This document shows positions 1-64,000 of a stretch of 64,000 bases of DNA, in pieces. The notes beneath the pieces are model-generated. The model did not search any database and was not told the DNA's origin. It saw only the letters and a list, made by a program, of their open reading frames with translations. Made by a program: the position numbers and the translations under genes. Position 1 is the first letter of the stretch, and every line of letters starts with the position of its first letter. Source of the stretch: an uncultured Methanomassiliicoccales archaeon (lineage in GTDB: Archaea > Thermoplasmatota > Thermoplasmata > Methanomassiliicoccales > UBA472). The stretch lies in contig OY968769.1 in the NCBI GenBank assembly GCA_963695345.1, forward strand, positions 2,240,001 through 2,304,000, read 5' to 3'.

Positions 1-1167
1 TGTCGTTATCATTCAAGTCAATAAATGAATCAACAATCAAAGAGTGATTCTAGTTTCTATCGACGTGTTATTTATTGGCCATGAGTTCAAAGATGAATTG
101 GTATCAAAGATGGGGGGTCTGGTTAAACCCGCGGAGATGGCTATCTGGGCAACTCATAACCATTATGCCCCGCCACTCGATCCTGGCAAACCCAAATTGG
201 GGCAGTGGAGTGAGCAATATTTTCATTATGCTACCGATCTCGTTTCCAAGTTGATCATTAGATTAACACAAGAAGAGCCGAAAGAGGGGTACCTTAGTTA
301 CGGCTACTCTCAAAACGATAGATTGACGATCAACCGTAGGAAAAAAGGATTGTATCTCGAGAGAAAATCTCCAATTTTCAGGCCCCATTGGGGCATGCTA
401 ATGTTGCCAAATGAACGCAAATATCGGAATGGCAAAATATCCACGATATCGATCCGCGACGTTCAGGGAAAACAATTGGCGTTGATATGGAATTTTGCTT
501 GTCATCCAGTGAGTTCGCCTGGAAAGAATGACGTGAGGTCTGATTATCCAGGCGAGATCAGGAGATTGCTGAGAACTCAAACCCATTCCGAAATCCCGGT
601 CGTCTTTCTCCAAGGGTTTAGTGGAGATCTAAAACCTCCATCGTTCGAAAAAGTTCCTAGGAACAGTGGATTCAAGAGAAAAATATCCTATCACATGATG
701 AATATCATTAATGGCAAAAGCTTCAGTCATTTCGACGAACAAGAATGGCCTGGATATATCACATCAATATGGGATGCGACAAAGGCTGCTTCAGATAGAT
801 TCCAATCAAGTGAAGTTAGAGCCCGTCTTGGAGTTGAAATCGAAAGAAGTTCCCCTAAGCAAACTTGGACTAACAAGTGAAAAGAACTTGAAATTGACTT
901 CCATTAAAATTGGTGCTGTACGAATTATTGCATTCTCAGCTGAACCAGTTGCAGAATGGGGTCCAATAGTAGATCAGGCATTCCCGGGCGAAATACTGGT
1001 TACCACTGGTTGTTTTGAGGACGTTGGATGTTATCTGCCAGTGGAGGACATGATTAAACGAAGGCGGTTATGAGGTTGTTGAATTCCAGGATAGATTCAA
1101 CATCTCTGGCCACTTCAAGCATGGCATGGAACAAGAGATAACCACTTCGCTACATGAATTGAAATGA
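1..1167 (+). CDS. Neutral/alkaline ceramidase-like hydrolase (5' partial, frameshifted across ORFs 44..880, 711..1073 and a third frame ending TGA 1167)
   Basis: Motifs ATHNHYAP (cf. ATHTHSGP), NRR, NFACHP, VFLQGFSGD; later frames give SAEP, CYLP and EGGYE. Confidence 0.65.
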
Positions 1168-1359
1168 TGGGATAATGCACTTCCATCAGGGGCAATACGG
1201 GCGAGCCGACCGATGCCAACTTTCAGCGAAAGAAATACAATCTCGGCCATGGGCAGAAGCTTAGCCACCACATTGGGAGATCACTGACAGGATGATGCCT
1301 GCACCTTGAGTTGACAGAAAAGAAGTCAAAGTGGCTTGGAATTCTTGATCCAACCCCTT

Positions 1360-1911
1360 TCAAAGTTCAATATCTTGATGCTCGTGATTCTCATTCTTCC
1401 TTTCGAATCCGAGTTTCAAAATTGCCTTCTGCGACGCCTCATTACCAGAATCGGCTGTGATCAGGATACTATCAAATGATGGCCCGTATTCCTCACAGAT
1501 CATTCTTAAGGCCTTAGTGTAGATTCCTCTTCCGCGATAATATTTCGATGTTCTGCAATGAAATATCATTCCGTAATTGCCTTTTCTTTCAATTAATTTC
1601 ATATTATTATACGGAATGTATTTGCTTAGGTCACAGAAGCAGTATACCCCTACGATTTCCTCATTTACGACTGCAAAATTAATTATCGCGCCATGATCTT
1701 TGTGCTTCAGGGCGATGTTCAATGATTTGACAATGTCATTGCTCACTTTTTTATTTTCAATATCGGTTTGAAAAGATATTTCACTGTTTGGAATCCTATC
1801 GGTGTTATTTGAAGTGGTTTTCATTGATATTGGAGAAATACCACTATCGATTCTATTATGATAGAATACATCAATCATTCTGAAATCGACTACCGTTCTG
1901 ATAAAATTCAT
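1360..1911 (-). CDS. GNAT-family N-acetyltransferase
   Basis: Acetyl-CoA motif YRGRGIYTKAL and NEASQKAILKLGF; both termini uncertain. Confidence 0.8.
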   Translation of the reverse strand: MNFIRTVVDFRMIDVFYHNRIDSGISPISMKTTSNNTDRIPNSEISFQTDIENKKVSNDIVKSLNIALKHKDHGAIINFAVVNEEIVGVYCFCDLSKYIPYNNMKLIERKGNYGMIFHCRTSKYYRGRGIYTKALRMICEEYGPSFDSILITADSGNEASQKAILKLGFERKNENHEHQDIEL

Positions 1912-2156
1912 AACCTGGCCGAATAACAGACCTTATTGATTAAAAAGCTTTTTAAAAAACGCCATCTTCATTTTCAAGCGAGATATCATGCTCAAATAAA
2001 CATTCAAATTCGTTGTTGGCAGAAAGAAACCAAAACTAATTAACAATTGATAATATTTATGGTCCAAACAAAAGAGAAGGTGAAAAACTATCAGTGAATG
2101 ACCGCAGATAGGTCCGGATCACGCCAACCAGACATTCCTTTCCTAATGATCTTGGA

Positions 2157-2509
2157 GGTCATCGTTTAGACATCAGAATTTAGGTCCCTCCCTTCTCAGG
2201 GCTTGAACCATCCGGCGACCATCTATTCCCACTCAATTGCATCCACGATTCACCGTTCGGTTCTGCCTAACGAATAGGGCGTGAGACCTACCCGGGAAAC
2301 GGTGTCCAGCCGATTCTGGACGGTATCAATTCTGATAGCCGGGACTAAACGTTTGACTACAATAGAGGGGTTGTCTTCTTACCTGCGAACATGCAAGCCC
2401 CTGCCGTTAGGTATTAGAATGACGACCCTGACCTTAGTTAGTGATCCTTGGCCCGATCGCAGCGCCGACCGAAGCCAAGGAAACAGTATCCGTCACCATT
2501 TGGATATTG
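2157..2509 (+). ncRNA. Candidate structured leader/ncRNA upstream of beta-helix surface protein 1
   Basis: Nested complementary segments: cgtttag 2163-69/ctaaacg 2345-51, taggtc 2181-86/gaccta 2285-90, cccgg 2291-95/ccggg 2339-43, gtccag/ctggac 2304-21, tatca/tgata 2324-37, aggggttg/caagcccct 2366-2402, tccttggc/gccaagga 2445-81, cagtatcc/ggatattg 2484-2509. Confidence 0.5.
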
Positions 2510-2572
2510 ACACCTTGGTCACCTTTTCATCGATTTCATATTTCTTAGGATATAAGGAAAGGGGGCGCGGTC

Positions 2573-5500
2573 GTGAAGCTTAGAACCTGCCTTCTGATGT
2601 TCATCGTCATCGGATTGATGTTCCCCGGCATCACCGTCACGGCGGACGATGCCGTCGCCGCCGGGACCTATGATTATAAGGTCTCATCGAACGTCGTTCT
2701 TGATTCAGGAGGAAGCGCCGTCTATACTGCTGCCTCCTTCACCGCCGCTTTGAACTGGGCGTTGACCCATGTGAACACCAGGACCTACGTTCCGGCCGGG
2801 ACGTACACGCTCACGGCCCACGTCTACTTCGGTACGGGAACCACCCTTTTCGGCGATGGGGATTCGACCGTCTTCACCGCGACCGCCTCCCGCTTCTTCT
2901 ATATCAAAGGGGTCTCTGACGTCACCTTATCATCCTTCAAGTTCACCGGCCACCTGCAGGTGTACGGGTATAAGGCCGGGGGCACCTGCGGGGACTGGAC
3001 CTTCACCGACGTTCACGCCACACAATTGACCGGGGACATGGAATCGGGTTTCTGGATGTACGTCGGGACGAATGGCATAATCGACGGCATCACCTTCACA
3101 CGTTGCTCCGTTACTTATTCCCAGACCTACGGATTCCTGCTGTTCGGCGATGACAATAGTTATTCGGGTAACAGCCTGATCAAGAACGTGGCCTTCACCG
3201 ATTGCGATGCCAGCCACAACGGCGGCGACAACATCGGCTGGATCAACGCCTGGATCACCGGATACGATCTGGTCGAGTGCACCACCGTGGAGAACATCGT
3301 ATTGACGAGATGCACGGCGACCTATAACTGGTGCTCCGGGTTCCACGTCGAGTACGGGGCGAAACCGAAGAACATCGTGCTGATCGATTGCGTCACCAGC
3401 TACAACGGGCAGAAGCCCAACTGCGAACAGTACTACGGCTACGGGTTCAAGTTCCAGAACTTCCAGGTACCGGGGGTCACTTGCACCAACCTTGTCGGAA
3501 CCGGCAATCACGAGGGGTTCACGCCGATCTCGATGACTGCGTCAAGCCTGAACATGAAGACCTGGGTCAACACCGTCAGCGGCAGGGCGTCGTCCGGATC
3601 ATGGTATCCGGCCGGAGCCCCGGGGCGAGCACGGACCTCATCTTCACGAAGCTGGGCTCGAACGCTAACTGCGTGATCGATACCTACTACAAGTCAGTGA
3701 AGCTCCTCTACTACTATGGCGGAACCATCACCTATGCCACACCGTCATCGGGCACGGTGTCATCGGCACCGACCAACCTGGCCTCGACTTTGACTGCGGG
3801 AAAGGTCGCCCTGACCTGGAGCGCACCGGCCAGCAACGGCGGGTCGGCGATAACCTCGTATAATATTTACCGGGGCACCTCCGCCGGAGGGGAATCGGCC
3901 ACGGCGATAGGCACCAGCACCTCCCTGGCATACACCGACTCGAACGTCGTTGCAGGAACGACCTACTACTACGTGGTAAAGGCGGTCAACTCCGTCGGTA
4001 CCTCGGCCGCCAGTAACGAGGCGTCCCGCTCGGTCCCGGGAACGGTGCCGTCGGCACCGACCAACCTGGCCTCGACATTGTCCGCGGGTAAGGTCTCGTT
4101 GACATGGACCGCTCCGGCCTCGAGCGGCAGCAGTCCCGTGACCGGATATGTGATCTATCGCGGCACCAGTTCCGCCTTAACCGACCAGGTCTCGATCGGT
4201 TCGTCGATCACGACCAGCTATCTCGATACCGCGTCATTGATCGGTACCTACTATTACACCGTCAAGGCTGTAAGTTCGGTCGGTTCCTCGCCCGCCAGCG
4301 CATCGATCTCTATGACGGTTGAAGTACCAAGCACCGTCCCAGGGACGGTCAGCGGAGTTAACGCGGTCGGTTCCATCGGACAGGTTACGTTGAATTGGAT
4401 AGCACCATCCAACGGCGGGTCGGCAATAACAGGCTACAAGTTGTATCGGTCCACCGTTTCCGGTTCCGAAACACTGGTGGCAACTCTCGGAGCTGTCCAT
4501 ACCTATGCCGATACCGGTCTCATCAACGGCGGGACGTATTACTATAGAATATCGGCGGTCAACGCCATTGGGGAAGGTCCATTGAGCTCAGAGGTGACGG
4601 TTACCGTTTCCGCTCTGCCTTCATTCATCTCCGTGCCCGAGAATGAACTGACCGTGGGGTCCGTATACTCATACCAAGCTCTGGCGTCCGGTCAAGGAAT
4701 GACCTATTACCTTTCATCGAATGCCACGTTCCTGTCGATCGATTCCGGCTCGGGGACTATCTCCGGCACGGCGGACATGAGGCACGCTTCTTATTATGTT
4801 CATATCACAGCCACTGGTTCCAGCGGCGCGGCATGGCAGAACTATACCCTGTTCGTCAACGAGACGATGCCGCAGATCCTGACGACGGACATATCCTCAG
4901 GGAGTGATCGGAGAGGATTACTCTTACCTCATCGTAGCATCGGGAAGTAACCTTACCTTTTCCATGGATACTAATGCCACGTTCCTGACCATTGACCCGA
5001 TGACAGGCGAGATAACCGGGTCCCCGACGTCATCCGGTTCCTGGCCATTGAGCGTGACCGCTTCAAATTCAGCCGGAAACGATGTTCATACCTATTCGTT
5101 CAACGTGGTCGAAGGCTCACCCGCGTTCATTTCGGTTCCTGTACTTAACGCGACAAATGGAATATGTGTATTCATACGTCCCGGACACCTATTGGAAAGC
5201 GGCATCATACTCGATGACGACGAATGCCACGTTCTTGGTCATTGACAGCGTCCAAGGGATAGTATCGGGCATTCCGGACAGAGCTGGCGACTATGCTGTG
5301 AACATTACCGCGACGAATTCCTACGGGTCAGCTGTTCAATCCTATGTATTGCATGTGGAGGAGGCGATCCCGGTCGAACCGGTAACTCCCGATGAGGACG
5401 ATCCCGTCATCGTGTTCTCACCTCCCTCGTTCATCTCCGTCCCGTTAAGAGAGCTTGGCGCCGGAACTGACTACTCCTACCTTGCATTCGCCTACGGTCA

Positions 5501-6113
5501 AGGGCTGACCTATTCCCTTTCATCGAACGCTACCTTCCTTTCGATCGATGCCAATTCGGGATACATATCCGGTACTGCGGATAGCGAGCGTGCTTCCTAC
5601 TACCTGATCATCTCGGCTTCTAATTCCAGCGGCACCGCATGGCAGAATTTCACACTGTTCGTTAACGTGACGATACCGCTGATAGTGACCATGGACATTC
5701 CTGAGGTATTGATCGGCGATGACTTTTCCTGCGTTCTTGAGGCGAATTGTAGAGGTCTTGCATTCTCGATGTCGACAAATGCCCCGTTCCTGACGATCGA
5801 CACCGTGCAGGGCGTGATATCCGGTACGCCGGAGAAGGCCGGCGACTACATTGTCAATGTGACGGCGACGAACTCCAACGGGTCCACGATGCGGTCGTTC
5901 GTGCTGAAGGTCATGGACAACGTAATGAACTTCACGTCGGGGACCATCATCTCTACATCGTCGATCATTGGACCCATTGAGAATGGGGATGGAGTGGATT
6001 CGGTCTCATCAACCATCATGCATAAGGTCCTCATCGTAAGCGGTTTGGGGCTTGTGTTATTCGCCATGGTGATGGCTGTCAAGAGGACCTTGAAGGATTC
6101 CAGGAAGTGGTGA
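2573..6113 (+). CDS. Large surface protein: signal peptide, right-handed beta-helix (pectin-lyase-like), 3x FN3, about 5x He_PIG/cadherin-like Ig repeats, C-terminal TM anchor (one gene split by frameshifts)
   Basis: ORFs 2573..3676, 3331..4950, 4904..5245 and 5082..6113 join into one architecture; FN3 LTWSAPASNGGSAITSYNIYR; Ig repeats NATFLSIDSGSGTISGT; hydrophobic C-terminus followed by KRTLKDSRKW. Confidence 0.85.
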
Positions 6114-6159
6114 ACGGAATTCAATTGCTGGCCATACATGCTCTGGACGCAATGCTTAT

Positions 6160-6205
6160 TAGAAGCAAATAAGAATAAAGAATAAAAGAGGCCGTCCCCG
6201 GCCTC
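6160..6205 (-). terminator. Hairpin plus T-rich tract downstream of the 6247..6813 gene
   Basis: Perfect stem GAGGCCG-tccc-CGGCCTC at 6188-6205, followed on the minus strand by TTTTATTCTTTATTCTTATTT. Confidence 0.65.
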
Positions 6206-6246
6206 GGATTGTTGGGATTTACGGCTGGTTTCTATGACCTTGTAGA

Positions 6247-6813
6247 TTATGCGGCAGCACCAACAGCGGAGACAGTCAATAGGTAGGCTCCAGTTGAATG
6301 GTATGTTATTTCCACAAAGAAGTGGGCTGTCTGTCCAGGGACGACGTCTACAGGCGGTGTCGTTGTTATCGTCCCAACTCCTCCAGCATCTGCGGCACCT
6401 GCATGGGACGGATACGAACTCAATGTATCGAATTGCACATCCAAGAACGAAAGGCCATTGTAATAGATGTCGATGTCCACATCTCCTTGCGTCAATTCGT
6501 AGTTCGCCGATGACTTAGTGATGGTAAAGGTCGGCGTAACTTCCTTGTATGCGGCAGAAGACTCTAGCACGACCTCCATCCCATAATGCTTCCCAACGAT
6601 CAAATTGTCTGTAGCCGGGTAGGCAATTCTTCCACCATCGGTCCAATCATTCTCAGTAACAGTTATGCCGGTGGAATCGTTAACAACCCAATTGTTCCTC
6701 ACCGTTTGCGGTTGCAGAATAGTTGTCATAACAACTGCGCCGACAAGAGCGCTAACTGTTAAGATTATTCCAATTATCGCTAATGGCGACAAGGCTTTGC
6801 CTAATATTTTCAT
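6247..6813 (-). CDS. Small secreted protein, candidate pilin or fibre subunit
   Basis: Probable start MKILGKALSPLAIIGIILTVSALVGA; K-A-L-S-P resembles a class III signal cleavage site; beta-rich mature part; purine-rich RBS upstream. Confidence 0.6.
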   Translation of the reverse strand: MKILGKALSPLAIIGIILTVSALVGAVVMTTILQPQTVRNNWVVNDSTGITVTENDWTDGGRIAYPATDNLIVGKHYGMEVVLESSAAYKEVTPTFTITKSSANYELTQGDVDIDIYYNGLSFLDVQFDTLSSYPSHAGAADAGGVGTITTTPPVDVVPGQTAHFFVEITYHSTGAYLLTVSAVGAAA

Positions 6814-7015
6814 TTGTTTCGTATTTACCAATCTCCCCCGCCCTCCTCCTCAGAAAGACGTAATTATTGGACTACTTATGCACTATATATTCATTATTAT
6901 AACTAATAACGGTACGATAATACTGAATATAATTGAGTCTAAAGTAATATATTCTATAATAGATAATAAGATGATACCATATCGTTTACCACGAAACTAT
7001 CTGCTGTTAGACACC

Positions 7016-7354
7016 TTAGGTGGGTGGTTTAGGGAACAGGTCTGTTTTTAATGCCTTATCGAGCTCGGCGACCTTCTTCGTGATCTCAATCAGGTATGAC
7101 TCCCTTCCCTGTTCGAATCGGTATACCTTGCGAAACATCTCGATGACGTCAAGCGGGGAGAGCCGGGCGGTCAGCCCGGCCTCCCGGACGCGCTGCTCTA
7201 GTCCGGTGTAAGCCTACAGGGTGAGGAACGAGACGAAGACGCGGCCGAAGGCCGCCTCATCATCCTGGGGGTAGGTGCGGGGGGCATTGGGGTCGGTCTT
7301 GTGAGTGTCGAATAGCTTCTCAACCGCGTCCCTCTGCTTGTGGAGGCGATAGAT
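7016..7354 (-). mobile_element. IS1634/IS4-like DDE transposase C-terminal remnant with in-frame TAG
   Basis: Manual translation IYRLHKQRDAVEKLFDTHK...GRVFVSFLTL*AYTGLEQRVREAGL...DLFPKPPT*; YxxRxxxE-like (YREK-type) motif; GC-rich patch in AT-rich context. Confidence 0.75.
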
Positions 7355-7487
7355 GTTTCCGGGTGTCCAATACCTTCGAGAAATGATCGGTTTCGATATC
7401 GGACTATTGACTAACCTACCGAGTTAAAGTTAATTTGGTCAACTGTCACCAATATGGCAATTTCGGAAATCATCGGACTGGAAACCA

Positions 7488-8519
7488 CTACTGGTCCCGG
7501 TAGGCTGGGAAAAAGTTGGCATCTCTTAAGTTGCCGCCGTTTCCATATGCATACTTGTTATATTTCTCACTGTCATAAATATGCTTTAAAATATTAAATT
7601 GCAGTTCTTTCTTTGAGAAGGTTCGCTTGAACTCTATCAGACCGGGCCTCGAGGAGATCCCCCCTCCAAGATTCAACGCACGGCATCCTCTCTCTTTGTA
7701 GTAATTTGCCATGTCAAATATGAGCTTGTTATTCATCCCAACCCCATTGGAAAGATCACTTCCAGCCAAAAAGTAGGTAGAGATTCCGGAATACTCCAAT
7801 CCAATGACTCCGGATACCATTCTTTCACCATGGCAACATTGCAGCAATTGAGCTCCCTTGATCCTTGACAGTGAGTCAATGAACTTGTGGGAGAACATGT
7901 ATTTCGATTCCGCCTCGGTCCTGATCATAGTGTCGGAGTACAGTTTGAAAAAAACAGATACCTCGTCATTTGACTTGCCCGTGCGGAATTCCATTCCATT
8001 CTTATTAGCGAGTCTGACAAATCTTCTGCATTGCCCACCCATATCCTTCTTCCAGTCGTGTCCCTCCGAAAGATTCATCACGACGATACTCCCAGCCTTC
8101 TCCGAAGGAGCGTAAGGCATTCCTTGAAGATATGCAAGCATCGGATGCATACGAAAAAATCCCGAAACACATCCCGAATCGATCATAGATGATGTGAACA
8201 TCTGACCAAAAAGGGTCCATGTGTTTTCATCCGATGGCCGATTCGACAGCGGTCCCGCATATCCATAGGGGGATACGATATCGAATTCATCAGTTTCAGC
8301 CAGATGTATCCTGCGTACAATGAATGGATTGACAATAGTGACATCATTATGATGAAACACGGCAAGTTTCGGAATCCCGAACATCGGGTTTTTACTATCA
8401 GGTTCATGGAAGCAATTGCAGTAATCGTAAGAAAATGAGAAATCGAACGATGGGAGCTCTCTGATCGCTTCCTCCCATTTTCGTTTATTCTCAATGTCAA
8501 CGATCTCGAAATCAACCAT
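7488..8519 (-). CDS. FemAB-like/GNAT-fold acyl- or aminoacyl-transferase, copy A
   Basis: DIVSPYGYAGP, FFRMHP, FFKLYSDTMIR, LNLGGG, LIEFKRTFS and FFPAYR are typical of this glycan-locus family. Confidence 0.8.
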   Translation of the reverse strand: MVDFEIVDIENKRKWEEAIRELPSFDFSFSYDYCNCFHEPDSKNPMFGIPKLAVFHHNDVTIVNPFIVRRIHLAETDEFDIVSPYGYAGPLSNRPSDENTWTLFGQMFTSSMIDSGCVSGFFRMHPMLAYLQGMPYAPSEKAGSIVVMNLSEGHDWKKDMGGQCRRFVRLANKNGMEFRTGKSNDEVSVFFKLYSDTMIRTEAESKYMFSHKFIDSLSRIKGAQLLQCCHGERMVSGVIGLEYSGISTYFLAGSDLSNGVGMNNKLIFDMANYYKERGCRALNLGGGISSRPGLIEFKRTFSKKELQFNILKHIYDSEKYNKYAYGNGGNLRDANFFPAYRDQ

Positions 8520-8542
8520 TCCAAAAAACTATTAGAGGTTCG

Positions 8543-8563
8543 GTTTAAAAATTGTTTGCAGTC
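8543..8563 (-). promoter_or_regulatory. Archaeal BRE/TATA-like promoter, conserved at 10776-10796
   Basis: Minus strand gactgcaaacaatttttaaac, about 25-45 nt upstream of the ATG in both paralogs. Confidence 0.55.
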
Positions 8564-8655
8564 CACGGCTCAATGACACGATTCAGTCAATATCCCAAAG
8601 GAGCAAGTTGATAATCTAATAATATCCTGAATGTTAGAATTGGATTGAATAAGGC

Positions 8656-9628
8656 ATGACAGATTCTCTCCATCCTAAAGTCAGTGTGATAATCTCTTGC
8701 TACAAGGGGGAAAGATACTTAGAAAAATTTCTGGATAAGATCGTAGAGCAGACATGGTTCGACAAGATCGAGTTCATCATGGATCATAATTGCCCTTCTC
8801 AAAAGGAGCTGCAGATCATCAAAGATTTTACCTCGGAACATCCTGGACGGCTAAAGCACTTCGTTAGAGAACAAGTGGTCCCCTATGGTGCTTCCTGGAA
8901 TAAATGTATCATAGAATCGTCCGCCGATATCATCGCCAATTGGAATGTTGACGATGTCAGAACCAGGGATTCCATTGAGATCCAGGCAAGACCGATCTTG
9001 GAGGATGAAGCCGATCTTGTTTTTGGGGATTATACAAAGGTCAACCATTTCGGCTCGGAGATCGGAGAAAGAATATCGGTTTCTCAAATTGACCCATACT
9101 ATTACTCGAGAAAGTTTTGCTTCGGTCCTTTCTTAATGTTCAACAAAAATATATGCAAAAAGATAGGTTATTTCGACGAACAATTGAGATCTGGTTCAGA
9201 TTTTGATTTTGGTATCCGGGCCGCCTTATTCTCGAGGATCAAAGTCGATCAACATGACCCTTGGTTATTTCTTGGATGAAAGGAAGGGACTGAGCACAAG
9301 GCCTGACAGCAAGAAGATGATAGAGGATACCGTCATCGGTCTTAGATACGGCAACTATGACGGCCTGTTCTATCACAAAATACCAGAGGCCCTGCGATAT
9401 GACATTACTTCGATAAGATATCTCGATAAGTGTATTCCATTGAAGGATATCATCCCAAATTATGAAATGCTGGTCAAGAAAAGGAAAATGGAATCCATCC
9501 TGAAAGGCCCCAAGTCCTTCATCCTATTGGGACTGGATCAATTTAAGACAACGACATTCATCATAACGCTCAGACATGATAGGCGATCCGCCAGGTCGAT
9601 CCGGAAATGGGGTTCAAAGCCATCATAG
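8656..9628 (+). CDS. GT2 glycosyltransferase, copy A (frameshift near 9245)
   Basis: KVSVIISCYKGERYL, WNVDD, GYFDEQLRSGSDFDF. Confidence 0.85.
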
Positions 9629-9718
9629 TCAATCAGTCTGACAGATGAACCAGTCGACCTATCTTAGATCAACTCGTCACCAACATGGCAATTTCGGTAT
9701 CGAGGGGACTGGAAACCG

Positions 9719-10749
9719 CTACTGGTCCCGGTAGGCTGGGAAAAAGTTGGCATCTCTTACGCTGCCGCCGTTCCCAGATGCGTACTTGTTGTATTTCTCA
9801 CTGTCATATATCTGCTTTGAAATATTGAATTGCAGTACGTTCTTTGAGAACGTTTTCTTGAATCTCTTTAGACCTGGCCTCGTGGAGATCCCCCTCCAAG
9901 ATTCAACGCATGGCATCCCCTTTGTTTATAGTAATTTGCCGTGTCAAAAATGAGCTTGTTATTCACCCCAACTTCGTTGGAAATGTCACTTCCAGTCAAG
10001 AAGTAGGTGGAGATACCGGTAAACTCAAGACCAATCGCTCCGGATATCATTTTGTCTCCATGGTAACATTGCAGCAATTGTGCCTCATTGATCTTCAACA
10101 GTGAATCGATGAACTTGTGGGAGAATCGATATTTCGATTCCGCCTCGGTCCTGATCATTGTGTCTGAATACAGTCTGAAAAATTCGGATACCTCATCATT
10201 TGACTTGCCCGTGCGGAATTCCAATCCATTCTCATTTGCCATCCTGATATGTACTCTGCATTGCCTATCTAGGTCCTTCTGCCAATCATGTCCTTCCGCG
10301 AGATTCATCACGACGATCTCCCCGGCCTTTTGCGAAGACATATACTGCATACCCTGAAGATCTGCGAGGAACGGATGCATTCGGAAAAAGCCCGAAACAT
10401 ACTCTGAATCGATCATGGATGAAGTGAACATCTGACCGAAAAGGGTCCAAGTAGATTCATCCGCTGGCATGTTGGAAAGCGGGCCAGCATACCCATATGG
10501 TGATATTATATCATAGTCGTCATTTTCGGCCAGGGGAATCTTCCGAACAATGAACGGATCGATTATCGTTACCTCCTTGTTACGAAACACCGCCAGTTTC
10601 GGATTCCCGAACATGGGGTTTTCACTTTCAGGATTATTGAAGCAATTGCAGTAATCATGAGAAAACGAGAAATCGAATACCGGGAACTCTCCTAGCACTT
10701 CCTCCCATTCTCGTTTGTTTTCGATCCCAATTATCTCGAAATCAACCAT
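9719..10749 (-). CDS. FemAB-like/GNAT-fold transferase, copy B (frameshift near 9880)
   Basis: Close paralog of 7488..8519; C-terminus lies in ORF 9719..9916. Confidence 0.8.
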
Positions 10750-10902
10750 TTTCGCCTGACCTGTTATGAAGTTGAGTTTAAAAATGGTTTGTAGTCAGAT
10801 ATGAAATAAGTTATTCTCAAATTAGGAATTGATGAGCGGCGATGATACGTACGTTTCAGTGACTGGTCTATGTCCATTCTCCAACGACACATCGGTCTCA
10901 TT

Positions 10903-12039
10903 TCATCCTTGACGTCTCTCTCCAAAGTAATCCTTGACACCCTCGGCCACCGCATCGATCTCCTCGATCGTCATCTGCGGATACATCGGCAATGACAGGA
11001 CCTTCGACGATATGTTACGCGTGTTCGGCAGTTCGATCGGATTTCCCTTGAACACCGAATAGAGGTGGGATGGATCGAAGTACACCCTGGAAGAGATCCC
11101 TCTTCCCTCCAGGTACTTCATCAGGCCATCTCGGGTTTCCTTTCCTCCGTTGACCGTTATCGTGAAAAGTTGGTGCACATGGTAGCTATCCTCCGGTATG
11201 GCCGGAACCTCTACCCCATCGATCAATGAAAGCCTCTTTCCGTATTCTTGGGCGACCGCTCTCCGCATCCCGATCAGCCTATCCACCTTGGCCAGCTGGG
11301 ACAAACCCAGGGCGGCATTCATGGAAGGCATTCGCCAATTGTATCCTACATTAACGTAATCGACGAACGTCGGATTCTTGAAGTAATCTCCCTGGACCAC
11401 ACGACCATATGATTGGATCAGTCTGAGCCGGTCATAGACCGGCTTCTGATCGGTGACGACACATCCCCCCTCCCCAGTGCTGAATATCTTGTTATGGCAG
11501 AAACTGAAGATCGCCGAATCGCCGATGGTTCCTATCATCTTGTCCCCCTTCTGGGCGCCGAACGCCTCCGCGGCGTCCTCGATCAACAATATATCATGCC
11601 TTTCGCAGATCTCCTTCAGCTGGAACGCCTGGCATGGAAGGCCGCCATAGTGGATGGGTATGATCGCCTTCGTCCTGGGGGTTATCCTTTTCTCAACGTC
11701 GGCGGGATCCAGACCGAACGTTAGTTCCTCGATGTCTGCGAACACCGGTTCCGCGCCGACGTACATCGGCGCGTACGCCGTGGCGATATAAGTGAACGAA
11801 GGAACGATGACCTCGTCTCCGGGACCGATCCCATGCGCCAGCATCAGCGCGTGTAGCGCCGACCCGCCCGAGTTGAAGGTTACGCAATAGCGTGAGCCAA
11901 TCTTTTCGCAGATCGCCTTCTCGAACAACTCGATCTGGGGACCTATGCACCACTGCATCCCTGACCTGATCACATCGGTGACTGCTTTGACGTCATCCTC
12001 ATCATTGTAGATCTTGAATAATGGAACATTGATGGACAC
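10903..12039 (-). CDS. DegT/DnrJ/EryC1/StrS PLP-dependent sugar aminotransferase
   Basis: GPGDEVIVPSFTY, IEDAAEAFG, FSFCHNKIFSTGEGG, GYNWRM, LSLPMYP. Confidence 0.95.
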   Translation of the reverse strand: MSINVPLFKIYNDEDDVKAVTDVIRSGMQWCIGPQIELFEKAICEKIGSRYCVTFNSGGSALHALMLAHGIGPGDEVIVPSFTYIATAYAPMYVGAEPVFADIEELTFGLDPADVEKRITPRTKAIIPIHYGGLPCQAFQLKEICERHDILLIEDAAEAFGAQKGDKMIGTIGDSAIFSFCHNKIFSTGEGGCVVTDQKPVYDRLRLIQSYGRVVQGDYFKNPTFVDYVNVGYNWRMPSMNAALGLSQLAKVDRLIGMRRAVAQEYGKRLSLIDGVEVPAIPEDSYHVHQLFTITVNGGKETRDGLMKYLEGRGISSRVYFDPSHLYSVFKGNPIELPNTRNISSKVLSLPMYPQMTIEEIDAVAEGVKDYFGERRQG

Positions 12040-12435
12040 AGGTTCGCTCCCCTACGTATCGGAAGTGTATCAAGAACGACGGATATGGTTTTTCTGGATG
12101 CAATCCGGAGGATCGACGAACATGAGAAAAGACGCACTCTCGTCTGGTGATATCTCCTGTCAGCAATTCCTAAGCATTCATTCCACACTAAATGGATCAA
12201 GCAGATTCAGGATCGGATCATTCCCTAACCGGTTACCATTTGGCATGACGATATCCATGTGAAATCACTTTTGTTTTTCAATAGTAACAGCAAACTAAAT
12301 CAATCGGATACCGGATAGCAACTTGAAACGATGTGGATGCAACCTGCAGGTCATGATTTGTTCGGACCTAGGATTTCAAACCTGATGCTGGGGAAGAGAC
12401 CGAATTTCTCCGTGATGGATCCCTGAGGTCATGGC

Positions 12436-13489
12436 ATGGCTTTCGCATCCAGATTCAGAATTGGGGAGCGGTTCGTCGGTAACGGGGAAAAGGCATACAT
12501 CATCGCCGAGGCAGGGGTCAACCATAATGGGGACATCGAACTCGCGAAACGGCTCGTGGACGAAGCGAAGGCAGCTAACGCCGACGCGGTGAAATTCCAG
12601 ACCTGGAAGACTGAACTGGTGATCTCCCGGGAAGCCCCCAAGGCGGAATATCAAAGGACCGAGGTCGAAGAGAACCAATTCGACATGGTCAAGAAGCTCG
12701 AGCTTTCCGATGATGGGTTCCGGGAGATCAATGAGTATTGTCACAAAGTAGGGATCACTTTCCTTTCCACACCGTTCGACGAATACAGCGTGGACTTTCT
12801 GGAATCGCTGAACGTACCGGCTTACAAGATCTCGTCGACTGACACCAATAACCCGTTCATCCTGTCGAAGATCGCGGCGACCGGAAAACCGATCATACTG
12901 TCGAACGGGTATGTCCGACCTTGACCAGATAGATTGGGCGATCTCATTCCTGAGCGGCAAAGGCGTCACTGAACTGATACTTCTGCAGTGCACCACGTCA
13001 TATCCGGCCGAACATTCCACTTTGAACATCAGCGCCATGCCCTTCCTCCAAAAAAGATACGACGTGCCGGTCGGGCTGTCCGATCACAGTCCCGGCATAG
13101 TCGCCCCGATCGTCGCCATCAGCCTCGGCGCCTGCGTCATCGAGAAACATTTCACACTGGACAAGGACCTTCCCGGTCCCGACCACAAGGCGTCGTTAAG
13201 CCCCTTGGAACTGAACGAGCTGGTCACCGCGGTCCGCCTGGCGGAATCGACCCTGGGGAACCCGGAAAAGGCGATAATGAAGAACGAGGTGCAGATCAGC
13301 AAGGTCGCCCGGAGAAGCATATTCTCTTCCCGGGAGATATCGGAGGGAGAGATCATCGCGGAAGCGATGATCACTGCCAAGAGACCGGGCACCGGCATAT
13401 CGCCGATGCGCTTCGAGGAGGTCATCGGCAGGAGAGCGAAACGGAGAATAGCGGCGGACGAGATGTTGGATTGGGGAATGCTCGAATGA
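12436..13489 (+). CDS. neuB: Nonulosonate (NeuB/LegI-type) synthase with C-terminal SAF domain (frameshift near 12905)
   Basis: IIAEAGVNHNGD, DAVKFQT, FLSTPFD, GLSDHS, IEKHFTLDK, GPDHKAS, KRPGTGISP. Confidence 0.93.
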
Positions 13490-14630
13490 GAAGGAAGGTC
13501 GTTTACATCACAGGAACGCGGGCCGACTACGGTCTCATGCGCGCCACGCTCCGGAGCATCGAATCCCGGCCAGAACTGGAACTGGTGATCGTCGTCACCG
13601 GCATGCACCTGATGGCCGAGTTTGGCACGACGATACTCACGATCGAGAAGGATGGTTTCCGGACCATCGTGGCGGAGGCCACCATCGAGAACGACAGGAA
13701 GCGATCGACCGCCAGGTTCCTGGGAAAGCTGACCATCGAGCTGGCTGATATCGTGGAACGGGAGATACCGGATGCGATCCTCGTGCTCGGGGACAGGGCG
13801 GAGATGCTGGCTGGGGCGATCGTCGGAACGTACATGAACATCCCCACCTTCCACATCCATGGCGGGGACGTCTCGTCCACGGTGGATAGCACGCCCGACA
13901 CGCGATAACGAAGCTTTCCCACATCCATCTGCCGGCGACGAAGACCTCGGCGGAAAGGATCCGTCAAGATGGGCGAGCGCGAGGACCGGGTATTCATCGT
14001 CGGCTCGCCGGACCTCGACGAGGTGATGAACGTCACTCCGATGTCCGGGACGGGCCCGGGAAGAGTACGGGCTGGATATCGACGATGAATATGTCATACT
14101 GGTGCAGCATGCCGTTTCCGTCGAGTCCGGTCAGGCAAAGAAGCAGATGGAGACGACGATCGAAGCGTCTGAAGGACCTGAACCTCCGGACCCTGGTGAT
14201 CTATCCCAACGCCGATGCCGGCGGCCGCAGCATGATCGAGGTGATCCATAAGGAGTGCCGGCAGCCACAGTTCACCGTTTTCCGGAGCCTTCCCCGGGAG
14301 CGATATCTGGCACTGCTGGCGAACGCCAAGGCGCTGGTCGGCAACAGCAGCAGCGGTATCGCCGAAGCCCCGTCATTGGGCGTCCCCTTCGTCAACATCG
14401 GCACGAGGCAGGAGGGGAGGGAAAGGGCGAACAATGTCATCGATGCGGACTATACCGAGGGATCGATCAAGAACGCTTTGGAAAAGGCCCTGTACGATGA
14501 GGAGTTCAGAACGGAAGTGGCCAAGCGCTTCAATCCCTACGGCGACGGGAAGACCGCGGACAGGATCGCCCGGATCATAGCCGAGATAGACCTGGACCCG
14601 GCCATCACCCAGAAGAGACTGACATACTGA
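13486..14630 (+). CDS. neuC: Hydrolysing UDP/GDP-sugar 2-epimerase (NeuC/LegG-type), frameshifted
   Basis: ITGTRADYG, VTGMHL, VLGDRAE, HIHGGD, YPNADAG, VGNSSSGI, NIGTRQEGRE, NPYGDG; ATGA overlap with neuB. Confidence 0.9.
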
Positions 14631-14699
14631 CCAGGACCGCCATTTTCGCGATGACCAGAGAGGGCATGACTTATACCTTCCTTCCCGATATCCCATCAC

Positions 14700-15389
14700 A
14701 TGTGTCCAAGGGTCATCGGTATCGTACCGGCCAGAGGCGGCAGCAAGCGGTTGCCGGGCAAGAACATGCGACGATTCGTGGACCGCCCTCTTATCGGGTG
14801 GACGATCGCCGCCGGGATGGGATGCAAGAGCATCGACACGCTGGTGGTGAGCACCGATGACCGGGACATCGCCGATTATTCTAGGAGCATAGGCGCCGAG
14901 GTGATCATGAGGCCGCCGGAGCTGGCCTCGGATACGTCACCGACCTTCGACGCCATCGAACATGTCATGCGAACGTTGAACGCGAACGGAGAGGACACGA
15001 TCGTGCTGCTGCAGCCTACCTCGCCTTTACGCACTGTGGAGGATATCGATTCCTGCCTCGACCTGCACCGAAAGGGATATCGTTCGGTCATAAGTGTGTG
15101 CGTCGTCGACCACAATCCATACTGGACCGTCAGGATGTCCGAAAAGGGGTTCGAACCGGCCTTCGGTTGGGAACTATTCTCGAAGGGGAGGAAGGACGGG
15201 TTCTACTGTCCGAACGGGGCGGTGTATGTCATATCCTGGAAGGACCTTCGGGAGACTAAGACGTTCTATTCGGAACAATCAATTCTGTATTCCATGCCCA
15301 AGGAACGGGGTATCGATATCGATGAGGAGCTAGACTTCATCCTCGCTGAGTTCTTGGCGTCAAGGAACGATCCCTCGGTCCGAACCTGA
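14700..15389 (+). CDS. neuA: Acylneuraminate (nonulosonate) cytidylyltransferase
   Basis: VPARGGSKRLPGKN, VVSTDD, LLQPTSPLR, NGAVY, IDIDEELDF. Confidence 0.95.
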   Translation: MCPRVIGIVPARGGSKRLPGKNMRRFVDRPLIGWTIAAGMGCKSIDTLVVSTDDRDIADYSRSIGAEVIMRPPELASDTSPTFDAIEHVMRTLNANGEDTIVLLQPTSPLRTVEDIDSCLDLHRKGYRSVISVCVVDHNPYWTVRMSEKGFEPAFGWELFSKGRKDGFYCPNGAVYVISWKDLRETKTFYSEQSILYSMPKERGIDIDEELDFILAEFLASRNDPSVRT

Positions 15390-15405
15390 TATGGGTCGGC
15401 AGCCC

Positions 15406-16385
15406 TTACATTGACCGGGCAAAGTCCCTGGCGTCAAACCTTCCCATCAGATATCGGTGGTCCCCGATCTCCACCCTCTTCCTCTCGGTGGTGATGGCGA
15501 AGGTACAATCGTTTTCCTGAAGGATCTTGAGAGTAGTGTCGTTAAAGCTTCCGAACGGATACGACATCACCCAGTAGTCCGGCTTTTCTCCCAGTACGTC
15601 CCTTATGAGGTCGAGGCTTGATGCAATCTCTTTTCGTTGTTCCGTTTCGGAAAGCGTCTCCATCCACCTGTGCGTCTGGCTGTGCCCTCCGATCTCCATG
15701 CCGTTCCTCGCCATCTCCTTCAGCTGGTCCCGGTTCAGGTAAAAGTCATTGGCCAGGTCCTCGCCGTCACAATCAAGCCATTTCTCTGAGAGCCGGCTGT
15801 ATACTTCCCGCCTCAGCTCGTCACCGAACACAAGCTGCATTGCCTCTTTGATGAACATCTCTTCCCTGGTCCCGTAGTCCCTTTTGTTCTTGTACGCGTC
15901 GAAATTCTTCTTGAGCGTGTCGGAAGCTTCCTCACCCTCGACATCTTGAACGATTCGTATGATATCGGCCAGGATCTCCTGGTAGTCACCCGTCCTGGCC
16001 ATTATGGCGTGGAGGCGGATGGGTATCGAGTATCTGGCGTTTATTGATCGTATCAGTGACTGGGAAGAAGCATCCCGATATCTTCCTCTCCCTAAGGATC
16101 GGGAATACCACCTCATAGTGATCGATGAGCCCGTCATCGAACGTCAATATGCATGAGTTCGGAGGAATGTCCTCCGGCGATCGAGCCCGGTACAGTTCCC
16201 TGAAACCGATAACATTGTAACTTTGCTCGTATCTGGTCCAGCTGTTTGCCGAACTCATCGACGGATAGCCCGTTTATGCACGGATACTTCGGGTTAGGGT
16301 CCCTCACGTAATGGTACATCACGATGGTCGACCGGGCCGATCTGAAGGAACTGGGATATCCCATCTCCGCCCTTGGATAAATCAT
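15406..16385 (-). CDS. Polysaccharide deacetylase family (NodB-like), frameshifted
   Basis: MYHYVR, LTFDDGLIDHY, IGGHSQTHRWM, SYPFG spread over three frames. Confidence 0.85.
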
Positions 16386-16570
16386 TCATGCAAGTAAACA
16401 GGAAGTGCGCCTGCCTAATATTGTTTTTTCGAGCTCCAAGTCACTCTTTCCTGGACCCAAATCAACTCTCCTGATTCTGCCCAATACTGCGGTCTGAGAG
16501 ACTATCGGCCCAACGATACTTCCAGTCCATTCTTGCAGATGGCGGCCAGAGACGTCTGTCTGAATCAAGC

Positions 16571-17485
16571 TCAACGAGAGGATGAATACCATCTTTTGTA
16601 TTGGTCGATTTCCATCAATACGTAAGACTTAGGTCCTTTCAAGATCGATTCCCTCATCCTACTCCATATAAGGCTCTCATAGTCTGGAATCAAATCCTTC
16701 AGTGGAACGCGCTTCCCAAGGTATTCTATCGAACTTATGTCATACCGTCGGGCATCCAATATCTTGTGGTAGTATAGGCAGTCATAGATACCGTACCTAA
16801 GACCAATGACCGTATCTTCGATCATTTTCTTTCCGTTGGTCTTTGTGCTCAGCCCTTTTCCTTCATCGAGAAAATAACCCAGGTTCTTGCCGATTGCTTT
16901 GATCCTCGTGAGCAGTGCCGCCCGGACACCGAAGTCATAATCAGCACCCGATTTCAGCTGTTCATCGAAATAGCCAATCTTTTTGCAAATATTTTTATTG
17001 AACATTAAAAATGGACCGAAGCAACACCTTCTCGAATAGAGAAATGGGTCAATTTGAGAGACCGATATTGTTTCTCCTTCTCCGAACCGAAGTGGTTTAC
17101 CTTTACATAGTCCCCAAAAACCAGGTCGGCTTCCCCTTCCAGTATCGGTCTTGCTTGGACCTCGATCGAATCATTGGACCTGATGTCGTCGACATTCCAA
17201 TTGGCGATGATGTCAGTGGACGATTCCAAGATACATTTGTTCCAGGAGGCTCCGTAAGGTACAACCTCATCTCGAACGAAATGTCTCAGCCGTCCCGGAT
17301 GTTCCAGGTTGAATCTCTCGATCGATATCCAATTCTTTCCTAGATGGGCAATTATGGTCCATGATGAACTCGACGCGATCGAACCAGGACTGCTCCTCGA
17401 TCTTTTCCAGGAACCTTTCCAGATATCTTTCAGCTCTATAGCAGGAAATGATCACGCTGACTTTCGGCTGATGAGGTTCCTTCAT
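16571..17485 (-). CDS. GT2 glycosyltransferase, copy B (frameshifted; paralog of 8656..9628)
   Basis: KVSVIISCYRAERYL, WNVDDIR, FNKNICKKIGYFDEQL, ESILKGPKS shared with copy A. Confidence 0.85.
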
Positions 17486-17697
17486 TCTTATCTAGACCGA
17501 TACTACGTCCAGGACATTAATTACCCTATCATCCCTGGACCTCTTGAGCGTTGATCGATGGGCGAATCATCGCTCCTGCCTCTCACCTGACGAATGCAAA
17601 TATCAAATAAGCGTTCGACTGAATTGAACGGGCCAGATCATTGTCCAATGCTAGTTGTCCAACGATAACATTTGTGAATGGCCGATTTCCCGTTTCG

Positions 17698-19194
17698 TCA
17701 TGGTTTTGCGAAGATGGCGTTGAGCGCATCTGCGATCCTTTTCCCATCGTCATCGGTCAATCCAACGAAGCTGTATTCGTAATCACGTCCTTCGGTCCAT
17801 ATGGTATTGGCGTAGACCTTACGAACGAAATCTTCGATGATCATGGGTTCTCTCTCATGTTTCTTCATTATAACATCCATAATGACCTGTGGCAAGGTGT
17901 TGATGTCCCGGACCACATGGCATAGATTATCGTCACAATAGAAATCATGTCCAAATGCGATCACTGGCTTGTTATGTATGAGGGCTTCCCAGCCCATGGT
18001 GGAATTCAGAGTTATCACACCGCTGGAATTCATTATCAGGGGCAGAGGATAAGCACTGGGCGGCACCAGCGATACATTGCCTAGTTCCTTCATTTTCAGC
18101 AGGTCAAACGTATCGATGTCGCTCCCGCCAAAGTGAGGATGTGGCTTCACGTACAGACTGTATCCTTGTGGGAGCGCTTTCGATATGGTTCTAATCAGGT
18201 TGAATTGATCCAAGAAAGGCTCCCTTATGGTCACCTGCGCGTCATAGACATAGTGAAACGGAAACAGGAAATATTTTTTTGTCGACAATTCATCGTCTAC
18301 CAGAAAAGGTATGATGTTGGCCCTTATCGATTGCATGAAGTGTTGGTAGGTATACTTCAGAAAATTTCTTCCATTGTAGTCATTGAAAATGTACGGTTCC
18401 AACGGAAATGCCTTTTTCACCTTCTTGATGTATGAATCGTAGCGGGCTAAGGAAATCATTCTAGGAATTTTGCTGGGAAATGAGGAGGTCTTCCATTTGT
18501 CGGTGCTGCGCTCGACCTCAGCGGAACCGATTATCGTTTTTCTATTGTACAACAACCTGATGGAGGCAATATCCTCGCCGGAAGAGGCGTTCCATACACA
18601 TGGACGGTTGAAATCCGACATGAACATTACGCCCCGTTTAGGGAATCGACTGTCCGTGAACCCGATGCAATGGATGCCCATCCTGATCGCAACATAATGG
18701 GCGGCCAGGGAAATGATGTCGTCCTCTAGAGTATTTATCAATGTATCAATATTATTTCTAGAATAGTGATCATAGAAGAATCTCACCAAACCACACAATA
18801 TCTGAGTTCTCTGATCATGAGAATGACTGGAGTAGTGCTTGTCCTTGTAGGTATAGTCGAGCTGTAAGAGGAAATCAAGGGATGTTCCAAGGTCTTCCTG
18901 GATCTTCTCGATCTGGCTTTCACTATGCTCAACATTCAGATAGCCTGTTTCATAGATCAGGGTGAGATCCTTCACCAGCGACACCAACTCCCTGAAGCCG
19001 TTGGTTATGGCCCCATATTCTTGTTCTCCGACCACATCTTTCAGTTGCTGTATATGGTGCACCTTAGGATCGATCCTCGAAATAATATATATTTGAGAAT
19101 CCGAGCTAAGATGACGTATCCATGGGAGTTTGCATAATACGTCCTCCCCAAATGGACCCGTCCCAATAATCACCGCAACACTATGCATTGCCAA
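17698..19194 (-). CDS. KpsS-like capsule polysaccharide biosynthesis protein (candidate ulosonate transferase)
   Basis: C-terminal FPFHYVYDAQ, LYVKPHPH, VITLNSTMGWEAL, KPVIAFG..FY. Confidence 0.75.
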   Translation of the reverse strand: MAMHSVAVIIGTGPFGEDVLCKLPWIRHLSSDSQIYIISRIDPKVHHIQQLKDVVGEQEYGAITNGFRELVSLVKDLTLIYETGYLNVEHSESQIEKIQEDLGTSLDFLLQLDYTYKDKHYSSHSHDQRTQILCGLVRFFYDHYSRNNIDTLINTLEDDIISLAAHYVAIRMGIHCIGFTDSRFPKRGVMFMSDFNRPCVWNASSGEDIASIRLLYNRKTIIGSAEVERSTDKWKTSSFPSKIPRMISLARYDSYIKKVKKAFPLEPYIFNDYNGRNFLKYTYQHFMQSIRANIIPFLVDDELSTKKYFLFPFHYVYDAQVTIREPFLDQFNLIRTISKALPQGYSLYVKPHPHFGGSDIDTFDLLKMKELGNVSLVPPSAYPLPLIMNSSGVITLNSTMGWEALIHNKPVIAFGHDFYCDDNLCHVVRDINTLPQVIMDVIMKKHEREPMIIEDFVRKVYANTIWTEGRDYEYSFVGLTDDDGKRIADALNAIFAKP

Positions 19195-19358
19195 TCACAT
19201 TGGGTATTTCATTATACATTTTTTGTCTAATGACATCGATTTTCCAACTATAGACCATTCATTCCTGACAAATGGTCTGTTTTATTACTAAAAGCTAAAA
19301 TATTATACAATTTATCCAACACCTGCAAAGCAATGGATGAACATTGAGCATCTTGTGA

Positions 19359-21275
19359 TTGGTTTCAGCATTTTCAGAGGATAGCATGAAAATTGACATT
19401 GAAATGATCAAAGGTGTGAAGAATTGGAGATTCGATCAATGGATCTCCTATCTAGGAGTAATATTTTCGATCCCGCTGACGGCCTTCATCGTTCTCAAGA
19501 CCGCCAATATCACATATCTGACCCCCGGGGTCATCATATTCATTGTTTGTTTATACTGGATCCTGATTTGTAAAAGGGACAGCCCTGCTGAAACGAAAAC
19601 CAGGACCGAGATGCCTAACCCTCGAGCGTTCCAGGTCCTGATATCTTCATTCTTCATTCTTCTAACGATCTCGATATTGACATACTATACCCGCGCAGAG
19701 GATTATTCCAGGCCAGTATCCTTCTTCGTTCTGATCGCGTTGCTGTGGTTTGTCATATTTCTGGAGATCTTCTTTGTGCCAAGGAAATACTCCTTCCTGT
19801 TATTGATTCAAACAACAGTAATTTTCTACATGATCATTGCCTCTCAATTTGCGCTGTTTCCCGATAGCGTGGTGGGGATCGATCCGATCTACCACGAATA
19901 CATTGTAGGGCAGATAGTGAGCAATGGCCACATTCCATCCGGGGGAATGTATTCGGATATTCCTCTATTTCATCTGACTGTGGTGGCCTCCCTATTGATG
20001 ACGAACATTGCCAGCTACAGTCTGGCATCGATCGTTGTTGTGTCAATGGTGCAATTCATTGTAATTTCCATATTGATATTCAAGATATCGCTGGTATATT
20101 TGAAGGACTTCAGGATCGGTCTGCTGGCTGTCCTTTTACTTTCTGGTTCCAGTTTTGAGATCCTCTACGGTTTCCTGTCCATACCGAACACGATGGCGTC
20201 GACCATCATGTTCGTCATGGTCTATATGTTATTATTCAAAAAACAAAATGGAATGATCTTCAATATGATAGTGGTGCTGATCGCTGCTTTCTCTTTGATC
20301 GTGACCCATACCATGACATCGGTCGCATTGCTGGCATTACTGGTCATTCTATATGGATTCGACCGTAAATATATATTTGATAATCACGGTTTCAAATATA
20401 CCAAGGTCTCCTTTGGGCTGGTCATCCTGTTTCTGGTTACGATGATATCCTGGTGGAGCTATGCTTCTAAGATCGCGTTCGAGGAGATGGTCTCCCTCGT
20501 CGCATGGGGGTTGACAACGAATCCCGTCGTAGGTGAGACTGGATCGGTCACAACCCGCGTGATCATCGCCGAATCTCTCATCAATTATCTCCCGGTATTC
20601 GTTTTCTTATCGCTTTCGATTTTAGGCCTGTTGCGGTTGCTTTCGACCAAAGAAAGGAACTGGACCTTCCTGGCGATACTGGGCATCATTCCATTGGGAG
20701 TCGGAGCCGTTACGTTCGTCGCAATGCCATTCCTGGTGCCTGAGAGGTGGTGGTATCTTGCAGAGATATTCCTGGCACTGCCTTTGGCAATGTCGGTCGT
20801 GATCTTGGTCTCGAAAAGGAAGCACAGGGTAATGTCGCTGATTTTCAGCGGATCGGTGCTGTGCATACTGGTGTTGTGCGCGACGCTAAGCGTCTTCGCA
20901 AATTATGACAATCCGGTGGCCACCCCAAACACGTCATTCAGGTATGCCCTCACAACAAGCGAAATGGCGTCCCACCAGGCCCTGGAGGAGAACTACGTCA
21001 CTATCTGCACGGACAGATACTATGTATGGTGGTATGCGCCGAACGGCATCAATTCCATCGACATCGGTCATTCGATAATGACCAAGAACTTCACCGATAT
21101 CCCTGCCAATGTGCCAATCGTGGTTCGGTCGAATATCATCGACCGCACTGTATTGATCGATTCCGTTCCCCATAAGATAGATTACGATGTCTATGGCGTT
21201 CTATACGATCAAGGCTATCAGAGGACCTACAATTCCGGTAGTGTATCCACTTTCACATCGCCGAGCAGGCTATGA
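19359..21275 (+). CDS. Polytopic membrane protein (GT-C/Wzy-like glycan polymerase or ligase candidate)
   Basis: More than 12 hydrophobic segments; GIDPIYH loop, PLFH, THxxT, ERWWY; soluble C-terminal domain. Confidence 0.6.
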   Translation: MVSAFSEDSMKIDIEMIKGVKNWRFDQWISYLGVIFSIPLTAFIVLKTANITYLTPGVIIFIVCLYWILICKRDSPAETKTRTEMPNPRAFQVLISSFFILLTISILTYYTRAEDYSRPVSFFVLIALLWFVIFLEIFFVPRKYSFLLLIQTTVIFYMIIASQFALFPDSVVGIDPIYHEYIVGQIVSNGHIPSGGMYSDIPLFHLTVVASLLMTNIASYSLASIVVVSMVQFIVISILIFKISLVYLKDFRIGLLAVLLLSGSSFEILYGFLSIPNTMASTIMFVMVYMLLFKKQNGMIFNMIVVLIAAFSLIVTHTMTSVALLALLVILYGFDRKYIFDNHGFKYTKVSFGLVILFLVTMISWWSYASKIAFEEMVSLVAWGLTTNPVVGETGSVTTRVIIAESLINYLPVFVFLSLSILGLLRLLSTKERNWTFLAILGIIPLGVGAVTFVAMPFLVPERWWYLAEIFLALPLAMSVVILVSKRKHRVMSLIFSGSVLCILVLCATLSVFANYDNPVATPNTSFRYALTTSEMASHQALEENYVTICTDRYYVWWYAPNGINSIDIGHSIMTKNFTDIPANVPIVVRSNIIDRTVLIDSVPHKIDYDVYGVLYDQGYQRTYNSGSVSTFTSPSRL

Positions 21276-21409
21276 GCCCCGGTTTGATAATGATACATCA
21301 CCATGATTTTTGCTGGCTCGTGGACATATCATCGGTCAGCGTGAGGCCAAGGAGGTCTGCTCGTTTTTTTGATTTTCTTTTACTTTCCGGTGTATTCTCA
21401 AGAAGGCGA

Positions 21410-22365
21410 TCAGAAAGTCTTGTACATGATAGTCCGCCATGCATGGACCAGAAGATTGAATGCCTTGAATGGTAACAACGAAAACACCAGCAAAGGAAAC
21501 CATTTTTTGATCAAAACATAAGGGTGGTTATTAAGAACCACTCTAATCGCCTCCAGATTCTGGCCAGCATAAAGTTTACGGTACGCAGCGGTTAGTTCCA
21601 AGAAGGCCAAGTATTCTTTCAGATCATTCAATTGTTGTCCGGAAACCATCCCTCTACATACGGCCTCATGGCCAGTTCTAATGAATAATGGAGATATGAT
21701 AGTTCGCGACCTCTTGTCCGATATTCGACCGCTGGCTTCAACATGGATTATGGCACCACAGGTCCAGCTGAAAGCGATATCATACTTTAACGCCACTCTT
21801 CCGAACAGATCATTGTCCCTTCCGAAATGGTCTCCACCTGGAAAAAGGCCAAATTCTTCCAATCTTTTCTTGGTCAGGCAGGTGGAAGAACAGGTCATGG
21901 TTGGGCCTTCCAGTGCAGCATTATGGAAATATCTAGGTATGTAGCCATCCCCTGGCGCTTTGGGAACGGTATTCTCATTTGGAAGTCCATTCGTTCCATC
22001 GGGCATGACGAATTCGACCGCTGTACAATAAGCACCAGCATCTGGATATCGATCTTTCAATCGAACGATGGTCTCCAGATATTGAGGGGTCCATTCATCA
22101 TCGGAATCTAAGAAAGCAATGCATTCCGCTTTTGCCAGCTTTATACCTGCGTTTCTAGCTTCCGTATCTCCGCGATTTTCCTGTTGAATGATCTTAATGC
22201 GTGAGTCCGAATCCCTTTGACAACTGCCATACCGTTATCGGTCGATCCATCATCTACCACGATAAGTTCAAAATTATCGAATGTTTGGACCAGCACTGAG
22301 GTGATGGCTCTGGCGATATAGTCCTCCCTATTATACAGGGGTATAATAACAGAGAACGCGGGCAA
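21410..22365 (-). CDS. GT2 glycosyltransferase (frameshifted)
   Basis: [25 protein letters not shown]; AFLDSDDEW in the intervening frame. Confidence 0.85.
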
Positions 22366-22649
22366 ATCTTTACATCATCCCTTATTCATTCAACATGCCA
22401 CGAGATATTTATTTCTTGACTCTTAATTGGTTGTATTTGTTACCAGTCGATTATCAACCTAATTCGACACAAGTGGATTCTAAATATTATAACAAATTGT
22501 TTATACTATTATTATCAACGTAATTGTCCGTTGCCAGTGTGACACTGGTTGCCCAATTGCCTGGAAATCCTACTCTGCCCATCATCGTCAACATAAACGA
22601 TTGAGGGAATCTTAGGACTTAGGAAGAATTCCTAGGCCGATCTTAATGT

Positions 22650-23811
22650 TCAGTGTGCTGGCCTGACATGGACCGTTTCTTCATATACCCGCAGGGTCGC
22701 CTCGGCCACCCGGTCCCAGGAAAGCATCAGTTCGCTGAGGCGCAGGTTCTCCCTCGCCAGGACAGTTCTCTTGGCAGGGTCGAGCAGCAGTTGGATCATG
22801 CGGGAGGCCAAGCTCGTCCGGGTCATTCGGGGCTACCAGCTCTTCCTCCACGCCAATCACTTCAGGTATGGCACCGACACGCGATGCCAGCACGGCACAT
22901 CCCGCCTGCATGGCGTCGACCACGGTGAAACCGTACCCTTCGAGCCTGGAAGGCACTATGCACAGGTCGGCGACGCCGTACAGGGCGTTCAGGCGCTCCC
23001 TCGTAACGAAATCCGTGAAGACCACCCGGTCGCCCATCCCAGCCCGCTCCATTCGGTCCTTCAACTCGGCCACGTTACCTTTTCCGACCACAACGAGTTT
23101 GGCGGTCGTGGACTCGGCAACCTTGGGAAAAGCCTCCAAGAGAACATCCAGTCCCTTGCGGGGATCGTCCAGCCTACCGACGAAGAGGACTATCGGAGAT
23201 ATGCCGCCAAGAGCATTGCGCTCCGCCTCGACCGATTCCTGGGGCGGTATCGTCCTTTGGTCCATTCCGTCGGGGATGACAGATATCTTGGATGGGTTGG
23301 CCTGATAGTGCAATACCAATCGGTCCTTGGTGAATTGACTCACGGAAACGATGTGTTGACTTTTCCTTACCGCCTTTTTCTCCACCATGGACATGAGGAT
23401 GCTCTCCTCCGCGCCCATCCTCACCATCCGTTGGAATGTTCCAAGATCGGAGACCTCGGCCGCATCCCGGACCGAATGATGGGCGGTCAGGACCACAGGG
23501 GTCTGGGCCAGGCGTCTGAGGAACCAGTAGGAGAGCCCGTTGACGTGGACGACATCGAACTTACCCGATGCCTCTTCGGACCTTATCGCCCTCGGCAGGT
23601 CCATCCAGAAACGCATGGTGCTCTTATCTCCATCCTTGGAGTAATCGCTGATCTTTATGCCCGGTACGTACGCGCCCTTACATTCCTGGGGCGTGAAGAT
23701 GACCAGCTCATGTCCTTTGGCCGCCAAGGCCTCGGTCAACCGATAGGCGTAATGCCCCGCGCCACCCCTGATCCTGGGGGGATATTCAGCCGTCACGAAT
23801 GCGATTCGCAT
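22650..23811 (-). CDS. GT4 glycosyltransferase (C-terminal frameshift)
   Basis: MRIAFVTAEYPP, VLFVGRL..RKG, PSRLEGYGFTVVDAM. Confidence 0.9.
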
Positions 23812-24923
23812 AGGTCTCCTCGAACCTCCTCACGATCTTTTCCTCGTTAAGTTCGTTCGCCACGAATCTATGTCCCTTCGCGGCGAGAACATCCATCTCA
23901 TCCGGTGACATCATCGCTTTTCCCATGGCTTCGGCCAAGGCCATCTCATCTCCGTAGGGTACGACCAGGCCGCACCCCTCCCTCTCGATGATCTCCCCGC
24001 AACCGGTACCGGAACAGACAATGACCGGGATATCACAGAGCAATGCCTCGAACGGCACCAGCCCGAATGCTTCATAGGGGGACGGGTACACCAGGAGATC
24101 GGCGTCCTGATAGGCGGAAGCCACATCACTGATGTTGTCCGGGAAAACGACCGATCCTCCGAGCTCCAGCTTTGCGGCCTCGGCCTCTAGCTCTTTGCGG
24201 TGACCGCCCTCATCGGGTCCGATGATCACCAAAGAGCAGGTCGGTTCTGTTCTCCAGTCTCCGGTAAGAATTGAGCAGGAAGATCAGGCCCTTCAGGCGG
24301 CTTACTCGACCCAGATAGAGGATGATCTTGCGATCGCCCGCGCCAACATTACTTCGGAAAGTACCAACGGGCGAGGTGGTCTTCCTCTCCCTGACCACAT
24401 TGGGAACTATCTCCACCTGGGAGGGGAGCGCTCCCAACTTGACGTACATGGCCTTTTCAGATTCGGACAGGGCGACGAGGCATGACGCGTCCCGGATTAT
24501 GCCCTTCCCCCAAACCCGGTCATAGAGCACCTTAATGGTTCTCTTGCCCAGATCTACAGGCAGCGAACCGTGGGCCTGCAATAGGTAAGGCGTCTCCGAT
24601 CGCTGACATCGTTTCCGGACCAGGATGTTCTGATAGGTCCGGTAGTTATGGGCATGGACCAGATCGAAATCATCGATCCTTTCCTTGAGCCAAGAGCCCA
24701 TCTCGGGCGTGTACTGCAGCACGCCGGCATTGGCCTTGCAGCGGAACGGTATCACATCGACGCCCGGAATGGAATGTGCGAACTCGCTGTCAAAATTGAA
24801 GTCAGTGGTGACCACCGTGATATCATGGCCCTTCTGTTGCAGTGCCTTGATAAGGTTGTACGGAGCGATGACCGATCCACCCATGTTGGGCGAATAGTAT
24901 TGCATCACCTGTAAGATCCGCAT
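23786..24923 (-). CDS. GT4 glycosyltransferase (frameshift near 24240)
   Basis: MRILQV, LYLGRV..LKGL, PSPYEAFGLVPFEAL. Confidence 0.9.
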
Positions 24924-25118
24924 CTATCGCCTCATAATCCCTGATTCAGTGCTTGCCCGCATCCGATCATTGGCCATCATCCGAACTTGATGTGCCTAAT
25001 CATACGATTTCGTTATAATATGTTTCCGATTTCGGTATCTCGGGCGATCTTTTTGGTGGACGATCGAGAGTTGCGATGATAAGATTATCAACTATCAGGA
25101 AATATTATCTAACCAAGT

Positions 25119-26315
25119 GTGTCGACCGTGAAATTGCTGGTAATCCAAGAATCGGATTGGACGGGTGTGGGATCTCACGACACCCACCATCTCTTCGAGA
25201 GGCTGTCACTCAAGGATAACGAGATCAGGGTCATCGATTTCGAGATCCGATGGCAGAAGTCGAAGAGCTCGAAGTACTTGAGCAGGAGAACGGTCACCGA
25301 CAACACCGCCAGGCTCTATCCAGGGGCGAAAGTGACCCTCATCCGGCCATCGATGATACGTCTGCCGATCCTCGACTACCTGTCCATCACCTTGACCCAC
25401 AGGAAGGAGATCGCCAGGCAGATCAGGGAATTCAAGCCGGACATCATCATCGGCCTGGGAATCATCAACGCCTCCATTGCCCGGCAATCCGCCCGGGCCA
25501 ACAATATCCCGTTCTTCTATTACTTGCTGGACGAGGTGCACCTGCTGATACCCCAGAGAGTCCTCCAGGGGATCGGAAAGGTGCTGGAATCGGAGAACAT
25601 CAGGAACGCCGACAAGGTATTGGTCACCAATTCGGCGATGAAGGAATACGCGATCGGCATGGGTTCGAGTGCGGAGAGGACCGAGATCATACGCCACGGT
25701 GTCAACCTGGACAAGTTCCGTAGTGCCGTAGGGACCCGTGTCCGGGAAGAGCTTCACTTTGCCGAAAGCGACGTGGTCCTCCTATTCATGGGCTGGCTGT
25801 ACACGTTCTCGGGAATGAAGGAGGTGGCGGAGGGGTTGCTGAAACAGCCCAATCCGAACATCAAGCTGATGCTGATAGGGAAGGGGGAGCTCCTCGAGGA
25901 CCTGAAACGGATGGCCTCGACCAACGAACGGATCGTGGTGGTGGATTGGGTGGACCACGGGAAGATCCCGGAATACGTCGCCGCCTCGGACATCTGCCTT
26001 TTACCCTGCCAAGATGTCCCCGTCATGAAGAGGATCATCCCCATCAAGGTGATCGAGTACCTGGCGTCCGGAAAACCGGTCATCGCCTCCTCCATGGAAG
26101 GACTGGTCAAGGAGTTCGGCGACAGCTCCGGGGTGGTCTTCATCGACGATCCCTCCCAGGTCTTCGCGAAAACGGAGGAGATCCTCAGCGCATCCAATAT
26201 GGAGAGGTCGAAGAAGGCCGCAATAAGATACTCGGATTCGTGCGACTGGTCGCACATCTACGACAATTTCGAGGACCTATTGATCAGGTCGATGGCGGAA
26301 AGGAACTCCCGCTGA
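25119..26315 (+). CDS. GT4 glycosyltransferase
   Basis: HGVNLDKF, SDICLLP, PIKVIEYLASGKPVI. Confidence 0.9.
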   Translation: MSTVKLLVIQESDWTGVGSHDTHHLFERLSLKDNEIRVIDFEIRWQKSKSSKYLSRRTVTDNTARLYPGAKVTLIRPSMIRLPILDYLSITLTHRKEIARQIREFKPDIIIGLGIINASIARQSARANNIPFFYYLLDEVHLLIPQRVLQGIGKVLESENIRNADKVLVTNSAMKEYAIGMGSSAERTEIIRHGVNLDKFRSAVGTRVREELHFAESDVVLLFMGWLYTFSGMKEVAEGLLKQPNPNIKLMLIGKGELLEDLKRMASTNERIVVVDWVDHGKIPEYVAASDICLLPCQDVPVMKRIIPIKVIEYLASGKPVIASSMEGLVKEFGDSSGVVFIDDPSQVFAKTEEILSASNMERSKKAAIRYSDSCDWSHIYDNFEDLLIRSMAERNSR

Positions 26316-26322
26316 ACCGTGG

Positions 26323-27456
26323 TCAATGTCCCTTGTGATGCCAGGTCCTGGCGTTCACGACCTTGGAATAGCCGAGGACCAGCTTGGCGACGATCTCCGA
26401 CACGTTATCGACATGGTATTCCCTGAGCAATTTCGTACGTTCCCTTCCGTTCGTTTCGACGGACATTTCGATCGATCTTAGGATGGACCGGCTGTCGATA
26501 CCTCCGAGCACGATGGTGCCCTGCTCAAGTGCCTCGGGACGCTCCATCGAGGTGCGCATCGAGACCGCCGGGAAATCGAGCATGTAGGATTCCTCCGGGA
26601 TCGTCCCCGAATCAGAGAGCACGCAATAGGCCTTGGACTGCAGTTTGCAGTAATCGGAGAACCCGAACGGCTCAAGGTTTCTCACCAACGGGTGGAAATG
26701 GATACCCTTCTCGATTATCTTCTTCATGGTGCGGGGGTGCGTCGAGAATATCACCGGAAAACCGTATGTCTCCGCCACCTGGTTGATCGAAGAGACCAAT
26801 TCCATCAATTTTTCATCGATGTCCAGGTTCTCCTCCCGGTGCATGCTGACCAAGAAGAACTCCTTCTCCCGCAGGCCCAGTTTCTCGACTACGGTCGAGG
26901 AAGCGATCTTGGCCTCATTGGCCCTGATGACCTCGTACATGGGCGACCCGGTAACGAACACCGTGTCCTTGTTCATGCCCTCGGAGATCAGGTATCGGCG
27001 GCTGTGCTCGGTGTAGGGAAGGTTCACATCCGAGAGATGGTCCACCACCTTCCGGTTGACCTCCTCCGGGACGTTCATGTCAAAGCAGCGGTTCCCCGCC
27101 TCCATGTGGAAGATCGGTATCTTGAGTCGTTTCGCGGAATACGCCGCCAGGCTGCTGTTGGTATCGCCCAGTATCAATACCGCTTCGGGCGATTCCCTCT
27201 GCATGACGTCGTACGAACGGGAGATCACGTTCCCCACGGTCTCCCCCAGGTTCTTCCCCGGGGTCTCCAGGAAGTAGTCCGGCCTTCTTATACCCAGCTC
27301 CTCGAAGAAGATGTCGTTGAGCTTGGGGTCGTAGTTCTGTCCGGTATGGACCAGGACATGGTCGAACTGTCTATCGAACAATTTGATGATCTCGGACAGC
27401 CGAATGATCTCCGGCCTGGTTCCGACGATGGTCATTACCTTCATCTTGCTGCTCAT
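26323..27456 (-). CDS. Non-hydrolysing UDP-HexNAc 2-epimerase (FnlC/WbjD/WbvD-like)
   Basis: VGTRPEIIRL, HTGQNYD, HMEAGNRCFD.NVPEEVNR, SDSGT, ERPEA. Confidence 0.93.
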   Translation of the reverse strand: MSSKMKVMTIVGTRPEIIRLSEIIKLFDRQFDHVLVHTGQNYDPKLNDIFFEELGIRRPDYFLETPGKNLGETVGNVISRSYDVMQRESPEAVLILGDTNSSLAAYSAKRLKIPIFHMEAGNRCFDMNVPEEVNRKVVDHLSDVNLPYTEHSRRYLISEGMNKDTVFVTGSPMYEVIRANEAKIASSTVVEKLGLREKEFFLVSMHREENLDIDEKLMELVSSINQVAETYGFPVIFSTHPRTMKKIIEKGIHFHPLVRNLEPFGFSDYCKLQSKAYCVLSDSGTIPEESYMLDFPAVSMRTSMERPEALEQGTIVLGGIDSRSILRSIEMSVETNGRERTKLLREYHVDNVSEIVAKLVLGYSKVVNARTWHHKGH

Positions 27457-27465
27457 TCACAGGCC

Positions 27466-28338
27466 TCATTGATAGTGGGAATACCATTCTGGATGCTGGT
27501 TCATCCATTCGTGCATGGAAGCGATCTGCGACCGGTAGTCCTTGGGCACGAAACCCAGGTCCTCCGAGGGGATGAGCCTTTTGTCCGCGTTCGCACCGTC
27601 CACGCTACTAATCACGACATCCCTGGCGAACTCATCCTGGAACATCCTCAACAGGTCCAGTTTCGAAATCCCACCGGGAACCGAGAAATGCACCAGTCCA
27701 TTCGGTGTGGAACTGGATATGATCACATGTTCAATATATTTTGCCAGCTCCGTGGTCATCACTCCCGACCACATCGCTCTCGGATAGCCGGTCACGTTCC
27801 CCCGCTGGCTCATGAACCAGTGGAACAGTCCGGTGCCGTTGATCTTGAGCTCGGGGCCGGTTATGGAGGTGCGGATGGTGACATCCCTCTCATTGACGAC
27901 CTCGCCCAGCGCCTTGGTCCGGTCGTACGCGCTGTCCCCATCGCGGAAATCCATCGTACCATAGGGGCCGTTCCTGCCGGAGAAGACGCAGTCAGTGCTG
28001 AGATGAACCAGCCTTCCGCCGTACCGGTCGCACAATGACACAAGATGATATGGCAACAGGCTGTTGACCTCGATCGCTCTCTTTGTGTCCTTCTCCGCCT
28101 CCCTGATCAAAACCCCGACGCAGTTAACGATCACGTCGGGCAAGAGCTCCGCCACCGCTTTCTCCAACAACTCATGGTCGGTGGCATCGATCGTTATCGT
28201 CCTTTCGTTGAACCTGCTCCTTGAGTAGTTGCTGACGGCGAGGGAAGGGTTGGCCTCCAGACAGGCGGTGACCACGTGCCCGGCCATTCCGGTCGAGCCG
28301 AGGACCATCACCTTGGTCTTATCCTCACATCTTCTCAT
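27466..28338 (-). CDS. RmlD-like SDR 4-reductase (WbvR/QnlA-like)
   Basis: LGSTGMAGH, HLSTDCVFSG, YDRTKALGE, IRTSITGPEL; no cupin domain. Confidence 0.85.
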   Translation of the reverse strand: MRRCEDKTKVMVLGSTGMAGHVVTACLEANPSLAVSNYSRSRFNERTITIDATDHELLEKAVAELLPDVIVNCVGVLIREAEKDTKRAIEVNSLLPYHLVSLCDRYGGRLVHLSTDCVFSGRNGPYGTMDFRDGDSAYDRTKALGEVVNERDVTIRTSITGPELKINGTGLFHWFMSQRGNVTGYPRAMWSGVMTTELAKYIEHVIISSSTPNGLVHFSVPGGISKLDLLRMFQDEFARDVVISSVDGANADKRLIPSEDLGFVPKDYRSQIASMHEWMNQHPEWYSHYQ

Positions 28339-29332
28339 GCAGTTCTCCCAGTTTCTCTAGCAGGGCCACAGTGCCATCGACGTCCAGTTGTTCGGTGTTG
28401 TCCGAATTGTACTCCTGTGCGTTCTCGACATCGTGGCTCCCCTTCTCGAAGTACTTCTCGTAGTTGAGGTCACGGTTGTCTGCGGCGATCTGGAAATAGT
28501 TGCCCATGTCGTTGGCCCAGGTCATTTCCTCCCGGGTGATCAGGGTCTCGTACAGCTTCTCCCCGTGCCGGGTGCCGATGATCTGCTTCGCGACCTTCTT
28601 TCCCTTGAAACGCATGATCGCCTCGGCAAGCACATCTATGGTGCATGCCGGGGCCTTCTGCACGAAGATGTCGCCCTGCTCACCATGGTCGAACGCGAAG
28701 ACCACCAGGTCGACCGCGTCGTCAAGGCTCATCATGAAGCGGGTCATCTTCGGGTCGGTGATGGTGACGGGGCCGCCCCTTTCGATCTGATGATTGAACA
28801 GCGGGATCACAGAACCGCGGCTGGCCATGACATTGCCGTATCGGGTGATGCTCAGCAACGGTCCGCCGTTACCAACGACCCTGCTTCTGGCGATCACGTT
28901 CTTCTCCATCAGGGCCTTGGACATGCCCATGGCACTGATCGGGTAGGCCGCCTTGTCGGTGCTCAGGAATATCGCTTTCTTGACGTCGTGGTGTATGCAC
29001 TGGTTGATCACGTTGTCCGACCCGTAGACGTTGGTCTTGACGGCTTCCAGGGGGAAGAACTCGCAGGAGGGTATCTGCTTCAGCGCGGCCGCGTGGAACA
29101 CATAGTCCACGCCATTGAACGTATCACGAATAGACGATTCGTCGCGGACATTGCCGATGTAGAATTTGATCTTGGAATCCCGGTAATGCTTCCGCATGTC
29201 GTCCTGTTTCTTCTCGTCCCTCGATACGATTCTTATCTCCTCGATGTCCGTCTTGATAAAACGCCTTAGGACAGCGTTTCCAAATGACCCTGTTCCTCCG
29301 GTGATTAGTAGGACTTTATTCTTGAGATCCAT
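28325..29332 (-). CDS. fnlA: UDP-GlcNAc 4,6-dehydratase/epimerase (FnlA/WbjB/CapE)
   Basis: ITGGTGSFG, SRDEKKQDDMR, HAAALKQIPSCEFFPLEA, LSTDKAAYP, TRYGNVMASRGSVIP, RDLNY. Confidence 0.93.
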   Translation of the reverse strand: MDLKNKVLLITGGTGSFGNAVLRRFIKTDIEEIRIVSRDEKKQDDMRKHYRDSKIKFYIGNVRDESSIRDTFNGVDYVFHAAALKQIPSCEFFPLEAVKTNVYGSDNVINQCIHHDVKKAIFLSTDKAAYPISAMGMSKALMEKNVIARSRVVGNGGPLLSITRYGNVMASRGSVIPLFNHQIERGGPVTITDPKMTRFMMSLDDAVDLVVFAFDHGEQGDIFVQKAPACTIDVLAEAIMRFKGKKVAKQIIGTRHGEKLYETLITREEMTWANDMGNYFQIAADNRDLNYEKYFEKGSHDVENAQEYNSDNTEQLDVDGTVALLEKLGELHEKM

Positions 29333-29529
29333 TTGGCGACCTTCCGATATCTTGCTCGGGAAAACAACTCAGCATCAAGTATTTATGGATGTTTTCGTTA
29401 ATATTGGCTTTGGGAACGTCTTTCCATTGCGCAGTATTTGATCCCAATCTCAGTGGAATGCTCTTTTCATGATTTTCAGTTCAATTAAAATACGCTCGGC
29501 TCAAATCCATCGGTCAAGGTCGATCCTCC

Positions 29530-30554
29530 ATGGCCGACATCATCACCGTCAAGAATCTCGTCAAGCTCTACGACCCGGACATTCGCGCGGTCGACGACAT
29601 ATCATTCGCCGTCGCCGAGGGCGAGATCTTCGGCTTCCTCGGACCGAACGGCGCGGGCAAGAGCACGGCCATCAAGATCCTGACCACCCTGCTCAAGAGG
29701 ACCTCCGGCGACGTCAGGATCAAAGGCTTCGACATTGAGGACGACGCTCGGGAGATACGCAACCTCATCGGCTACGCCTCGCAGGAGATCGGCATCGACA
29801 CTCGACCTCACCGGCCGGGAGAACATCTACCTGCAATGCCGCTTCTATCACATCCCCAAGGACAAGGCGCAGCAGAAGACGAACGAACTTCTCAGGACCG
29901 TCGGTCTGACCGACGTCGCCGACCGCCTCGCCGGCACCTACTCCGGCGGAATGAAACGCCGTCTCGATCTGGCCACCGCCCTGGTCTCCGACCCGGCGAT
30001 TCTGTTCCTGGACGAGCCGACGACCGGTCTCGACCCCCAATCGAGCGCGGGCGATCTGGGACCACATCCGCGACCTGAACCGCAAAGGGCACGACCATCT
30101 TCCTCACCACCCAGTACATGGAGGAGGCGGACCAGCTGGCTCACCGTCTCTGCATCATCGACAACGGCAAGATCGTCGCCGAGGGCGAACCGGGCAAGCT
30201 CAAGGGCGCAGATCGGCGCTGACATGATCAAGCTGGTGGTAAGGAACGGCGATGACCCGAAGCGTCATGAGCAGGGCGATGGAGATTGTGAGGCAGCTCC
30301 CGGGCGTCAAGGAGGTGCAGGACTGCGCCAAGGGAGGGATCGACTGCAGCGAAGGCGTCGTGATCTACGGCGCCGACGGTAGCAACCTGGTCCCGCTGAT
30401 CGTCCGCTCGCTCGACAGCGTACACATCGAGATCGACAACTTGGTGCTGGCCAAACCGTCACTGGACGACGTTTTCATCAGGTTCACCGGTAGGCAGCTC
30501 CGCACCGACCTGCAGAAGCTACCGCCGAAGGCCGGTTTCCACCGGAGGCGCTAG
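29530..30554 (+). CDS. ABC-2 exporter ATP-binding subunit (DrrA-like), frameshifted
   Basis: [36 protein letters not shown]. Confidence 0.9.
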
Positions 30555-30556
30555 CG

Positions 30557-31356
30557 ATGAGGATGCAGTTCGACTTTCCCGATGGAGGTCGCCGCCATCT
30601 TCAGCCGATGGATGCGCAAGTTGTTCCGCCGGCCGACTAACCTGACGTTCTCCATGATCCAGCCGCTGATCTGGTTCCTTCTTTTCACCCAGGCGTTCCA
30701 GGCAGTGGCCGACATTCCCGGCTTCCAGCAGATACACCGGAACGAGTTCCTACCTGACGTTCTTCTCCGCCGCGGTCATCGTGCAGACGGTGCTCACGTC
30801 CGCCCTGCAGTCCGGCCTGGGCATGGTGGACGATGTCGAGTCTGGCTACCTGGACAAGATGAGGGCGACCCCGGTCCGCCGGTCGTCGATCCTGCTGGGC
30901 AAGGTATTCTCCGATGGTTTCCGCATCGTCATGCAGGTGTCGATCATCATCGTGCTAGGGTACGCTGTTGGGCGTCAACGTAGTCACCGGACTTCCCGGC
31001 ATCGCCCTGATCCTGATCTTGGCCATGTTCTTCGGCATCGCCTGGTCCGGCATCTCCACGTTCGTGGCGCTGACCACCAGGAACTCGGAGTCGACACTGG
31101 TCATCTCGATCATGTTCGTGTTCCCGATGCTGTTCCTCTCTACAGCGGTCATGCCGAAGCAGTTCCTGGCACCCTGGGTGCAGATCTTCTCCAGCATATA
31201 ACCCGGTCTCATACGTGGCCGACGCGGTGCGCGGGCTTGATCATCCATGGCTATGATTGGACGCTCATCGGACAGGCCTTCCTGACCATATTGATCGTCG
31301 GGGCGATCACGCTCACTGCGACCACCATGATGTTCCGCAGGGCATTGGCGAAGTGA
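30557..31356 (+). CDS. ABC-2 permease (DrrB-like), frameshifted
   Basis: IQPLIWFLLF, GYLDKMRATPV, FPMLFLS; hydrophobic segments. Confidence 0.85.
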
Positions 31357-31458
31357 CAGTATTCTCGCATCATTGAGCTCAGGCGAATCGATCATCGTGC
31401 GAACGTTCAAAATCTGATGTCAGAACCACTATGGGAACACCGCCTCGTCACGGTACCG

Positions 31459-32049
31459 TCAGCGTTGGGAGACCTTGTAATGCATAAGGATCATTGAAAA
31501 GTAACTGATCACAAACATGACTATCGCGACATGCCATCCTAGAATGATCGGATGATGACGAGCTACTGTAAAGTAGCTAATGGGATTGGACAGGATAAGG
31601 AAACAAACGTAAGCCCATATCGACGTGCTGATCGACCATGCGACCAACGCCAGCATCCCAATGTAACTAAGCTTTCGCACCAGTGATTTTCCACTTGTAT
31701 GATAACCGTCCCCGCCACCACCCGGTCTCCTGAACACACTTCCGTGCCCTGAGTAATACCTGATCGCCGCATACAAGAGAAAGGAGACGAGACTGGCTGC
31801 TAGCATCAGCACTCCCGTAATATAGAATGTAAAAAAAGGGATGTAATCGATGAAAAGATCATTCAGATGCACAATTTCTGGATTGAATGTTATTCTCAAT
31901 GCAACATATATGAAGAACAATAGGCTGTACAACCCATTGGCGAAAACAAATGCCCCGGCTAACCGGAGCCATATGGACCCCTTTCGATCCACTGGTATAT
32001 TCTGAAATGTATCTTCCAACGAGCTTTCTCCCCAACTTCGCATTCGCAT
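31459..32049 (-). CDS. Hypothetical 4-TM membrane protein
   Basis: Four hydrophobic segments; AT-rich; no recognisable motif. Confidence 0.55.
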   Translation of the reverse strand: MRMRSWGESSLEDTFQNIPVDRKGSIWLRLAGAFVFANGLYSLLFFIYVALRITFNPEIVHLNDLFIDYIPFFTFYITGVLMLAASLVSFLLYAAIRYYSGHGSVFRRPGGGGDGYHTSGKSLVRKLSYIGMLALVAWSISTSIWAYVCFLILSNPISYFTVARHHPIILGWHVAIVMFVISYFSMILMHYKVSQR

Positions 32050-32301
32050 CTCAGTAATTCAAGCTTTCATTCAAATGAATGTAGGTCCCGATGTGATATT
32101 GTCGATCTCCACGCCATGATCTGGACGTTACGGCGGCAAGGAAGCGCCGATGGTTCCTGCAATGCTCACGTTATATTAACTTGGCGATATCATTTGTAAG
32201 TTTAATATCAATAATTGGTATATTTACGATATCGAAATGCCCATTCAGGACTTATTATGATGAATAATTTCTATATAATTTTGTTTATATCTCATCAATA
32301 G

Positions 32302-32745
32302 GTTTCCGACAGTGGGCGGACAAAACGGAATGGCCCACGTCGGGAGCATTGTTCGCAGTGCCGTCGTATCTGATTTCTGTCGGTACGATATGCAAAGCAT
32401 CTCGGATCGATCTTTGATCGGGATGTAAAGGCCGTGCGACCATCGTGCGATTCTTCGATCGCAGTATGGGAGAAACAAATCCTACGATGACCAAAGACTC
32501 GTTGGGTCGTCCCGTTCGATCTGCTTGAGCGTAACTTAGGGAATGAGGTTGAGCAGGCATGACAATAAGATATTCTGGGAAAAATGATAATCACGGGATG
32601 GGGGTTGGAACGGTCGCCCCGGTCGCAGCTAAACCCGCTGCCTTGGTCGATATGGCAATTCTGAACTGCAGTGCGAACAGAGCGAGGGACCGGGCCTGGA
32701 TTATTGGCGATCAGGCGATGAGAAAGGACTCCACCGGGAGCTTAG
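32302..32745 (+). ncRNA. Candidate structured leader/ncRNA upstream of beta-helix protein 2
   Basis: Consecutive hairpins with many G-U pairs: 32302-47, 32363-89, 32397-426, 32440-69, 32486-511, 32521-56, multibranch 32618-94, 32694-716; TATA-like TTTATAT at about 32284. Confidence 0.6.
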
Positions 32746-32770
32746 ATTCTCGAACCAGGGGCTGTCTTTA

Positions 32771-35719
32771 ATGTCATTTTATAGATTCAAGCGCAGGTCC
32801 CTGACATTATTGTCTTTCTTGTTTGTGGGAATGCTAATTGGTTCCTCCGTCCTGGTCGTCGCACCTGTCCAAGCGGTCACCGCCCCGGTCGGGGATGGGA
32901 CATCCGTTTCCGTGGCATACACCGTCTACAAGGATGCCACCGGTTATACCTGCGCCAAGAGCAGCGCTACCGGAGCAATCGATTTCAGGAGCACCAACTC
33001 GAGATTCGTCATTCAGAGCGCCATTGACAAGCTCTCGAGCGGCTACATCCTGATAAAGGCCGGTCAGTACGACATAACCCAGACCATCTATACCAACACG
33101 GTATCGATCATCGGCGAGGGAAACGCAACAGTTCTGGATGCCACGACCGCATGCAGCGGCGCGGTCATCCGAGTATCGAACAACTACTGGACAGTGGATG
33201 GAAGGTACCTCACCGCTCGTCCCAACGGGATAACCATCGGCAACATGGAGATCGATGGGAACCGGGCTTTACGCACCGGCGGACTGCAGGAAGGGGTCGG
33301 GTTCATAAGTGCCCTCAACAGCCGCATGGTGAGGATATACGTTCATGACCTGATCGGCGGGAACGGGCTCTACATGTCCAATTCCCAGTACTGCAGCGTC
33401 ACCGATTGCCAGGTCTTTAATGTCGGTGCCGATGCCGCCGCCCTATATGGATCGGGTATCGGTTTCGGAAGGGCATCGGGGATAAACGTCGCGAGCTCGT
33501 TCATCACGATCGACAATGTGCTGATCTCGAAGGTGTCGATGTCTTCGATCGACATGAAGCCGGCCAACAACGTGGTCATAACCAATTGCGTGTTCCTCGA
33601 GGCCTCGACCTGGAACGGTCATGCCACCCAGGTCATCTTGACGAATCCGACGGTCGGATATGCGGCCAACGACCGGATAACGGTAACCGGCAACATCGTC
33701 TATGGTGCGTTCGGTGAGTTCATGACGCTGAAGCCGAGCAACTACTCGGTCATCAGCAACAACCTCATCACGTACACCGCAAGCAATTTCTACGCGATAT
33801 ACTCGACCGGATCGCATGACAACAAGATCTCCGGAAACACCATCAAGACCGTTTCCAGGGAAGGCATCATCGGCTTGAACTGCAACTCGATACTCGTCGA
33901 GGGCAACACGATCACGGACACGGCCTCGTCCAAGAACGATTACGGCGTCCGTTTCTACACATCGGGCGGTTCGTCCCTCTATAACGTGATCAAGAGCAAC
34001 AAGATATCCGGTTTCAACTACGCCATAGTGGCAAATGGGCTGAGCGACCACACCACGGTCCAGTACAACACGATCAGCAACTGCAATGTGGGAATCCTGT
34101 TGAGCGGGTCATCCAACGTGAACTCATCCAATCAGGATTCTACCGTGACCATAACCGTTCCGCCGATAACTGATCCGGTCAGCAATGGCGGCGTAGCCTC
34201 CCTGATAATATTCCAGGAAGGAACGCAGACATGCGCGAAGGACGGGACCACCGGGGTGATAAAATACCGCGGGACCGCCACCTACGTGATCCAATCCGCC
34301 ATCGATAACGCGAAAGGCAAGATACTGCTGCTGCCAGGATCGTACAATCTGACCGCTGATATGAACGTCAAGAGGACAGCCGTCATCTCCGGCACATCGG
34401 CGGCATCGACTAAGCTCATTTCGAACGGCATCGCGTTCATCGCGATCACCGCGTCTAATGTCAAGATATCCGACCTATCGCTGTACGGCAACTGCGAGGT
34501 CCTGATCCGGAACAGCGAGGCCAAGGAGGTAACGAACATAACCTGCGAGCGCTTGGAATCATACCTCGGTAGTAGGACCGACGGCTCGTTCGTGGTCGCA
34601 TCCTCCTACGGCTCGGTCATCTCAAAGGTGGTGTTCCGGGACTGCAAGGCCTCCTCGTCGACGTATGGTTTCGTCAACACCGCATTCGGCACGCCCGGTC
34701 AGATCCGCGGCATAACCTTTGTGAACTGTCAGGCGATCGACTGCGGCCGGTATTCCCGCATCAATGAGTGGGTGGTGGGCTTTGACATGAGGGAGCTGGG
34801 ACAGGTCTATGATGCCCAATACATCAACTGTTACGCCTACGGGAACTGGGAATCCGGTTTCCATGTGGAACTGGCCGGATCGCTGGGCAACATCAAATTG
34901 ACCGGATGCCTGGCGGTGGAGAATGGCCGGAGAACGAGTCCCGACTATGGCACAGGGTTCATGATCGGGCAGGGGGTTTCCGCCAACAACTGTACCGCTG
35001 AGAACAACAAGAAGTCCGGATTCTACATCTGCAATAAGGGTGGAGAGACCCTCGTCGACACATGCACCGCCAAGGGATCGGGGCTAGGGTTCGGGGTGGT
35101 CTCAGGGTCCGGGAACAATGTCCTGAGGAACTGCAATGCGAACGGCGCTCGTACTGGCTATCTGTTTGTTGATTGTTATGTGGGCAAGACGTCGGCCAGC
35201 AATATCCGTGCCACCGATTGTGTGGAGGGCATCTCTTCCGGCAACTTCCGAAATCTGGCCATAAATGGGGCACAGATCGTAGGCAAACAGGTCGGAGCGG
35301 TCAACAACGTCCTGATGGGGTACGCTGGAGCTCCGAACTACAACTGCGTTCTGACTAACTTCGAGATCGTCTCAGCCGACCCGACGATCACAGCCGGGAT
35401 AACGTTGGGAGGCCAGGACATTTCCTTCAGCGGCGTTGTGAACGTGAACGCACCGTACGCCATCAACGTCGACTCGGGGAAGAACATCAGGATCGTTGGT
35501 GTCAGCGTATATGCTGGGAAGACCAATCAGGTCGGCATATACAACAACATCGGCACCGGCGTTTTTGTGGACCAGGCGAAACTGATGAACATCAAGGCCT
35601 ATGCCACGTCCTATGCGATCCAAGGCAGGAGCTCGACCTACTACATCACAGTTGGCAGCACCATCATTTCGCAAGGATGGTCAAAGGGCAACCTCAACAC
35701 CCGGAGCGCTGTCGCCTGA
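32771..35719 (+). CDS. Secreted protein with two tandem right-handed beta-helix modules (pectin-lyase/NosD-like)
   Basis: Signal peptide ending VAPVQA; duplicated module head TCAK..TG.I..R...VIQSAID; parallel beta-helix Asn ladders; no anchor. Confidence 0.85.
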   Translation: MSFYRFKRRSLTLLSFLFVGMLIGSSVLVVAPVQAVTAPVGDGTSVSVAYTVYKDATGYTCAKSSATGAIDFRSTNSRFVIQSAIDKLSSGYILIKAGQYDITQTIYTNTVSIIGEGNATVLDATTACSGAVIRVSNNYWTVDGRYLTARPNGITIGNMEIDGNRALRTGGLQEGVGFISALNSRMVRIYVHDLIGGNGLYMSNSQYCSVTDCQVFNVGADAAALYGSGIGFGRASGINVASSFITIDNVLISKVSMSSIDMKPANNVVITNCVFLEASTWNGHATQVILTNPTVGYAANDRITVTGNIVYGAFGEFMTLKPSNYSVISNNLITYTASNFYAIYSTGSHDNKISGNTIKTVSREGIIGLNCNSILVEGNTITDTASSKNDYGVRFYTSGGSSLYNVIKSNKISGFNYAIVANGLSDHTTVQYNTISNCNVGILLSGSSNVNSSNQDSTVTITVPPITDPVSNGGVASLIIFQEGTQTCAKDGTTGVIKYRGTATYVIQSAIDNAKGKILLLPGSYNLTADMNVKRTAVISGTSAASTKLISNGIAFIAITASNVKISDLSLYGNCEVLIRNSEAKEVTNITCERLESYLGSRTDGSFVVASSYGSVISKVVFRDCKASSSTYGFVNTAFGTPGQIRGITFVNCQAIDCGRYSRINEWVVGFDMRELGQVYDAQYINCYAYGNWESGFHVELAGSLGNIKLTGCLAVENGRRTSPDYGTGFMIGQGVSANNCTAENNKKSGFYICNKGGETLVDTCTAKGSGLGFGVVSGSGNNVLRNCNANGARTGYLFVDCYVGKTSASNIRATDCVEGISSGNFRNLAINGAQIVGKQVGAVNNVLMGYAGAPNYNCVLTNFEIVSADPTITAGITLGGQDISFSGVVNVNAPYAINVDSGKNIRIVGVSVYAGKTNQVGIYNNIGTGVFVDQAKLMNIKAYATSYAIQGRSSTYYITVGSTIISQGWSKGNLNTRSAVA

Positions 35720-36321
35720 TGATGCGGTCCGTCATCCAACCTCAGATCCTTTGAGGCAAACCCTTTCACTCCACATTTTTCCTAGTTCGATATGCGATGA
35801 CAAACGGGGTACTGGGTCGGGCCTCGATCAATGAAATGAGCGGGTGGATGCGTCATCCTAGAGAAGATGGATATCCGACCGGAGACATGCATTGGTCATT
35901 CGCTGCTGGTGTTCGGCACGTCCAGAGGTCAACATCTTTGCATAAGAAGGTCACCGGATTCTCCCTATGGTACGTTATCGGGATTGATAATCGGACCCCT
36001 CCCTAATTAAAGGAGGAAGGGACTCATGGCGACACCAATAAGGCTCTTCCTCGGACAACTGCAATTCTTGGAAATATTTTTGAATGATCAATTATAATCA
36101 CATGGTTAGATATTTAATTTAAAACGATTGTAAATGCTATTGATAATTTTTATCAGAAATTTTCTTAATATCTATTGAAAAATTACGAACGTTTGGAAAA
36201 AACGACTGCATTTTTTCATTATTGATAACCAGTCAACTTAGTTTATAACACAAAAATGAGGTCTAGTCTTATGGGCCGTGAGGAGATCGGTGAAAAACCA
36301 ATCATTATCAAGAAGCACCGA

Positions 36322-39300
36322 ATGAAGAACTACGCTGTAATTCTCGGATCCATGGTAATCGTTGGCATGATGTTGTCCGTCGCAGTGCAGACAACCAGTG
36401 CCATACCGAGCTATGATTACAGGATCAGCGGTTCTCAAGTCCTCGGACCCACTGGCACGGTAGTCTATTCCGGTTCTGACTTCTCCCGGGCACTGACCTG
36501 GGCCACCGGCCAGGCGAACAAGGTCACTTATGTGCCCGCGGGCAATTACGTCATTAACACGGCCATCTATCCAGCAGCCGGCATCACCCTGATCGGCGAT
36601 GGTGACGGACCCACCGGAACGGTGTTCAATTTCAACGATCCAGCCCTCACCGCCGAGCAATTCGTCGTGTACAATGTGAATGGCATAACGTTCAGCAATT
36701 TCAGGATGACAGGGTATGGCAGCATTGAGGTCTACGCCTCACGTCAGGATGTCACCTCGATAACCTTCGATCACGTGACCGGCTACCGCTGCGGCGGGAA
36801 CGACTACGTCTTCGGACTGGTCGCGGCCAGTCCCTACAAGGTAAATGGAGTGACATTCACCAACTGCCACGCAGAGGGTGCGGATGCCTTCGGTTTCCTC
36901 TTGACCGGTTCCGGTCTCAAGACCAATGTCGTCTTCACTGACTGCACCGCCAACTATTGCGGATACTATTCCACCCGTTTCAATGAATGGACGGCGGGAT
37001 TCGATGTGTGCGAGCTCGGCAGCGCCTCCAAGATAACGCTCACCAGGTGCACAGCCACATACAATTTGGAAGCAGGTTTCCACCTGGAGTACGCCCCATT
37101 GGAAACTGAGATACTGTTCGTCAATTGTGTTGCAAACTACAACGGACAGAAGGCAGCCGGTACGGTCAACAGCGACGGTACTGTTGGTACGCAGTATGGA
37201 GTAGGTTTCTTATTCAAACCCACAAATGTACCGAACATATCGTTCAGTGGATGCTCGGGTACGGGAAACACTCTGGGATTGAGCAGATTGGCTCCAGGAG
37301 CCTCGACTCTGTCCACCGTCCCCACGATCCATTGGAAACCGACGTTCACCAACAGCCCGGCCACCACCGGCAAGATCGGGGTCGCCTACTCGTACACCCC
37401 GACCGTCAATGAATCCTCAACACTATCATCGGTCGCCAAGCCGTCCTGGGCCTCCTGGTCCGGAACGAGCATGACCGGTACTCCGGCAACTGCCGGGTCC
37501 TATACCTTCTCTATAAAGGCAACGTCCAACTCAGGAACTTTGTCCAGCTGGAAGAACTGGACCGTGACCGTCCCGACCGTGGTCGTACCGAAGACCTGGG
37601 CGCCGACGTTCACCAACAGCCCGGCCACCACCGGCAAGATCGGGGTCGCCTACTCGTACACCCCTACGGTGAATGAGTCATCCACTCTCTCATCAGTCGC
37701 CAAGCCGTCCTGGGCCTCCTGGTCCGGTACTGTGATGTCCGGTAGTCCTCCAACAGCAGGATCTTATTCCTTCTCGATCAAGGCGGTATCGACCTCTGGA
37801 ACTTTGTCCAGCTGGAAGAACTGGACCGTGTCCGTTCCGACCGTAGTAACTCATTGGAAACCGACCTTCACCAACAGCCCGGCAACAACCGGCACGATTG
37901 GGAGTGTCTACTCGTACACCCCGACGGTGAACGAGTCATCCACTCTCTCGTTGGTCACCAAGCCGTCCTGGGCCTCCTGGTCCGGAACGACCATGACCGG
38001 CACCCCAACAACCGCCGGATCCTATACCTTCTCGATAAAGGCAACGTCCAACTCTGGAACTTTGTCCAGCTGGAAGAACTGGACCGTGACCGTCCCGACC
38101 GTGGTCGTACCGAAGACCTGGGCGCCGACGTTCACCAACAGCCCGGCCACGACTGGCAAGGTAGGGGTAGCATACTCGTATGCTCCGATGGTCAACGAAT
38201 CCTCAACCCTCTCTTTGGTCGCCAAGCCGTCCTGGGCCTCCTGGTCTGGTTCAGTGATGTCAGGGACTCCCGCTGTGGCAGGATCATCATCCTTCAGCGT
38301 TAAGGCGACGTCCAACTCCGGGACGCTCTCCAGCTGGAAGAACTGGACCGTGTCCGTCCCGACCGTGGTAGTACCTAAGACCTGGGCGTCAACGTTCACC
38401 AACAGTCCAAGCACTACTGGAATGATAGGGTCGGTATATTCGTACACCCCGACGGTAAACGAGTCGTCCACTCTCTCATCGGTCACCAAGCCGTCCTGGG
38501 CCTCCTGGTCCGGCACGGCAATGTCCGGTACGCCAACCACGGCAGGATCATATTCCTTCTCGGTCAAAGCTGTATCAACCTCTGGAACTTTGTCCAGCTG
38601 GAAGAACTGGACCGTGACCGTCCCGACCGTGGTCGTACCGAAGACCTGGGCGCCGACGTTCACCAACACCCCGGCCACCGTGGGAAAGATCGGATCAAGC
38701 TATTCTTATGTGCCAACGGTGAACGAGTCCTCAAGTCTGACGCTGGTATCAAAGCCGTCCTGGGCCTCCTGGTCCGGAACGACCATGACCGGCACCCCGA
38801 CAACCGCCGGGTCCTATGCCTTCTCGGTCAAGGCGACGTCCAACTCCGGGACGCTCACTAGCTGGAAGAACTGGACCGTGACCGTCCCGACCGTGGTAGT
38901 ACCTAAGACCTGGGCGCCGACCTTCACCAACAGTCCAGCCACTACCGGAAAGATCGGGGTCGTGTATTCATACACCCCGAAGGTCAACGAGTCCTCTTCT
39001 CTCCTGTTGGTTTCGAAGCCGTCCTGGGCCAAATGGTCCGGAACGACCATGACCGGTACGCCAACCACGGCAGGATCTTATTCCTTCAGCGTCAAGGCCA
39101 CATCGACCTCGGGAACACTCACCAGCGTAAAGAGCTGGACCGTGACCATTCCAGCCCTTGAGCCAGCCCACTGGGCGCCGAAGTTCATCAAGAACCCGGC
39201 CACGACAGGTAAGGTATGGGTCACCTACTCGTACACCCCGACGGTGAATGAGTCATCCACTCTCTCATCGGTCGCCAAGCCGTCCTGGGCCTCCTGGTCC

Positions 39301-39486
39301 GGCAAAGTGATCTCAGGAACGCCCACCGCCCCAGGATCTTATTCCTTCAGCGTCAAGGCCACATCGGTCGCCGGTGACCTGTCGAGCTGGCAGAACTGGA
39401 CCGTGACTATATCCTCCAGTCATTCGTCATGGAACAACTGGAACCACCATCATTACAACAACCATCTGATGGCACGGAAGGTCTGA
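36322..39486 (+). CDS. Secreted beta-helix protein with 8 tandem He_PIG-like Ig repeats and a His/Asn-rich tail
   Basis: Likely start MKNYAVILG (36322); N-domain paralogous to the 2573 gene; repeats W.PTFTNSPATTG...KPSWASWSG...GTP..AGSY.FS.KA. Confidence 0.88.
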   Translation: MKNYAVILGSMVIVGMMLSVAVQTTSAIPSYDYRISGSQVLGPTGTVVYSGSDFSRALTWATGQANKVTYVPAGNYVINTAIYPAAGITLIGDGDGPTGTVFNFNDPALTAEQFVVYNVNGITFSNFRMTGYGSIEVYASRQDVTSITFDHVTGYRCGGNDYVFGLVAASPYKVNGVTFTNCHAEGADAFGFLLTGSGLKTNVVFTDCTANYCGYYSTRFNEWTAGFDVCELGSASKITLTRCTATYNLEAGFHLEYAPLETEILFVNCVANYNGQKAAGTVNSDGTVGTQYGVGFLFKPTNVPNISFSGCSGTGNTLGLSRLAPGASTLSTVPTIHWKPTFTNSPATTGKIGVAYSYTPTVNESSTLSSVAKPSWASWSGTSMTGTPATAGSYTFSIKATSNSGTLSSWKNWTVTVPTVVVPKTWAPTFTNSPATTGKIGVAYSYTPTVNESSTLSSVAKPSWASWSGTVMSGSPPTAGSYSFSIKAVSTSGTLSSWKNWTVSVPTVVTHWKPTFTNSPATTGTIGSVYSYTPTVNESSTLSLVTKPSWASWSGTTMTGTPTTAGSYTFSIKATSNSGTLSSWKNWTVTVPTVVVPKTWAPTFTNSPATTGKVGVAYSYAPMVNESSTLSLVAKPSWASWSGSVMSGTPAVAGSSSFSVKATSNSGTLSSWKNWTVSVPTVVVPKTWASTFTNSPSTTGMIGSVYSYTPTVNESSTLSSVTKPSWASWSGTAMSGTPTTAGSYSFSVKAVSTSGTLSSWKNWTVTVPTVVVPKTWAPTFTNTPATVGKIGSSYSYVPTVNESSSLTLVSKPSWASWSGTTMTGTPTTAGSYAFSVKATSNSGTLTSWKNWTVTVPTVVVPKTWAPTFTNSPATTGKIGVVYSYTPKVNESSSLLLVSKPSWAKWSGTTMTGTPTTAGSYSFSVKATSTSGTLTSVKSWTVTIPALEPAHWAPKFIKNPATTGKVWVTYSYTPTVNESSTLSSVAKPSWASWSGKVISGTPTAPGSYSFSVKATSVAGDLSSWQNWTVTISSSHSSWNNWNHHHYNNHLMARKV
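37330..39414 (+). repeat. 8 x about 264-nt (about 88 aa) intragenic tandem repeats
   Basis: Recurrent aagccgtcctgggcctcctggtcc and agctggaagaactggaccgtg at about 260-nt spacing. Confidence 0.95.
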
Positions 39487-39732
39487 TCGATGGAGTGACA
39501 AAACAACAGGTCAAAGGTCTCGATCAGTTCCGTGTCAACATTCAGGAACTATCGGACCACCATTTTTCTTTAATCACGCGTTCTATTCTGCACAGTTGGA
39601 AAGACCGCAGCCTAAGAACATTGTCAATAACATCGATATTCAATATGGAGCGACCTCCATCCTTGGCATCCAGTTTCTTTTCGTCCTTCACCTGGCATTG
39701 CCTGAAGGCTTGACTGGCTTACTTACTTCCGT

Positions 39733-41439
39733 CTAATTCTTGCCCAGGATATAGTTACCCATCACCAGATAGTCAAGCCCGGTGGTGAAGAAACAGCGGA
39801 TGGCGTCTCCGGGCGATTCCACGATCGGTTCGCCCATCACATTGAAGCTGGTGTTCAGAAGGACCGGAACCCCGCTCAGTTTCTCAAACTCCTTCAACAA
39901 CTGGTGGAAGCGCGGGTTGGTCTCCTGGTGGACCGTCTGCAGGCGGGCCGTTCCATCGACGTGGGTGACGGCCGGGATGACCTCCTTCTTGTCATGGAGC
40001 ACGTCGCATACCTTCAACATGAACGGATCGGCCACGTTCTGTTCGAAGAACCGAGGCGTATCCTCTATCGGGCAGGAGGGCGCGAAGGGCCGGAACGCCT
40101 CCCGATGCTTGACCTGCGCGTTTATCTTGTCCTTCATGCCCGGTAGGGTCGGATCGGCCAGTATGCTTCGGTTCCCCAAGGCGCGGGGACCGATCTCCAT
40201 GCGACCCTGGAACCATCCGACGATATTGCCCTGCTTCAGAAGCTCGGCGGTCACCGACTCTAGTTCCCCGTCCGGGAGATACCGATGGGCCAATTTGGAT
40301 TCCTCGATGATCTTCCCTATGGCAGGGTTCCCGTACTCGGTGCCTACGAAGGGATCATGGTGGACAAAGGCGCGGGGGTGGCCCAGAACGCTGTTGTACA
40401 CATAGTAGGCGGCTCCAATGGCAGTACCATTGTCACCGGCCGCTGGCATGACGTAGAGGTCCTTGAACCCGCTCTCCCGCACCAATCTGCCGTTGGTCAC
40501 GCTGTTCAGGGCGACCCCGCCCGAGATCACCAGGTAATCTTCCTTGGTGCGTTCCCGCAGTTGGCGGGCCATCTTGAGTATGCATTCCTCCAGCTGCTGC
40601 TGGAAAGCCGCCGCCACATCCAGATGGCGCTGCTCGAATTTGGCCGCCTTCGCCTTCTGGCGGGGCTGGCCGCAAATATCATAGAATTTCTTGGATAGGC
40701 GGTCTGGATAAGCCGGACCAAAATTGTAGTTGAAGTATGAAAGGTCAACTCCGATGGACATATCATCCTTGATCCAGAACATTTTCGAAACCGCCTCCCC
40801 AAAGGTGTCTGGATTGCCCAAGGGCGCCAGTCCCATCGTCTTGCCCTCATCATAATGCGCCTTGAAACCGCAGAACTCCGTGGCCGCTTCATACACGCAG
40901 CCCAGTGAGTATGGAAAGTAGTCCTGGGACAAACACTCGAATTTGTTCGCCTTACCAACACCCTTGAAGGTTGTGGCCCATTCGCCCGATCCATCCACGG
41001 ACAGAAGGGCGGCGCTCTCATAGGGGCTGACAAAGAAAGAGCCTACGGCGTGGGAGACATGGTGAGGAACGAAATGAATTACTGGCTTCTTGTCCTTGGC
41101 GTAGGTCGCGTTCAGCCAGGACCTGAAGGCTTTATGCTTCAGCCGCGGGTCAAGCACCTGCCCTTCGACATAGGGCCACAATTTGCGCCACGCTCTCATC
41201 CCATAGGCCGCCTTTTTCGGCCAGTCCAGCCTCGGCTGCACGGAGATGGCGATGTGGTCGATGTCCTTGGCCGTCAGTCCAGCGATCTCCAGGCAGCGCG
41301 CGATCGCCTGTTTGGGGAATGCCTCAGTGTGCTTCTGCCGGGTCAGCCTCTCCTCTTCGATGGCAACCACCAATTTGCCGTCCTTGACCACACAAGCCGT
41401 CGAGTCATGGTAGATGTAATTGAGACCGAGAATATTCAT
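39733..41439 (-). CDS. Carbamoyltransferase (NodU/CmcH family)
   Basis: Probable start MNILGLNY..HDS; AIEEERLTRQKH, HHVSHA, VDGSGE, EGKTMGLA, GGVALN, GRMEIGPRALGNRSIL, FRPFAP, HVDGTARLQTV, LNTSFN. Confidence 0.95.
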   Translation of the reverse strand: MNILGLNYIYHDSTACVVKDGKLVVAIEEERLTRQKHTEAFPKQAIARCLEIAGLTAKDIDHIAISVQPRLDWPKKAAYGMRAWRKLWPYVEGQVLDPRLKHKAFRSWLNATYAKDKKPVIHFVPHHVSHAVGSFFVSPYESAALLSVDGSGEWATTFKGVGKANKFECLSQDYFPYSLGCVYEAATEFCGFKAHYDEGKTMGLAPLGNPDTFGEAVSKMFWIKDDMSIGVDLSYFNYNFGPAYPDRLSKKFYDICGQPRQKAKAAKFEQRHLDVAAAFQQQLEECILKMARQLRERTKEDYLVISGGVALNSVTNGRLVRESGFKDLYVMPAAGDNGTAIGAAYYVYNSVLGHPRAFVHHDPFVGTEYGNPAIGKIIEESKLAHRYLPDGELESVTAELLKQGNIVGWFQGRMEIGPRALGNRSILADPTLPGMKDKINAQVKHREAFRPFAPSCPIEDTPRFFEQNVADPFMLKVCDVLHDKKEVIPAVTHVDGTARLQTVHQETNPRFHQLLKEFEKLSGVPVLLNTSFNVMGEPIVESPGDAIRCFFTTGLDYLVMGNYILGKN

Positions 41440-41762
41440 AGGCTTCATCCTGGTGGCAATTTGTCCTACCCACTTCATAATATGAGATACTATTACTTTC
41501 TTTTGGGATGACTCGATTCCTACATTGCTACAGGTTCGCAGCATATTAACGGTTCAGGTTGGAGAAGTGGGTGAAAGGCCAGAACTTATTCCTCGATCTC
41601 CATGCTGACAGTTCGAATGACACCATCGCATCGATATGCTCGTTGGTCTGCCATCCTTCTGAGAATAGGGCGTGATCGTCCCCCATCTCAACGTTCCATA
41701 GAAATTAGGGAGATATATTAAAGCGGCGACAAACACGGTTACGCATCACCAATGGTATTCCT

Positions 41763-42461
41763 ATGAGATGTCCTAGCTGTGGAATGGAAAGCGTCGCGGG
41801 AGCGAACGTGTGTGGCTATTGCGGTTACTCATTTTCGACCATCAGATCAAACCAGCAGTCGTCCAGCCCTCAATACCAGCAGCCGTACCAACCTGCTCCA
41901 GCGCAATATCAGCCAGCGCCGCCGCAGGTTCCCTACCGGCCCCCGAAGAAGATGAACAAGGGCCTGGTCGTCGGCATCGTGGCCGCCGTGCTTATCGTGG
42001 GCGCTCTGCTCGCCTACGCCGTCATCCTGCCCGCCTTGAACAGCACCAGCAATTCCAACCTCTCGCCATCCCGGGATATCGCTGGCACGTGGAAGACGAC
42101 GGTCCCCACCAAGTTCAGCTTCTCCACCGATTTCGAGTCCGATGCCGGATATCAGATGTGGAACGTCACGTTGACCATAACCAAGACTGCTGACCCTAAC
42201 GTCATGAACGTCCAGATGTACTTCGTAGTCGCCAGCAGCGCGATAAAACCAGGTTCCTTCGCGATCCCTGAGGTCTCCCCGATGTTCCTTACCGGCGCCG
42301 TAAACAGCTCGCAGATGCAGTTGCGCTCCGGGGCCGACGTGAAAGGTGTGTTCTCGTTCACCTCTACCACCATGACCGGGACCTATGACGACACCTGGGC
42401 CGCCATCTATGGCCAATCGGTCTTCACGGAGACGAACGCGATCAAGCTGTACAAGCAGTGA
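41763..42461 (+). CDS. Zinc-ribbon / TM / extracellular beta-domain protein, paralog 1
   Basis: CPSC..CGYC, Q/P-rich linker, one TM, IAGTWKT...MTGTYDD. Confidence 0.8.
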   Translation: MRCPSCGMESVAGANVCGYCGYSFSTIRSNQQSSSPQYQQPYQPAPAQYQPAPPQVPYRPPKKMNKGLVVGIVAAVLIVGALLAYAVILPALNSTSNSNLSPSRDIAGTWKTTVPTKFSFSTDFESDAGYQMWNVTLTITKTADPNVMNVQMYFVVASSAIKPGSFAIPEVSPMFLTGAVNSSQMQLRSGADVKGVFSFTSTTMTGTYDDTWAAIYGQSVFTETNAIKLYKQ

Positions 42462-42555
42462 ACGTTCGGGGACAAGGGATGATCGTCGGTCCCGTACCAT
42501 CGGGACAACAATTATCTCTTTGCTAGGCCTAGAAGCCCCGTGGGGAAGAGATCAC

Positions 42556-43263
42556 TTGAAATGTCCTTGGTGCGGTGTTGAGAACAAACCGGGGGCCGCG
42601 ACCTGCGTCGAATGCGGAGTCATGCTGTTGTCAGATGGGAGCATCGCCGGAACGGCGGCCAATCGAAGGTTGTTAGAACCCGTAAAGGCAAAGCCTAAGA
42701 CCCGAAGAAGCAGGGATGAGTCGTATGATTCGTATCGGGAGATAGGACAGACCGCTCTGATAGTGGGTGCGGTCATCGCGGCGGTGATCATCATCCTGGT
42801 GGCGCTGACATTCGTTGTTAAGGCGCCAACGGCCAACCCGGAGGGAGACACCCAAACCGCCCAACCCCTGGTGGGGACTTGGGTCACATCCGACCCTGCA
42901 TTGTTCATTGCCAGTACCAATTGGCCCACCGGCAACATGACAGCGATAGGTTACGAGAACCGCTCCTATACCTTTGTTATCACCGGGACCGACGACCCCG
43001 CCATTGTTAATGTTTACGTGACATACACGGTCCTCTTCTCAAATATAGGTCAGGGGGAGATGTACGGAACGGAACCGACGCCCAATGGCTACCAGGGAAA
43101 GGTTAACGGTACCACGCTTACACTGGAACAAGACGGCCTGTCGGCATTCTTCACCTACGATGGTGGCGTGATCACCGGTAACTGGTATGACCGGATGACA
43201 TTTTCCTATTTCACGGAAGATATACAATCTGGGAATGGCGGTTTCACCCTGATCAAACAATGA
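42556..43263 (+). CDS. Zinc-ribbon / TM / extracellular beta-domain protein, paralog 2
   Basis: TTG start giving (M)KCPWC..CVEC; TM; LVGTWVT...ITGNWYD. Confidence 0.8.
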   Translation: MKCPWCGVENKPGAATCVECGVMLLSDGSIAGTAANRRLLEPVKAKPKTRRSRDESYDSYREIGQTALIVGAVIAAVIIILVALTFVVKAPTANPEGDTQTAQPLVGTWVTSDPALFIASTNWPTGNMTAIGYENRSYTFVITGTDDPAIVNVYVTYTVLFSNIGQGEMYGTEPTPNGYQGKVNGTTLTLEQDGLSAFFTYDGGVITGNWYDRMTFSYFTEDIQSGNGGFTLIKQ

Positions 43264-43391
43264 AAGGCAAGGAAATGGATGTCAACCATTGGCCTTGAGA
43301 CCAGATCGGCCGACCAAGGATTCTCTACCTATACGAGGAAGGAGAAACACTTATCTGCCCACCATGCTTTTTCATTTGGGGGAAGTCGTTC

Positions 43392-44126
43392 ATGAAATGT
43401 CCTTGGTGCGGGGCAGACAGTCCGGTCGGAGCTATCTCTTGCTATAACTGCGGGATCACCTGGTCCGCGGAGAACGGGCCCAAGCCCTCCCCCAATGAGA
43501 TTCAGTGGCAAAATCGACCCCGGTACCAACCCGCCCAACCAGACAACTGGCAGGCCCCAAGCAAGCCCTATCAGATGAAGCCGAGGAAGCAACCGAACCA
43601 TGTGAATTTCACTGGCATCATCGTGGTGATAGTGCTGATCATGGTCCTGGTGTCGATCGCCGTGATCGGGTCAGGCAACATCAAGACCAGGGCCGATAAC
43701 CAGATCATCGGGCCATTGGATGGGACCTGGACGACGGAATCGACCACCATTTTCTACATGAAGACCGACTGGCCGAGCGGTCAGCTCACGGATGTCGGAT
43801 TCGAGGCGAGGAACGTGACCTTCGTGATCACCAGCACCTCCGAGCCGGAAAAGGTGGATGTGGAAATGTACTATTCCGTCGTATTCAGTACAGTCTCGTT
43901 TGACTCGTTCTACTATCCAGACCCCTCGCCGGAGCGCTACGACGGCAACTGGAACGGGAACTATCTAGAGCTCAGCCAGGACGGCATCCAAAAGGGCGTG
44001 TTCACCTTCACCGACACCGTCATGACCGGGACCTGGGACGACCTCGACCAGGACAGTGCCTTCTCCCAGGAATGCTACACCTCGACGGACGCGTTCATGC
44101 TGCAGAGGCCCTGGGTCGGGACCTAG
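43392..44126 (+). CDS. Zinc-ribbon / TM / extracellular beta-domain protein, paralog 3
   Basis: MKCPWC..CYNC; TM; LDGTWTT...MTGTWDD. Confidence 0.8.
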   Translation: MKCPWCGADSPVGAISCYNCGITWSAENGPKPSPNEIQWQNRPRYQPAQPDNWQAPSKPYQMKPRKQPNHVNFTGIIVVIVLIMVLVSIAVIGSGNIKTRADNQIIGPLDGTWTTESTTIFYMKTDWPSGQLTDVGFEARNVTFVITSTSEPEKVDVEMYYSVVFSTVSFDSFYYPDPSPERYDGNWNGNYLELSQDGIQKGVFTFTDTVMTGTWDDLDQDSAFSQECYTSTDAFMLQRPWVGT

Positions 44127-44196
44127 GTCCATCGGACCCGTCCTTACCTGATGATTTATTCGGAAGCAGTAGGTGGTCTGAGAGGGGAAAAGCAAC

Positions 44197-47100
44197 TTAC
44201 CGCTTCCTCGATCGCATGACCAGCACGAACCCGGCCGCCACCAGCACAGCGGCCATGATGGCGGCGATGAGCGCGAGGCCCAATGAACCGATCCCTCCGT
44301 TCCCGGTGTCCACCTCGAAAACCGCTCCCCTGACCACGGTGTTCCCCGCTCCGTCCGTTACCTCCACGGTCAGCACGTGATGGCCGTCCTTCAGCCCGGA
44401 CAGGTAGATGTGGCCACCGGAGATCGGCGCATAGGCGTTATCGTCGATCTTGTAGGCCATGGTCAGGATGCCGCTCCCCTCGTCGCCGGCGGTGATGTTC
44501 AGGAGGACGGTGGTCTCCTTCAGCACGGTACCGCTCTGTATCGGTAGGTCCACCGTCGGCTTGACCGAGTCGATTCCTACAACGATCGATGCGGTCCCTG
44601 TGTTCCCCGCCCTGTCCCCTGAACGCATCTCCAGCGTGTGGTTGCCTTCGCCGGTTATCTTGAAGGCGACCTCGGAATCGGTCCAATCGCCTCCGTCCAG
44701 CCGGTATTCGGTGGTCGCCACCCCGCTCCCGCTGTCCGTCCCGAGGACCGACCCGGTGACCGTCCCGGCGAACCATCCGGTCGTGCCCTGGGCACCGTTC
44801 AGAAGGGCGTCGGCGGTAGGGGCGGTCCGGTCGATGCTGAGGTTCAGGTAATGCGACGGTTCAACGTTCCCGGCCCGGTCGATGCTGCGGTAACGCAGGG
44901 ACTGCACAGCCATCGCCGGGGACCGTGAAGATCCCAGTATACTGGATCCACGATCCCGCGCCGGCCGCCCCCTGGAGCCGGTAATAGGTGCTGTTCACTC
45001 CGCTTCCGCCATCCGACCCCCGCAGGTCGACGGTGACGTTGCCGATGTACCAGCCAGCGTTTCCCCGGTCTCCGGAAACGACGGCGTCGCTGGTCGGTGC
45101 GGTCGCATCCACGGTGAAATTGTTCCAGCGCTGCGCTTCGACGTTCCCGGCCTGGTCACCGCTGCGGAAGGTGAGGGTGTGGTTCCCCGCTGCCCCCACG
45201 GCCACGGTGCCCAGATAGTCGGACCAGACACCTCCGTCGAGAGAATATCTGGTGAACAGCAGGCCGCTACCCAGGTCCTGCGAGGTGAGCCCGACGACGA
45301 CGCTGGCATTGAACATCATATCCGCCGGGTTCCCTGGCCCGACCACGGTGCAAGAGGTCGCCGGCGCTTCCCGATCTACCTTGAAGGACATCGTCCCGAT
45401 ATTGCCCCGATTCCCGGCGACGTCAACGGAAGCGTAATGGACGGTGTGGTCTCCCTGGTCGGTGAAATTGACTGCCCCTGAATATGTCAGCCACTCCCCT
45501 CCGTCCATCCGGTATTGCGTACTCTGCACGCCGCTCAGTTGGTCCGATGCGTCGATGGCCAGGGTAACGTTGGTCACGTACCACCCGGCGTTTCCGGTGA
45601 CGCCATTCACGGTCGCCGATGACGTCGGTCCCTCGAAGTCGATCCTGACCGTCAGGGTCCTCATGCTCTCGAAATTGCCGGCCACATCGGAGGAGAAGTA
45701 CTGGATGGAATGGATGCCCGGAGCCGAGCACTGGATAGGGCCGGTATATCCGGTCCACGTCCCGGAATCGATCCGGTACGAGGTGAGGGAGACGCCGCTG
45801 GTCAGGTCGCTCACGTTCAGCGTAATGTTCACCATCCGGGTGTTCCAACCTGGAGATGCCGTGCCATCGGTCATCGCCGTCGTTGTCGGCTTGGACCGGT
45901 CCAGCGTGGTCGACGCGTCCGCGATTGATGGAACCGTTTCTCGGTTGCCTGCCCGGTCCGTTGCCACCGAATAGAACTGGTACGGTCCGTCCTCCAGGCC
46001 CAGCGCCATTGGGTCAATGTGGATCGTCCCCCCGGTCCACTGGCTGGAGGACTCGGTTTCGTTCGTGTACAGCGAATAGGCCCCCGCCGTTCCCTTCCGG
46101 TAATATATCTGGACATAGGCGATCCCGGAACCGATGTCGTTCAGATTGCAGGTGAGGTCCGTCCCGGAGTCGTTCGTGAACGTCGACAGCGGACCGATCC
46201 ACGAGCTGGGCGGGTACGGGTCGGAGACCGTGACCATCACATTGTCTATGAACACGCCGGGATAGCCGATGTCCAGCTCATGGTCGCTGACGAAGCGGAA
46301 CTCCAGGGACACGGCGTCGGATGGTATGGCCACATCGACCCTTGCCCATCCCCCGGAGATAGGGGTGGGCTGGACCCAGATGACCCGCCACGAGTGGCCA
46401 TCATTGATCCGGACGTACAAGTGATCGGTGCCGTTGGTGATCGCCCAGTACTCGAAGGAAAGTCTGGCGCCGCTGGTCCCGGTCAGGTCGGGCAGGACGA
46501 TGCTGACCGAGGCGTTCATGTGCACGTCGTAATATCCGTTCATGCCGTTGGGCAGACCGTTCCAGCCGATCCCCGAGCCGGCGCACCATAGGGCCTGGGA
46601 ACCGGTCCCGGAGAGCAACGTGCTAATTGCCCAAAGGTCCGTTCCGGCGGAGGCGTCGGTATCCTCGGCGTACCAAGAATCCGTTCCAGAAGGCTCGAAA
46701 TCATCGAAAAGGACGGCGGAAATCCCTTCCCATATGACGTTGTCGATCCAGCCGCAGTCGCTGCCGTTGCTGTTGTACTGGTCCTTGGCATAGGTCCATT
46801 CCAGCCGGTGGACCCCGGTGTGGATCGAGCTGGCCACCGTCGTCCAGGAGGTATCGTTGGAGATCCTCTGGACCAGAGTCCCGTCGATGAGGAAGTTCAG
46901 GTAGTCGTAGTCCGGCTCCGAGGAGACCTTCCAGTCGAACGAGAAGGTCCCCGGGCCCCGGACCTCGGCTATCAGCGTCGAGTTGCTGGAATCCCCGACA
47001 TCGCCGCTCTGCATGACGTGCGTCCGTCCTTGGACGTCCCTGACCCCCACCCACTGCGTTTCGGTCGAGTAAGTGAACGCCCCATCATAGTACGACAGCG

Positions 47101-48592
47101 CCTCGGACGGTGCGACGATGGATTCGGAGGGAAGCTGCGATATGATGCTGGCCGGCGTCCTGGTCGGAAGGCCGGCGGTCTCGGGACCGATCGCCGACGC
47201 CTTTCCCGCGACATAGGGGCCGGCGTACCACTCCAACCGGTACGAGGAGACCGTCCCGCTTATGTAGGATTCCCCGACGGTCAGCCTGATGCCGAAATCG
47301 CTGTCCATCAGATAGGCCGACAGGTCAGATATGTCCTGGCACATGAACGAGGGCATGAAGCTGTATGAATTGGTGTAGAAATATGGAGACACCTCGGCCA
47401 TCACCGCACCGTCGAGGTAACGGACCGCCGAGAAGGTTATCGGCGCGTCGAAGGTCGGCGACCAGTTGAAATGAAGGACGGCGAGGCTGGACGGCCGATA
47501 GTCGGCCTTGTCGGTCAACGAGATGGCCTGGAGCAGGTTGCCGATCTCCTCCACGGCGTCGTAGGAGATCCAGAAATAGCCGCTGTCACCGAACGAGCTT
47601 CCCCAGGAGTTCACCGCCTTGAACGCCCCGACATCTCCGTCGTCGGTGATGCTGTCATCGTAGCCAACGATGGTGACAGCGTGGTTGGTGTACGATGATC
47701 CATACTCATCCGAGGAAAGGACGTAGTTACCGTCCGCGAAGGCGGATGCCGGATTTCCGCCGATCGCCGAGGAGTTCAGCGCGATGGTCACCGGGTGGTC
47801 CGAGGCCAGGGAGGCTTTGATGTCCCGGATGGTCGCGGTTCCGGTATAGGGATAGTAGACGACATCATCGACCCGGTGCGCGGGAGCGTCCCTCCAGGCC
47901 GCCTCGTTCCCCCAGTCCTCATAGTCGGTGGAGTCGTATGGCAACAGGCTCCAGGTGCATACCCCGAGGGACTTGGCCACCAGGGCGTTGTCGGCGATTA
48001 TCGACCCGCCCCCGTTGATGATCACCTTGTTGAACGTCCAGCCGGGGCTCAGGAGGTGATCCTCGTTCCCCAGGCAGGCGTCGGTCCAACCGTTGTCCTC
48101 GGCCTCCAGGTAGCCATAGTTATAGTAGATCACCGAGAAGGCGGCGCAGGTCTCCCCGGTGCTCTGGTCGCGGACCTCCGGAAAGTACGGTTGGGACGAG
48201 ATGTCGTAGGCCGACGGCGTTGTCAGAAGGTACGCCGCATCATAGCTGTCGAAAACGGCGATCTTGCCGACCAGGGAATCCAGGCGCTCTTCGGTGAGGT
48301 TCGACAGTCCGGTGGTATGTGTTCCATCCGACGGGGCACCGGTCGTGATGCTATCCTGTGTCCCTCTGTTGATCAGCTGTTCCTTCATCCGCTGTATGTC
48401 CGCTTCAGTGGCCAGGTGATAGTTCAGGGACCCGGTCGCGCCATGATCGTCATGTCCTGCCGATATCCCAGTATCGGATGGAGCAGATGCCGACCAATCC
48501 GGTGTTCCCGATGAAAGCGCAAGGTCCAGGCTGCTCATGAGGGTGAAGAATACCAAAATCAAGACGAGAACATTGGTCATCCCATGTTTCAT
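44197..48592 (-). CDS. Membrane-anchored papain-like (C1A) cysteine protease with jelly-roll and multiple Ig/OmpL47-type repeats (frameshift near 44910)
   Basis: VRDQSTGETCAAF (Gln/Cys), NHAVTIVGYDD (His), KAVNSWG (Asn); repeats SGV..T.YR.DGG.W..Y...G.H...Y.S.D.AGN; C-terminal TM plus RSRKR. Confidence 0.88.
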
Positions 48593-48893
48593 AGATCCAG
48601 CCAGTCGATACCCTTTTCGCCCGATATTGACCCGGTAGGTTTTGAAACTATGTCGGCCACCAGTCCGGTACAGTGCCCAACAAGGTTCCACCGGGTTCTT
48701 AGGGCTTATCAGATGCATCTCTATAGGGTCGTATATAAATAACCAATCGACAACCGAATCTCAATGCTCGATACTTCGCTCTGATGGCGAGAAGGCTGGA
48801 ACCAATCATAATTCATGAAATTCATCGTTTAGAACAGAAACCCTTTAATTACCGACCGTGGTCGGGTTATTACCAAACTATTGGTGGGGACCA

Positions 48894-50570
48894 ATGGAAC
48901 TACTGTACGTCGACGATGAGCCTTCACTTCTTGAACTGGGAAAGGAATTCCTCGAGCTCCAACCCGACCTCCATGTAACCACCCAGGTCGATCCGGTCGA
49001 AGCGCTCGCCCTGCTGAACGACAAGCACTTCGACATCATCGTCTCCGATTACATGATGCCGGGACTGACCGGACTGGAGTTCTTCAAACGCCTGCGCATC
49101 ACGGGCATTAACACTCCGTTCATCCTCTTCACCGGCAAGGGCCGGGAGGAGGTGGTCATGGACGCCATGCGGCATGGCGTCGATTTCTACATCAAGAAAG
49201 GTGGCGACGCCCAGAGCCAATTCGCCGAGCTCGTCAACGCCATCAGGCAATGCACCGCGCGCAAGGAGGCGGAGGAAGCCCTCGAGCACAACTCCCGCCG
49301 TTTCCGCACCATGATCGAGAACCAGTCGGAGATCATCGCGATCTCGGACATGTACGGGAACATCACTTTCGTCTCGAACTCGCTGAAAAGGATCCTCGGC
49401 TACGAGTCCGAGGAGTTCATCGGGAGGAACATCGCGAAGTTCTTCGTGGACCCGGCCCAGTTCGACCTCCGGCCCAGGATCGGCAGGCCAGAGATGTCCT
49501 CCGATATGACCTTCAAGATGGAAGCGGAGATGAGGCATAAGGACGGCTCGACCCGGTACATGGAGATGAGAGGACAGTTGTTGAAAAGGGACGGCGTGTG
49601 CAACGAGGTCCTGGTGAACGCCTACGACATAACCGGCCGCAGGCAGGACGAGAGGCGTATCAATCATCTGATCAACGTCCTCAAGGCCATCAGGCAGGTC
49701 AACAAGTCCATCACCACCGAGACCGATCCGACGTCGCTGCTCAAGAGGGTCTGCGACATAGCCGTCGAACGCGGCTATTCCACCGCTTGGGCGATAATTT
49801 TTGGGGATGGCGACAGACCTGCCCGTCTGGCCGAGACCGGTATCGGGCAGCCGTTCGAAGAAGTACGGGGCAAGTACCAGGCGGAGGAACCGCTCCTGTG
49901 CACCAACTATATCCTATCGGGAGAGGACATCATGGTCAATGAGATGCCCCAGAACACCTGTCCCGATTGCCCGCTGAACAGTTTCCCCCACGACCACATA
50001 CACGTGGCCAAACCGCTCGCCTACGCCGGCAGGACATTCGGCCAGTTCTCGGTCACGCTGCCGCAGGAGCTGTTCTCCCCGGATGAACTGTCGGTGCTCG
50101 GGGAGATCGCCGAGGACATGTCCTTCGCCTTGCACCATCTGCTGTTGGGGCAGGAGAACGAGGACCAGAAGCTCACCATGGTCAAGATGAAGCGATTTTT
50201 CCTGGAACGCTTCACCATGATGGACGAACCCACCTTCGTTGTGAGACAAGAGACCTCAGAGGCGGGCAAAGCACGGCTGACCATCGAGGGTGCCAGCCAA
50301 GCTTTCCTCCAGGCCACGGGATTCAATGGTACGCTGACCGGGATGGACGTTTCCGCCCTGGCGGAGAACCTTCCTGATGGCAGGGAACTGGTTCGGATAA
50401 TCGAGGAGGTCGTCCAATCGAAGATCCCCCAGTCGGTCTCGATCCGTTCCGCCTTCACCGGGGATGATTACCTGGCGTTCATCTTCGCTCCCGGCACCGA
50501 TTATTCCGGGATAATGATGATACGGTCGGTAAAGACGGCAATATCGTTGTGCGTAGGCCGGGCTGGATAA
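48894..50570 (+). CDS. Response regulator REC-PAS-GAF(-PAS) protein with no kinase or DNA-binding output
   Basis: LLYVDDE, IIVSDYMMP, FILFTGKG, YIKK; PAS ILGYESEEFIG, HKDGS; GAF. Confidence 0.88.
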   Translation: MELLYVDDEPSLLELGKEFLELQPDLHVTTQVDPVEALALLNDKHFDIIVSDYMMPGLTGLEFFKRLRITGINTPFILFTGKGREEVVMDAMRHGVDFYIKKGGDAQSQFAELVNAIRQCTARKEAEEALEHNSRRFRTMIENQSEIIAISDMYGNITFVSNSLKRILGYESEEFIGRNIAKFFVDPAQFDLRPRIGRPEMSSDMTFKMEAEMRHKDGSTRYMEMRGQLLKRDGVCNEVLVNAYDITGRRQDERRINHLINVLKAIRQVNKSITTETDPTSLLKRVCDIAVERGYSTAWAIIFGDGDRPARLAETGIGQPFEEVRGKYQAEEPLLCTNYILSGEDIMVNEMPQNTCPDCPLNSFPHDHIHVAKPLAYAGRTFGQFSVTLPQELFSPDELSVLGEIAEDMSFALHHLLLGQENEDQKLTMVKMKRFFLERFTMMDEPTFVVRQETSEAGKARLTIEGASQAFLQATGFNGTLTGMDVSALAENLPDGRELVRIIEEVVQSKIPQSVSIRSAFTGDDYLAFIFAPGTDYSGIMMIRSVKTAISLCVGRAG

Positions 50571-50672
50571 CGCAAAATACGATGGACAAAGGTCGCCCCG
50601 GATTCTTGCCGAATCCCGCAGGGTACATCCCCAGGCTTTAGAGGGATGATACCTAATCTGAACGAATTCCGA

Positions 50673-53369
50673 CTAGCTGCCCGCGTCCTTCGGCAAGGTG
50701 AAGAAGAACGTCGACCCTACACCTTCCTCTGATTCCACCCACACCTTTCCCCTATGCCTTTCCACGATCTTCTTCACGATGGCCAGTCCCACCCCGGTGC
50801 CCTCGTACCGGCCGTGCGTGTGCAACCGCTGGAACATCTGGAAGATCCGCGCCGTGTGCTCCATGTTCATCCCGATGCCGTTGTCCTCGATGGAGAAGAT
50901 CCATCTGTTGCGGTCCTCCGAGCAGCTGATATGAACCAGCGGGGGCACGTCCGGTCTGGTGAACTTCAAGGCGTTCGCCAACAGGTTCTGCATGAGCTGG
51001 CCCAGCTGCAGGGCGTCGCCGGTCACCACCGGAAGGTCGTCCAGCACGATCTTGGCCCGGCTCTCGGTGATCATCAGGTCATAGATCATGAGCGTTTCGT
51101 GGGCTATGCGGTTCATGTCCACCTTGTTGATGAGCCTGACCTTGGTCTCCACCCGGGAGTATTCCAGCAGGTCATCGATCAGGGCCTTCATCCTTTTCCC
51201 GCCGGAGATCGCGTAGTCCATGTATTCCCTGGCCTCGCTGTCCAAGGTAGCTGAGTGTTTCCTTTCCAGCAAGGATAGGTAGCTGGTCACCATCCGGAGC
51301 GGTTCCTGCAGGTCGTGCGAGGCGAGGTAGGCGAACTGTTGCAGCTCCTGGTTGGAACGGACCAGTTCATCCGCCCGCTCATTCAGTGCCTCCTCCATTT
51401 CCTTGAGGGCGGAGATGTCCACGAACACCGTGGCGAACTGCCCCTCGACCGGTGAGAAGGCGGAGATCCGGAAATGCTTGTCCATGGGCGGGAAGAAGGC
51501 GTCGAACGAACAGGGCTCACCGGTCTCCGCCACCTTCTGGTAGATGTCCAGGAACGGAGCCTCCCCGCCCCCGTACAATTCGGAGGCGAGCATGCCTACG
51601 GCTTTATCTTTGGCGATGCCGGTAATGCTCTCAAAGACCGCGTTCACTTTCATTATCCGGAAGTCCACTGCCATTCCGTCGCCATCGTATACCAGACTCT
51701 GTAGGGCCATCCCCTCATTGCTGGCCGAGAACAAGGATTCGAACTCCCGTCTGCTCTCCTTTGAGATCGTCCTCCACCAGGTACTTCGCCAGGGAGACCG
51801 CCAGATAGCCGGCCAGGTCCTCCCATTGCCCCAACGCGTTCTACCGAGAACATGCCAGTCCTGCGGTCCTTCAGTTCTAGAAGGCCATGGGTCTGGTTGC
51901 CGGCCCGCAGGGGGATGAGCGCCACCGATCCGTAACCATCCCGTCCCGTTCGGTCGCCAATGAATGAATGGATGTCTCCCTCCGTCCTGGTCTCCGGAAT
52001 CGTGGCGTTGTTCGTCCAGAAGGTCCCGTGGCCGGAGAAGGACGGTTCCGTTGGATCGGACCTTCCCGGGACCGGGTTCTCCCCGACGGAGTCCTCGGCG
52101 AGACGGCCTCCAGTCTCCGGTCCCTGGGGCTCCATCCGCATCATCCAAGCGCAGGGAGGAATCGTTCATGGCCGGCACCGGGGAAGATCTCACCGCATGG
52201 TACGGACCTTTCTCATCCTCCCCTAGAAGGACATTGACATCCTCGCAGCCGGACTCCTTCTTGAAGAACAGTGTGGCGGCGTTCACCAGGTCTTCCGTGG
52301 TATGGCTCTCATTGATCAGGTGGAGGAACTCGATGGTGGTCTCGCGCGCCCTTTCTGCCCGCTTGCTGTCCGTAATGTCGCGGACGACCGACACGGACCC
52401 GATGATCTGGCCGTTCGCGTCCCGGACCGGTGAGGCGTTGACCTGCCGGTATCGGAGCTCCCCGTTGACCGGCGATCTTACCATATCCTCCTGACCTTTC
52501 ACCACCTCTCCCTTCAGCGCCTTCTGGTACGGTGCCTCGTATTCCGGGCGGAGGCTTCCATCGATGCGAAACACCTCCATGACCGTTGCCACCCTATCCG
52601 CCGCCGGATTGGTGAGCGTGAGCTTGCCCTCCAGGTCGGCGAACCACACCTCATCGCTGATGCTGCCCACCAACGAGGTCAGACGGTCCCTCTCCTGGAC
52701 CAAAGCGTGTTCGGCCCGTCTGCGCTCCGTGATCTCCTGGAATGCCCGGCGCCGCTGAACATGGAGATGCCACGAGCTGGTCGAGGCGATCAGGCAGACG
52801 AACAACAGGCTGACCAATATTGGGAACAGGACCATGACCGAGATCTGAGTCGCGAACATCAGGATCAAGGTCTCCCCCAGGGCCAGGAAGGAAGCCAGCC
52901 CGATCTGGACGGGGAACCTGGTCGGGATGATGAGGAGAATGATGAAGACGAACGCCGCCACCACGATCACGTGGACCGCAAAGTTCTGGGGTCGGGTGAG
53001 GTTTATTATCAGGTTGACGACCATGGAAACAGTCAGCCAGGCGGTGATGGATTTGTCATATGATAGGTGATCCGCTGATCTGACCAGTATATAGAGCAGG
53101 CCTACGCTGTATATTCCCAATCCCGTTCGCAGGATCGCCAACCAGTAGAAGCCGGCCGAGTCGCCGAAGAACTGGTAGTCGTTGAAGACATAGACCATTA
53201 TGGGAACGAATATCAGAAGTATCCCGATCCTGGCCTGACGGATGTCGCTGGGAAGGCTGTATTGCCTGAACGATCGCTCCTGCTCGGCAGACAATCCGAA
53301 CGACCGGACCTCATGGAGCATTTGCTGGCCTCGATGCAATGCCCAGTTGCTCCAGCTTTGACTCCCCAT
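50673..53369 (-). CDS. Membrane sensor histidine kinase (TM-PAS-GAF-PAS-HisKA-HATPase); compensating internal frameshifts at about 51770-52100
   Basis: FAYLASHDLQEPLRMV, QNLLANALKF, DNGIG, GTGVGLAIVKKIV; true GAF sequence lies in alternative frame 51653..52144 (SVALIPLRAG..HGLLEL). Confidence 0.9.
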   Translation of the reverse strand: MGSQSWSNWALHRGQQMLHEVRSFGLSAEQERSFRQYSLPSDIRQARIGILLIFVPIMVYVFNDYQFFGDSAGFYWLAILRTGLGIYSVGLLYILVRSADHLSYDKSITAWLTVSMVVNLIINLTRPQNFAVHVIVVAAFVFIILLIIPTRFPVQIGLASFLALGETLILMFATQISVMVLFPILVSLLFVCLIASTSSWHLHVQRRRAFQEITERRRAEHALVQERDRLTSLVGSISDEVWFADLEGKLTLTNPAADRVATVMEVFRIDGSLRPEYEAPYQKALKGEVVKGQEDMVRSPVNGELRYRQVNASPVRDANGQIIGSVSVVRDITDSKRAERARETTIEFLHLINESHTTEDLVNAATLFFKKESGCEDVNVLLGEDEKGPYHAVRSSPVPAMNDSSLRLDDADGAPGTGDWRPSRRGLRRGEPGPGKVRSNGTVLLRPRDLLDEQRHDSGDQDGGRHPFIHWRPNGTGWLRIGGAHPPAGRQPDPWPSRTEGPQDWHVLGRTRWGNGRTWPAIWRSPWRSTWWRTISKESRREFESLFSASNEGMALQSLVYDGDGMAVDFRIMKVNAVFESITGIAKDKAVGMLASELYGGGEAPFLDIYQKVAETGEPCSFDAFFPPMDKHFRISAFSPVEGQFATVFVDISALKEMEEALNERADELVRSNQELQQFAYLASHDLQEPLRMVTSYLSLLERKHSATLDSEAREYMDYAISGGKRMKALIDDLLEYSRVETKVRLINKVDMNRIAHETLMIYDLMITESRAKIVLDDLPVVTGDALQLGQLMQNLLANALKFTRPDVPPLVHISCSEDRNRWIFSIEDNGIGMNMEHTARIFQMFQRLHTHGRYEGTGVGLAIVKKIVERHRGKVWVESEEGVGSTFFFTLPKDAGS

Positions 53370-53593
53370 CCTAGGATAAATGACCAGTAATTGATTATTT
53401 GATTCTTTCCCACATTGATGGATGGTGGACGGATGTTCCTGAATGGATTCCTGGAGGGCCAGGTGCCCAGTTGTCGATCATCCATTCCAGCCGATCCTTC
53501 CAGGCCGACAGGATGATTTCGTGGAGAGACTTCGGCGAAATAGTGTTCTGAAAGAGTTTGGTTCTTAGGAATGCAGGGTGGAGGCCCCACATC

Positions 53594-54853
53594 TCAATAG
53601 CGTTTCGGCGCTCCTCCGCTCATCAACGCCACTCCGAGCATGGCGATGATGATGACGACCATGACCACGATCGGCTGCCAGGTGATCTTCCAGGCCTGGT
53701 CGGTCACGGCCTTGAGGACGCTGCCGCTGCCGACATAGATGGTCTTCCCGCCCACCACCGGTTGGCCGCTGAACGAGCCATCAAGCTTCCAGATGATCCC
53801 GCCGTCCCGGTCGACGAGCATCAACGCCGTCGTGTTGGCCAGGAGAACGCCGTTGCCGAAGGTCACCGGGACGGTCTTGGCATTGACGCTCCTCCAGAGC
53901 GACCTGCCGTTGGCGTCCACGGCGTAGATGTTAAAGAAGGCGCTGGTCGAACCGGCCGTCTCGCTGTAGACGGTGGTCCCGTCCGCCAGGATGGCCAACC
54001 CTTGGAACTGGTTGGTCAGAGGGACCGCCCACATCCGCGAACCGTCGACGTTCAGCGCGTACAGGAAGGCATAGTTCAGTGTCTGGGAGAAATTGTAGCC
54101 CACCGTGCGCATCGTTCCGTCCGGGGCGAAGTAGAGGTTGAACTCCGGCGCGAAATCGGTCTCGAAGGAACTGACCGCCCTTCCATCGGGGGCGTATTCG
54201 GTGATCACCGAACGGTCAGTGAAGGTGGTGTTCACGACCAGGACGTCGTTGCCCCTGATGGCCACCGGGTACATGATCGGGTTCGATATGTTGGCGACAT
54301 AGGTGCCCTTGGTCCAGCGTTCGGTGCCGTCGGCGTTCAGGCATATCAGGCTGTGCTGGCCGGGCCACACCGGCTTGGCGCCCAGCACCACCCCTCCGTC
54401 CGGGAGGACCTTCATGTTGTAAGATACGCCAGGTATCACGAATGACCATTTCAGTACCCCCTCCGAGCTCAATGCCATTACCCCGGTGCCGTTCACATTG
54501 GTGCTGGAAAGGACCCGGGTCAGGATGATCAGCGTCCCGTCAGGGCCGAACTGGGGCGTGGAGGTCAGGTTGACCCCGGTGTTCCAGACCGCCTTTCCCT
54601 CCGGGGAGATGGCATAGATGACCGCGTTCGTTCCATCGGTCGAATAGACATAGAGGTTCCCGTTGGGCGACATGATCGGGTAACTGGCAATGACGCCGGA
54701 CCCGCCGTCGTAGGTCCATTGGACGGTCTTGCCGGTCACCTCGGTGGGGGTGGTCACGATCACGGTGGACACGACGATGAGGGCTGCGATCACCAGGGTG
54801 GTCTTGAGAAGGGTTAGGTTTGATACCATAGGAGCACTGTCGTTGGAATGCAT
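53594..54853 (-). CDS. PQQ-like/BamB-type beta-propeller membrane-anchored protein
   Basis: Repeated L.A.s.dG...W motifs; N-terminal signal peptide and C-terminal TM. Confidence 0.8.
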   Translation of the reverse strand: MHSNDSAPMVSNLTLLKTTLVIAALIVVSTVIVTTPTEVTGKTVQWTYDGGSGVIASYPIMSPNGNLYVYSTDGTNAVIYAISPEGKAVWNTGVNLTSTPQFGPDGTLIILTRVLSSTNVNGTGVMALSSEGVLKWSFVIPGVSYNMKVLPDGGVVLGAKPVWPGQHSLICLNADGTERWTKGTYVANISNPIMYPVAIRGNDVLVVNTTFTDRSVITEYAPDGRAVSSFETDFAPEFNLYFAPDGTMRTVGYNFSQTLNYAFLYALNVDGSRMWAVPLTNQFQGLAILADGTTVYSETAGSTSAFFNIYAVDANGRSLWRSVNAKTVPVTFGNGVLLANTTALMLVDRDGGIIWKLDGSFSGQPVVGGKTIYVGSGSVLKAVTDQAWKITWQPIVVMVVIIIAMLGVALMSGGAPKRY

Positions 54854-55040
54854 CCCTTCATGGATATATTTATCCCAGAGCTTCGGACGGAAACACTCCA
54901 GACAGGACCAGATCGCCCTATCATTTCGACAGCGACGACCGTCATAACGAAGAAATGGAACAGTCGGGCTAATCCCGCCGCTTCGTCAGAAATCAATTAA
55001 CTACCCGTTCCTCGACTGTCATTCAAACGGTGACTTCAAC

Positions 55041-56618
55041 ATGCCGTTCAAGACCGAGAACACGTTCCTGACCATGGTCAACGCCAGGGACGAGAGCCAT
55101 TTTCATGTACGATATGAAAGAGCGGTCTCCAACCTGGAATGCCTGAAGGGAGAGGCCACTGAGTATCCGTTGTTCATCGATGGGAAGACCGTCAGGACGA
55201 AGGAGTCCTTCAGCGACCTCAGCCCGGTCGACACCGATATCGTGGTCGGCAAGTTCCCCAAGGGAACGAAGGCGAATGTGGACGCCGCGGTGGAGGCGGC
55301 GCACAAGGCCGCCCCGAAGTGGCGGCGCACCGACCTGGACTCCCGCCTGGCCATATTCAAGAAGGCGGCGGAGATCATGAACTCGGAGAAGTTCGAACTG
55401 GGGGCGGCCATGACCATGGACACCGGCAAGAACCGGTATGAGGCGCTGGCGGAGGTCGACGAGGCGGTCGATTTCGTCCGGTACTACACGGACACCATGG
55501 CGGAGTACAACGGCTTCGCCGAGGACATGAAACCGGCGTATGATGACGAGTTCCCCATCAGCGTCATGCTTCCCTGGGGGGTGTTCGCCGTGGTGGCGCC
55601 GTTCAACTTCCCCTTGGCCATCACCGCAGGCATGACCGTGGCGGCGCTGATCACCGGGAATGCCGTGGTCCTCAAACCCTCCTCGGCGGCTCCCATGATG
55701 CCCTACCTGCTCTATGACGTGCTGTGGAGGGCCGGGCTTCCACCAGGGGTGCTGAACGTGGTCACCGGATCCGGCGGGGAGGTGGGCGATTCCCTGGTCC
55801 GCCACGAACAGATCAACGGCATCGCGTTCACCGGATCGAAGAAGGTCGGCTATGAGCTGATTTCCATGAACCCGAAGCGGTACCCGATACCGGTCATCAC
55901 CGAACTGGGCGGCAAGAACGCCTGCATCGTCTCGGACAAGGCCGACCTGGGGAAGGCCATCCCGGGAGTGATGGGATCGGCATACACCTATTGCGGACAG
56001 AAATGCTCGGCATTGTCACGGCTCTATGTGCATGAGAAGGTGTACAAGGAGTTCATGAAGATGCTCGTGAACACCGTTCAGGCGCTCAAGGTGGCCGATC
56101 CCCGGGAGAACGATACGGTGCTCGGCCCGCTGATCAGCGGCGAGGCCCGCCAGAACTTCGACGAGTACGTCGAGATCGCCCAGAGGGACGGCGGCAAGGT
56201 GACCGGGGGCAAGCACGTGGAGGAAGGCGAGCTCAGCCGGGGGTTCTACGTCGAGCCCACCATCGTGGAGAACCTTCCGGAGGACCACAAGCTGGTCAAG
56301 CAGGAGCTGTTCGTCCCGATACTGTGCGTGCAGAAGTACCGGAAGTTCGAGGACGCGATCCGCATGGCCAATGACGTGGACTACGGCCTGACCGCCGGGA
56401 TCTACAGCCGCGACCACGAAGAGCTGGACCATTTCTTCGAGAACATCGAGGCGGGAGTGGTCTATGCCAACCGGAGGCGGGGGGCCACCACTGGCTCAAT
56501 GGTCGGGGCGCAGCCGTTCGGCGGGTGGAAGCAGTCGGGCAACACCGGAAAGAACTCCGGGTCCCCATGGTATCTTACCCAGTTCATGAGGATGCAATCG
56601 AGGACGCTTGGAAAATGA
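55041..56618 (+). CDS. Aldehyde dehydrogenase, P5C-dehydrogenase (RocA-like) clade, copy 1
   Basis: PFNFPLAI, FTGS, ELGGKNA, GQKCSA, ELFVP, YGLTAG, QPFGGWK. Confidence 0.92.
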   Translation: MPFKTENTFLTMVNARDESHFHVRYERAVSNLECLKGEATEYPLFIDGKTVRTKESFSDLSPVDTDIVVGKFPKGTKANVDAAVEAAHKAAPKWRRTDLDSRLAIFKKAAEIMNSEKFELGAAMTMDTGKNRYEALAEVDEAVDFVRYYTDTMAEYNGFAEDMKPAYDDEFPISVMLPWGVFAVVAPFNFPLAITAGMTVAALITGNAVVLKPSSAAPMMPYLLYDVLWRAGLPPGVLNVVTGSGGEVGDSLVRHEQINGIAFTGSKKVGYELISMNPKRYPIPVITELGGKNACIVSDKADLGKAIPGVMGSAYTYCGQKCSALSRLYVHEKVYKEFMKMLVNTVQALKVADPRENDTVLGPLISGEARQNFDEYVEIAQRDGGKVTGGKHVEEGELSRGFYVEPTIVENLPEDHKLVKQELFVPILCVQKYRKFEDAIRMANDVDYGLTAGIYSRDHEELDHFFENIEAGVVYANRRRGATTGSMVGAQPFGGWKQSGNTGKNSGSPWYLTQFMRMQSRTLGK

Positions 56619-56652
56619 GCATCAACCGGAACAGTCTGTGGAGGAATGAGGG

Positions 56653-57009
56653 ATGGCAGACACTTTCGTGGTCATGGTCACGCTGGACGGCAGGAACCAA
56701 TTCAATCGAATTCTGGAGGGAGAGGGTGCGGCAAAGGCCGCGGCGAAACGCTACGCGAAGGATATCCTGAACATACAGGAGAAAGGGGACAGGGGCTGCT
56801 GGGAGGTGTTCACCTCCAAGGTGGTCGACCGGCAATCGTTCACCTACGGCGGGCCGAACATGTTCCTCGGCGCTCCCCCGGGCGGAAGGATCATGGTCGG
56901 ATCCGATGGGACCTCCTGTGAGCAGGGCTGGCGCATGCTGATGTATGCCAGAAGGAACTCTCTGGAAAAAGGGTCGGTGATGCAAGCGGAGATGTGCTGC
57001 GGACTCTGA
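56653..57009 (+). CDS. Hypothetical protein
   Basis: RBS-like gaggaatgaggg directly after the ALDH gene; 3' end may be frameshifted. Confidence 0.5.
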   Translation: MADTFVVMVTLDGRNQFNRILEGEGAAKAAAKRYAKDILNIQEKGDRGCWEVFTSKVVDRQSFTYGGPNMFLGAPPGGRIMVGSDGTSCEQGWRMLMYARRNSLEKGSVMQAEMCCGL

Positions 57010-57162
57010 TCAACCCGTCCGTTTCCTGCTCCAACCTTGCGTGCTCCATCCATCAGAATCGGCCGCATCGTTCCTGTCACCGGATGGAACCGCCTTCGCC
57101 GCCGGGACATTTCATGGAAAAAGTGCCCATGGCCAGAGTGTTTCAGATCCCGCTCAGGAGCG

Positions 57163-60081
57163 CTAATCCTGATTGAAACGGAACCTACCTTCCGGCACCG
57201 TTATTTCGAACCTTACTCCCTTTCCCGGTTCGCCCGTCTCCTTGATCTCGATATCGGTGATGGACAGGATCTCCCTGGAAAGATGGAGTCCGAGACCGGT
57301 CCCCTTCCCGAATCCCATTTCGAAGATCCTCTCTTTTTCCCCGCGCATTATGCCCGGTCCCTGGTCCTCATACACCAGCACCATTGAGTTGCCCTTCATC
57401 TCGAAACCGATGCGGACGATGAGCGGCCTTCTCGCGTACTTGACCGTGTCCTCCATGATGTTGTGGAAGACCTTCCCCAGCATGGGGTCGGCATACACCT
57501 GCAGCCGTTCCAGCCTTCCGTCCGTTTCCAGCTCGGCTATCTCCCGGACATCGGGCAGTTGTTGGATGATATGGGCCACGTTCTGCCACAGGGGCAAGGC
57601 GGTCCCCATCTCCTGGTAGTCCTTGGCGAACTGGAGCTGGGAGTTTATGACATTGGCGGACATCCCGATCCTTTCCAGCCGCTCAGCGATGGCGCTGCCT
57701 TCGTCTGAAGACCTGGCCAGTGTCAGGTTTCCCTGGAGGACCAGGAGCTGGTTCAGGATGTCATGGCGGGTTATGCTGTTGAGGATCTTCAGTTTCTCGG
57801 TGGCGCGCTCGAGCCTCATGTCGGCGATCTTACGCTCGGTGATATCCCGGCAGACCACCAGGATCGCTGGCTTGCCTTGGTAATCGATCAGTTTCGCGCT
57901 GATCTCGGAAGGGACGATACGACCATCCTTGGTCATGTGGGAGGACTCGAACACGGCGCAACCCTTCTCCACCACCCTCCTTTTCTTCTCCGGTATGTCC
58001 TTGACCGATCCGAGAACGTCGAGGTCCTCGGGCCTCATGCCGCACATCTCCTCCCTGGAATAGCCGAAACGTTCGCATGCCAGATCGTTGACCTCGAAGA
58101 ACGGTCCGTCCGGTTCGTGGATCATGACGGCATCCTGCATGTTGTTGAAGATGTCGCGGAACTTCCTCTCGCTCTCCTCGATGATCTCGGCATCCCGGCG
58201 CCGTTCCGAGATATCGACGATCGAGGCGATGGTCCCCCCGAAGACGCCCCCCTCGAAGAGTGGCTCCGCGGTTATCTGGACCCATATCACGGTACCGTCA
58301 CCGCGGACGAACCGGTAATCCGCTTTGCCCCGTTCCCCCTTGACACGCACGGCGTAGTTGCTCCGAGCCAGTTCCTTGTGCTCATCGGCTATCAGGTCGA
58401 TCGGTGACAGACCGACCAACTCCTCGGACTTCATTCGAAGGAGCTCCTGAACGGTCTTGTTGGCGTAGATTATCCGGTTGGACGCGTCAGAAACCAGTAT
58501 GCCTACCGCCAAACTGTTTAGGACCCGGTTATGCCGGAGCTCCGATTCCTCGACCAGGCGCTTTGTCCTCTCCATGTCGGAGATGTCATGCACTATGGAG
58601 AACAGGAGGGACCGGCCCTCGAACTCGATGGGGCCGCTGAACACCTCGACGTCCCGTACCTCCCCGGACGCCATACGGTGCTGGAAAATGAAGTACTGCC
58701 TCTTCTCCGCATGGGCAGAGCGCAATTTCTCCGCCACCATGCTCGGGTCGAGGGTGTTGATGTCGGTTATGCGCATCGCCATGAACCTGTCGCGTCCATA
58801 TCCATAGAAATCGATGGCCGCCCGGTTGGCGTAGACTATGTCCCCGTTCTTCGGTTCGATGATCAGCATGTTGGCCTTGTTGTTGTCCAGCAGGCCTATG
58901 ATGTTCTTCTCGCGGATACGGAACTCCCTCTCCATGAGTGACTGGACGGTGTAGTCCATGAAGCTCCAGAACCTTCCCACGACCTCCGTCCCGAGCATCA
59001 CCGGCTTGGCACTGGCCTCGAAAATTCGACCGTCCAGGAGATCGACGGTCCATCTCTTCTCGTCAAGCGGATGCTCGTACAGCTCATGGATGGACGAAAT
59101 GAATTGATCGGGCGCCCGTACCTGATCCGCTATCCGGGCCATCAGGCTGCTCCCGATCCCCGCATCCAGAGCGCCTTCCGCCAGGCCCCACATGTCCAGG
59201 AACCTTTGGTTGGACTCCGTCACCTTGCGGTCCATGCCGGTGACCATGATGCCCTCCTCGCTGGAATCGAACGCTGCCTTGATCAATGACAGGGACCGCT
59301 GCAGTTTCGCCTCGTTCCGCTTGGCATCGGTGACATCGGTCCCGAAAAGCTGTATCTCCTCAACCGTTTCCTGTTCGTTCCGTACCAGACTGCATGTCCA
59401 TTGGACCCACCGCTTCTCGCCTTCCCTGGTCCGGAAAGAATGGGCCAGGGTCTGTGCCTCCCCATGCTTGGCGAACATGATTTGGAAGATGTGGCGCGGG
59501 TGTTCGTCCTTGCCGGATCTAGCCCTGTCCAGCCATTCGAGGAAGCTGGTGCCGACCAATGCCTCTCCCCATCCCAGCTGTCTCAGGCCATACGGATTGA
59601 CATAGGTGACCCGCATCTCACGGTCAAGCCTGATGGCGATGGCGTTGATCTCATCCATCGGATCGATGTCCTTTCTGTGGAACAAGGCGATGGGCCTCTC
59701 CGTCACATGGTTCCCGGCCATCTGCCTGATGGCATTGCGCAATCGCCCAAACTGGATCGAGGGGTCGCCCTCTTTCTGCAGGCACAGGTCCGCCCCGCAA
59801 TCCATCGCTTCATCGGTCACCCCCGGCTGATCATGGCTGGCCAAAAGGATGAATGGGATGTGTCCAGGCCGAGAGCGGATCCGCTTCAACAGATCGATAC
59901 CGTTCGCATCGGGCAGCCGATAGCCGGAAATGACGACCCCATAGTCCGTGCGGGCCATTTCCCTCTCGGCCTCATGGACCGATAACGCGGTGTCCATCTC
60001 TATCTGGCCAGAAACCTCGACGAATTCCCTGCACAGGTCAAGGAGCGACGGTTCGTCATCAACGTAAAGGACCTTGATCAA
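57163..60081 (-). CDS. Hybrid REC-(PAS)5-histidine kinase, archaeal type
   Basis: KVLYVDDEPSLL; five PAS repeats; ITRHDILNQL H-box; GKGTGLGLHL, GVRFEITVP. Confidence 0.92.
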   Translation of the reverse strand: MIKVLYVDDEPSLLDLCREFVEVSGQIEMDTALSVHEAEREMARTDYGVVISGYRLPDANGIDLLKRIRSRPGHIPFILLASHDQPGVTDEAMDCGADLCLQKEGDPSIQFGRLRNAIRQMAGNHVTERPIALFHRKDIDPMDEINAIAIRLDREMRVTYVNPYGLRQLGWGEALVGTSFLEWLDRARSGKDEHPRHIFQIMFAKHGEAQTLAHSFRTREGEKRWVQWTCSLVRNEQETVEEIQLFGTDVTDAKRNEAKLQRSLSLIKAAFDSSEEGIMVTGMDRKVTESNQRFLDMWGLAEGALDAGIGSSLMARIADQVRAPDQFISSIHELYEHPLDEKRWTVDLLDGRIFEASAKPVMLGTEVVGRFWSFMDYTVQSLMEREFRIREKNIIGLLDNNKANMLIIEPKNGDIVYANRAAIDFYGYGRDRFMAMRITDINTLDPSMVAEKLRSAHAEKRQYFIFQHRMASGEVRDVEVFSGPIEFEGRSLLFSIVHDISDMERTKRLVEESELRHNRVLNSLAVGILVSDASNRIIYANKTVQELLRMKSEELVGLSPIDLIADEHKELARSNYAVRVKGERGKADYRFVRGDGTVIWVQITAEPLFEGGVFGGTIASIVDISERRRDAEIIEESERKFRDIFNNMQDAVMIHEPDGPFFEVNDLACERFGYSREEMCGMRPEDLDVLGSVKDIPEKKRRVVEKGCAVFESSHMTKDGRIVPSEISAKLIDYQGKPAILVVCRDITERKIADMRLERATEKLKILNSITRHDILNQLLVLQGNLTLARSSDEGSAIAERLERIGMSANVINSQLQFAKDYQEMGTALPLWQNVAHIIQQLPDVREIAELETDGRLERLQVYADPMLGKVFHNIMEDTVKYARRPLIVRIGFEMKGNSMVLVYEDQGPGIMRGEKERIFEMGFGKGTGLGLHLSREILSITDIEIKETGEPGKGVRFEITVPEGRFRFNQD

Positions 60082-60276
60082 TACTGGACCTGCCTGATGT
60101 TCTTTTTAACACGCTCTTCATATATAATCTACCCTTTCTGAATAACAATGGCCAGTATGTGGATTCAACGATCTTTCTGTGTCCAGATTATTTACGATTT
60201 GCGAAATGATAGGACCTTGAAAGGCATGGATAGTTACAAATCAGCGGCCCCCATTTTATGACAAGACGTGATCGAT

Positions 60277-61854
60277 ATGCCATTCCAGAACCTCAACACG
60301 TTCGTGCGCCTCTCCAAGGAGAACAGACAGGAAGAGTACCACACGAACTTTGAACGGGCGGTGGGGGCGATGTGCGCATCGATCCATGAAACGGTCATCT
60401 CGTATCCGATGTTCATCAACGGGGAGGCGATCCCCGCCAAACACCTCTTCGATGACCTCAGTCCGATCGACGGGCGCATACTGGTCGGTCGTTTCCCGAA
60501 ATGCACCAAGGCGGACGTCGAGAGGGCCATCGGCGCCGCCGACAACGCCTATGCTGGCTGGTCGCGCACGCCATACCAGAAGCGGGCGGAGATATTCCAT
60601 AGGGCCGCTGGCCTCATGGCCAAGGAGATATACCGGTTCGCCGCCGCGATCACCATCGACAATGGAAAGAACCGTGAAGAGGCCATCGGTGAGGTCGATG
60701 AAACGGTCGATTTCCTGGAGTTCTATGCTCAGAACGTCGTGGAAAGTGGAGGGTTCGGGCAAAAGAAGAACCCGCCCTATGACGATGAGAACCCGGTAAG
60801 CGTGATGCTGCCATACGGTGTTTTCGCCGTGATATGTCCATTCAACTTCCCCCTCTCCATTAGCGTCGGCATGACCACGGGGGCCTTGATCACCGGCAAT
60901 ACCGTCGTGGTGAAACCGGCCTCGGTGGCCCCGCTCGCGGTCTACCTGTTCTATGATCTGCTGGTGCGGGCCGGGCTTCCCCCGGGGGTGATGAACATCG
61001 TGACCGGCTCGGGAGCCGAGATCGGCGACCATCTGGTCAATCACCCGAAGATTGCCGGGATAGCGTTCACCGGCTCGAAGGAGGTCGGGTTCAAACTGCT
61101 CCGCTCCAGTCCGCGCAGCTGGCCGATTCCGATAATCGCGGAGATGGGCGGCAAGAACGCCTGCATCGTCTCCCAGAACGCGGACCTGGACAAGGCGGTG
61201 GAAGGCGTGGTCCATTCCGCCTTTGGTTTTTCCGGACAGAAGTGCTCGGCCTGTTCCCGGGTCTATGTCCAGGATGTTGTCCATGACGAGTTCATGACCA
61301 GGCTGGTATCGCGCACCAATGGCCTCAAGCTGTGCGATCCCCGCCTCCGGGAATGCGACCTTGGGCCGGTCATCCATATCAAGGCGGCCTCCGACTACGA
61401 GAGGTACACGGCCATGGCCAGGAAGGATGGCCATATCGTCTGCGGCGGGAACGTGCGCAAGCTGGAAGGGAAGGCCGGTACCTATGTTGAACCAGCCGTG
61501 GTCGCCGGACTGCCCGACGATCACTTCCTGGTCAGGAACGAGCTGTTCGTCCCGATCCTGGTGGTCCAGAAGTATGAGGCCTTGCCGGATGCCCTGGTCA
61601 AGGCGAACGGCGTGGAATACGGCCTCACCTCAGGTATCTATTCGAACGACCCAGACGAGGTGGAGTTCTTCTTCGATCACATCCAGGCCGGGGTTGCCTA
61701 TGCCAATCGGCCCCGGGGCGCCACCACCGGGGCCATGGTGGGCGGGCAGCCCTTCGGGGGGTGGAAGGCCTCCAGTTCGACGGGCAAGGGATCAGGCACC
61801 CACGAGTACCTGCTCCAGTTCGTGCGGCAACAGGCACGCACCACGATGCTCTAG
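60277..61854 (+). CDS. Aldehyde dehydrogenase, P5C-dehydrogenase-like, copy 2
   Basis: MPFQNLNTF start parallels copy 1; EMGGKNA, GQKCSA, QPFGGWK. Confidence 0.92.
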   Translation: MPFQNLNTFVRLSKENRQEEYHTNFERAVGAMCASIHETVISYPMFINGEAIPAKHLFDDLSPIDGRILVGRFPKCTKADVERAIGAADNAYAGWSRTPYQKRAEIFHRAAGLMAKEIYRFAAAITIDNGKNREEAIGEVDETVDFLEFYAQNVVESGGFGQKKNPPYDDENPVSVMLPYGVFAVICPFNFPLSISVGMTTGALITGNTVVVKPASVAPLAVYLFYDLLVRAGLPPGVMNIVTGSGAEIGDHLVNHPKIAGIAFTGSKEVGFKLLRSSPRSWPIPIIAEMGGKNACIVSQNADLDKAVEGVVHSAFGFSGQKCSACSRVYVQDVVHDEFMTRLVSRTNGLKLCDPRLRECDLGPVIHIKAASDYERYTAMARKDGHIVCGGNVRKLEGKAGTYVEPAVVAGLPDDHFLVRNELFVPILVVQKYEALPDALVKANGVEYGLTSGIYSNDPDEVEFFFDHIQAGVAYANRPRGATTGAMVGGQPFGGWKASSSTGKGSGTHEYLLQFVRQQARTTML

Positions 61855-61970
61855 GATCAGGAACGGATAGGGCCTATACATCGTTTAAAGTGCGATAAAA
61901 TCAGGATTATGATTAAATCATAACTCCGTTTAGGCAATCAATAAGTCCGTGGACCGCGAGTCTGGTACCG

Positions 61971-62600
61971 ATGCTGCTGACCAAGATCAAGATCTCTTCG
62001 AAGGAGAACATCATAGGTCGGTTATCTTCTGATATGGGAGCTGAGGTGGAGATCGTCCGGTGCAAGGCCAACGGTTCGCTCGGAGGCTTGAGCATCCTCA
62101 GGATCGGGACAGGGTCCGGGACCAGTGCCGAGGAGATAGGAATATGGTTCAAGGGCAAGGAAGGGTGCAGCATCGTATCGATCGCACCTGTATCTCCTGG
62201 TAAATACGTCGCCATGATCAGGAATACTGGATGCAGCCTGTGCAGAGTGTTCGCCGGATCCGACTGCTTCCTCGAGTCCGGTCGCAGCGCTGGAGACGAT
62301 TCGGTGATCTGGAAGGTCTATGCTCCGGACAACGCCGCGCTGAAGGGTCTGATCGAGAGGATCAGGAACGAAGGCAACAAGGTGGAACTGCTCAGCGTTA
62401 AAAGGATGGCGTCCTCATTTGAGCTGACCCGGCTGCAGGACGAGGCCATGCGGCTGGCGTTGTCCTCCGGCTATTATGATATTCCGAAGAGGATCACGTT
62501 AGAGGAGCTGGCAACGCGCTCGGGCATCACCAAGGCGACGCTGAACCTGATCCTGCGCCGCGGCCAGAAGAAGATCATTTCCGAACGCATGCGAACCTGA
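61971..62600 (+). CDS. Bat-type HTH-10 transcriptional activator
   Basis: C-terminal LTRLQDEAMRLALSSGYYDIPKRITLEELA..GITKATL..ILRR. Confidence 0.9.
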   Translation: MLLTKIKISSKENIIGRLSSDMGAEVEIVRCKANGSLGGLSILRIGTGSGTSAEEIGIWFKGKEGCSIVSIAPVSPGKYVAMIRNTGCSLCRVFAGSDCFLESGRSAGDDSVIWKVYAPDNAALKGLIERIRNEGNKVELLSVKRMASSFELTRLQDEAMRLALSSGYYDIPKRITLEELATRSGITKATLNLILRRGQKKIISERMRT

Positions 62601-62668
62601 TCCCAAAGATATGGGGGCTTACATGTTCGCCGTACTTGGTTTATGGCCGCGGGGCACTACCATCATTC

Positions 62669-63049
62669 ATGGCAGCAAAGAAGGTCGAGAAGAGCTTGAT
62701 GGTGATCGGTACCCACAGTGACGACAACCTGGAGAAGGCGATGCTTACTTTCATGGTGGCGAACGCGGCCGAGGCCTTGGGTGTGAAGACCAAGGTATTC
62801 CTCACGTCCAAGGGCACGAACCTGGTGCGGAAGAACTACGCCAAGAGCATGCCGAAAATGGTGGGAATGGAACCAATGGAGGACCTCATCGCATCGTTCC
62901 AGGAAATGGGCGGGATCATCCATGTCTGCATTCCCTGCAAGGATGCCCGGGGGATCAAGTCCAATGAGTTCATCGCCGGCATCGAGTTCAGCACACTGAT
63001 GGACCTGGTCGAGATAAGCCAGGGCAATTCGCGCGTGGTGAGCTTCTAA
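62669..63049 (+). CDS. DsrE/DsrF-like family protein
   Basis: THSDDNLEKA, VFLTSKG, HVCIPC..RGI. Confidence 0.8.
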   Translation: MAAKKVEKSLMVIGTHSDDNLEKAMLTFMVANAAEALGVKTKVFLTSKGTNLVRKNYAKSMPKMVGMEPMEDLIASFQEMGGIIHVCIPCKDARGIKSNEFIAGIEFSTLMDLVEISQGNSRVVSF

Positions 63050-63179
63050 ATCTTTTCAGCGTCATGGACAGGGCCGACGCCTTGTTCATGGCCGATCGTT
63101 TTCCATTAGGAAATCGTCATTTCAGAAATTGGATTCTATTCAATTCACCAGAAGAATGAACCTGGCATCACTGGTTTCC

Positions 63180-63581
63180 CTAATGGCCCACCACAAATAC
63201 CACGTTAGGGAACGCATATCTTCCCTTGCTGCTGTCCCCGGTGACCATTTCATAGATGATGTCCAGCAGACCCGAGCGTTTTACATTGCTACATATCTCA
63301 CAGATGACCAATTGGACGCTCATCCCGTTCACTATCTTGAAGGCTCCCGCTTCGAATTGGGATTTCAATTCACCGTACTGTTCGGTTCCCACCACCTTGT
63401 CATGGAAACCTCGTTTCTTGCTGCGATAGGTGCTTATGGCCGAATCGGTCACACCATAGAGCCTGGCTACGTCAGCTTGGCTGAGCTTGTGGTGATCGAT
63501 CAGTTCGTCTGCCAATCCTCTCCTGATCATCGGGAGCACATACCAAACCACAAGTTCACATGGTGTTTTCATAGTGGCCAT
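63180..63581 (-). CDS. Archaeal predicted transcriptional regulator (HTH with Cys motifs)
   Basis: MKTPCE..VWYVLP.IR..LA, SQ..VA..YGVT.SAIS.Y..KKRG, ICEIC. Confidence 0.85.
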   Translation of the reverse strand: MATMKTPCELVVWYVLPMIRRGLADELIDHHKLSQADVARLYGVTDSAISTYRSKKRGFHDKVVGTEQYGELKSQFEAGAFKIVNGMSVQLVICEICSNVKRSGLLDIIYEMVTGDSSKGRYAFPNVVFVVGH

Positions 63582-63904
63582 CTATTGTCTTAACGGGGTT
63601 TAGGCAATTTCATCCAATCTATATAGAGATTATTTTTTTCACAACCGGCTTTCTGAATCTTGCCCTTTCCAATGAAGCCGACCTGAGATCCGATCACTTT
63701 CATAATTCAACGAGCGTTGGGGAACCCTCGAGATAATCTTCAAAAATGAAGGTACTGGCTCGCGTCATCCGCGTCGATCGAACATATCCAGGTCGCAAAG
63801 AGCGGTAATCGATCCCGAATGACCATGGTAGCATATTTACATTCCAAGCTCCCAATGGCAAATCCTTATCATGACATCCGATGATTATCATCCAAGGTGC
63901 ACAA

Positions 63905-64000
63905 ATGGTCAGAATGGAGGATGTCATGGGAAAGGAGGTCATATCCTCGGATGCAATAATCGTGGGATCCGTGGAAGGGGTCAGTATCGACCCGGAACAC
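63905..64000 (+). CDS. PRC-barrel domain protein (3' partial)
   Basis: MVRMEDVMGKEVISSDAIIVGSVEGVSIDPEH matches the PRC-barrel N-terminus; aggtg RBS upstream. Confidence 0.7.
   Translation, partial: MVRMEDVMGKEVISSDAIIVGSVEGVSIDPEH

Follow-up and report, generated by a model that had tools for sequence, protein, structure and literature searches.

To our knowledge, few structured cis-regulatory RNAs of archaea are backed by solid comparative evidence. The described systems that come closest to the locus presented here are the large riboswitch aptamers and other structured leaders, the coupled upstream open reading frames (uORFs) and leader peptides, and the long 5' UTRs of strongly expressed mRNAs such as those of surface layers; long stabilising 5' UTRs are known from the S-layer mRNAs of bacteria and from certain mRNAs of methanogens. 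With the riboswitch aptamers and structured leaders the locus shares a leader in a putative 5' UTR, which lies 5' of the gene that it would control and is tied to a single gene family. The fold of this leader is built of several helices that meet in junctions; its stems covary, its junctions and loops are conserved, and a loop may pair with a linker in a pseudoknot; the likeness is one at the level of the class, and no specific family was matched. With coupled uORFs and leader peptides it shares a short ORF with its own Shine-Dalgarno (SD) sequence, which ends on or at the start of the main gene and contains the SD of the latter in its last codons. The third likeness, to surface-layer and highly expressed mRNAs, consists in a long leader with a putative stem at the 5' end, placed before the gene of an abundant secreted or surface protein. 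Full-text literature searches on the archaellin of Methanomassiliicoccus, on riboswitches of Methanomassiliicoccales and on covariation in long 5' UTRs of archaeal surface-protein mRNAs returned nothing relevant.

Organization of the cassette

The window, i.e. the whole stretch of DNA that was analysed, comprises 64,000 nt of the genome of an uncultured Methanomassiliicoccales archaeon, and all coordinates refer to it. In the region studied, an upstream block and an invariant promoter are followed by a folded leader of about 235 nt, a uORF of about 70 codons and the gene of a secreted beta-helix protein. The parts are:

32170-32253, + strand: conserved AT-rich upstream block, candidate transcription-factor site; mean pairwise identity 0.64 over 15 copies
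32254-32291, + strand: promoter block with an invariant 18-mer (32273-32290) and the TATA-like TTTATAT (32284-32290); identity 0.83
32311-32312, + strand: putative transcription start, 21-22 nt past the TATA-like TTTATAT, where conservation within the family resumes
32311-32545, + strand: structured non-coding leader RNA (putative 5' UTR); covariance model 150.4 bits, E 2e-52
32545-32548, + strand: SD-like GAGG of the small ORF, read from the sequence (family consensus GGAG)
32559-32771, + strand: 70-codon small ORF that descends from the start (~62 codons) of an archaellin gene; its TAA and the ATG that follows overlap as TAATG
32771-35719, + strand: secreted 982-aa protein containing right-handed beta-helix repeats; matches Pfam Beta_helix at 2.4e-18 and NosD at 7.9e-07

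The leader is the sole match of the covariance model within the window. Mean pairwise identity over 15 copies amounted to 0.28 far upstream, 0.51 in the spacer between the TATA-like box and the start, 0.63 in the leader and 0.56 in the small ORF. In the aligned copies, GGAG stands 8-13 nt 5' of the ATG of the small ORF. The N-terminus of the beta-helix protein is signal-peptide-like and has homologous counterparts in the other cassettes; of the five cassettes in the genome, C and D have downstream genes that are interrupted. A preliminary description of this DNA had proposed a hairpin-dense leader of about 460 nt upstream of the beta-helix gene. A structured leader does exist at this position, but it extends over only about 235 nt, and the 3' half of the proposed element is the small ORF.

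Occurrence of the leader and its gene context

Several copies of the cassette exist, and among the genomes searched they are restricted to a single genus of the Methanomassiliicoccales. Altogether, 18 distinct full-length copies and one 5'-truncated copy were obtained; they stem from six genomes of this genus and three metagenome contigs, with one contig duplicating a copy already present in a genome. Five full-length copies are located in the 2.56-Mb genome to which the window belongs; the four besides that of the window were detected by nhmmer with 32200-32790 as query (E 1.4e-51 to 6.7e-28). The same search gave partial matches at the starts of archaellin genes, and the leader was not found upstream of archaellin genes (nhmmer, E ≤ 10). 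When 60 other genomes were searched by BLAST, the element was present in six of the seven from the same genus and in none of the 53 from other genera. A covariance model built here (R1; 263 positions, 68 pairs) recognised full-length copies in five of the seven other members of the genus and in none of 39 genomes from seven other genera of the family. Across a sample of 151 genomes of the class it gave only two weak matches (E 1.7e-4 and 8.3e-4 per genome); both lie outside the genus and were rejected, one as a methionyl-tRNA-synthetase-like ORF and the other as an unrelated locus. One full-length copy in a Methanomassiliicoccales record scored 235.9 bits, which agrees with the order named in the preliminary description.

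The scan of metagenomes contributed two new copies, one of them the 5'-truncated one, and a duplicate. From the 85 stretches that matched the search pattern, 80 were compared with the covariance model, by which three were leaders and the other 77 remained unmatched; the 14 of these that were inspected represent a multi-copy stretch of ~40% GC without convincing ORFs and were discarded. Scanning genome contigs with a loose pattern resulted in at least 120 matches, mostly bacterial chance matches, and two that were checked (L093 and L101) are true copies.

In all 16 copies examined, the leader is located directly 5' of the small ORF and a beta-helix gene, and only two degenerate partial copies occur as isolated pieces. 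A search of Rfam 15 with 31000-34000 of the window (E ≤ 10) returned four matches, all far below the gathering threshold and none on the leader body; a search with five other copy-bearing loci (E ≤ 1) returned one match, which is located outside the leader and is likewise below gathering. Thus, no Rfam family matches the window or the five other copies, as the preliminary description had anticipated. Terminal or bounding inverted repeats were not found in 32050-32900. The element also does not show the scatter of a MITE.

Promoter and putative transcription start

The 18-mer of the promoter block occurs exactly at all five cassettes of the genome; elsewhere in this genome there is one similar site only, which has three mismatches. 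The TATA-like box that had previously been noticed at about 32284 lies within this 18-mer, so it is identical in all five genomic copies.

In the sister genome G004, the upstream block and the promoter are also present at loci without the leader. At two of these loci (L016 and L021), a homologous ATGAG at the position of the leader start opens an ORF with a canonical signal peptide, an arrangement that is consistent with a leaderless mRNA. Because the ATG follows the promoter in this way, the G004 loci indirectly support a transcription start at about 32311-32312, and we infer that the transcript begins at about 32311 and that the leader is a 5' UTR. The first ~50 nt of the leaderless ORF in G004 are homologous to helices P1-P2 of the leader. 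A wHTH protein encoded under the same promoter in G004 had no tblastn match in the genome of the window. As one invariant promoter serves leaderless as well as long-leader genes within one genus, the effect that the leader adds could be compared directly.

Secondary structure of the leader

The helices were drawn by eye from a MAFFT alignment of 16 copies, which takes no account of structure, and were then checked. The fold of the family consists of nine nested helices, including two long-range closing helices (P10 and P5), and a possible pseudoknot. P1 encloses P2, and P3 comes next. The long-range helix P10 encloses P4 and a three-way domain; P5 closes this domain, and P6 and P7-P8 lie inside it. 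In the copy of the window, the elements are located as follows:

32316-21/32351-56, + strand: P1
32333-38/32342-47, + strand: P2
32361-68/32376-83, + strand: P3
32387-92/32530-35, + strand: P10
32398-408/32416-25, + strand: P4
32429-34/32517-22, + strand: P5
32447-51/32458-62, + strand: P6
32472-74/32510-12, + strand: P7 (weak)
32482-90/32499-506, + strand: P8
32326-29 with 32454-57, + strand: possible pseudoknot

In this alignment (A2; MAFFT, 16 copies, 75 pairs), 85.2% of the 1158 cells pair, compared with 36-45% if the partners are slid by 1-3 columns, a comparison that is biased towards the fold since the fold was derived from the same sequences that were used for counting. Changes on both sides were found in 32 of the 75 pairs versus 12-17 in the slid controls and 16.5 in shuffles, and none of 500 shuffles reached 32; these shuffle counts do not represent probabilities, because the copies are paralogues and close kin and are therefore not independent. 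The comparison with relatives, which the preliminary description had suggested as a check, yielded copies in the genome itself and in sister genomes as well as compensatory pairs. P10 taken alone has compensatory changes in four of its six pairs, a number reached by one of 500 shuffles. The loop of P6 (consensus UCUUCC) is complementary to the linker between P1 and P2 (GGAAGA) and may form a pseudoknot with it; alone, this pairing is not significant, as its two compensatory pairs (in copies C and D) were reached by 134 of 500 shuffles.

The junction and loop sequences are strongly conserved, and the loop of P4 contains a conserved U-run. For a typical copy (L009), the unconstrained minimum free energy (MFE) structure reproduces P1-P8 and P10 (z -3.56, 0 of 200 shuffles). 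Coding in the leader was not indicated: 14 of the 16 copies have a stop in every frame, the copy of the window and L017 keep stop-free frames on the minus strand, no frame is conserved across the family, and reading through TAG gives no long ORF on the + strand. It is very likely that this is a real and selected RNA structure in a 5' UTR.

With regard to the strand, G-U combinations occupy 97 cells of the alignment and A-C combinations 39, and this excess argues for an RNA on the + strand. The folding energies of 32290-32790 agree with this: the + strand has a z-score of -2.47, and none of 100 dinucleotide shuffles folded as well, whereas the - strand has a z-score of +0.29 and was equalled by 61 of 100 shuffles. 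The earlier preference for a + strand RNA over DNA palindromes is hence well founded, and the comparison with shuffled controls, also proposed at that time, came out in its favour. Within this region, the folding signal resides in 32311-32558 (z -2.45, 3 of 200), and no signal was detected in 32559-32790 (z -0.51, 59 of 200).

The copy in the window is the lowest-scoring one of its genome (the others range from 195 to 239 bits). It can form 50 of the 68 pairs of the model; its fold constrained to the consensus has -45.6 kcal/mol versus -90.5 for its MFE structure, in which 12 of the 50 consensus pairs occur. This divergence from the family explains why the stems listed in the preliminary description had a mixed outcome. 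Those at 32397-426 and 32446-63 are P4 and P6 of the family and are supported in relatives. The stems at 32302-47, 32363-89 and 32486-511 represent pairing registers peculiar to the window copy and compete with the covarying helices P1/P2, P3 and P8; the 5' arm of the stem at 32302-47 would be located upstream of the putative transcription start. Three further stems (32521-56, 32618-94 and 32694-716) are outside the family model, and RNAalifold applied to a codon alignment found no structure shared in the small ORF. A structural switch between 32508-15 and 32593-600 had also been considered; this pairing has -11.2 kcal/mol and a z-score of -1.68 in the window copy, but it lacks conservation across the family, with a mean z of -0.05 in 15 copies.

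Small ORF and its relation to archaellins

In contrast to the previous statement that no credible ORF covers the region, 32559-32771 is an ORF of 70 codons with an SD, and it is conserved in the family. It is open over 64-90 codons in 14 of 16 copies; of the two exceptions, L018 has 51 codons, and L010 is frameshifted after codon 6, its remainder being open. Indels are in frame, third codon positions are the most variable, and pN/pS amounts to 0.64 in frame versus 0.98 and 0.88 out of frame. Overall, the peptide is weakly constrained. In public data, 38 clusters of the small protein were found (58-117 aa), which are unnamed or designated as hypothetical and have no Pfam domain. They share the motif LSVLN..ANKARD.AWKIGDQAMKK, with a near-invariant Trp among the conserved residues, and a C-terminal RGC. 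An AlphaFold model of the small protein is of low confidence (mean pLDDT 59.4) and shows a single helix of residues 25-62.

The codons of the RGC motif contain the SD of the next gene. In all 15 copies in which this could be judged, the candidate start of the ORF with the signal peptide lies between -10 and +7 nt from the stop of the small ORF. Stop and start overlap as TAATG in the window and as ATGA or TAATG in the family, which is the arrangement expected for coupling by termination and reinitiation. Sequence features expected of a coupled uORF are present, namely a conserved open frame with its own SD and with signs of selection on coding, and a stop that abuts or overlaps the main start. 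The small ORF is quite probably translated and coupled. A local hairpin at codons ~22-31, seen by eye in many copies, was not counted as a structure of the small ORF, since a similar hairpin formed by Ala and Val codons occurs in archaellin genes.

Aligned with the archaellins of its genome (199-203 aa), the small ORF corresponds to their first 62-69 residues. A profile of 14 small ORFs matched the archaellin of the same genome with E 4.7e-20 in a two-sequence search, and by BLASTP all 14 small ORFs matched archaellins at E ≤ 2.3e-4. At the DNA level, homology to the archaellin gene extends from the SD over ~190 nt. Along with the start codon and its SD, the small ORF has kept the ANK..R...GDQA segment and a charged N-terminus that resembles a signal peptide. 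Several features set it apart from archaellins, however. Three small ORFs tested did not match the Pfam archaellin model; the product has 64-90 aa and no globular domain, in contrast to the 199-203 aa of archaellins; its hydrophobic helix is shortened and broken by Glu, Pro or Arg; it has conserved residues, such as the near-invariant Trp, that are absent from archaellins; and the leader itself is absent upstream of archaellin genes. Judged by its sequence, the small ORF is a homologue of the archaellin N-terminus, but not an archaellin by membership. The reuse of the 5' fragment of a structural gene as a conserved and coupled upstream ORF is an unusual origin.

Putative function of the cassette

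The leader probably tunes the output of secreted surface proteins. Most likely it would act in cis as a sensor, or as a regulatory 5' UTR, and feed into a uORF with translational coupling. The RNA would start at about 32311 and would fold, beginning with P1 at its extreme 5' end, into a compact body, which the long-range helices P10 and P5 would close 15-20 nt before the unpaired SD of the small ORF. A trans factor, either a metabolite or a protein, may then recognise the conserved junctions and loops and thereby alter initiation at the small ORF or the lifetime of the mRNA. Ribosomes that end the small ORF would start anew on the beta-helix gene, whose start codon overlaps, and in this way the leader would set the output of the surface protein. 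For this explanation of the whole cassette, including the regulatory role, the balance tips slightly in favour. Whether the leader is a signal-responsive regulator, riboswitch-like or protein-binding, rather than a constitutive element, we consider an even question. The context of secreted beta-helix genes suggests no obvious ligand.

The preliminary description had regarded the region as an undescribed archaeal cis-regulatory leader, such as a riboswitch or an attenuator. This is supported insofar as compensatory changes preserve the structure among paralogues and sister genomes, and the conserved, covarying aptamer-like fold in a putative 5' UTR that is expected of a riboswitch is indeed found. 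Another hallmark of a riboswitch, a conserved expression platform with alternative pairing, is not seen: simple duplex tests revealed neither a conserved terminator nor a conserved SD-sequestering helix, and for this reason the leader can be called a riboswitch or attenuator only tentatively. Pairing of the SD with the 3' strand of P5 gave a mean z of -0.50 over 16 copies and is strong only in the window copy (-11.5 kcal/mol); pairing of the 5' strand of P4a with codons 9-18 of the small ORF gave a mean z of -0.59 over 15 copies. Between P10 and the SD there is no T-run or other terminator-like feature. The accessibility of the SD in single-sequence folds ranges from 0.08 to 0.94 among the copies.

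Since a conserved expression platform was not found, the main rival of a regulatory role is a constitutive stabiliser of the mRNA or enhancer of its translation, in which the 5'-proximal fold would guard the mRNA of a strongly expressed surface protein against decay that depends on the 5' end and would expose the ribosome-binding site without sensing any signal. It would fit that the fold begins 3-5 nt from the putative 5' end of the RNA, with P1 covarying and starting at nucleotides 4-6, that none of the conserved helices includes the SD or the AUG, that no conserved switch helix was found and that the leaderless genes of G004 begin with P1-P2 (the first ~50 nt) as well; the stabilising 5' UTRs of S-layer and methanogen mRNAs mentioned above count for it as well. 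Nine covarying helices with two long-range closures and conserved junctions and loops, however, far exceed what the protection of an end needs, and the leaderless genes of G004 show that the promoter works without the leader. We therefore regard a purely constitutive element as possible but rather unlikely. A stand-alone or trans-acting non-coding RNA that ends ahead of the small ORF was also considered; the small ORF would in that case be an independent gene that encodes a small protein. The size and complexity of the leader resemble those of large structured non-coding RNAs, and oligo-U, of which the P4 loop holds a conserved run, can end archaeal transcription. The stretch from P10 to the SD is nevertheless free of terminator-like features, and the invariable position of the leader 5' of the small ORF and the beta-helix gene, together with the scarcity and degeneration of isolated pieces, makes such an RNA very improbable.

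The mosaic character of the cassette could alternatively mean that it is evolutionary debris, composed of 5' fragments of a leaderless secreted-protein gene and of an archaellin gene, which was spread by duplication and has no function as RNA. Homology of the first ~50 nt to the start of the coding sequence in G004, the archaellin origin of the small ORF and the decay of the window copy relative to the consensus are all compatible with this; the helices are, however, kept by compensatory changes among copies that are only ~63% identical, the asymmetry of G-U and A-C favours one strand, and the reading frame of the small ORF is maintained, its indels being in frame and some of its conserved residues, such as the near-invariant Trp, being absent from archaellins. 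Mere debris is hence highly improbable. Least credible, to the point of being almost negligible, is a mobile element of the MITE type or a set of DNA-level palindromes bound by protein. The element is multi-copy in the genome, as a mobile element would be, but it has no terminal inverted repeats, every copy occupies the same position 5' of homologous genes, and the copies are ~63% identical instead of near-identical; the tolerance of G-U pairs on one strand only speaks against palindromes acting in the DNA.

If the leader is a regulator, a more specific role may be put forward, which is speculative and rather doubtful. A riboswitch-like or protein-sensing RNA specific to archaea could gate a domesticated N-terminal peptide of an archaellin and, by coupling, set the output of a whole family of adhesin-like beta-helix proteins that are secreted. 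As the small ORF keeps the initiation region of the archaellin gene and a signal-peptide-like N-terminus, a factor that controls synthesis or processing of archaellin could act on it, too. If this were true, the cassette would provide a built-in cross-talk between motility and surface attachment.

Comparison with known systems

Beside the likenesses given at the outset, the cassette differs from each of the described systems. In contrast to the large riboswitch aptamers and structured leaders, the leader has no match in Rfam and neither a conserved terminator nor an alternative helix sequestering the SD; it is archaeal, belongs to one genus among the genomes searched, and feeds a small ORF instead of the main gene directly. 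Unlike in leader peptides, the small ORF is not a short run of regulatory codons but a domesticated fragment of a structural protein with 64-90 residues and a motif of its own. In comparison to the 5' UTRs of surface-layer mRNAs, the fold of the leader is far more elaborate and covarying, and a small ORF is added to it. The combination of a large covarying archaeal leader, a small ORF derived from an archaellin and a promoter shared with leaderless genes appears to be undescribed. With its large and defined fold, its clear association with one type of gene and several paralogues per genome, the leader is a good candidate for an orphan regulatory RNA of archaea.

Apparently leaderless genes and partial leader copies

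In the sister genome G004 of the same genus, the upstream block and promoter found in the window also drive genes for secreted proteins of 380–478 amino acids at two loci (L016 and L021), and these genes are apparently leaderless. At a third locus of this genome (L012), the same block and promoter are followed by an untranslated stretch of about 110 nt and then by the gene for a winged-helix-like protein of 108 amino acids, for which a tblastn search of the window's genome (G000) gave no match.

Beside the full-length leader copies, the P5–P8 domain was detected as degenerate partial copies in two further genomes:

G005:C4:28010-28104, degenerate partial leader copy (L042)
G007:C1:650718-650810, degenerate partial leader copy (L043)

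Both are located 2.1–2.4 kb downstream of full-length leader copies, which suggests that they are remnants of decayed tandem cassettes.

A pattern match was also obtained at the metagenome loci L169–L248. Here, 77 of the 80 matches listed were not recognized by the leader covariance model. The 14 of these that were inspected belong to a multi-copy stretch of about 40% GC without convincing ORFs, which originates from a handful of related samples. The 77 loci were rejected as leader copies and are regarded as a single repeat family that fits the search pattern by chance.

Interrupted genes in the assembly

The beta-helix gene behind the leader is broken in two of the cassettes of G000, copy C (G000:C1, about 2,210,800-2,213,500) and copy D (about 2,228,000-2,230,900). 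In copy C it is divided into two ORFs (213 and 264 amino acids), and in copy D the signal-peptide ORF ends after 33 codons and is followed by an ORF of 421 amino acids in a different frame. These genes could be pseudogenes or the result of assembly indels. Within the window, domains of ABC transporters (ABC_tran and ABC2_membrane) are distributed across several short, overlapping ORFs (29469-31356). These split ORFs may reflect frameshifts, which would bear on the trust placed in the interrupted genes of the same assembly.

Other surface-protein and archaellin genes

Another large surface protein (1076 amino acids) with beta-helix and Ig-like domains (FlgD_ig, He_PIG) is encoded at 35950-39486 of the window. 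The spacer ahead of this gene has a GC content of 33%, and the covariance model, applied to the 64-kb window, detected no leader copy for it.

Outside the window, four archaellin genes of 203 amino acids each are arranged in tandem on the minus strand (G000:C1, about 687,500-691,850), separated by gaps of about 390–760 nt, and a fifth (199 amino acids) lies apart from them (G000:C1 542,970-543,566). The archaellin upstream regions have a conserved sequence of their own in common, which is unrelated to the leader (window 32311-32545) and includes the short hairpin CCCGG-ATT-CCGGG.
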